Source of the DNA: a virus
Lineage: Duplodnaviria > Caudoviricetes
IMG/VR virus record: IMGVR_UViG_3300010376_000083
Location: 1-36,715 of that record
Length of the DNA stretch: 36,715 bases
Strand: one strand, 5' to 3'
Made by a program: the position numbers and the translations under genes. Shown here one piece after another: positions 1-36,715 of the stretch; position 1 is the stretch's first letter, and each line of letters starts with the position of its first letter. The notes under the pieces were generated by a model, which searched no databases, was not told the origin of the DNA, and saw only the letters and a program-made list of their open reading frames with translations.

Positions 1-78
1 ATTGCGGGGGAAATTTCGTAGCAGCCGGTACCGAAGTTGTCGGGGAGTGGTCGAGGTCCATCTCGAACTGAAGAGAAA

Positions 79-123
79 TGGTGAGCCCGCTGGGACTCGA
101 ACCCAGGACCCACGCCTTAAAAG
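79..123 (-). repeat. att site: duplicated 3' half of tRNA-Lys (anticodon loop to CCA)
   Basis: TGGTGAGCCCGCTGGGACT(C/T)GAACCCAGGACCCACGCCTTAAAAG matches 36573-36617 at 44/45 positions (mismatch at 98 vs 36592). Confidence 0.95.
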
Positions 124-367
124 AGCGTGCGCCACGCCGGAAACGGCGTCGTTCGACTTCCACACCCTGCAAAACCCGCCTCGGTTGATTCCCCTGATAC
201 GCTCCAAACCCTAACATTCCCCAATAGCGCCCCGTCAATCCCCCGAACCTCATCCGTTACGTGGAAAACCCGTACAGGTCCCACACTGCGGTAACCGAGT
301 AACAGTTACACGATCTTTCGCGGGCGTCGCTCGACGCGATCGCGCGCACTTTTCTCGCATTTCGTAT

Positions 368-389
368 ACACAAATTCTAGAATTTGTGT
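368..389. promoter_or_regulatory. Perfect 22-bp palindrome, probable operator for the plus-strand cassette
   Basis: ACACAAATTCT-AGAATTTGTGT is its own reverse complement; AT-rich; about 45 bp upstream of the ATG at 436. Confidence 0.6.
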
Positions 390-435
390 TCTACTGTTCT
401 TTCAACCAATCCCGACCCGAAAGGACACCACGAAA

Positions 436-690
436 ATGCAGATCACCGAAACCAGCAGACAACTCCTCAAGCGATACGCCGAGGATGCCGGCAATTGGAG
501 CGGCATGCCCCTTGTCGGCGGAAACGTCGGCGGATCGAAAGAGGATCGCGGCAACCTCACGCAGCTCAAACGCGCCGGCCTCATCACGACCGACGTCGAC
601 GAGGGTTGCACCTGGCTGATCTTCACCGCGGCCGGCCGAGCCTACTGCCAGGCCGAGTTTGGCATCGATCTCCATCGCTTCGACTACTAG
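436..690 (+). CDS. Hypothetical protein (84 aa), possibly winged-helix-like
   Basis: AAGGA upstream of ATG; protein-like composition; LTQLKRAGLI...LIFTAAGRAY resembles a wHTH C-terminus. Confidence 0.7.
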   Translation: MQITETSRQLLKRYAEDAGNWSGMPLVGGNVGGSKEDRGNLTQLKRAGLITTDVDEGCTWLIFTAAGRAYCQAEFGIDLHRFDY

Positions 691-745
691 CGCCACGCAC
701 CTCAACCGTGCCGGCGCGTATCACCGGCAAAAGGATCGATCGCAA

Positions 746-1243
746 ATGAAAACGATGCTGCTCAACTTTGAACACCGGCCGAGCGAAAAGCCCCTGCGCG
801 TAAAAGTCGTCGGCGAGATCTCGACGGGTTTCCTCGTCGAGTTTCAACCGATGCGCGGCTGCGCCCCCGAGCAAGAACTGCTCACCAAACGCGCCGACGG
901 CGCCCTCGTCAATGTGCACGGCTGCACGTTTGTGATCGTCAAGGCCGATCGCCGGCCGAAACCGTACACCCTGACCTACACCGGCGTAGACGGCCGCGAC
1001 GTGCACAAATTCGCGACGCTCGCCGAGGTACAGAAATACGTGCGCGATCGTTGGCAAGGCGTCGAGTACATGCACAGTGGAGATCCGGCGCCGCGCGCCT
1101 TTCACACCGACTACGGCCGCTACCACCTGGCCGGCTGCACCCTGGCCGATCTCGGCCGGCGCCGCTCGAGCGATCCACACTCAGACGAGTTTTGGGATTG
1201 GACCTGGCACGAGCTCGAGCCCTCGGCCGCCAATGCGCGATAA
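746..1243 (+). CDS. Hypothetical protein (165 aa)
   Basis: In-frame ATG at 746 of ORF 659..1243 with AAGGA upstream; stop overlaps the next start. Confidence 0.7.
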   Translation: MKTMLLNFEHRPSEKPLRVKVVGEISTGFLVEFQPMRGCAPEQELLTKRADGALVNVHGCTFVIVKADRRPKPYTLTYTGVDGRDVHKFATLAEVQKYVRDRWQGVEYMHSGDPAPRAFHTDYGRYHLAGCTLADLGRRRSSDPHSDEFWDWTWHELEPSAANAR

Positions 1244-1688
1244 CCCCGTCAGTCAAAAAGAGCTCGCCGGCCGCGGATGGATTTGCACCCGCCGCGGCCT
1301 CGGCAAGCACGCCCGTTACGCGCACCGCGACGGATGGATGCTCGAGCATTGTGGACACGCGACCGCGCTCACGCCTTGGATACTTCGCGATCGCGACGGC
1401 CGCATGATCCTAACCGGCGCCGCCGGCGAGCACAAAAATCCTGAGTTTGGTACGGCCTGGCCTACACTGAGAGCTGCGACCGATTACGTCGCGACTATCA
1501 CGATGAAAATCGATCTCTCAAAAATCAGCGACGCAGATCTCGCGCGCGAGTGGACTCGGCGTCTCAACCTAAAACGCGATCCAAAAAACGCCGGCCGCAA
1601 AAAGACAATCAAACCGTGCCCCTATTGCGGCGAGCCATTCGGCGCGCGCGATCTGCGCCTGCACGTTCCCCACTGCCCCAAACGCTAA
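1233..1688 (+). CDS. Hypothetical protein with C-terminal C2HC-type zinc finger
   Basis: ATG at 1233 overlaps the previous gene end; ends with CPYCGEPFGARDLRLHVPHC after a basic AGRKKT patch. Confidence 0.7.
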   Translation: MRDNPVSQKELAGRGWICTRRGLGKHARYAHRDGWMLEHCGHATALTPWILRDRDGRMILTGAAGEHKNPEFGTAWPTLRAATDYVATITMKIDLSKISDADLAREWTRRLNLKRDPKNAGRKKTIKPCPYCGEPFGARDLRLHVPHCPKR

Positions 1689-1723
1689 CCAGCACAAAGC
1701 AAATCTAACCAGCACAAAGCAAA
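1685..1723. repeat. Tandem direct repeat, 2 x 19 bp
   Basis: CTAACCAGCACAAAGCAAA at 1685-1703 and 1705-1723. Confidence 0.9.
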
Positions 1724-1760
1724 AAGACGCGCGCCCCTCGAGGCGCGCGTTGCTATTTTT
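1721..1760. terminator. Probable bidirectional intrinsic terminator between convergent genes
   Basis: Stem ACGCGCGCC (1727-1735)/GGCGCGCGT (1742-1750), with an A-run on the left and a T-run on the right. Confidence 0.75.
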
Positions 1761-1777
1761 CAGTTGTCGAGCGACCG

Positions 1778-1789
1778 CTTAAAAGAGCG
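1778..1789 (-). repeat. Second copy of att core (12 bp)
   Basis: CTTAAAAGAGCG is identical to 116-127 and lies 7 bp past the recombinase stop codon. Confidence 0.55.
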
Positions 1790-1796
1790 ATCGCCG

Positions 1797-3089
1797 TCAG
1801 CGCACGGCCGTCGCTCCACGCCGGCGCCGCGCTGGGCGCGCCTCCGGCGCATCTCCCGCCTCGCCGCCCGCGAGTGCAGCGCGTGGAGCGACGCCGTTGA
1901 ATGATCCGGCCGGCGCCGCGATCGGCATGGGAATGCCCACGCCTGGCGCCAGACTCGCCACGCCTGGCGCATAACTCGGCGCCTCGGCATTCATCCAGGC
2001 CGCCGCGGCCCATCGCCGTTTCGATTGCATCGAGATCTGCGTGTAATGCTGCTGCATGGCCGGCCGGATATGCCCCGCGAAACTCATAATTACTTGGATC
2101 GGCACGCCCGCCTCGGCCATGCGCGTTATGGCCGAATGCCGCAGCCCGTAGGGCGTGAGCCAATCGATCCCCGAGGCCGCGCGAACCTCATCCCAGGCCC
2201 GGCGCAGGCCTGAGACCGTCATCGGCCGCAAGGCGTCGTAATGATCGCTCGTGATGTGAAACGGAAACAGATAACAATGCGGCCCCGAGGCGCCAAGCAT
2301 CTTGGCGCGATCGATCAGCGCGCCGAGAGCCCAGGTCACCTCCTGAGTCTGTAGCGGGATCGTGCGGATGCGAAAACGATTTTTCGCGCCCTCCGAGCGG
2401 ATCTGCAGCGTGCCTTGATTGAGGAAAATATCGCCCAGGCGCAGAGCGCGCATTTCATTGGTCGCGGCCGTCGTCTGCAGCGCCACGATCGAACACCAGT
2501 ACACCACGCGCCAGGCCTCGCGCGAGCCGGCCGCGGCGATCCATCGCCGCTGCTCCTCGGGCGTGAGCGCGCGACGCACGTCGGCCTCATCGGGCGAAAC
2601 TAGCTCGACCATTTCGTCGAGCACATCGCTCCAGGCGCCGGCGGCGCGCATGATCCGGATCACGAGCTGCACTTCTTTCAAAATCAGATTGGCGCCCGCC
2701 GGATGATCCCAGGGGTTTTTGACAATCTGCCGGCCGCCCCCATCTTCGACGATCAGACGGTTAGTCGCCCTGGCGCGTTGAAACTCGCGGATGTGCCCGG
2801 CATGGATCTCGGCGAGCGTGAGCTCGTCAAAGAACCTAGCCGCGGCGCGTGCGTACTGGCGCAGATCGCGCTCGGTACGATCAGAAATGTATTTAACCTT
2901 GCGCATCCGCTCCCCAACAGATGCACCCTCGATTACCCTGCGCCCGAGCCACATTTCAAACGCTTCGCGAAACTTGAGCTCGGGCGTCAACTCGCCCGCT
3001 ATCACTTCCCCCGACCCCCTGCACGCAGGGCAATTCTTATGCCCCGGCGTGTGCACTGCGTAATTTGTGGTGATGGTTGTTGGGTCCAT
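1797..3089 (-). CDS. Tyrosine recombinase/phage integrase family protein with an atypical active site
   Basis: KN-x3-IRTIPL, YLFP, PYGLRH, AGH-x7-HY motifs; box I reads LQTTAATNEMRAL (no Arg); N-terminal CPACRGSG; GGAGG RBS before ATG 3089. Confidence 0.9.
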   Translation of the reverse strand: MDPTTITTNYAVHTPGHKNCPACRGSGEVIAGELTPELKFREAFEMWLGRRVIEGASVGERMRKVKYISDRTERDLRQYARAAARFFDELTLAEIHAGHIREFQRARATNRLIVEDGGGRQIVKNPWDHPAGANLILKEVQLVIRIMRAAGAWSDVLDEMVELVSPDEADVRRALTPEEQRRWIAAAGSREAWRVVYWCSIVALQTTAATNEMRALRLGDIFLNQGTLQIRSEGAKNRFRIRTIPLQTQEVTWALGALIDRAKMLGASGPHCYLFPFHITSDHYDALRPMTVSGLRRAWDEVRAASGIDWLTPYGLRHSAITRMAEAGVPIQVIMSFAGHIRPAMQQHYTQISMQSKRRWAAAAWMNAEAPSYAPGVASLAPGVGIPMPIAAPAGSFNGVAPRAALAGGEAGDAPEARPARRRRGATAVR

Positions 3090-3282
3090 AATCAACCTCC
3101 CTAGAGTGCGGGTTCACCCACTAAAGTTGTATGAACCCCCGCAAAGCCTGGCACAAACTGCATACTCGCGTTAGCACAATTGCCCACTCGATACCATGAG
3201 CCAACGCATAGAAGCAAGCCAAACTTTACACAATAGGTGATTTACAGCCCCATACCGTTACACCCCTTTCGTTTTTTCGCTT

Positions 3283-3440
3283 GGTTTAAACCTCGGTTAA
3301 ACCGTCCCATAATGCGGCCCGCAGGCCGCGAGCGTCCCACATTGCGCCGCTGTACTTTCGCTCTAAGTACCGCATTATGTGACGGTTAAGGTTTTCTTAA
3401 GGTTATCCGTAAAACTTTCGTAAAGTACCCTTCGTAAAAC
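3283..3440. promoter_or_regulatory. Repeat-rich non-coding control region upstream of the recombinase
   Basis: 18-bp inverted repeat 3300-3317/3370-3387 (17/18 match); palindrome GGTTTAAACC 3283-3292; three CGTAAA direct repeats in 3406-3440. Confidence 0.55.
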
Positions 3441-3459
3441 CCCCCGCGGCGTTTTCCGT

Positions 3460-3726
3460 CTAAAACAAACTCGCCGCCCTCTGCTGCACTTTGAGCCAAA
3501 GAATCGTGCGCCGCCGGCCGGCCGCATCCTGAGAAACGACAAAGTGCTCGCCGTCTAAGAGCCACACAAACGAGCCATAGATGCCAGGGCGCAGCTCGCC
3601 GATCGCGTCGGCCTCGACGAGCTTGCGCAAGAGCTCGAGCTGCGCCGGCGAAAGATAGCGCAGATTAGATGCGACCCCATCTTGCCGGCGCGAAAATATC
3701 TGATCGATGAATGCTCGAGCCGTCAT
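3460..3726 (-). CDS. Hypothetical protein (88 aa)
   Basis: ATG 12 bp after the upstream stop, co-oriented, plausible composition. Confidence 0.65.
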   Translation of the reverse strand: MTARAFIDQIFSRRQDGVASNLRYLSPAQLELLRKLVEADAIGELRPGIYGSFVWLLDGEHFVVSQDAAGRRRTILWLKVQQRAASLF

Positions 3727-3738
3727 TGCGGGACCCCT

Positions 3739-4239
3739 CTATTGCGCGTGCACGACTTGCAGATTCGCGGGCGGAAAGTTGCCCGTCACGCCCGTAGTGC
3801 AGTTGCTCGGACCCGACTCACCCCCATTCACGAGAGCCGTTACGACATAAGAGTACGTCTGCCCTCCGCTTACTGCCGTGTCGTAGAAGGGCGCCGCGGC
3901 CGTATAGCTTGGCGCGTTGAGCGTGCTCTCGAGCACCCAACCACTCGCGACCACGCCCCCCGGTTCCATCGCAGCCGGCAGCGTCGCGGGACACGTGCCC
4001 GTGATCTTGTACACGTTGGTTGTGCCAGGATTGCCGGCGACCGAATCGATCGACGCACCCCAGGCGAGCGCGACGTAGTGGCCGGCCGGCGCCGTCGTCG
4101 CCGCGGCGATCGGAGTTACGGCCGGAGCATGCGTCGCGATCCTCGGCGGCGCAGGCCTGCGCGGCTGCGTCGGCTGCTGCGCGTGCGCTACAAACAAAAA
4201 GGCGAGCGCCAGGGCGCCCGCCGCGAAACGGAATCTCAT
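3739..4239 (-). CDS. Exported fibronectin type III/Ig-like protein
   Basis: Signal peptide MRFRFAAGALALAFLFVAHA; Pro/Ala linker; VALAW...NVYK...YDTAVSGGQTYSYVVTAL...ESGPSN is an FN3 pattern; AGGAG RBS. Confidence 0.8.
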   Translation of the reverse strand: MRFRFAAGALALAFLFVAHAQQPTQPRRPAPPRIATHAPAVTPIAAATTAPAGHYVALAWGASIDSVAGNPGTTNVYKITGTCPATLPAAMEPGGVVASGWVLESTLNAPSYTAAAPFYDTAVSGGQTYSYVVTALVNGGESGPSNCTTGVTGNFPPANLQVVHAQ

Positions 4240-4294
4240 TGTCTAAATTCTCCTGTCGGTTGAGATATGGCCCGAAACTACCCGAAACTTGCCC

Positions 4295-4318
4295 CACATT
4301 TGACCCAGGAGCTCGCCG
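4295..4318 (-). promoter_or_regulatory. Conserved 24-bp element, copy 1
   Basis: CACATTTGACCCAGGAGCTCGCCG matches 25717-25740 at 22/24; both copies are intergenic and upstream of minus-strand genes. Confidence 0.55.
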
Positions 4319-4335
4319 CGGCGCCGGCCCGAGCC

Positions 4336-4626
4336 CTAGATACCTTTCTTTTGCCGCTCGATCCGGCGACGGCGTAGCGCCAGGCCGCGCAGCTCGATCG
4401 CGAGACGCGAGAGCTCGCCGGCGAGCTCCTCGAGCTCCGCGGCCTCACACGTGAGCACCCGGCCGCGATCGAGCGCGCCGACGCGATCGGAGATCCGCGA
4501 GAGCTCGCGGCGCAGATCCGGCCAGGCGAGCGCGCGAGAGAGCTGCCAGATCACAAGCCAGGCGCGCACCTGGCCGGCCAGATCGGCCGCGGCGACGGCC
4601 ACGACGACGATCACGATCTCGCGCAT
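4336..4626 (-). CDS. Hypothetical protein, hydrophobic N-terminus and coiled-coil C-terminus
   Basis: ATG abuts the tail-tip stop codon; MREIVIVVVAVAAA N-terminus. Confidence 0.6.
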   Translation of the reverse strand: MREIVIVVVAVAAADLAGQVRAWLVIWQLSRALAWPDLRRELSRISDRVGALDRGRVLTCEAAELEELAGELSRLAIELRGLALRRRRIERQKKGI

Positions 4627-7600
4627 CTATGCGAGCCCCACAAAGGTAAACGAGCGATTGGTCGACGTGACCGTGACCGAGGCCGTCGTCATAGCCTCCA
4701 CCTCGAAGACGTGCGAGCCGGCCGACGGCGTCGGCGTGACGAGCGCGAGCTCGTACAAGTTCGCGTGACCCGTCGAGTCTGTCGTGATCTCGAAAGGCCC
4801 CATGATCACGCCCTCGTCCATCAAGACTTGGACAAAGATCGGCGCGCCGCTCGTCGGCGTCGTGCTCGCGCCGAGCGTGCAGGAATAACTCACCGTGCCC
4901 GTCGAGTATCCCGAGTCACCGTTGGAGTTAGTCGTGACCGTCGCGGTCGCCGTCGTGTACGCCGAGCCCCCGGTAATGTGCACCGTCGGCGTCCAAGTAA
5001 AGATCGGCCCCGAGCCCGTCGGCGTCCACGATACCGAGGCCGAGGCGCCTGTGCCGTCGCCCGAGATCGAGATCGTGATCCCCGGAGGCGCCGTACCTGT
5101 CGTCGCGCCTGGCGAGAAACCCGAGATCCCCGTCACCGCGCCGCCCGAGGCGATCGCCGCGAAGTTGAGCAGAATCGAGACGAGCGCCGGCTGGCCGTCG
5201 CAGGTAATCGTCATGCCGGGATCGCTTCCGCCGACGCCTGACAGATCGGCAAACGACGAGCCTACCGTAACCGAGCTCGAGCTGCTCGCCGTTCCTGTCG
5301 AGCCCGAGAAATGCCGCGGCCGCGGCCCGTGCGCTGCCGTCGAGGCCGTCACCCAGGCCGACGCCGCTCCGTCGGCGCGCACCGCGCGAATCTGCAAATT
5401 CATCGTCTGCGTCGACGGCACATTGTCGATGTAACAATTCGTCGAGATCCCCGAGAGTTTGCCGGCGTCGATCCATTGCGACGTGGCCAGGCCGCCGGCG
5501 ACCGTGATCGTGAGCGGCGAGCTCGAAGGTTGGCTGCCGGCAGCCCACACGAATTGATACTGCAATTCGATGTGCCCGCCATTATTGACGCCGTTGTCGA
5601 GCGGAGGCGTCCACTGCACGAGCGCCCGCGGGATCAGCGTCCCATCGCTGCCGATGGTCGCCGTATTGGCGTCATCGGTGATCGTGAGCCCCGTCGGTAC
5701 CGGCACGACGAACGTGTTGCCCTGGCCTTGAAAAACCGGAATGTCGTATGCGTTGAGCTCCTCTTGCGTCGGCGTCCAGTTATAGACGCTCGGATCGGTC
5801 TCGGCGACGTCGAGCTCGAGCCAGGCACTCGGCGTCTCATCGTTGCCGCGCTTCGATACGTGAAACGTGACCCCAATCACCTCGAGCTGCTTATTGACCC
5901 AATTCACCGGCGCCGCGAGATTGAATTGGAAAACGTCCATCGGCTGCATCTGCCAGGCCGCGAGCGAGCAGATCAGCTTGCCCGAGCCCTGCTGCCGGTT
6001 GCGCAGCAAGATGATCTTTGCCACGCGCTGCGCCTGCGCGATCGACAATACGCACGGCTGCTGCACCTCTTTCGGCAGCACGATGCCGCCGTCTTGCTGC
6101 AGGTAGACGTCGACGCCGGCGCCGTAGCCGTGCAGCGCGTCGGCCGCGTACATCGGGTAATTCGACGGCTGAAAGGCATACGGGAAATTGTTCTGCGTCT
6201 GCCCAAGCCAATACCCGTTAGTGTCGTATAAGTCGCCGGCGACGTTGTAAGGGTAGTTAGCCGCGATATAAGTGCCGACGACGCGGTTGCATAACTCCGA
6301 GATCGGGCGATACGGCTGCCACTGCACGGCCTCGAGCAGCACATTTTCATCGAACGTGAAACTCGGCCCTTGCCAATACGCCGGCCAGATGTACCACTGC
6401 CCACCGATGCGCGAGAGCCGGCCCGCGGCTGCGTCCATCATCTGCGCGATCGCGTCGCCTGGCGACGTGCCCGTATCGTAGTGCCAATTGAGCGTATAAC
6501 GCGACTCGGGTTTCGAGAAAAGCACTTTCGAGCCCGAGACAATGGTCGGCGAGGCGCAGGTCACAGCCTCATCGCACACGTTGGCCGCGGCGATCAGTTG
6601 CGCTTGATTCACGGAGTTATCGCCCAGGCCCCAAGTCGCATCCGTGATCGCATCGGCAATGTGCAAAGCCCAATTGTTTGTATATCCACGCGTGCTCGTG
6701 CGCGGATCGTAAATATCACACTTACCGCGGATGGTCGCGCGGATCTCGGGAAACTGCGGAAACTGACCCGAATCGGCCTTGATGTTGATATAGCAGTACG
6801 CGATCCCGCCTAAGTACGGCGTGCCGTCGCTATTGGCCGCCCAGGTTGAATCCTGCGCATTGAGCGCCGTCGCGAAACCTGTCGTCGCGTTCTGATCGCC
6901 GAAATACGGCCAGCACTGCACGAGATTGCCAAAGACATAATGCAAACCATTCGGCCCGATATAGGTCGACCCGTCGGCCGTGCCGCCAAAGAGAAACGCG
7001 CCGTCGATGTACACCGTCGCATGGGTGTAACCCGTCCCGCCATTAGTCAAAGTGATATTGATCGGCAGCCCGCTCTGAATGTTGGCCGTCGCCGTCGCGC
7101 CCGTGCCGTCGCCGACGATGCGCACGCGCGCCGGAATAACCGTCGATGCGCCGAGGCCCGACGAGTATCCGGCAAAATACCCGCCCCCGCTGCCGGCCGT
7201 GAGCGCCAGGCCGGTTATCACGCCCCCCGAGATCGTCGGCGTTACCGTCGCCGGCGTCGCGACCTGGCCGCACGCGATGTTACCGCTCGAGCCCGGATAC
7301 CAGACGACCTGCCGGCCGTCGAGATAGAGATTCGTGTATGCGTCGATCTGATGCGTCGCAAAGGCGACGATCATGTTGTAATGCGAGCGATCGTCGCCCG
7401 TCGTCGAGCAGTAAACCATCGTGCCGCCGACGCGCTGCTCGCCGCGCACGATCTGGCGCAAGGCCGCGGCCTGGCGCGTAGTGACGCCGACGCCGCTATT
7501 CGAGCCGAGCGCCGCGGCGATCGCGCCGGCCTCGGTTGCAATGCCGGCCGCGATCAGCATCGAGCCGAATACCTGGCCGCCAGGGATAAACTCGAGCGCC

Positions 7601-7644
7601 ACGCCCGCGGCGATCTCAAACGCTCCGACGATCGCTTTACTCAT
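4627..7644 (-). CDS. Tail tip/central tail fibre protein (gpJ-like)
   Basis: 1005 aa; RQIVRGEQRVGG, IYDPRT, NNWALHIAD, AAANVCDE motifs of tail tip proteins; FN3-like and Gly/Thr-rich C-terminus; follows the NlpC-like gene. Confidence 0.85.
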   Translation of the reverse strand: MSKAIVGAFEIAAGVALEFIPGGQVFGSMLIAAGIATEAGAIAAALGSNSGVGVTTRQAAALRQIVRGEQRVGGTMVYCSTTGDDRSHYNMIVAFATHQIDAYTNLYLDGRQVVWYPGSSGNIACGQVATPATVTPTISGGVITGLALTAGSGGGYFAGYSSGLGASTVIPARVRIVGDGTGATATANIQSGLPINITLTNGGTGYTHATVYIDGAFLFGGTADGSTYIGPNGLHYVFGNLVQCWPYFGDQNATTGFATALNAQDSTWAANSDGTPYLGGIAYCYINIKADSGQFPQFPEIRATIRGKCDIYDPRTSTRGYTNNWALHIADAITDATWGLGDNSVNQAQLIAAANVCDEAVTCASPTIVSGSKVLFSKPESRYTLNWHYDTGTSPGDAIAQMMDAAAGRLSRIGGQWYIWPAYWQGPSFTFDENVLLEAVQWQPYRPISELCNRVVGTYIAANYPYNVAGDLYDTNGYWLGQTQNNFPYAFQPSNYPMYAADALHGYGAGVDVYLQQDGGIVLPKEVQQPCVLSIAQAQRVAKIILLRNRQQGSGKLICSLAAWQMQPMDVFQFNLAAPVNWVNKQLEVIGVTFHVSKRGNDETPSAWLELDVAETDPSVYNWTPTQEELNAYDIPVFQGQGNTFVVPVPTGLTITDDANTATIGSDGTLIPRALVQWTPPLDNGVNNGGHIELQYQFVWAAGSQPSSSPLTITVAGGLATSQWIDAGKLSGISTNCYIDNVPSTQTMNLQIRAVRADGAASAWVTASTAAHGPRPRHFSGSTGTASSSSSVTVGSSFADLSGVGGSDPGMTITCDGQPALVSILLNFAAIASGGAVTGISGFSPGATTGTAPPGITISISGDGTGASASVSWTPTGSGPIFTWTPTVHITGGSAYTTATATVTTNSNGDSGYSTGTVSYSCTLGASTTPTSGAPIFVQVLMDEGVIMGPFEITTDSTGHANLYELALVTPTPSAGSHVFEVEAMTTASVTVTSTNRSFTFVGLA

Positions 7645-8113
7645 AGTGCCAGGCCCTCGCGATTGCGGTTGAGATTGCGCCGGTTTGCTCGTCTACTTCC
7701 GCGATCGGAAAACGAAACAGGCCGCCCGGCCCCACGGCGACGATGTGCCGGCCCGCGAGATGCACGAGGCCGGCGATGAGATTGGCGCCGTTCTGAAACA
7801 CGACGAGATCGCCGCGCTGCGCCATGAGCGGAAATTTCCACTCGACGAGGCCGTGCTTTTCGGCGCAATAGACGGCCGCATCGGCGACCGTCGAGCCCCC
7901 GCACACCGCGGCGATCCGCGCCAGGGCGCCGGCCTCGGTCGTATACGTGCCGCGAAACTCTTGGGCGATATCGACGCCGGTAATCGCCTCGATGCCGTCG
8001 GCCGCAAATAGGGCGCAATCATTCTCGCCCCATTTAAACGGCGCCGATCGGCGCGCGAGCAAAAACTCGTGAAACGCCGTCGTGTCCCAATGTTGTACAC
8101 GTGGAAGTGACAA
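7637..8113 (-). CDS. NlpC/P60-like tail assembly protein (gpK position)
   Basis: PFKWGENDCALFAAD and AQRGDLV motifs; immediately upstream of the tail tip gene; TTG start. Confidence 0.8.
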   Translation of the reverse strand: MSLPRVQHWDTTAFHEFLLARRSAPFKWGENDCALFAADGIEAITGVDIAQEFRGTYTTEAGALARIAAVCGGSTVADAAVYCAEKHGLVEWKFPLMAQRGDLVVFQNGANLIAGLVHLAGRHIVAVGPGGLFRFPIAEVDEQTGAISTAIARAWHYE

Positions 8114-8125
8114 GGAAAGCCCCCG

Positions 8126-8166
8126 AAAAAGAAAACGGCCGGCGCGCGAGATCCTGGCGCCGGCCG
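8126..8166 (-). terminator. Intrinsic terminator after the 997-aa gene
   Basis: Minus strand CGGCCGGCGC-loop-GCGCCGGCCG followed by TTTTCTTTTT. Confidence 0.75.
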
Positions 8167-8180
8167 CTTTGCTTGGCTGC

Positions 8181-11174
8181 TTAATTGACGATGTGGTAAT
8201 TCCAGCACGTCGTACCCGTCGTGCTCGGCAGCGTGAACGTAAAACTCGTTCCGGCTACAATCGCCGACGGGTAATACTGGCCCGCTGCCGGCGTCGTGCA
8301 GGTTGGCGACGATGGCAGATCGCCGACGTAAGTACGCGGCTGCACAAAGATGCGCGAGCCGGCCTGCACGGCCGTCGTGTTGACCGTGTACGTCGTCGTC
8401 GTTGTCGGCACGACGATCGCACCGGCTGCTGCAGATCCGCACGCGGCCGGCGAGGCCGAGTTTACCGCGCAGTTTGAGGCCGTCTGGACCGTGAGGAGCG
8501 TCGCACCCTTCGCGTTGCCGCCGATAGAACCTGCAGGCATCACGCCGGATGGAAAATCAAGGACGGTTAGATTCCTGCCGCCATTCGTGTCTTCGATTGC
8601 GTAGTCTGACGACGCGCAGCAGGGTAGACCGTGCTCCCAATATTGCGTGCCATTAAGAAAAAAGCGTTGCCAGTTCTGAAAACCGTTCTGCCAGATCTGC
8701 AGCGTGTTCGTATTCCCGCCGGCGTTATAGTTCCACGACCATGACCCATTAGAGGAGTTCGTCGCCGTCGAGGCAAATGCGTTAGCTGTCGAGCTATTAA
8801 CGATTTGAGTTATCCCTCCAGATGTGCCCACTTGGACCTGACACCCTGCCGGGAGCGTCGAGTTTACATTCGCTTGTACGCAGAAGAGAGCCGGCGCCGA
8901 GTGAGTTCCATTCCAGATAGACCACTGCTGCACGACGTCCACAAACTGATTATTAAACTGATCCTGATACCAGCGCGCGCCAGGGTAAAGTTGATTCGGA
9001 GTATTCACGCCCGCGAGAGACTGATATTGGTAGTTTCCGCCCCCGATGAAAAGCGACCCTGTCAGCGTGTACTGATTCGAGACCGGCTTCGCCATAGCCC
9101 CGAGAGTCGCATCGAGCCCCAGATATCGCCATAGCCTCGCAGCCCCCGAGGTTTGCTCCCCGATAGCCGAGTGCGGGGGAACGATGAACTGGCCGCGCTT
9201 GAGCATGCCTACATAAGTCTGCTGAAAGAAGTTATCAAAATAGATGTACTGGTTAGTCTGCGCGAGCTCGCGCTCGGCTTCATTGTGGACAGGCACGCAC
9301 GCGTCGTTGATATCGTACGATCCTGTAAACTCGAGATCGGCAAATGAATTCGCCGTCGTCCACTGCGATTGATAGAGCCCGAGCCAATAACTATAGCTCT
9401 GGAGATTGCTCGGGTTCGCCGTCGTCGCCTGAGTGCAAGCAGGATAGAGGCCGATGTTTTGCCCGTTGTCTTTCATCTCGAACATAATCAGCGTATTTAT
9501 ATCGCTCTGAAGCGCCCATCCGGCATCCGTGCCCGAGCTCGTCGTCGCTCCTGACACGGTAGCTTGAAAAGTCGTGCTCGTCGGCGATGCAACGGTGACG
9601 TACTGCTGATTAAAACCAATCGCCGTCGGGAATCCTGCCAGCGTGATTTTCTGGCCCGTATAGTAGTTATTCGCCGCCGTGAACGTGCAGAGAGTACTGA
9701 CGCAGCTCCATGCCGTGATCGGGACCGGTTGCCCGGCTGCCGATGCATACCAAGGCGCAGTGATAGCCGTCGGCGTCGATACGCTATCCGGCAGTGTGAG
9801 GCCGCCGCGGCCCGTGCCTCCGGCGACGATGACACCGTTATGACTCGTGTCATATATTCCAATGCCAAAGATATCAACAGCCCCGCCCGTCGCCGCGATC
9901 TTGATAGACCATGCCGGATCATAACTCTGGTTAATCTGGAGCACCCCACCAACCGAGCTCGCATTGCTGAGTGAGATACCGGATTGAACGCAACCCGAAG
10001 GACAGGGACCGGATGAGCTCGAAGTGATCGTTACGGTCATCGTGCCCGGCGTAGCGGCATAGATGCCGTCGAGATTTTCTTTGATGTAATAGACCTTGAG
10101 CGTATTGCCCGCCTGAGCTGCTCCTGCGCCCCCCATCGTTATCGATGCACCGGAGGCGATGTTATAAACCGATCCGGTTGGGGAGCGTGTGTAATCGTAG
10201 GGAGCACCGCTGCCCGCAGTGATTGACCCTGCTCCATTGTTGATCGTATAAGTGCCCGATGAGGCGATGACCGATTGAGTCATTACGCTGTAGTTGCACG
10301 GCTCGCCCTCGCCTAGCTGAACCCCGCCGAGGCCTGAGAAATCAAAGCCGGCGCCGCCGAGTTGCGCTGCCAACATACAAGCTACGGCCGTGTTATGAAA
10401 TCCCGTCGTCGAATCTCCGTTCAAAATCACGCGAATCTGTTGCGGAGTCACACCGGATGCAGATTGCATATTTCCGATGCCCATCAAAGTCGCGACCGGC
10501 GTGTAATAATTCTGCGGCTGAACGGCTGCAGCGATCGAAGTCTGATGACCGTTCCCGAGCGTCGCATCGCCGGTTTTGATGACGTGCGATGTATTCCCAT
10601 GTGTGACGTCTAGGCCTGCGCCTGGCACCAAACCGCCCCCGTTAAGTTGCGTCACGACGCCGGCCGTCATATTCGGAGTGTAGTCGTCGAAATTACACTG
10701 GCCGCCATTCGAGCCGACGCCGGCATTACACCACGCCCCCGTGCCCGTAACCGCGACGCCCGATCCGGCCGGCTGCACGCATGTATATCCCGTCGCGCCG
10801 ATCTCGGAGTTACCCGTCGAGTTATCCGTCACCGTAACATTGAAACAAACATTGAGCGGCGAAGTTAGCGCCGTGTCGGCGAGCTGAATCTGAAAGGCGC
10901 CGCTCGTGACTTGCGCCGTCGCTGGCCACTTGATCGCCTGGCCGTGACCGGACACCTTGTACGCGATCGCGTTGCCGTTGTTGTCGGTCGGCTGAAAGGA
11001 TATCGTCGCATTACTGAGCAGCGCGCCGCTCTGGTTTGCGGTTGCGGCCGAGCAGATCTCCATATAACCGGCCGGAGGCGTCGGACACCCCGACGGAATA
11101 GTGATCTGGCCGAGAGCAAAGCCGGCCGCGAAGACAAACAAACACACGAGAGCGAAGACGCGAGAGATGCGCAT
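8181..11174 (-). CDS. Large tail fibre/spike-like protein with signal peptide and SGNH/GDSL-like domain
   Basis: MRISRVFALVCLFVFAAGFALG signal peptide; RVILNGDST block I, GRGG block II, late PPH; beta-rich Gly/Ser/Thr composition with many Cys; located in the tail operon. Confidence 0.7.
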   Translation of the reverse strand: MRISRVFALVCLFVFAAGFALGQITIPSGCPTPPAGYMEICSAATANQSGALLSNATISFQPTDNNGNAIAYKVSGHGQAIKWPATAQVTSGAFQIQLADTALTSPLNVCFNVTVTDNSTGNSEIGATGYTCVQPAGSGVAVTGTGAWCNAGVGSNGGQCNFDDYTPNMTAGVVTQLNGGGLVPGAGLDVTHGNTSHVIKTGDATLGNGHQTSIAAAVQPQNYYTPVATLMGIGNMQSASGVTPQQIRVILNGDSTTGFHNTAVACMLAAQLGGAGFDFSGLGGVQLGEGEPCNYSVMTQSVIASSGTYTINNGAGSITAGSGAPYDYTRSPTGSVYNIASGASITMGGAGAAQAGNTLKVYYIKENLDGIYAATPGTMTVTITSSSSGPCPSGCVQSGISLSNASSVGGVLQINQSYDPAWSIKIAATGGAVDIFGIGIYDTSHNGVIVAGGTGRGGLTLPDSVSTPTAITAPWYASAAGQPVPITAWSCVSTLCTFTAANNYYTGQKITLAGFPTAIGFNQQYVTVASPTSTTFQATVSGATTSSGTDAGWALQSDINTLIMFEMKDNGQNIGLYPACTQATTANPSNLQSYSYWLGLYQSQWTTANSFADLEFTGSYDINDACVPVHNEAERELAQTNQYIYFDNFFQQTYVGMLKRGQFIVPPHSAIGEQTSGAARLWRYLGLDATLGAMAKPVSNQYTLTGSLFIGGGNYQYQSLAGVNTPNQLYPGARWYQDQFNNQFVDVVQQWSIWNGTHSAPALFCVQANVNSTLPAGCQVQVGTSGGITQIVNSSTANAFASTATNSSNGSWSWNYNAGGNTNTLQIWQNGFQNWQRFFLNGTQYWEHGLPCCASSDYAIEDTNGGRNLTVLDFPSGVMPAGSIGGNAKGATLLTVQTASNCAVNSASPAACGSAAAGAIVVPTTTTTYTVNTTAVQAGSRIFVQPRTYVGDLPSSPTCTTPAAGQYYPSAIVAGTSFTFTLPSTTGTTCWNYHIVN

Positions 11175-11213
11175 CGATTGACCCCTTTTTTGAAATTCGT
11201 AAAGTGAGAGAGT

Positions 11214-11771
11214 TTATCCGCCCCAACGCAGAGCGATATCGGCGAGCGTCTCGACCCAATGCAGGCCGATATCGTCGGAGTAGTAATACCGCTGATCGCT
11301 CGAGGTGTAACGTCGCATCGTCGCGCGCGCGTGGTCGGTCATCTTCGACTCGAGCGCGAGCGCGATCGTCAGTGAATCCGTCCCGATCGGCGTCGAGGGT
11401 TTGTCGACCGTGCCCGAAAAGAGCGGATACGGCGTGCCCACGATCGCGCCGTTTTGAAACACTCCAAACCAGATTGTCGCCGGCGCCCCGATCTGAATAT
11501 CAGAGAGACAATCGGTGAGCAAATTAGGATCGATGCCCGAGAGCGCGATCGTCGTGCCCTCGGCCCTGACCTCGATCCCCTCTTTGACGTCGCCAATCTC
11601 CCCGAGCGATCCAACGCCGAGGTATGTATTGCCATTCCACGAGAGCGTACCGACGCCGCTCCACACGTGCGCCGATCCGGTTTTTAGCGTGATATCAACG
11701 AGAGCGAGCAGCCCGATCGGCCCGTTGCTCGTGATCGCCGTAATCATCGGCGAGCCGAGATTGCGACTCAT
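11214..11771 (-). CDS. Minor tail protein (gpL-like position)
   Basis: WSGVGTLSWNGNTYLGVGSLG and RRYTSSDQ...DDIGL motifs typical of siphovirus minor tail/hub proteins. Confidence 0.75.
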   Translation of the reverse strand: MSRNLGSPMITAITSNGPIGLLALVDITLKTGSAHVWSGVGTLSWNGNTYLGVGSLGEIGDVKEGIEVRAEGTTIALSGIDPNLLTDCLSDIQIGAPATIWFGVFQNGAIVGTPYPLFSGTVDKPSTPIGTDSLTIALALESKMTDHARATMRRYTSSDQRYYYSDDIGLHWVETLADIALRWGG

Positions 11772-12412
11772 CGCGCCTCCACAAAGGAGAGCGAGAGCGT
11801 CGTGAGTCGATCTTTCGAGACTTGCAGCGAGCGCCGATTGGCCGCCAGGCGAAACAGGCCCACGGGTTGATTGAGGATGATCGGCGTCGCGCCGGCCGGC
11901 GTCTCGCGGATCGACGGCCAGATGCTTACGCTCGCCGTGCCATCCGAGGCACTGTTAGCGACCTCGGTCACGACATACAGGCGATATCCGACCTGCAGGT
12001 AATCGCCTGGCAAGAGGATGCGCGCGATATTCGGCGTCCATCCGAACGTCGAGAGCACTTTCGTCATTGGCGCGTTTAGGCCCGAGCCGGCGTTGATCTC
12101 CGGAATGCCGAGCGCGGCGCCGGCCGGCTGCTTTTGACTCCGATCGCCGAGTTGCACGACGTAGGCGCGCCCTGAGAGCTCCGCGGTCGCGCCGCGCCAG
12201 GCCGCGGCCTGCGCGCTCGAGAGCGGAGGCAGAGTTATCGTCGCATCCCAAAAGTCGCCGCCCGGCCAGTATTGCGTTTGCTCGGCTCGCGTAAATGGCG
12301 ACGTTTGCACGGCGACGGCGTCATTCATGCCGAGTCCGAGATCCGACGGCGCCGGCGAGCTCGGCAGCGTCACGAGATTGTAGGTATTACTTCCGATCGT
12401 GATCGTCTGCAT
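11768..12412 (-). CDS. Distal/minor tail protein
   Basis: Directly after tape measure; SPFT...Q...W, LLPGDYLQVG...LYVV and IWPSIR motifs. Confidence 0.75.
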   Translation of the reverse strand: MQTITIGSNTYNLVTLPSSPAPSDLGLGMNDAVAVQTSPFTRAEQTQYWPGGDFWDATITLPPLSSAQAAAWRGATAELSGRAYVVQLGDRSQKQPAGAALGIPEINAGSGLNAPMTKVLSTFGWTPNIARILLPGDYLQVGYRLYVVTEVANSASDGTASVSIWPSIRETPAGATPIILNQPVGLFRLAANRRSLQVSKDRLTTLSLSFVEAR

Positions 12413-14734
12413 CTATCGGCCCCTTAAACGCGACGGCGTCCGTTTGCGATCGTCGGCGACAGCGCCGCGCGCGAGCTGCGCCATTGCCGGAATATATGCG
12501 CGCATCGATCGGTGTACGGCCGCCTCGACGGCCGCGGGATCTCCGGCGCCGCGCGCGTCGACGTGAATAGTCGCCCCGCTCGAGCCGATGGAGTGATTCG
12601 GAACAATCCGGCCGCTCGTCGTTGGTTGAAAGATCTCCGGCCCATTCTCGCCGACGAGGATCGGCATGTTTGTCGATACCGGACCACCGTCGGCGTAGCC
12701 TGGCAAAAACGACATCGCAGCGCCGAGAACCCCGCCGATGACCCCGCCGGCGCCTGAGCCGATCGCGCCGCCCGCGCCGCCCCCGGCTGCGCCTGGCCCG
12801 AACGCGTCAATAATCGCGTGCATCGGGTTGCCGATCGTGCCGAGTTTGGCGAGCGGATTTTTGCCGAGCACTAATTTCAAGAGCTGCCCCTCGAGCTCCT
12901 GCAGCCCGTATTTCGCGATATCGCCAAAAATGCCGGCGCCGAGCTGCTTAAAGGGGTGTTGCCCTTGCAGCGATCCGCTCCTGGCCGTAAGGATGTGCAC
13001 CAACGTATCGTTGAAACTCTTGAGCGACGTTACGAGCAGATCCGAGACGATCGCGGCCGTATCCGTGAACTCGCTCGCCAGATGCTGCGCGGAATCCTTG
13101 AGCGCCGAGAGCGTGCGCGCCGTCTCGAGCGCGCGCTGATCGGCTTGCGCCTGAATACTAATGCGCGTCATCGTGCCGGCTGCGCCAGGCGTCGACACAT
13201 CCGGAAACGCATTACGAAAAGATTGATTCGACTGCTGCCAGGCCGCGGCGCCCTGCGCGTGCAGCGCGGCGATCGCCTGCGCGCCCTCGAGGCGCGAGAG
13301 CCCGCCCGAGGCCATCTGCGCCCGAATGTGATCCTCGGCGACGCGCTCGGCGTCGAGTCGCTCTTGCTCCCCCTTTTTGAAAGCCTCGATCGCGGCCTGC
13401 TGTGCCTTCTGATCCCCCTCGTCGAGCTTGCGCTGATTCGTGACCATCGTCTCGTACAAGGCGTCGGAGATGTGCTCCTGCATTGCCTCGTTATCTCTCG
13501 CCCCTGCGATAATCCGCGCGCTTTTCTCTGCCGCGTCCTGCTGCATTTGCTCGCCGAGCTTCAGATTCGCGCGCTTTGTGGCCTCCGTGCGCAAGAGGCC
13601 GCCTTTGGCATCCGTGGCCGCGATAGCTTGCCAGAAATCGGCCTCGGCTTTCGCCGTCATCGTCGTACGCGCATGGATCGCAGCGAGCAGCTCTTGCGAG
13701 CTCTCGATCTGCTTTTGCACGGCCGCCTTAGCCGCTTCCTCGGCATCGTGCTGCCCCTGCAAAACGTCGCTACGCCGCGCAAGATCCTGATGCGTCATCG
13801 AAAGGCCGACGATATCCGACTCGCGCGCCAGGCCGCCCCCATATTGCGCGAGCAGCGCGATTCTCCGCTGATTGAGAGCGCCCCCGCCGGCCGCCGACGT
13901 CTGCTCGGCCGTCGCCGTCGCGAGCTCACGATTCGCCCATCCAACTTCCGCGTCAAGCGCCGCTTTCCGCTTTGAGTCGATCGCGCGCTGCGCCTGCGCG
14001 AGCTGCTCGGCCGTCGCGCCCGACTTGCGCAGTTGTTCGAGCCGGTTGTGCCCCTCGAGATCGAGACTCTCGAGAAACTCCTGCATACCCTGCGCGCGCT
14101 TAGTAATGTCGCCGGTACCGGCAACACCCATAAATTGCGCAAACCACCCAGGTTCCTGCCCTTTTAGCGTTGTGGCAATCTTGCCGAGATCCTCGTCGAG
14201 CTTGTCGCCGAGCTTGCCGGCCGACACGATCGCCTCGTCGATCGCCTCTTTCAGTTTGTTTTCCGGCTTGTGCTCGAGCTTCGCGATCGCGTTTTCGAGT
14301 TTGTCGTTGGCGAGGCGCAGATCGTCGGCCGTCGCGCGTAACGGCTGCTGCACACTGCGCCAGGCCTCGGCGTTTTTACGCGCGGCCTCTTGCGACTTCT
14401 GCGCAAACTCGACGAGCCTCGACGTCGCCTCGGCGATCGCGTTAATGATCGCGAAAACGGCGATCGCGTTAAACGCCGCGCTCATGGCCCGCGAGACGCC
14501 CGGCAGCTCGGCGACAAAATTGCGCACGTGCCGCGGCAGACGAATGCCGAGCTCCTCGCCAAGCACGGCCGCGGCGCCCTTCGACTCGGCGAGCTCTTTG
14601 CGGGTCACCCGGCCGGCGTCGACGCTCGCGCCTTTCAGCTTGTTGAGTTGCTGCTGCGCCTTGTCGAGCGCCTGCGACCACGACGCCGTATCGGCTGCAA
14701 AAATTACTTTTACTTCGCCGGCCGCCTCTGCCAT
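12413..14734 (-). CDS. Tail tape measure protein
   Basis: Long Ala/Gln-rich helical protein; C-terminal YADGGPV...LVGENGPEIFQP...GRIVPN motif; ATG at 14734. Confidence 0.9.
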   Translation of the reverse strand: MAEAAGEVKVIFAADTASWSQALDKAQQQLNKLKGASVDAGRVTRKELAESKGAAAVLGEELGIRLPRHVRNFVAELPGVSRAMSAAFNAIAVFAIINAIAEATSRLVEFAQKSQEAARKNAEAWRSVQQPLRATADDLRLANDKLENAIAKLEHKPENKLKEAIDEAIVSAGKLGDKLDEDLGKIATTLKGQEPGWFAQFMGVAGTGDITKRAQGMQEFLESLDLEGHNRLEQLRKSGATAEQLAQAQRAIDSKRKAALDAEVGWANRELATATAEQTSAAGGGALNQRRIALLAQYGGGLARESDIVGLSMTHQDLARRSDVLQGQHDAEEAAKAAVQKQIESSQELLAAIHARTTMTAKAEADFWQAIAATDAKGGLLRTEATKRANLKLGEQMQQDAAEKSARIIAGARDNEAMQEHISDALYETMVTNQRKLDEGDQKAQQAAIEAFKKGEQERLDAERVAEDHIRAQMASGGLSRLEGAQAIAALHAQGAAAWQQSNQSFRNAFPDVSTPGAAGTMTRISIQAQADQRALETARTLSALKDSAQHLASEFTDTAAIVSDLLVTSLKSFNDTLVHILTARSGSLQGQHPFKQLGAGIFGDIAKYGLQELEGQLLKLVLGKNPLAKLGTIGNPMHAIIDAFGPGAAGGGAGGAIGSGAGGVIGGVLGAAMSFLPGYADGGPVSTNMPILVGENGPEIFQPTTSGRIVPNHSIGSSGATIHVDARGAGDPAAVEAAVHRSMRAYIPAMAQLARGAVADDRKRTPSRLRGR

Positions 14735-14744
14735 TTGTGCCCCC

Positions 14745-14775
14745 AAATAAAAAGGCTCGCGCCGCGCGCGAGCCT
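14745..14775 (-). terminator. Intrinsic terminator after the moron-like gene
   Basis: Minus strand AGGCTCGCG-loop-CGCGAGCCT followed by TTTTATTT. Confidence 0.8.
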
Positions 14776-14798
14776 GATCTGATCCTAATAAAACCCCT

Positions 14799-14999
14799 TT
14801 AATGCGTCGTCAGGAACCAAAATACCCCGACAACTACGGCCGTCAGCAAGTTACCTAAAAAGACGCCGATCGCAATCCGGCCGGCCGTGATCTGCTGCTG
14901 TTTCGCGATCGCCGGCGCCGGCGTATCAATTGAGTGCTGCTGCTGCTGCTCCTGCTTTTTCGCCCCCCATTCGGGATGAGCATTTACAACAGTGTCCAT
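14799..14999 (-). CDS. Small membrane protein (moron-like)
   Basis: AGAGG RBS; C-terminal hydrophobic IAIGVFLGNLLTAVVVGVFWFL; has its own terminator. Confidence 0.7.
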   Translation of the reverse strand: MDTVVNAHPEWGAKKQEQQQQHSIDTPAPAIAKQQQITAGRIAIGVFLGNLLTAVVVGVFWFLTTH

Positions 15000-15045
15000 C
15001 GTCGAGCCTCTTTCGCGCCGGCTTGCCGGCAAGGCCCGCAGTATA

Positions 15046-15561
15046 TCATTTGCCGGCCGTCACCCTGGCGAGCTCTTTGCGCACCGCGGCGATCGCGGCC
15101 GTTACCGCCGTACCGCGCGAGGCCTCATAGCCTGGCCGTATAAATGGGTGCGCCGGCACGTCGCCCGTCGCCGTGTCGAGTTTGATGCGACGACCTGGCC
15201 CGCGGCCGAGGCCATTTCTCACGAGCCGGTTATATCCGCCCTTAATCATCCTGTGACCGTATTCGACCCACATCGCAACGTGGCGCGTATACTTGCCCGG
15301 CGCGACGATCGCCGCCGGCAGGCCTTGCAGATCGCGGCCGAAATGCACCACGATATCGCGCGCCAGGGCGCCCGGAGGCAGAGCGTCACCGCTCGGCAGA
15401 TCTGGCCGCTCGGGCGCCCGCTCCGTGATCGCCTCTTGCAGCACCCGGCCGCCGGCCATACAGCCGGCCCTGACGATCCGCTGCGCGTCTTTGGTCGCGA
15501 GGCCCTTCAGCTTTTGCTCGATCTCGGCCAGGCCCTCGAATTTTGCCTCAAATCCTTCCAT
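15046..15561 (-). CDS. HK97 gp10-family tail component
   Basis: GLAEIEQKL, WVEYGH and PAHPFIRPGYE motifs. Confidence 0.85.
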   Translation of the reverse strand: MEGFEAKFEGLAEIEQKLKGLATKDAQRIVRAGCMAGGRVLQEAITERAPERPDLPSGDALPPGALARDIVVHFGRDLQGLPAAIVAPGKYTRHVAMWVEYGHRMIKGGYNRLVRNGLGRGPGRRIKLDTATGDVPAHPFIRPGYEASRGTAVTAAIAAVRKELARVTAGK

Positions 15562-15564
15562 CCT

Positions 15565-15948
15565 TCACCTCAAGCAAAGGCCGACCATGCCGACGCGGAT
15601 CTGCTCGGCGATCTGCCGGCGCCGCTTTGCCGTTAGCTTCTGAGGCCTCGAGCTCTCACCCTGGCCCCTGAGATCCTCGGCCGGCAGGAGATCTCGCGCC
15701 CCGATCCATCGTTTCGGCGCGCGTTGCGAGAAATTGATGATATCCGCGCGCAGGATAGCCAATAGAGCGCGCTGCTCGCGCGCCTTGCCCTCGCGATCGC
15801 GGCGCCAGGCCTCGGCCAGCGTCGCGAAGAGTCGCGGCGTCAGGGCGAAGAACTGAGCCTTAGAGAGCCCGAGCTGCACGTAAGCGAATGCCCAATAATC
15901 GGCCCACGAGAGCGGCGCGATTACTCGCCGGCCGGTTGAGGGTTTTTT
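15565..15948 (-). CDS. Tail assembly chaperone, -1 frameshift extension (gpT-like)
   Basis: The -1 frame is open from the slippery site through WADYWAFAYVQLGLSKAQFFALTPR to the stop at 15565. Confidence 0.8.
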   Translation of the reverse strand, partial: KKPSTGRRVIAPLSWADYWAFAYVQLGLSKAQFFALTPRLFATLAEAWRRDREGKAREQRALLAILRADIINFSQRAPKRWIGARDLLPAEDLRGQGESSRPQKLTAKRRRQIAEQIRVGMVGLCLR

Positions 15949-16319
15949 TGCTCCTCAGCCTCAGGCACGGCCGCGGCCCAGGCCGCCTTGACGGCGACCG
16001 CAACCTCGAAGAGATCCGGCAGCTCGAGCAGGCGCGTCGCCTCGTCGAAAGTGAGCTCGGGATGAAAGGTGCGTACCGCCGCGGCAAAGATCAGGCGCGT
16101 ACTCGAGAGATTGCCCGCCGGCAGCGCATAGAGCAGGTTAACGAAGTCGCGCCGGCCGGCCGCGGCGAGCTCGGCATTGATGGCCGTTTCAGCCTCGGAG
16201 AGCGCGCCGAGATCGAAACATAGATCGTAAGTTTTGCCGCCGACCGTGACAGGGGTTTTCGGCAGCGTCGCATCGGCACGTGTGCCGGCGATCGCGCGCG
16301 TCGCTTTGTTGCTTGTCAT
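15921..16319 (-). CDS. Tail assembly chaperone (gpG-like)
   Basis: Follows the tail tube gene; VTVGGKTYDLCFDLGAL; ends QKNP at the slippery site. Confidence 0.85.
   Translation of the reverse strand: MTSNKATRAIAGTRADATLPKTPVTVGGKTYDLCFDLGALSEAETAINAELAAAGRRDFVNLLYALPAGNLSSTRLIFAAAVRTFHPELTFDEATRLLELPDLFEVAVAVKAAWAAAVPEAEEQKNPQPAGE
15942..15948 (-). other. Programmed -1 ribosomal frameshift site A AAA AAC
   Basis: Minus strand CAA AAA AAC CCT near the 3' end of the gpG-like gene; canonical X XXY YYZ heptamer. Confidence 0.85.
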
Positions 16320-16340
16320 AAAGAAAGCCTCACTTTGGAG

Positions 16341-16369
16341 AAAAGATCGGCGCCCGTCGCCAGGCGCCG
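16341..16369 (-). terminator. Possible terminator after the tail tube gene
   Basis: Minus strand CGGCGCC-loop-GGCGCCG followed by ATCTTTT. Confidence 0.55.
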
Positions 16370-16400
16370 CGAAACGATTCGGAGGAATGAGCGCCGGCGT

Positions 16401-16841
16401 TTACGATCCTACGGTGAGCGTGATCGGCCCGGTCGGCTGCAGCGTGATATTAAATTCGATTTGCTTGGTAGGAGTCACGTCAAACGTCGAGGCCTTCACG
16501 AACGCGTTGCCGACATACTTGTCGCCGGCCGTAACCTGCGAGCCCGTCTTCGGCAGTTGCAGGGTAAATGCAACCTCGGCGCCCGATTGATAATTGGTCT
16601 CGACGAGCACCTGGCCGGCATCGCTCGAGACGCGATTGCCTTTAAGGTTGATGGTCGTGGCCTTGCGGATCGTCGACAGCAGTTCCTGATCCGATCCCGA
16701 GTCGAGGTTGGTAACGTCCGCGAAATCCCACTCGGGACGGTTGAACTGCACGTCGCTGCACTCGCCGACTTCGGTCGGCGTCGCACCGATAAGAAACTGC
16801 GAGCCGCGGCCCGCTTGCGATTTTGAGCCTGTATAGGGCAT
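16401..16841 (-). CDS. Major tail tube protein
   Basis: DVTNLDS motif, 146 aa, GGAGG RBS, located between tail terminator and chaperones. Confidence 0.85.
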   Translation of the reverse strand: MPYTGSKSQAGRGSQFLIGATPTEVGECSDVQFNRPEWDFADVTNLDSGSDQELLSTIRKATTINLKGNRVSSDAGQVLVETNYQSGAEVAFTLQLPKTGSQVTAGDKYVGNAFVKASTFDVTPTKQIEFNITLQPTGPITLTVGS

Positions 16842-16870
16842 TTCTCATTCCTCCCAAATATTTGTGGGTT

Positions 16871-17323
16871 TTAGTCGGAAACGACGAGGACAGCCGCCGG
16901 CCCGAGTTGCACCGTGTAGAGAACGCGAAACTCACAGAGGCAGCGAAAAACGCGCTGCACACTACAAAAATCGGTCCCAGGATTGAGCAGAGTTACTTCG
17001 AGAATTTGCGTCGTCGGCGCGCCGATCTGCAGGCCTGCTCCGAGCGTCGCCGTCCATCCGTCGACGGCCGCGATGAGCGCCTCGCGGATCGTGTTAGCTT
17101 CGCGATAGGAGTTGAGCGAGAAACCATTGAGCTCGAGGCGTGCTTCGCGCACGACGACGCCGTCGAGCGTCGTCTCGGCCGTGCCGCCGATCAGCGAGTA
17201 AGAGCAGCAGGGATACTGCGCTGCATCATCCGGCGCGAGCACCCCATAAATACGCGAGCCGACGAGACCCAATATGCTAGCGTCGGCCGCGAGTAGAGCC
17301 GCGAGCCCCTCTTGCAAGAGCAT
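16871..17323 (-). CDS. Tail terminator/tail completion protein (DUF3168-like)
   Basis: ALLAADASILGLVGSRIY...YP motif; upstream of the tube gene. Confidence 0.8.
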   Translation of the reverse strand: MLLQEGLAALLAADASILGLVGSRIYGVLAPDDAAQYPCCSYSLIGGTAETTLDGVVVREARLELNGFSLNSYREANTIREALIAAVDGWTATLGAGLQIGAPTTQILEVTLLNPGTDFCSVQRVFRCLCEFRVLYTVQLGPAAVLVVSD

Positions 17324-17335
17324 TGTTTTTACTCC

Positions 17336-17366
17336 AAAAAGAAAAGGCCGCCAAATTCGCGGCCTT
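17336..17366 (-). terminator. Intrinsic terminator
   Basis: Minus strand AAGGCCGC-GAATTTG-GCGGCCTT followed by TTCTTTTT. Confidence 0.75.
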
Positions 17367-17393
17367 CGATTTAAAAAAAAACGAGCCCTGAGA

Positions 17394-17843
17394 TTAAGTG
17401 AGCGCGACGCCCTGCGGCGTACCGACCGTGAGCCACGCGCCGTTATCGGCGAGCAGCTCGATCGAGTTGCCGACCGCGGCCGTCCACGTCGCGATGTGTT
17501 TCGCGCCGTTGATCGAGTTCGCCGGCCCCGTCACCGTGTACGCGAAAGCATCCTCGGCGACGATCGCGAGTCGCATCCCGTCGTGACCTCCCGCGCCCGG
17601 CAGCCCGGCGATCGGCGCCGGCAGCGTCATCGCCGCGGCCGAGCCGGCCTTGAGGATCGCCGTGCCGTTTTGAATCGAGATCGCGCCGGCCGCCGTGTAC
17701 TTGGTACGGCCGAACACTTGCGCCTCGAGCGCGAGCAGCGCGGCCGTGATGAGATGGATCGCGCCGTTAGGGTTGTAATCGGGATCACCCGCGCCCGGCA
17801 GATTGAGGCCGAGCACTGGCGACTGTTGACTCGGTAGAGGCAT
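17394..17843 (-). CDS. Putative virion accessory/decoration protein
   Basis: Ala/Gly-rich beta-type sequence (AAAMTLPAP...GMRLAIV) inside the head-tail module, followed by a terminator. Confidence 0.6.
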   Translation of the reverse strand: MPLPSQQSPVLGLNLPGAGDPDYNPNGAIHLITAALLALEAQVFGRTKYTAAGAISIQNGTAILKAGSAAAMTLPAPIAGLPGAGGHDGMRLAIVAEDAFAYTVTGPANSINGAKHIATWTAAVGNSIELLADNGAWLTVGTPQGVALT

Positions 17844-17878
17844 CGAGAAAACTCACTTTCTAGGCGCCAGGCGCCCGG

Positions 17879-18244
17879 TTAAACATTGCCGTCGATCTCC
17901 TGGCAATAGAGCAGCAGCACGCGATTACGCTCTGCAACATTCTCGGCGTAAAGGATCGTAAAAACGCGCGAGCCAAAGAGTACGCGGAATCCGGCTTTGA
18001 TAACATCCGGCGTCCAACGCACAGTAACCACATGCGAAACATCCGAGACGAGCTGCGATGCGGCCGACGTCTCCCGGCCGCCGGCCGTCGCGATCGCGGC
18101 GCGCGCCGTGCGTACGGGATTCCAGATCGTCGGCACGACGCTTTGCCCGTACGAGTCGCCGGCCGTCGACGGCGACACGATCGTGACTTGATGCACGAGC
18201 TCGCCGGCGGCGATCGACGGATTGATAACGCTCGGCTTTAGCAT
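17879..18244 (-). CDS. Head closure/head-tail joining protein
   Basis: AGELVHQVTI, DSYGQ, HVVTVRW, RVLFGSRVFTI motifs; ATG 18244 overlaps the adaptor gene end. Confidence 0.85.
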   Translation of the reverse strand: MLKPSVINPSIAAGELVHQVTIVSPSTAGDSYGQSVVPTIWNPVRTARAAIATAGGRETSAASQLVSDVSHVVTVRWTPDVIKAGFRVLFGSRVFTILYAENVAERNRVLLLYCQEIDGNV

Positions 18245-19122
18245 GGCCGGTAATCCGTCCATTCGACGATCTCGGGCGAGAGAATCATCTGCGCGCCGAG
18301 CGGCAGCTCGGAAAGTTTGAGATCCGTCGTCGCCTCGGGATTGCGATAGAGATGCGCGGCGATCATCAAGAGCGCGGCCTGAATCATCTCCGGACACTTC
18401 GCGACGCAATAGGCGACCGTGTATGTCTTGCCGGCGTCGCCGGCCTGAAATGTGAGCACGCCGTTTGCCGGCGTCCAATCCGTGATGGGGTTGCCCTGCG
18501 CGTCGACGACCGAGTCGATCGCCGTCACGTTCGCGCCCTGCGCGCCGCCCTGCAAGAGCGCGTACGTGTAAGGCCCTGGCGCCGCCGGCACGGTAAACGT
18601 CTCGGAGATCTGCACGACGTACGACGCCGGCTCGTAATCGATCCATACCGAGCCCGGCAGATAGGACCCCTCGAAAGGCCAGACGAAACCATTGGCCGGC
18701 GTGATCCGGCAGGGCGTCGAGGTAAGGTCGACGGCATACTGCGAGGCCGGCAGCAACACGAGATTATTGTTCGTGTCGCGAAATTGGATCTGCACGATCC
18801 GGACCACGTCGCCGCCCGGCAGATCGATCGCGAGGCGATTCCACATCCCGCCGTACACCGGCCAATTCCAGCGATCGGCCGGCGTCGGCGAGAGATCGAA
18901 AGACGCGGCGAGCGGAAAGTTATCGAGCGTGCGCCGCCAAGTTTGATTAAAAAACGCGCGGCGCGTGATCTTCTCGGCGATCTGGCGCGCGGCCGGCACG
19001 TAGACCGCAAAGAGCGAGTCGTCGGCCGTGAAACCCGCGTCGAGTCGGCATTGCGCCTTGGCCTGCGCGACCGTGATCGGCTCGATCGCCGGCCCCGACA
19101 AAACTCTGACATTTAGCGGCAT
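18238..19122 (-). CDS. Head-tail connector/adaptor with inserted domain
   Basis: EPITVAQAKAQCRLD...AARQIAEKITRRAF N-terminus and PEMIQAALLMIAAHLYRNPE C-terminus. Confidence 0.85.
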   Translation of the reverse strand: MPLNVRVLSGPAIEPITVAQAKAQCRLDAGFTADDSLFAVYVPAARQIAEKITRRAFFNQTWRRTLDNFPLAASFDLSPTPADRWNWPVYGGMWNRLAIDLPGGDVVRIVQIQFRDTNNNLVLLPASQYAVDLTSTPCRITPANGFVWPFEGSYLPGSVWIDYEPASYVVQISETFTVPAAPGPYTYALLQGGAQGANVTAIDSVVDAQGNPITDWTPANGVLTFQAGDAGKTYTVAYCVAKCPEMIQAALLMIAAHLYRNPEATTDLKLSELPLGAQMILSPEIVEWTDYRPC

Positions 19123-19316
19123 TCTCGCTCCCGGTTATCGGTCGTTGTGGCGCGCGGCCTGCGCACGGCGAGCTCGGGCGCGCGCTCGATCGGCGCGACC
19201 ATGCCCGCGGCGATCTGCTTAGAGAGCCGGCGCGCAGTCGTCTCGATCACGTCGCCAGGCACGACGACACGATCGGCGCCTTTCACGCGAAAGTAAGACA
19301 CGGCAATAAATTGCAT
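19113..19316 (-). CDS. Small protein downstream of the capsid gene
   Basis: GDVIE...A..L...G pattern common in the ORF following major capsid genes; overlaps the adaptor start. Confidence 0.65.
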   Translation of the reverse strand: MQFIAVSYFRVKGADRVVVPGDVIETTARRLSKQIAAGMVAPIERAPELAVRRPRATTTDNRERECR

Positions 19317-19374
19317 TGGAGATCTCGAGAGAAAAGAGAGCCGCGCCGCCGAGAGAGCGCCGCGGCCCGGTTGA

Positions 19375-20640
19375 TTAAACGTGAGTCTTGAGGCCGACGA
19401 TCGGGTGCGTACCGGCGTCGGTAACGTTGCCGCCGATACGCGTATAGGCGATAAATCCGACCATGAGCTGATCGGCGTAACGCTCGTCGAGCCGCTGGAT
19501 GGTCATTTCGCCGTCATCGCGCAAGAGATAGCCTTCCTCGAAATCGCCGAACAAAATGCCCAAGACGTTCGAGGCGTTGGCCGCCGGCAGATACGGCGTG
19601 AGCACGATCGGGTAACCGATGATCTCGTCAAGCATGCCGGTCTGCGGATTCGGAAGGAACAACGGCCGGTTGAGCGTGTCGAGCAGGCCCATCACATAAT
19701 TGCGTGTAGCCTTCGACATTGCCCACTTGGCGTTTGGCTCGTATGCGATATCGAGCAGAGCCTCGCACGCGACGAAATCGGGATAGCCGACCGCAGACGC
19801 GACGGCCGACGTCGAGAAGGACGTCGCCGCGGCAGTGATCGCCTGAATGTTGCCGGCGTCGCCGTTGGCGATAAAGTTCTCGATGCCGCGCTGATACCGC
19901 TTGCCCAGGCGATCACGGAACAGAGCCTGCAGATCGAAAGCAGAATCGGCGAGCTCTTGTTTCGAGACCTTGATGAGGGTCGCCAGGGTGTCGGTCGACG
20001 AAACAAATCCGCTCAGAGTCGGATCGGCCTCGGTGACCGTGGTGTTTTCCGCAACCACTACGATCGTGTTGGCCGTATCGTTCTCCAGGCCGATTTTCAT
20101 CGGCGCGCCGTTGCCGGCCGTAGTCTTGCGCCTGACGTTCTGCAAGAACGCGCCGGCGTACTTCTTAGCGCCGACGAGCTCGTTGTAAAACTGCTGCGGC
20201 ACGATGAAATTGCCGGTACCGGCGATAGTGAGATCGCGCTTTTCCCCGTTGATGTTGACGACATTTTTGCCGAGGGTGCGTTGCCCGCGGCTGAGCAGGG
20301 TGCGCTCGCTGTCGCGTAGAGCGAGCATCCCGCCGCGCATGTAGACCTCGAATGCGCTGCGATACTGGCGATCCTGCTCCTCGTCGCTGCGCTGATCGTC
20401 GTCGATCTCGCCGTTGCCGGCGCCCGGTTGCGGCCGGCTGCCCGGCACGATCTGCGAGTTGCGATCGCTGCGCTCCAAGAGCGCGAGCTGCTCGGTAATG
20501 CCGTCGGCCTCATCCATCATGGCCGCGGCCTTGGTATTCGCCTCGGCGCGCTGCGCCGGCGTGAGGTTTGGTTGAGTCAGCAGCCGATGAGCCTCGGTGC
20601 CCAATTGGCCGCGCTTCAGTTGCAGTTCTGCTTTTGTCAT
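19375..20640 (-). CDS. Major capsid protein, HK97 fold
   Basis: N-terminal coiled-coil delta domain; GNFIVP, KVSKQELADS, ILFGDF, ERYAD...VGF motifs. Confidence 0.95.
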   Translation of the reverse strand: MTKAELQLKRGQLGTEAHRLLTQPNLTPAQRAEANTKAAAMMDEADGITEQLALLERSDRNSQIVPGSRPQPGAGNGEIDDDQRSDEEQDRQYRSAFEVYMRGGMLALRDSERTLLSRGQRTLGKNVVNINGEKRDLTIAGTGNFIVPQQFYNELVGAKKYAGAFLQNVRRKTTAGNGAPMKIGLENDTANTIVVVAENTTVTEADPTLSGFVSSTDTLATLIKVSKQELADSAFDLQALFRDRLGKRYQRGIENFIANGDAGNIQAITAAATSFSTSAVASAVGYPDFVACEALLDIAYEPNAKWAMSKATRNYVMGLLDTLNRPLFLPNPQTGMLDEIIGYPIVLTPYLPAANASNVLGILFGDFEEGYLLRDDGEMTIQRLDERYADQLMVGFIAYTRIGGNVTDAGTHPIVGLKTHV

Positions 20641-20781
20641 TTGATCCCTTTCCTGAGATCCGGTTTCGACTGCGTTGCGGGTTTGCGTGCCAGGCGCGCG
20701 GCCTCGAGCACGATAGACAACACGACGACGCCCGCCATTGAAGGCAGCAGCGCAGAGCTGCAGCTCGTCAGAACTTTGGAA

Positions 20782-21840
20782 TTAGGCGCCGGCGATAATA
20801 TGCGCTCGAGCGCGCAGCCGGAGCGATCGACCCTGCGCATTAGGGCACATGCAGCCCTGACAGTCGCAATCCTCGTGCGAGCAGTTTTCGCAATCGCCAT
20901 CGTTATTACAGGGATCGCAGGGACACTCACACATACCATCGCCATCGCCGGCCATCGAGATCGTGCGTGCGCTGCGCGGCTGCTCTTTTTCGGCAACGTC
21001 GATCCCATAGTGATCGCAGAGCATGAGCAATTTTTTCCAGGCCTTCGCGAGCAGCTCGTCGCTGAATCCCTCGACCTGATTGAAACGCGCCAGGGCGTCG
21101 CGCAAGTGCTCTTTGGTTTTCTCGGCCGTCGAAAACTTCCACGGGAGAGCCCAGGTCGCGGTTTTATCGGGATCGCCGACGAGCAAGAAACAATCCTTAG
21201 TTAGATCCTCGCCGTCGACTTTCTTGGTCGTCTCGCTCGAGGCCCTGGCCGCGGCCGGCCGCGCGGCGAGCTGCTCGAGCTCGGCCAGCTTTTCGGCCGG
21301 AAGATGCGAGCGAACCTCGGCCGGCAGGCCCTCCGGCCACATCGATCGAATGCCGACGCTCGTCTCGGTATACGCGGGATAGGTCACCGGCCCCACGTCG
21401 TACAGATCGAGATCCTCGATCGTGCGCACCGTGCGCACGTACCGTCCGGCGCCGTCAAACTCATCGGACCAATTATCCTTGCGCACCACAAAGGCGAAAC
21501 TGCAGCCATCGAGATCGCCGCGCTCGATCATGCGCACCACATCGCGACCGACGCTCGTCTCGGGATCGGTGTCGCAATCGTACTGCAGGCCGTCGCTCGA
21601 GTCGGCCAGCGAAAGGGTGCGATTCTTCGTGCGCCCGAGTAGATTGTCGGGGTTGTGGTTGAATAGGCAGCGCACATCCTGCTTTTCCTCGAGCGCGCGC
21701 GTAAACGCGCCTGGCGCGATCTTCTCGGAGAAATAGCCGAGATCGTATTCGGGACCATACACCGCGGCGACGCCGGAAATGCCCGGCTTGTCGCCAGTTT
21801 TTGCGCGCACCTGGCCGCCCTTGATAAACCGACGTTCCAT
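20782..21840 (-). CDS. HK97-family prohead protease with C-terminal extensions
   Basis: GVAAVY, EKIAPGAF, LFNHN, GCSFAF, DVGPVTYPAY motifs; extra HLRDALARFNQ domain and Cys-rich tail. Confidence 0.92.
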   Translation of the reverse strand: MERRFIKGGQVRAKTGDKPGISGVAAVYGPEYDLGYFSEKIAPGAFTRALEEKQDVRCLFNHNPDNLLGRTKNRTLSLADSSDGLQYDCDTDPETSVGRDVVRMIERGDLDGCSFAFVVRKDNWSDEFDGAGRYVRTVRTIEDLDLYDVGPVTYPAYTETSVGIRSMWPEGLPAEVRSHLPAEKLAELEQLAARPAAARASSETTKKVDGEDLTKDCFLLVGDPDKTATWALPWKFSTAEKTKEHLRDALARFNQVEGFSDELLAKAWKKLLMLCDHYGIDVAEKEQPRSARTISMAGDGDGMCECPCDPCNNDGDCENCSHEDCDCQGCMCPNAQGRSLRLRARAHIIAGA

Positions 21841-21846
21841 ATCTCG

Positions 21847-23508
21847 TCAAACCTCCTGGCCGACTTGCGCCTCGGCCGTGATCGCCGCGCTCTCGCGCGC
21901 CGTGTTGATGTGAACGGCGCGCACTACACGCCGAAATTCGTCGCGGCATAACTGCTCCGAGACGCCGATCGTCGCCAGGCCGGCACGGCGCATACGACGC
22001 ACGACCCCGTCGATCGCGTCGCCGGCGATACGCTCCTGCGCCCCATCCGGCCAGAATGTAAACGCGTGCTCCCGCGCCGCCTCGTCAGCGATCCCGCGGA
22101 TCGCCGGCGCGAGGCCCTGGCGCAATTGCTCGAGATCCCCGCCGGCCAGGCGAAAGGCCTGCACAAACCCGCGCGCGTGATTCTGCGCGTAACGTCCGAG
22201 CATGCTGCGTTCGGCGTCCGTGCCCTCGGTCTCGCCCTCGCCGAGCTGCTTCGACTTGGCCGGCTGTGGCGCCGGCGTCGACTCCACGGCGCGCGCATCG
22301 AGCATATTGAGCGGCGAAAGGAAGATATCGCCCTCGGCGCCGATCGGCTGCATGCCCATATCGCGGCGTACGTCGTTTGCCGAGAGCCATCCCCATTGGC
22401 GGCCGAGCGCGTAACCCTCTTGCATGGTCGTAAAATCGCCGCGCAGACGCTCGGAAACGTCGAAGCGAATCGCCAGGCGATAGGCTTTCGAGCCGGCCGT
22501 CGGAAGCAACTTGCGCGTGAGCTCTTTTTCGGCGCGATTGAGATACGGCCGCAAAGTATCGGTCACGAAAGAGAGCTGCTGCTGCTCGTGATTGTTATTC
22601 GACAATCGCGACGTGTCGCCGACCTTGTGCGGAGGCATGTTAAAGAGCGCGGCGATCTGGGTGCGGGTAAACTGCTGCGTGCCGATAAACTGCGAATCTT
22701 CGGGCGTGATCCCGATCGCCTGCCACTTCCACGGCGCCGTCATTACCGCGACGCGGCGCGCATTGTCGCCGCCGTAATTGCGCTCCCAAGATTCCTTGAG
22801 ATTCGCTTTCTGCTTGTCGTCGACGATGTTGCCCGGCTCGGGTGAAAGGATGCCGCCAGGATACGCGCCGTTACCAAAAAACCGGGCGCCGAATTTTTCC
22901 GTGGCCCGCGCCAGGCCGAGCATTTGCCGCGCCTGCGCGATCGGATTCAAACCCATCAAACCATCGAAGCAAAAGAGCGGATTAAAGAGCATATCGTCGC
23001 TCTGAATCACGCGCTCGCGGTTGTCGACCTTGGTCACAAACTCGAGCTTTCCGCTCGACTCATTGCGCCGCGGCCGTGTCGAGTGCGAGGAGAGCGGATA
23101 GACGCCGGCCGCGCGGCCGTAGTTGTCGCGCAATATCTCGGCGTATGCGTTGCCCGCGGCTGCCATATTGCCAAAATAGGATTCCCAAAACGTCGCGCCG
23201 TTCATTTCGTCGTTAGGCGCGTTGTTAAGCGTCCAAGCCAAATCGTGATCGACGCGCTCGCGCGAGCCGTCGTCGCGGATCTCCTCGACCACGAGCGGCA
23301 GCGCGCAGCCCTCCGCGATCCCGCGTACGCACGCGTAAACCGTGGTGATCTGCATCGCGCTCGCGACGTTGATAATCTCGCCCGAGGCCGTCGGCTCGCC
23401 CGTGCCCAGCCAGGCGAGAAACGAGGCGAGCGAGAGCGGCACAGATGGATTTTCGATCGATGCGCGCAGATTCGTGAACGCGCGCCCGACTCTTTGCAAA
23501 ATTCCCAT
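21847..23508 (-). CDS. Portal protein, HK97 family
   Basis: VYACV, GNAYA, GLNPI, FFGNGAYPGG, IAALFNMPPHKVG, GWLSANDVR motifs. Confidence 0.95.
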   Translation of the reverse strand: MGILQRVGRAFTNLRASIENPSVPLSLASFLAWLGTGEPTASGEIINVASAMQITTVYACVRGIAEGCALPLVVEEIRDDGSRERVDHDLAWTLNNAPNDEMNGATFWESYFGNMAAAGNAYAEILRDNYGRAAGVYPLSSHSTRPRRNESSGKLEFVTKVDNRERVIQSDDMLFNPLFCFDGLMGLNPIAQARQMLGLARATEKFGARFFGNGAYPGGILSPEPGNIVDDKQKANLKESWERNYGGDNARRVAVMTAPWKWQAIGITPEDSQFIGTQQFTRTQIAALFNMPPHKVGDTSRLSNNNHEQQQLSFVTDTLRPYLNRAEKELTRKLLPTAGSKAYRLAIRFDVSERLRGDFTTMQEGYALGRQWGWLSANDVRRDMGMQPIGAEGDIFLSPLNMLDARAVESTPAPQPAKSKQLGEGETEGTDAERSMLGRYAQNHARGFVQAFRLAGGDLEQLRQGLAPAIRGIADEAAREHAFTFWPDGAQERIAGDAIDGVVRRMRRAGLATIGVSEQLCRDEFRRVVRAVHINTARESAAITAEAQVGQEV

Positions 23509-23521
23509 GCGAGCCCCTTAT

Positions 23522-25330
23522 TTAAAGGAAAAAAACCTCGTTGGTCGTTGCTGCCGGCGCGCCGATCATGGCGCGATTGATGGCATTGAATAGCGCCGAG
23601 GCCGGATCGATCTTAGAAATCCCGTTGGCCTCTTTGCGCGGAAAAATGTTTTCGTTCGCGTCCTCTTTGACCATGACGTTAGCCATCGCCCAGGCCAATA
23701 CAGGGTTGCCGTCGTGGTGCAGCCGGCCGCCGAGTACCGCGGCCTCGACCTCTTTCATCGCCGGCGAGAGATACTGCACCGTCTGCGGGATCGAGATCAC
23801 CGTGCCCTCGGCCGTTTTCTTCTCGAGATCCTGTTGCATCTGCAGCGCAGACCATGGATCAAAGGCCAGGCATTTGAACTTGAATCGACCGAGATCCGCC
23901 TCGATCTCGCGCTGAATGAGCGGCAATTGGATCTCCGGCCCCTCGTGCGAGATCAACCATCCCTCATGCACCCATTTTTCGTAGTGCACGTGCTTGCCAT
24001 CCTGCGCACGATCGCGCGGCACGTAGTTACGCGAAAAAACGTAATAGTGCCGCGCGCCGTGGTGCTCCCGCGTAAATACTTTGCAGCGTGAGGCGAGATC
24101 GATTTTCGCGGCGAGATCCTCGCCCTCGTAACAATCTTCGCCGGCGAAATCCTCTATGCGCATCGAGGCGTCGCCGCACTTGCGCCACTTCTCGAGATTC
24201 ATCCACGCCGAGCGCGCCCCGACCCAAATATTGAGGTGTTTCGTCTTAAAAGTGTTCTGACGATGCGGCGTCGCGATCGCCTCGGCCTGCGCGGCCTTGA
24301 GCGCCTCGGCCGAAACCGAGACACCGAACAAGGGATTCGCCTTTTTGAGCGCGATCTCGCTCTGCCAGTCGTCGGCCTCGACGAGCTCGCCATTCCATTC
24401 GTACGGCTCGTCGTCGATCCCATAGATCGCGACGAAAAATCGCTCATTCTCGAGCAGGCCCTCGAGGATCTGCTTTGCCTCGAGCTCGAGCATGTAACAC
24501 GGCCCGTCGATCAGCGAGCCGGCCGTCGTGATGATCAGCGAGAGCGGCTGCTCGCGCGCCACCATGCCCGTCTCTTGCGTCTCGAGCAGCTCGGGCGTTA
24601 AATGCTCGTGATACTCGTCGGTAATCGAGCAGCTCGGCATCGCGCCGTCGCCCGGCTTGCCGATCACCGGCTCGAATCGCGAAAAATCCTCTTCGATGAC
24701 GAGCGTTTTCGCGTTGACCGTAACCCCGAAATACTGCTGCAGCTCGGGCGTCTTGAGCGCCATCAAACGCGCCGGCCGAAATACTTCCCAGGCCTGATCC
24801 TGCGTCGTCGCGCCGCAGTAGACCTCGGCGCCCGGCTCGCCGTCGGCCGCCAACATGAAAAGCCCGATCGCCGCGGCGAGCGGCGACTTTCCGTTTTTGC
24901 GCGCCTTTTTCAAGTACGCGCGGCGAAACCGGCGCAGGCCGGTCACCTTGTCGACCCAACCAAATAGCGAGGCGACCTCGAAAATCTGCGACGGCTCGAG
25001 GATCATGCGCTGCGCCTGGCCGTGCTCGGCGCGCGCCCATTTGCCCTTGACGTGCGGCAATAGCTCGATAAACCGGCACGTCGTCGCCGCCTTTTTGGCG
25101 TCGAACTTAAACGGAAAATCCGGATTGCGCTCCCGCGCCAGATCGTCGAGATGCCGTTTACAGCCGAGCCGCTGCCACTTCGCCGCCGGTATCTTGCCGG
25201 CGACTACATCGCGCGCGTATTGGTGCCCGATCGCGCCGTAATTGCGCCGGCCAGGATCACGCCCGCTTGCGCCGCTGCCCCGCGAGCTCTGCCCAGGCGC
25301 CCGCGGCCTCTTCTGTTTTCTTTCCGCCAC
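23522..25330 (-). CDS. terL: Terminase large subunit
   Basis: Walker A ARKNGKS, Walker B ITDEYH, ITTAG, DLA and KIDPASA nuclease motifs. Confidence 0.97.
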   Translation of the reverse strand: MAERKQKRPRAPGQSSRGSGASGRDPGRRNYGAIGHQYARDVVAGKIPAAKWQRLGCKRHLDDLARERNPDFPFKFDAKKAATTCRFIELLPHVKGKWARAEHGQAQRMILEPSQIFEVASLFGWVDKVTGLRRFRRAYLKKARKNGKSPLAAAIGLFMLAADGEPGAEVYCGATTQDQAWEVFRPARLMALKTPELQQYFGVTVNAKTLVIEEDFSRFEPVIGKPGDGAMPSCSITDEYHEHLTPELLETQETGMVAREQPLSLIITTAGSLIDGPCYMLELEAKQILEGLLENERFFVAIYGIDDEPYEWNGELVEADDWQSEIALKKANPLFGVSVSAEALKAAQAEAIATPHRQNTFKTKHLNIWVGARSAWMNLEKWRKCGDASMRIEDFAGEDCYEGEDLAAKIDLASRCKVFTREHHGARHYYVFSRNYVPRDRAQDGKHVHYEKWVHEGWLISHEGPEIQLPLIQREIEADLGRFKFKCLAFDPWSALQMQQDLEKKTAEGTVISIPQTVQYLSPAMKEVEAAVLGGRLHHDGNPVLAWAMANVMVKEDANENIFPRKEANGISKIDPASALFNAINRAMIGAPAATTNEVFFL

Positions 25331-25709
25331 TAACCTTGCTCCGATCGGCCGGCGTCATGCCAAACTGCCCGAGCATCTTATTCAACGTGTTGTAATCGCC
25401 GCTCGTCGCCTTGCCGTATCCGGCCTCGGCGCGATCGATCTTGTATTTCAGCGTGCAGGCCTTTTCGACGGCCCATCGATCCGACGAGGTGAGCACCCCA
25501 AAGGCCGCCTGCGCGACGATCTCGCGCCAGTTCTTGAGGTACTCGACGAATCGCTGATTATTCGCCGCGCCCTCTACCCAGGCCGCCGGAGGATCGCCGA
25601 GCGGCCCCTCGGGTACCGGCTCGTTTTCGCGATCGCGCGCCCTGGCCGGATTCTTCGCAAAGGCCCCCGATGCGATCAGCAGAGCGGTCGGTTTTCTACG
25701 TGCTGGCAT
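25257..25709 (-). CDS. terS: Terminase small subunit (P27-like)
   Basis: RKPTAL...G..NP N-terminus and FGMTPADRSK C-terminus; directly upstream of terL, overlapping it by 74 bp. Confidence 0.85.
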   Translation of the reverse strand: MPARRKPTALLIASGAFAKNPARARDRENEPVPEGPLGDPPAAWVEGAANNQRFVEYLKNWREIVAQAAFGVLTSSDRWAVEKACTLKYKIDRAEAGYGKATSGDYNTLNKMLGQFGMTPADRSKVSGGKKTEEAAGAWAELAGQRRKRA

Positions 25710-25716
25710 CGCGCCT

Positions 25717-25740
25717 CACATTTGCCCCAGGAGATCGCCG
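25717..25740 (-). promoter_or_regulatory. Conserved 24-bp element, copy 2
   Basis: CACATTTGCCCCAGGAGATCGCCG, 22/24 match to 4295-4318; 7 bp upstream of the terS ATG. Confidence 0.55.
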
Positions 25741-25859
25741 GCCGACGCGCGTCGACCCTCGAGGCACGCGATCGCGCCTGCGCGCCTCGCCGTGCCATGC
25801 GTGCCCACTCCTGCCGGCCATTGAGCCGGCGTTATTTTCAGCCATCCAAGGCCAAAAAC

Positions 25860-25945
25860 TTTGATTTGTGGATATAAAAATTAAGCTGTTGGCCGGTCTA
25901 GCGCCATCAAGGTCGGAGAGATTTAGACCCCCCTACCCCCATCCG
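25860..25945 (-). other. Probable cos (packaging) region
   Basis: Between HNH and terS; minus strand GGGGTAGGGGGTCTAAATCTCT...AGACCGGCCAACAG-CTTAATTTTTATATCCACAAA resembles the cos-region layout of HK97-like phages; exact cut site unknown. Confidence 0.6.
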
Positions 25946-25947
25946 AT

Positions 25948-26379
25948 TTAACCGAGACCGAGAGCGAAGTAAGCCTCGCATCCGAGCAGCAATACGACGA
26001 GTGCGAATGCAGCGATTTGAACGTTTCGGCCAAAGGCGCCGTCATGCTTGGCCGTCTTGAACGAGTGGCAGCTCTTGCACAAACCCTGCCAGTTACGCGA
26101 ATCCCAAAACAGAACGCGATCGCCGCGATGCGGCGTGATGTGATCCACCTCGACGGCCGAGCGGATCTCGCCGATGTGCCGGCGATCCGGATCGACGCAG
26201 ATCGGATGCGCTGCCAGAAATCCGACGCGTGCCTTTTGCCAGGCCGCGCCGTAACCACGCGCCGCCGAGCTCCCGCGCCGCTGCTCGGCGATCGTTGCCG
26301 GCGCCGCGCTCTTGCACGCATCACAGTAACCACGCGCGACGAGCGTCGCTTGGCATCGCTTACACGGCACGAGCGCCAT
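25948..26379 (-). CDS. Terminase-associated HNH endonuclease (HK97 gp74-like) with hydrophobic tail
   Basis: RGY...W, VDHITPHRGD..LFWD..NWQGLCKSCHSFKT; TAATG overlap with the upstream gene. Confidence 0.92.
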   Translation of the reverse strand: MALVPCKRCQATLVARGYCDACKSAAPATIAEQRRGSSAARGYGAAWQKARVGFLAAHPICVDPDRRHIGEIRSAVEVDHITPHRGDRVLFWDSRNWQGLCKSCHSFKTAKHDGAFGRNVQIAAFALVVLLLGCEAYFALGLG

Positions 26380-27101
26380 TACTGCACAAACCAACGCGCG
26401 GCCGTCAGGCCGATGCTTTTCACCTGGCCGTACACGCGCGCCGGCCACTTTGGGTGAAAGAAGTTATGCACGGCTTGCTCGGCTTCTTTCGCCATGCCGG
26501 CGCCGGATTTGAAAATCGAGTTGAGCTGCGTAAGAGATGCGGCGAGATCCTTGTTGCCGGCGAGATCTCCGATCGACTTCGCCGTGCCGTTAATCTGATC
26601 GATCGCGCCGTCGAGCTTGCCGATCGCCTCGTGCGTATCGTCGGCGAGCTGCTGCTCTTGGCCGTCGACCACGTCGAGACGCTTGTTCTCGTGCCGCGCT
26701 GCGATCTCGACCTGGCCGGCAGCGCCGCGGAATGTTGCCAGCGTGCGATCGATATCGGCGATCATCCCGCACGGCGCATGCTCGCTGCATGGCCGATTGA
26801 TCTCGGCGATTGCGATCGTCAATCCGTGCGACGCCTGGCGCAGATTCGCCGTCGCGCCGTTGGCATTGTCGAGCATCTGCGCAATCTTCGGCCGATTCTC
26901 ATCGGCGATCGCGCTCACCTTGTCGGCCGCGGTTTGGAGATCACCGGCCGCTCGCGTGGTTGCGTCGAGCGCCTGGCCGGTTTTCTCGAGATCCGCGACC
27001 GCGGCCGGCGTCGACGTCCACACTGCACGAGTCAGCGCCAGGCCGAGGCCGCATGCGATCACGATCAGCGCGATTTGCGCGATCGACTTTGCGCGCTGCA
27101 T
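26379..27101 (-). CDS. Membrane-anchored coiled-coil protein, i-spanin candidate
   Basis: N-terminal TM IALIVIACGLGLAL followed by long heptad-rich helices; last gene of the lysis cluster. Confidence 0.55.
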   Translation of the reverse strand: MQRAKSIAQIALIVIACGLGLALTRAVWTSTPAAVADLEKTGQALDATTRAAGDLQTAADKVSAIADENRPKIAQMLDNANGATANLRQASHGLTIAIAEINRPCSEHAPCGMIADIDRTLATFRGAAGQVEIAARHENKRLDVVDGQEQQLADDTHEAIGKLDGAIDQINGTAKSIGDLAGNKDLAASLTQLNSIFKSGAGMAKEAEQAVHNFFHPKWPARVYGQVKSIGLTAARWFVQ

Positions 27102-27103
27102 TG

Positions 27104-27508
27104 TTAGTTGCTCGCCACTGGCGGCAGCGCGATCGGCGCGATCGGTCTCGCGATCGGCAGCGTGTTATAAACGGCGATCGCAGTTTGAATCGCCGTCTCA
27201 TCGAGGCCAGCATCGGCCAGCTTGGCCGCGGCTGCAGCATCGCCGGCGTGCAGAGCTGCGAGCACACTGCCGAGTACCATCTCGCCGGCTTTTTCGGCCG
27301 TCACAAGCGCCGGCCCATAAGTCGGAATGCCTGCGCTCACCGCTTCGACGACTGGCGCCGCATTTTCGGCCGTCTGCAACGCGCTTTCGACTTTCGGCTC
27401 GTATGCCTTAATGTCGGCGACAATCTTCGCAAAGAAATGCCCGAGATTTTTCCAAACGCTTGTTTTTGCCGGCGTCGCCGGCGTCGGAGTTGTGGTTGTG
27501 GTTGCCAT
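27104..27508 (-). CDS. Hypothetical Ala-rich amphipathic protein in the lysis cluster
   Basis: ATG 27508; stop is 2 bp before the next start. Confidence 0.65.
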   Translation of the reverse strand: MATTTTTPTPATPAKTSVWKNLGHFFAKIVADIKAYEPKVESALQTAENAAPVVEAVSAGIPTYGPALVTAEKAGEMVLGSVLAALHAGDAAAAAKLADAGLDETAIQTAIAVYNTLPIARPIAPIALPPVASN

Positions 27509-27546
27509 AGTTGCGCGTTTCCAATCTGGCGCCAGGGCGCCGGCTG

Positions 27547-27801
27547 CTACTTCGTTTCGTGTTGCGCCGGCGAATCTGTCGCCGGCAGGGAAGGGTATTT
27601 TCCGCGCGCGCTCTCCATGTTGAAAAACAAGAGCAGCGCAGCGCGAAACCACGCGTAAAAATCGTCGAGCGTTTTCGGCCTTTGCTCGGGCGCCGTTCTC
27701 ACGAGCGCAGTCAAAAGCAAGCCCGCCGGCGTCGCGATAGTCGCGGCGATCGCCGAGATCACGACCCAATGCGCCGCGACAAATTGCCAGATCTGAGACA
27801 T
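27547..27801 (-). CDS. Small membrane protein, holin candidate
   Basis: Hydrophobic segments WVVISAIAATIATPAGLLLTALV and FYAWFRAALLLFF; GGGGG upstream of ATG 27801. Confidence 0.55.
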   Translation of the reverse strand: MSQIWQFVAAHWVVISAIAATIATPAGLLLTALVRTAPEQRPKTLDDFYAWFRAALLLFFNMESARGKYPSLPATDSPAQHETK

Positions 27802-27817
27802 ATCGGCGATACCCCCA

Positions 27818-28095
27818 AAACGCCGACGAGCCCGAGGCCTTTTAACCCCGAGCTCGCCGGCTCTCTTCGTCGGCCTTTGAGAATTGCGAGATTCGCTGCG
27901 TGACGGCTTGTGCTTGGATATTGCGACCGATTCCCCGTCATCCCTCGGCCCGCCTAACCTCAGCAACGTTTCTCTCTCGCCGGCCTTTCGCTTTTGCTCA
28001 GTGGTATCTCGTTTCTGGCCGGCCGGATCTGCGCCCATGCAAAACGCAGCTCGACGGCCGGCCTTGTCTCGATCGCTTCCCCGGTCGATCAAGAC
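27818..28095 (-). ncRNA. Candidate structured non-coding RNA of unknown class
   Basis: Several nested helices found by hand, with G-U pairs only on the minus strand; ends in an 18-bp hairpin followed by GTTTT. Confidence 0.5.
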
Positions 28096-28111
28096 CTCTT
28101 AAAAACCGCCC

Positions 28112-28285
28112 CTACAGTTCCTTGAGAGCGTTATTCAAAAGCTCTACTACTTTCGCGAATCCGGGCGTTGCCATATTTGCTTGTTGCACTTGTGACAGCT
28201 TGCCCGCAACTTCCACGCTAAATAGTTGCGTTCCAGAAGCGTCGCTGACCTGTACTGTTACCGAAATAAGTTCATCTCGTTCCAT
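28112..28285 (-). CDS. Small hypothetical protein (57 aa), absent from the ORF track
   Basis: AAGGGAG RBS; MERDELISVTVQVSDASGTQLFSVEVAGKLSQVQQANMATPGFAKVVELLNNALKEL; lower GC than its neighbours. Confidence 0.7.
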   Translation of the reverse strand: MERDELISVTVQVSDASGTQLFSVEVAGKLSQVQQANMATPGFAKVVELLNNALKEL

Positions 28286-28297
28286 TTAGGTCTCCCT

Positions 28298-28642
28298 TCA
28301 GCCGATGTTGTCGGCCGTCAAAACCGTGTCTGGCGTCAGGCCCGACAATTGGCAGACGACCTTGATGTAATTCGCCGTGCAGTTCTCGCAGGCCGGCGCA
28401 TATTTTGCGATCGCCGCGGCGACTGTCATTCCGACGTAATGCTCGAGCAAGAGAGCGCGCAGCGCGGCAAATCCCTCGTCGTCTGTCGCAAACTGCGCGA
28501 AACGACCATCGGCGCCGATCGCGCCGTGCGCCGAGGTAAACTTGCCCGCGCAAATATCACCGGGATTGTGATCGCGCGTCGGAATATCCCCGGCCTTGCC
28601 GAATCCTTCCATCCTGGCGAGCGACTGGATGTATGTAAGCAT
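28298..28642 (-). CDS. Lysozyme-fold cell-wall hydrolase, endolysin candidate
   Basis: MEG, HNPGDI, GRFAQF, IAKYAPACENCTANY resemble the NNPGNI...YAP..EN.T..Y phage muramidase-like family; GGAGG RBS. Confidence 0.7.
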   Translation of the reverse strand: MLTYIQSLARMEGFGKAGDIPTRDHNPGDICAGKFTSAHGAIGADGRFAQFATDDEGFAALRALLLEHYVGMTVAAAIAKYAPACENCTANYIKVVCQLSGLTPDTVLTADNIG

Positions 28643-28646
28643 TGCG

Positions 28647-28895
28647 CTAACCTCCGTTTTGGCCCCATTTTTCCGGCCCAAACAAAACCGCGCACTTGCC
28701 CGCGATCGATGCGAGGTGCGATTGATGCTTGGTTAGGAGTTTGTCGTGCTCGTCGACCTTCTGCGCGAGACGCAGATGCGCCTCGCCGAGCTCCTCGATC
28801 TTCTCGTCGCGACGGCCCGCGTTACGGCCGCCGAGATATAACTGCCCCAAAATGCCGATCGCCGCGATGCCGGCCGTGAACCATTCCGCACCCAT
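28647..28895 (-). CDS. Single-TM coiled-coil protein, holin/antiholin candidate
   Basis: N-terminal TM WFTAGIAAIGILGQLYLG then coiled coil; directly upstream of the endolysin candidate. Confidence 0.55.
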   Translation of the reverse strand: MGAEWFTAGIAAIGILGQLYLGGRNAGRRDEKIEELGEAHLRLAQKVDEHDKLLTKHQSHLASIAGKCAVLFGPEKWGQNGG

Positions 28896-28954
28896 ACGAA
28901 ACGCGCCCCCGTGTGTTTGTGGATTGTCGCCGGCAAACTCTCGGCCCGAATTGT

Positions 28955-29146
28955 TTAGCCTTTCGGCTTCTCGAATCTGCGCTCACCCGAGCGCCACTGC
29001 GCGAGCTCGCGGCACAGAGAGTAAATGCCCTGCGCGCTCGGAATCTCGAGCCCGACGCGAATCTGCTCGAGCTCGAGATCAGTAAGATCAGGCGCGTTTT
29101 TGTCTACGCCCTCGATCGGAACGTCGACCACGTTTGGAGATTCCAT
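28955..29146 (-). CDS. Hypothetical protein (63 aa)
   Basis: GAGGAG RBS, co-oriented, follows the upstream stop closely. Confidence 0.65.
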   Translation of the reverse strand: MESPNVVDVPIEGVDKNAPDLTDLELEQIRVGLEIPSAQGIYSLCRELAQWRSGERRFEKPKG

Positions 29147-29158
29147 ATCCCGACTCCT

Positions 29159-29581
29159 CTACTTCGGCCAGGCGCGCAAAATATCGCCCTTCGCGGCGCC
29201 GACTTTCTTGTAAACGCGAAACGTCGCGATCCTGCGCTCGATCCGATCCTCGGGCGGCCGGCCGTTCTTGATGCGAGCGGCGCGATCGTCTTCGCGCAGG
29301 CCGATCGTATGCGAGCGACCACGGCAGCCGGCCACGGTTTCGATATCCGACTTCGTGAGCGCGGCCGTCGTGTGCATCGATCGCAGATCCATGTCGACGC
29401 GACGCAGCTCGATGCCGACGATCCGATAACCGAGCAGGCGCCCGGTAATCTGGCAAAAATCCGGCCGCCAGGCGCCGGCGCGCTCGTGCAGCGCGGCGCG
29501 CTCGAGCGTCGTAAAGTGCAGCACGCGAGAGCCGTTTTCTGCGAAGACTTTTACTTGCTCGCCTTTAGGTCGTTTCGCCAT
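29159..29581 (-). CDS. Hypothetical basic protein (140 aa)
   Basis: AAGGGG RBS before ATG 29581. Confidence 0.65.
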   Translation of the reverse strand: MAKRPKGEQVKVFAENGSRVLHFTTLERAALHERAGAWRPDFCQITGRLLGYRIVGIELRRVDMDLRSMHTTAALTKSDIETVAGCRGRSHTIGLREDDRAARIKNGRPPEDRIERRIATFRVYKKVGAAKGDILRAWPK

Positions 29582-29600
29582 TCTTGCCCCTTTACGCGCG

Positions 29601-29636
29601 AATGCCCAAAGACACGACCGCGTATCTTTGGGCATT
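29601..29636 (-). promoter_or_regulatory. 16-bp hairpin at the early/late boundary
   Basis: Minus strand AATGCCCAAAGATACG-CGGT-CGTGTCTTTGGGCATT with one G-U pair; no U-tract. Confidence 0.55.
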
Positions 29637-29673
29637 GCGGCGACCTCGGTTCACCTGTCCGGCGCAGCAAAAT

Positions 29674-29997
29674 TTAACCGCGCGAAATTGTCTCTGTTAC
29701 CGAAACAGACTGTATAACTATTTTTCTTTTCCGTGCCGACAAACTAGGTACTGTGACTCCTGGCAGCAGGGAAACGATCGGAACGCCGAGCACGCGCGCC
29801 AATTCGTGCAGGCGATAGATCGGAATCCTCTGCTCGCCGGATTCCCAAAAATAGATCATTCCCTTACTCACGCCGAGCCGGCGCGCGAGCTCGGCCTGTT
29901 CGATGCGATGTATCCTGCGCACGTTGGCGATCAACGCGCCGACCTGTTGATTGAATTGATTCTCCTCGAGCGTTTTTGGCTTTCTTTGGCCTGGCAT
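29674..29997 (-). CDS. XRE-family helix-turn-helix transcriptional regulator
   Basis: IANVRRIHRIEQAELARRLGVSKGMIYFWESGEQRIP...LARVLGV; TAATG coupling at 29997. Confidence 0.9.
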   Translation of the reverse strand: MPGQRKPKTLEENQFNQQVGALIANVRRIHRIEQAELARRLGVSKGMIYFWESGEQRIPIYRLHELARVLGVPIVSLLPGVTVPSLSARKRKIVIQSVSVTETISRG

Positions 29998-30278
29998 TAG
30001 GCGAGCCCCGCATATCTGCGCATCGCACCGCGCAAATCTTCCGTGATGTGCGGCAGCTTCTCGCCCCCCGGCAGACTGCGCTCGTCGATCCCGCGCTGAT
30101 CGACGTACGGCTGCCCCTGGCGCCAATACACCGTTTCCGAATATCGCGCCGGCGCCGCCAGGCCCTCGTCGTGCTCCAGCTGCAGGATCGCCGCGGCCTG
30201 GCCGTCGTCGTCGAGGATCTCGGCCGGCTCGATCGCGCCGCGTTTCAAACTTGCAATTACCACGAATCGGATCATCAT
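29997..30278 (-). CDS. Hypothetical protein (93 aa)
   Basis: ATGA overlap with the replication gene and TAATG overlap with the XRE gene. Confidence 0.65.
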   Translation of the reverse strand: MMIRFVVIASLKRGAIEPAEILDDDGQAAAILQLEHDEGLAAPARYSETVYWRQGQPYVDQRGIDERSLPGGEKLPHITEDLRGAMRRYAGLA

Positions 30279-31069
30279 CGCCCCCAGGGGTTTTCCTGCT
30301 TAAATTTCTCCGGCATTGATTCCCACATCCGGTAAGCCTCGTCATCGTCGGCCGTCACGATCGCGCGCGGCTGCGATAATGCCGGCCGATCCCGCGACGC
30401 CGCGGCAAACTTGCGATCTTTGAACCAAAACACGTTGACCGTGTCGCCGCGCGCGATCGCGGCCTTGGCGGCCGAGAGCAGCATGCGCGTCGCGTCTTCG
30501 ACTTCGCAGGGCGCATCGCGCGCCGTGTAGGCGATCACCTGGCCGAGCACGCGTACGTCGTACGGCTGCGCAGCCAGGCCGAGCTCGTCGAGCAGCCAGG
30601 TCGCCGCGCCAAACTCGCCGGCCGTTTTCGGCAGCTCGCGCGCGGGCGTGTCCCGCTTCTCTGACGTTTCTTTTACGGATCTACCTATAAGGGGTTTTAG
30701 GGGTTTGTCGTCGTTGTCACCCTTTCCGGTCAGGGTGTCACCCTTTTCTGTCGTCTTTGTCACCCTTTTGCGGCCTGAAAGGGTGACATCCTGACACCCT
30801 TTTAGCTTGTCGACATTTATCAAAAACTCGATAAAATCGCCGCGCCCGTCACCGCGAAACACCTCGATAAAACCGAGCTGCTCGAGCTCCGCGATCGTGC
30901 GCGTCACCGTGCGCTCACTGCAGCGCACAAATCGCGCGATCCGCGGAATCCCCGGAAAACAATTGCCCCCGTCGTCGTCGCCACAATTTGCCAGGTACAC
31001 CAAAACGTTGACCTGAGTGCGATCGCGCAGAGTTGAGCCCCAAACCAAGGACATAACCGAAATAGACAT
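30275..31069 (-). CDS. Replication initiator, HTH_36/O-like
   Basis: MSISVMSLVW...VLVYLAN..DDDG..CFPGIPRIA...SERTVTRTIAELEQLGFI; internal iterons. Confidence 0.85.
   Translation of the reverse strand: MSISVMSLVWGSTLRDRTQVNVLVYLANCGDDDGGNCFPGIPRIARFVRCSERTVTRTIAELEQLGFIEVFRGDGRGDFIEFLINVDKLKGCQDVTLSGRKRVTKTTEKGDTLTGKGDNDDKPLKPLIGRSVKETSEKRDTPARELPKTAGEFGAATWLLDELGLAAQPYDVRVLGQVIAYTARDAPCEVEDATRMLLSAAKAAIARGDTVNVFWFKDRKFAAASRDRPALSQPRAIVTADDDEAYRMWESMPEKFKQENPWGR
30715..30802. repeat. Iterons, probable replication origin
   Basis: TGTCACCCTTT at 30715, 30736 and 30758; inverted copy 30778-30788; variant TGACACCCTTT at 30792. Confidence 0.85.
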
Positions 31070-31107
31070 ATTTTTTTGCTTTCCCCTGAGTTACGAAAGA
31101 AACGAAA

Positions 31108-31353
31108 TTAGCGAAATAAGGCCACGCCGATCGCGGCGAGCGTCTCGTTTACCGCATACAGTCGGCGAATGCGCTCGCGTTGCTGGCGAAAGTGCTCGTC
31201 GGGATTGTCGCGGCGCAGATCCTCGGCCGCCTGGCGCCGGCGCGCGAGCTCGTCGTATCGCTCGCGCTCGGCCTGTCGCTTGCGATCGAGCTCACATGTA
31301 CCCGTGGCGCGTCGCTCGGCCTGGCGCCGGCGTTTAGCCTGCTTTTGACTCAT
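31108..31353 (-). CDS. Hypothetical basic coiled-coil protein
   Basis: ATGA overlap with the upstream gene. Confidence 0.6.
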   Translation of the reverse strand: MSQKQAKRRRQAERRATGTCELDRKRQAERERYDELARRRQAAEDLRRDNPDEHFRQQRERIRRLYAVNETLAAIGVALFR

Positions 31354-31742
31354 GAGCGCACCCCGCGATCGCGATCAGCCCAAAACACATGCGGCCCCGT
31401 GCGCAGCCTCCCCAGGCGCGAGAGCAGCTCGCAGGCCGGCTCGACCCAATCGTGCAGCGCCTCAAACCCCCGGCAGTCGAGCTCGGCGATCTCGAGGATC
31501 GCGATCGCCTCGGCCGCGGGATGCGGCGTCGCCTCGATAGTGATCGGCAAAACCTCGTGCCCCTGGCCCTCGTGCGCATGAAACAAGAGGCAGAGCTCGC
31601 TCGCTTGCAGATCAAACGCGGCGCCGGTAAATTGCGCGCCCTCGGGCAGCCCGTGTGTTACGCGCATAAACTGGCGCACCTCATAACCAACCGTGAGCAT
31701 TTGCGCGAGCTGCGCAATCGAGATCCTCACCTCGTAGGTCAT
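31350..31742 (-). CDS. Hypothetical protein (130 aa)
   Basis: GGAGG RBS; ATGA overlap at 31739-31742. Confidence 0.7.
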   Translation of the reverse strand: MTYEVRISIAQLAQMLTVGYEVRQFMRVTHGLPEGAQFTGAAFDLQASELCLLFHAHEGQGHEVLPITIEATPHPAAEAIAILEIAELDCRGFEALHDWVEPACELLSRLGRLRTGPHVFWADRDRGVRS

Positions 31743-32032
31743 CGCGTCACCTCCGGCGTGCAGATCGGGCAGCGCCGGCCGGCGCCGTGCTTTTTCATCT
31801 GTCGCTCGTCGATCCTTGTTTTGCCTGTCCACACGCGCACCACATCGAAACCGATGCCGGCCGCGATGACGGCCTGCATGAGTCGCGACGAATGCTCGCA
31901 TCCGCGTTGGTGCTCTCGCACGCGCGCGACGACGTCTTTCGCCCATCCCGTGTAGTGCCGCGCATGCTTGAGCGGCCGATGAAAATGGAGCAGATAGATC
32001 GAGCCCTTTACGTTACGTTTGCGTCGTGCCAC
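31739..32032 (-). CDS. GIY-YIG-like endonuclease
   Basis: SIYLLHF...HYTGWA...RVREH...G...E pattern. Confidence 0.75.
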   Translation of the reverse strand: MARRKRNVKGSIYLLHFHRPLKHARHYTGWAKDVVARVREHQRGCEHSSRLMQAVIAAGIGFDVVRVWTGKTRIDERQMKKHGAGRRCPICTPEVTR

Positions 32033-32383
32033 TTAATCCCCCTCGCAGGCCTTTAAACCCCAACCGCCGCGCTCGGCCTCGCGCTGCAGTCCGAGCAGAT
32101 CGAGCACATTCTCGGGCACAAATAGCCGCGCGCAGTTTTCGCGCGCAAACGCCCGCAGCGCGTTACGCTTCGCCGGCGTCGTCGGCCACTGGCCGCGCAG
32201 GATCTCGAGCGCGCGATCGTCGCTGAATATCTCGAGGCGACGCAGCAGCAGCTCCCATTTCGTCGGCCCGTAGACGATCGGCGCGAAATCGCCCGTCGCT
32301 CGTCGCAGAGATTCACGCTGCCATCCGACGAGTTTTCTCCTGCGCCGGTTTTCCTGCGCCGGCCCCTTCGGTCGCTTGCTCAT
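32033..32383 (-). CDS. Hypothetical protein (116 aa)
   Basis: GGAGG RBS; TGATG overlap at 32383. Confidence 0.7.
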   Translation of the reverse strand: MSKRPKGPAQENRRRRKLVGWQRESLRRATGDFAPIVYGPTKWELLLRRLEIFSDDRALEILRGQWPTTPAKRNALRAFARENCARLFVPENVLDLLGLQREAERGGWGLKACEGD

Positions 32384-32943
32384 CAAAAACCACCTCCAAA
32401 GAGATCGAGCTGCATGGGTGCGCCAGGCGAGGCGATCGCGGCCGGCGCCTCTAGCTCGGCGCCGAGCTCCACCTCGAAAAACCTCTGCATGCCAAGCCAC
32501 GGCACCGGCTTGTCGAGTAGGCGCATATTTTCGAGCCGAAACGCATATCGGCCGGCGCCGGTTTCGCCGTCCGAGAAATCCCCCCAAAACTCGAATCGAG
32601 GATCGAGCCGGCCACGCAGATCGCGCGTCGGCACGCAGTCGACGAGATCCACGATGCACACCACGGCGCCAAAGACGAGCACGCGATCGCGCAGATACTT
32701 TTGCGCGCGTTTCTTGTGATCGGCGTCGATCTCCGGAAACTGCGCGGCGAGCAGCTCGCCGCAACGCGCGAGCAAACGCGAGGCCGCCTCGCCGTGCCAG
32801 GCGTCGAGATCATCCCAGGCGCGCTTTGCCGCATGAATCGCGAGCGGCCCGCGATAGTGCGTCGGCCAATCGCGCGTTTCCCACGTCTTGAGCTCGAGCG
32901 CGATCGCCGCGGCATGCGGCTGCCAAAGTGAGAGAGCTTTCAT
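32383..32943 (-). CDS. ASCH-domain protein
   Basis: MKALSLWQPHA...KTWETRDWPTHYRGPLAIHAA, GAVVCIVDLVDC and GRYAF motifs. Confidence 0.9.
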   Translation of the reverse strand: MKALSLWQPHAAAIALELKTWETRDWPTHYRGPLAIHAAKRAWDDLDAWHGEAASRLLARCGELLAAQFPEIDADHKKRAQKYLRDRVLVFGAVVCIVDLVDCVPTRDLRGRLDPRFEFWGDFSDGETGAGRYAFRLENMRLLDKPVPWLGMQRFFEVELGAELEAPAAIASPGAPMQLDLFGGGF

Positions 32944-33170
32944 ACGCGCACCTGGCCGACGATCTCTTTAAATCCGACGACCGCATGCGCCTCGATCACT
33001 ACCAGTCGATCGGCCTCGATCCACCACGAGCCGCGCACGTTGCCTTGGTCGTCGAGCTGCCGAGGATGCACTCGGTACTGCGTCGCCTCATAGAGCGCCT
33101 CGATCCTCGCCAACGCAATGCCCTCGAAACCCGTAATCTCGTCTCGCACTAAATCTCCGAGCTGTATCAA
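32940..33170 (-). CDS. Hypothetical SH3-like phage protein
   Basis: LGDLVRDEITGFEGI...W..ADRL pattern; 4-bp overlaps on both sides. Confidence 0.7.
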   Translation of the reverse strand: MIQLGDLVRDEITGFEGIALARIEALYEATQYRVHPRQLDDQGNVRGSWWIEADRLVVIEAHAVVGFKEIVGQVRV

Positions 33171-33412
33171 ACCGGCAGCCCTCCCTCTTTGCGCGCCAGG
33201 CGCATCGCCTCAAACTGTGAGATCAGGCGCAGCTCGATATCGTCTTCGTGGCCGTCGGCGACGATCGCGTCGCCGCTCATGTTGAGCTCGACGAGATCCT
33301 GCAAGGTAATCCGGATATTTCGCTTGCCCATCTTGCGGATGAGCACCGCGCATAACACGTGCCATTTGTCATGCAGCGCGCGCGTCGTCGGATGATTCGG
33401 GTTAATTTCCAA
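33167..33412 (-). CDS. Hypothetical protein (81 aa)
   Basis: Overlaps both neighbours in the coupled gene chain; TTG start. Confidence 0.7.
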   Translation of the reverse strand: MEINPNHPTTRALHDKWHVLCAVLIRKMGKRNIRITLQDLVELNMSGDAIVADGHEDDIELRLISQFEAMRLARKEGGLPV

Positions 33413-33596
33413 AGAGCACCCCCTGCTCGATTGGCGCCGGCTCGGCGTCTCTATCGCTCTTTTCCTGCTCGCGCCGTTTCAGGCATTCCGTGCAGGCTGC
33501 CAGGCGCCCGCCTTGAACGTTGTGCACCGTCTCGCGCCGGCAGACCTTACACCACTCCGCGGCCGAGATCGTCTGCTTTGTGTAGTGCTGCGCCAA
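33402..33596 (-). CDS. Small zinc-ribbon protein
   Basis: CKVC...H...CTEC; AAGGA RBS; TTG start. Confidence 0.65.
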   Translation of the reverse strand: MAQHYTKQTISAAEWCKVCRRETVHNVQGGRLAACTECLKRREQEKSDRDAEPAPIEQGVLFGN

Positions 33597-33608
33597 TCCT
33601 TTGCCCCC

Positions 33609-33884
33609 TTACTCCGGCCGCGGCCCGAGCTCGAGCCGTGCCCCCTTTTTCTTTTCTGCGCGCGCCTGCTGCACATTGGCGGCGAGCTGCGGCATGTAGT
33701 GCGCGACGAGATCCTCGGCGTCGCGCGGCGCGATCGCAGGATCGAGCGCGAGCGAGGCATCGTCGACGCGAATCACGATCACGGCTAGGGCGCCCGCACT
33801 CGAGCGCAGCCATTCACCCATTGCGACGTGCGTGCCCGTGCGTGTGGGATCGCGCGATGAGTAAAAACCTGGATTGGACCACAT
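33609..33884 (-). CDS. Hypothetical protein (start uncertain, possibly 33821)
   Basis: Fills the gap in the co-oriented gene chain; plausible composition. Confidence 0.5.
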   Translation of the reverse strand: MWSNPGFYSSRDPTRTGTHVAMGEWLRSSAGALAVIVIRVDDASLALDPAIAPRDAEDLVAHYMPQLAANVQQARAEKKKGARLELGPRPE

Positions 33885-34240
33885 CCGCGCGCCCGTGCCA
33901 GGCGATCGATCTCGGCCGCGATCAGCGCGCCGGCTTTCTCGAGGTTGCGAATCGGATCGGCATCCGGCTTAAACTCGGCAGAGTGCCACGGCCAGGCCGC
34001 GCGCGCCCTATTCGCTTGAGATACGACCGCGATGCATGATCCGAGCTCGAGCATGCGAGCGGCCTCGACGTAGCAGCTCGCCGCGCGCAGCAGTTCGGCG
34101 CCGCGATACTCGTCGTCGTGCGCTGCCGTATATCCTTCGCCGTCGAGTGCATCGATCTGCCGCTCGCGCTCCTGCGCAATGAGCTGCAGCCCCACAAAGC
34201 CCGGTTGAATCTTGACCACTAATTCAGGCATTTTTGCCAT
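33785..34240 (-). CDS. Conserved phage protein (ERxRQ...HDD...WPW...KAGALIAAEIDRL family)
   Basis: Recognisable widespread phage early-region motif set of unknown function. Confidence 0.75.
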   Translation of the reverse strand: MAKMPELVVKIQPGFVGLQLIAQERERQIDALDGEGYTAAHDDEYRGAELLRAASCYVEAARMLELGSCIAVVSQANRARAAWPWHSAEFKPDADPIRNLEKAGALIAAEIDRLARARGCGPIQVFTHRAIPHARARTSQWVNGCARVRAP

Positions 34241-34445
34241 CTGACACCCCCCACTCTCCAAAGGCCTCGATCGCCGCATACTGCTCGGCCTCGGCTTGCT
34301 TCAGATCAAATCGCGCCATCGCCTGCGCGACCACGCCGACATATACCCGATACCGCTCGAGATCCTGGCCGGCGAGCTCCTGGCCGCTTGCCGCGCGCCA
34401 CTCGACGGCCCGCGCCGCGGCGAGCGCCTTCACCGGATCGATCAT
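34224..34445 (-). CDS. Hypothetical protein (73 aa)
   Basis: ATGA overlap at 34442-34445. Confidence 0.6.
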   Translation of the reverse strand: MIDPVKALAAARAVEWRAASGQELAGQDLERYRVYVGVVAQAMARFDLKQAEAEQYAAIEAFGEWGVSDGKNA

Positions 34446-34651
34446 GCCTGCGCCTTTCGCTCGCGCTCGATCTCGGTATCGGCATCCAAAATCCAAAGCA
34501 TCGCCCGCACCCTCGCAACTTCGCCGTTGCCGCCCGAGACCTCGAGCGCGGCGATCGCGAGAGCCTTGCGCAGCATCGCGCGATTACGCAAGAGCGCCGC
34601 GATCTGCACGTCGCTTGTGTCGAACATTTGTCCGCCGAGGAGATCCGTCAC
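34442..34651 (-). CDS. Hypothetical protein
   Basis: GTGA overlap at 34648-34651. Confidence 0.6.
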   Translation of the reverse strand: MTDLLGGQMFDTSDVQIAALLRNRAMLRKALAIAALEVSGGNGEVARVRAMLWILDADTEIERERKAQA

Positions 34652-34854
34652 GCGCGGCCCTCGCTCGGCCGCAAGAGATGGCCGCCTTTGTGATCCTTGT
34701 CGCGTACGCACTCCGAGCCCTTGCTATCCGCCGCAAACCCGCAGCGCGTTTTGCGCGCTGCATGCTCGAGCCCGTTGCAGCTCGTGCACGCGACAACCTC
34801 GTCGCCGATGCTCACGACGCCTGCGTCGTGACAGACCGCGCAGCGCGCCCTCAT
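34648..34854 (-). CDS. Small Cys-rich protein
   Basis: CAVC...CTSC; ATGA overlap at 34851-34854. Confidence 0.55.
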   Translation of the reverse strand: MRARCAVCHDAGVVSIGDEVVACTSCNGLEHAARKTRCGFAADSKGSECVRDKDHKGGHLLRPSEGRA

Positions 34855-35165
34855 GCCGGATCACCGGCGCCCGGCGCCTCGACCTTTTCGATGACGCGAT
34901 ACTCGTAGAGCCCGTCGACGACGTACCGACGATCGACGGTGTGCCCGAGCTTGCGCAGGTTTCTAAGCTGCGCCTGCACGCTGTTTTCAGGAAAACGAGT
35001 CGTCGGCCATAGTCGCCGCAATTCGTCGCAGAGCTGCGCGATCGAGCGCCAGGCCTGATCCCGCATTACAAAACACACGCGCTCGATCTGCGTGGTGAGC
35101 CGCTTCGCGTCTCGCTCCGGCTGATAGTCTGCGCCGGCGAATACCTGCTCGATCGTCGTCGTCAT
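34851..35165 (-). CDS. Winged-helix-like DNA-binding protein
   Basis: MRDQAWRSIAQL...ENSVQAQLRNLRK.G...RRY...YEY pattern; ATGA overlap. Confidence 0.7.
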   Translation of the reverse strand: MTTTIEQVFAGADYQPERDAKRLTTQIERVCFVMRDQAWRSIAQLCDELRRLWPTTRFPENSVQAQLRNLRKLGHTVDRRYVVDGLYEYRVIEKVEAPGAGDPA

Positions 35166-35479
35166 TTCGCACCCCCGAAAAACCACATGCGGCCGAGCTC
35201 GATAATCCAATCGCGAAACTCCCAAACGAGCAGCCACTCGACGGCGACCGCGGCGACGATGTACGCGCCATTGCGACGCCACCACACAAGGCGCCGCGCG
35301 CGCCTGGCGCAACGCTCGGCCTTGAGTTTGGCCTCGAGCGCGAACGAGCTGCGAAAACCGAAACAGTCGCGACAGTAACCGTCAAGAATCGGGCGCCCCA
35401 CGCCGTCGCAGTTCGACGTCGCGCACTTGGAATATGGCCGCGGCGTCGGCCGAGGCCAATCGATAACCGGCTCGATCAT
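35162..35479 (-). CDS. Hypothetical protein with Cys motif and C-terminal TM
   Basis: CATSNC...YCRDC followed by AYIVAAVAVEWLLVW; ATGA overlap. Confidence 0.6.
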   Translation of the reverse strand: MIEPVIDWPRPTPRPYSKCATSNCDGVGRPILDGYCRDCFGFRSSFALEAKLKAERCARRARRLVWWRRNGAYIVAAVAVEWLLVWEFRDWIIELGRMWFFGGAK

Positions 35480-35757
35480 GGTTTCGCCTTCCGCGCTTTG
35501 CGCCGCTCGCGCTCGCGCCGCCGCTGCTCGCGGCGTTGCTCTTTTCTCCGCTTCTCGATGGCCTCCGGCCGGCGACTGCGCCGCAACTTGGCGATCGCCT
35601 CGCGCTCGTCTTTGATCTTTTTGTTGCGCGCCCGCGTACACTCCGAGCGGTTGCAGCAGTCGCGCCGCGAGTTGAGCCATCCAACGCGATTGCCGTCGAT
35701 CGTGCCGCCGTCGTCTTCCGATTTGTCGCCGCAAAACTGGCAGATACCGGGAATCAT
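35476..35757 (-). CDS. Zn-binding protein with very basic tail
   Basis: CQFC...CCNRSEC followed by an Arg/Lys-rich helix; ATGA overlap. Confidence 0.65.
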   Translation of the reverse strand: MIPGICQFCGDKSEDDGGTIDGNRVGWLNSRRDCCNRSECTRARNKKIKDEREAIAKLRRSRRPEAIEKRRKEQRREQRRRERERRKARKAKP

Positions 35758-35963
35758 CGCGCGCCCTCAACTTCCGCGCGCGTGATCGGAACGCCGTACT
35801 CGCGAAAGATCGATTGCGCTGCGTTAAAAAGCAGCGCGCGCGCATCCAGGTTCGCGGCTGCCAGCTCGCGCGGCCAGCTCACATCAAACTGCGCGGCGAG
35901 ATGATCCATCGCATTACAGAGCATGTCGAGCCCGACTAGATCTCTGACCTCACTCACACTCAT
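35754..35963 (-). CDS. Hypothetical protein (69 aa)
   Basis: ATGA overlap at 35960-35963. Confidence 0.6.
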   Translation of the reverse strand: MSVSEVRDLVGLDMLCNAMDHLAAQFDVSWPRELAAANLDARALLFNAAQSIFREYGVPITRAEVEGAR

Positions 35964-36136
35964 GCCCGGCCGCCAATCTGCGCGGCCAGGCGCCCCCAAA
36001 CGATCGCGATCGCGATCAGCAGTAAGCAGGCCGCGACAAACGAGGCGCGCTCGTTGGGGATCGTCAGAACGCAAACGATGACGGCGCCGACGGAGCAGGC
36101 CAGGGCGCCAAAAAAGCAGAGCAGAAATCGCCTCAT
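35960..36136 (-). CDS. Small two-TM membrane protein
   Basis: FLLCFFGALACSVGAVIVCVL and FVAACLLLIAIAIVW; ATGA overlap. Confidence 0.65.
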   Translation of the reverse strand: MRRFLLCFFGALACSVGAVIVCVLTIPNERASFVAACLLLIAIAIVWGRLAAQIGGRA

Positions 36137-36429
36137 CGCCGGCCCCCCATCTGCATCTGCTCGAGCAGCTCGATCGCCTCGAGCACCTGGCCGGCGCGAC
36201 AGTTGGGATAATGGAAACTTTTTTTGTCGAGGCCCTGGCCCCATCCCTCCGGCTGCGGGCGCCGGCACTCGGAGCAAAACAGCGAGCCGCGGATGAAACG
36301 GATCTGAAACTCGGCCAGGATGTTCGCCCGCAAAACCAGATTGGCGAGCGCATTGTCGGCCGAGAGCTCGGCCGGTTTGGGTTGTCGTTGCGGAGGACGG
36401 GCGAGGATGCGTACAAGCCCTTTGAGCAT
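36133..36429 (-). CDS. Hypothetical protein with CxxC...H..xC motif, first gene of the early operon
   Basis: AAGGGG RBS; CSEC...FHYPNC. Confidence 0.65.
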   Translation of the reverse strand: MLKGLVRILARPPQRQPKPAELSADNALANLVLRANILAEFQIRFIRGSLFCSECRRPQPEGWGQGLDKKSFHYPNCRAGQVLEAIELLEQMQMGGRR

Positions 36430-36462
36430 GGTTTTCCCCTTTCGGCATCAAGGGGAAAAACC
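36430..36462 (-). promoter_or_regulatory. RBS-sequestering hairpin
   Basis: Minus strand GGTTTTTCCCCTT-GATGCCGA-AAGGGGAAAACC immediately before ATG 36429. Confidence 0.55.
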
Positions 36463-36572
36463 GTCTCGGTCTACGCCCGAGCGTCTAACGACGCCCTTTC
36501 CGGCGTAGTCCGAGGCAGAGGCGCGCCGAGGAGAGCGCGCATCTAAAGGAGTTAACTAGTTTTTTCGGGTTG

Positions 36573-36648
36573 TGGTGAGCCCGCTGGGACTTGAACCCAG
36601 GACCCACGCCTTAAAAGGGCGTTGCTCTACCAACTGAGCTACGGGCTC
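36573..36648 (-). tRNA. tRNA-Lys, anticodon TTT (integration target)
   Basis: 76 nt GAGCCCGTAGCTCAGTTGGTAGAGCAACGCCCTTTTAAGGCGTGGGTCCTGGGTTCAAGTCCCAGCGGGCTCACCA; full cloverleaf with encoded CCA. Confidence 0.98.
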
Positions 36649-36715
36649 TCTGCCGACGACATCCGGAGCGCAGATCGACCCGGTTGCGGCAAACCACTCA
36701 TTCAAAACTACCACA

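Follow-up and report, generated by a model that had tools for sequence, protein, structure and literature searches.

The integrase gene of a tailed prophage very probably encodes an active tyrosine recombinase in which, to judge from its sequence and those of its relatives, the role of the first catalytic arginine (Arg-I) would be supplied by Arg240 on strand beta3. Somewhat less firmly, we think it probable that the family represents a third active-site geometry: the Arg-I guanidinium would come from beta3, four residues after the catalytic lysine (Lys+4), and the arrangement would be a reversible toggle, with about eight moves between box I and beta3 and loss of the other copy each time.

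The integrase and the family-wide absence of Arg-I

The gene lies on the minus strand and spans positions 3089 to 1797 of the window, by which we mean the whole 36,715-nt stretch of DNA that was analysed. As the earlier note had recognized, its reading frame is intact (430 aa) and is preceded by a strong ribosome binding site, GGAGGT, 5 nt 5′ of the ATG (3095..3100, minus strand); the plus-strand frame over 1797..3089 is interrupted by stops. The protein consists of a His/Cys N-terminal module, a core-binding (CB) domain, a catalytic (CAT) domain and a disordered tail, an assignment supported by matches to PF00589 (E 6.5e-18) and phrog_1 (E 1e-31) and by the predicted fold; no NCBIfam model scored above its cut-off. 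An AF2 model with a mean pLDDT of 85 (below 50 in the tail, residues 376-430) has the full CB+CAT fold, and its best match is Tn1549 Int (Foldseek E 2e-9; VIA Z 20.1, rmsd 3.9, 285 aligned). Approximately 35 residues lie N-terminal of the CB domain, with no Pfam arm-binding match. The motif H13-x3-H17-x2-C20-x2-C23 (3021..3053, minus strand) is a predicted zinc site conserved in 31/43 locus-derived proteins, and this small His2-Cys2 module may stand in for an arm-binding domain in the family. Gene callers often miss the motif by starting the gene further down. The CPACRGSG knuckle proposed previously does not generalize, as CxxCxGxG occurs in only 1/382 rows, the query itself.

Box I reads ALQTTAATNEMRAL, with Ala209 (codon GCG; 2463..2465, minus strand) aligned to the canonical Arg-I position and no arginine between L204 and E212, as first noticed. 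The other motifs reported at the outset are likewise in place, all on the minus strand: Lys236 (2382..2384), the catalytic lysine of the beta2-beta3 hairpin, which aligns with the Xer lysine; YGLR(H) at residues 314-318, comprising Tyr314-x-x-Arg317 (2139..2150), where Tyr replaces His-II and Arg-II is kept; G339-H340, with His340 (2070..2072) as His/Trp-III; and the Tyr349 nucleophile (2043..2045). The description of Arg-I as essentially invariant was too strong. In Table 1 of Gibb et al. (2010, PMC2943603) this position is Arg in 91.2% of tyrosine recombinases and mostly Ala or Ser in the remainder, so Ala209 is compatible with membership of the superfamily. The same source gives Tyr at His-II in 6.8% and describes His-II as tolerant of most substitutions in Cre.

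Loss of the arginine is not peculiar to this protein. A first set of 121 rows, made up of the query, its database copy and the best 119 of 251 homologues, contains Arg at position 209 in 0/121 rows, the opposite of the refuting case named in the earlier note, in which close homologues would all carry it; instead the position is Ser (70), Ala (49) or Gly (2), encoded by several codons. The set was widened with the loci, a search from locus L027, whose protein has Arg-I, and the 150 best hits obtained by searching a profile against 50%-identity representatives. Duplicates were removed, and the resulting 382 rows were reduced to 370 by dropping five canonical outgroup proteins and seven fragments without one of the two positions considered below. 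Across these 370 rows, which are 28-71% identical to the query, Arg-I is absent in 361 and present in nine. The rest of the active site is well preserved: Glu-I is kept in 370/370, Lys in 369/370, R317 in 359/370 and H340 in 341/370, with Tyr at the His-II position in 256/370. Among the 355 rows that extend over Lys, Arg-II, His/Trp-III and Tyr, 343 retain all four. Values of dN/dS are 0.05-0.26 in 35/40 closest locus pairs, the other five being saturated, and 0.17-0.24 in 7/8 pairs involving the query. The loss is thus clade-wide and under purifying selection, two properties that the earlier note had singled out for checking.

An integrase with 100% identity to the query is encoded in an independent assembly record (L041) from genome G001, Terracidiphilus sp., and named genome matches are nearly all Acidobacteriota. 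A tblastn search of 50,697 GenBank phages gave no match at 1e-5. Within a distant subgroup (L031-L036), HxxRH has also become YDCRV; L031 and L033-L036 have MGFGE at box I together with YDCRV at box II, and several of these are closely followed by a complete tRNA-Arg(CCT), not by a half. In two loci, L045 (7087-9524) and L054 (10001-11298), family genes stand in tandem, either as two members or as one member plus a fragment.

Mutual exclusion of Arg-I and Arg240

The candidate replacement is Arg240 (2370..2372, minus strand), on strand beta3 and four residues past Lys236. It is present in 361/361 rows without Arg-I, whereas in the nine that carry Arg-I position 240 is Ser, Ala or His and never Arg (0/9). 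The 370 rows therefore divide into 361 and 9, with no row carrying both arginines and no row carrying neither, and reading the positions from ungapped spacing instead of alignment columns leaves these counts unchanged. This exclusion suggests that the second position likely supplies the residue missing from the first. No column other than 240 is strongly associated with the Arg-I state: its Fisher p is 3e-18 (not corrected for kinship), compared with 1e-4 for the next column.

On a tree built without columns 209 and 240 the Arg-I state changes eight times, and all independent pairs agree with the swap (7/7, sign test p 0.016). In a 39-row IQ-TREE phylogeny the Arg-I proteins have different Arg-less sisters, and their monophyly is rejected (AU p 9e-9); the nine proteins fall on about eight separate branches. 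If canonical integrases serve as the outgroup, one loss of Arg-I followed by repeated regains would be the most economical history.

Direct-coupling analysis ranked the 209-240 pair seventh of 19,306, and the pairs 207-244, 206-244 and 211-235 fall among the first 40; from these coupled pairs, box I likely packs against the beta2-beta3 hairpin. The second-ranked pair is 210-314, and this coupling of Thr210 with Tyr314 indicates that replacement of His-II by Tyr probably belongs to the same remodelling. The hairpin itself is one residue longer than in XerD, the spacing from Lys to Pro being 9 in 366/370 rows versus 8.

Other arginines were considered as compensators and rejected. R214, in the EMRAL segment that the earlier note gave as an example, is kept in all nine Arg-I proteins and so does not track the loss as R240 does; the same is true of R107 and R242, both nearly invariant. 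Neither R217 nor R231 nor R323 is lost in the nine Arg-I proteins as R240 is, and an IntDOT-type arginine two residues before Lys occurs in 7/370 rows, the query having Gly. Outside the family, a basic residue at the hairpin position does coexist with a normal Arg-I (Lys in XerD; R-V-R-T-V-P in L059 and L061), so Arg240 by itself is not diagnostic. One protein, P0127, combines Arg240 with a His in place of Arg-I. The R173H variant of Cre is active (PMC2943603), and by this analogy P0127 could represent an intermediate state of the swap.

Attachment sites and the prophage neighbourhood

The element carries terminase, portal, capsid and tail genes and is bounded by an intact tRNA-Lys(TTT) (36573..36648, minus strand) and a displaced 50-nt copy of the tRNA 3′ half, starting at the anticodon stem (79..128, minus strand). 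These two att sites share a repeat (79-128 versus 36573-36622, 50 nt, 96% identity), the first copy of which lies 1.67 kb from the integrase stop, in agreement with the 1.7 kb estimated before. The copies differ immediately 5′ of CTTTTAA, which is consistent with crossover in the tRNA-Lys anticodon loop, where we infer that it takes place. The tRNA-Arg(CCG) that ARAGORN placed at 79-176 is spurious and stems from the att fragment. Two contig runs compared over positions 1-6000 only gave no interpretable excision joint and are uninformative either way. As had been proposed, the integrase is the only integrase-fold protein of the prophage, being the sole PF00589 match in the whole record, which also has no PF00239 match.

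Directly 3′ of the integrase stop, a hairpin (1769..1795, minus strand; fold z -4.1) repeats 12 nt of the att core, with 2 matches in the window versus 0.01 expected; a pattern search for the core matched the two att sites and this hairpin only. With att 1.7 kb distant, the hairpin could be the remnant of an att site, left where the four-gene cassette was inserted, or else a secondary att or integrase-binding site. Between att and integrase lie plus-strand ORFs of 84, 165 and 151 aa (436-1688), the only plus-strand genes identified in the window; the 151-aa ORF, possibly two genes, ends CPYC..HCP. These ORFs have no PHROG match and occur in none of the other loci compared. A perfect 22-nt palindrome upstream of this cassette (368-389) is a possible operator. 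Upstream of the integrase, an AT-rich gap contains an 18-nt inverted repeat (3300-3387; 94%, arms 52 nt apart) with no match in Rfam, which returned nothing real across 1-4000. Next comes an 88-aa minus-strand ORF (3460-3726), a candidate excisionase or regulator; it has no Pfam or PHROG match, and 11 other loci carry relatives of it upstream of their integrases.

Proximity to tRNA fragments extends to the family, whose members behave like integrases in this respect. We counted att sites in 40 loci with at least 300 nt past the stop, setting aside 13 loci with less than 300 nt as well as L006 (a duplicate), L029 (no stop) and the distant L038-L040 and L059-L065. A same-strand tRNA T-arm with CCA was present no more than 2 kb downstream in 27/40 loci, within 630 nt in 26 of them, compared with 0/40 on the opposite strand and 4/524 control windows; the strict pattern is absent from the other 13 loci. 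The att distance of 1.7 kb in the query thus contrasts with 70-630 nt in the other 26. Many of the 13 records with less than 300 nt past the stop finish at the gene's stop. Anticodons of the adjoining arms are TTT (9), CAT (9), CGT (3) and CCT (3), plus CCG, ACG and TCT. The target tRNA follows the integrase tree, with six changes versus a shuffled mean of 12.1 (0/2000 shuffles; 23 rows), a pattern to which we attach little weight because kin share both labels and hosts.

The integrase is also the sole PF00589 match in 33/36 virus records, most of them fragments, including all five that are at least 90% complete, and PF07508 gave no match over its cut-off in any of the 36. In genome G038, a second tRNA-Lys prophage has the same layout, a 40-kb element with this recombinase alone that is flanked by a complete tRNA-Lys on one side and by its 3′ half on the other. 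An empty tRNA-Lys site with both host flanks joined was found at 2/24 related tRNA-Lys loci. The earlier suggestion that integration is supplied in trans by another element at the same tRNA found no support in host G001: its 16 other PF00589 matches all lie elsewhere than the contigs at the tRNA, and no second tyrosine recombinase is present on those contigs (C84 and C171) of an incomplete assembly in which the prophage occupies at least two contigs.

Known recombinases and rival explanations

Replacement of Arg-I from a distance has a precedent. According to Smyshlyaev et al. (2021, PMC8138268, citing Kim et al. 2010), IntDOT has an arginine further along the chain in place of Arg-I, and within its subgroup this arginine can occupy either of two sites. 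The query family resembles IntDOT/IntCTnDOT in the absence of Arg-I and the proposed transfer of its role downstream, but differs in position: the Bacteroides-type rows of that paper's alignment, presumably IntCTnDOT members, have the arginine two residues before Lys (RQKT), not four residues after it. IntCTnDOT further has an arm-binding domain and belongs to Bacteroidetes ICEs, whereas the query family has about 35 residues before CB and belongs to Acidobacteriota tailed prophages. The IntDes subgroup, described as restricted to Deltaproteobacteria (PMC8138268), shares Tyr at His-II (YDLRH/YDIRH); however, the three Desulfovibrio rows of the same alignment, which appear to be IntDes members, keep the box I arginine (NLGVRTSE, NLGTRPSE) that the query family lacks. 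The RQKT arginine at Lys-2 and the Desulfovibrio box I arginine place the query family in neither group. The query family's motifs ATNE, KNKYR and KNRYR are absent from the PMC8138268 alignment, and its three STNE matches are unrelated. In other respects the family is similar to tRNA-targeting integrases of the lambda/HP1/P2 type, with CB+CAT domains, a gene beside att, a duplicated tRNA 3′ half and a crossover likely in the anticodon loop, but it has no canonical Arg-I, no recognised arm-binding domain and a short His/Cys N-terminal motif. A Tunturi virus paper notes integrases in Acidobacteriota phages in a passage that gives no active-site detail (PMC11924767), and a literature search, with subscription journals outside its coverage, returned no account of this integrase family or of a Lys+4 arginine.

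The most serious alternative, itself improbable, is an active integrase in which Arg240 is only structural, filling a pocket or binding a neighbouring phosphate, while the chemistry proceeds without an Arg-I equivalent or via another residue. What the covariation records is exclusion, and a steric clash alone could give the same pattern, as two large side chains may exclude each other; R107 and R242 are nearly invariant as well, and Gibb et al. allow geometries needing no box I arginine (PMC2943603). Yet a steric rule that forbids Arg/Arg would permit neither/neither, a combination seen in 0/370 rows; moreover, R107, R214 and R242 persist beside Arg-I in all nine proteins where Arg240 does not, and the R173A substitution in Cre is reported as a devastating loss (PMC2943603). 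Charge neutralisation is described as rescuing Arg-I or Arg-II mutants (PMC4499138).

Less probable still is a catalytically dead protein domesticated as a DNA-binding regulator, with another enzyme performing integration. MrpR (YopR) of SPbeta is a real precedent, a phage protein of tyrosine-recombinase fold that keeps Lys and Tyr and is inactive (PMC10516654), and both the att-like hairpin directly after the gene and the 16 PF00589 matches elsewhere in the host genome would fit such a role. But MrpR, with 3/7 catalytic residues (PMC10516654), has lost both arginines and the histidines, whereas in the query family five of seven remain (E, K, Arg-II, His-III and Tyr) alongside a candidate substitute, and the integrase model is less similar to MrpR (Z 12.1, rmsd 4.3, 176 aligned) than to active integrases (Z 16-20). 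No other recombinase was found in the element, on the host contigs at the tRNA or in most related phages, the genes adjoin att fragments of several different tRNAs, and an XRE-type HTH gene is present elsewhere in the prophage (29674-30345). Nor does a dead enzyme give any reason for Arg209 and Arg240 to exclude each other. Of the two options originally offered, the unusual active-site variant is supported and the domesticated regulator is not; the integrase could nonetheless have a side role in regulation. The idea that Ala209 is a sequencing error, or an inactivating mutation private to one decaying prophage, has nothing but the motif itself in its favour and deserves almost no credence. It is ruled out by the lack of Arg at 209 throughout the 121-row set, and the several Ser/Ala/Gly codons in use at this position, the purifying selection and the identical copy in an independent assembly record all speak against it.

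We therefore return to an active integrase that uses Arg240. In the mechanism we propose, a small residue at 209 (Ser, Ala or Gly) would make room for the Arg240 side chain, which would reach the scissile phosphate from the longer beta2-beta3 hairpin and take over the phosphate-binding role, and the change of His-II to Tyr314 would belong to the same active-site remodelling. Tyr349 would attack as usual, with Lys236 protonating the leaving 5′-O. Strand exchange would then span the tRNA-Lys anticodon loop, the 7 nt CTTTTAA, and the phage would supply a new 3′ half of the tRNA.

Gibb et al. asked whether recombinases without Arg-I are inactive or use a different geometry (PMC2943603). A natural family in which Arg-I and Arg240 replace each other would offer a population-scale answer, from one large clade, to that question about the 9% without Arg-I, and the repeated two-way arginine swap is the part that specialists may find most notable. 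For many Acidobacteriota prophages, motif-based calls of an inactive integrase or a defective prophage would mislead. The family is also a lead towards tRNA-targeting integrases for a phylum of soil bacteria, where they may have value as tools.
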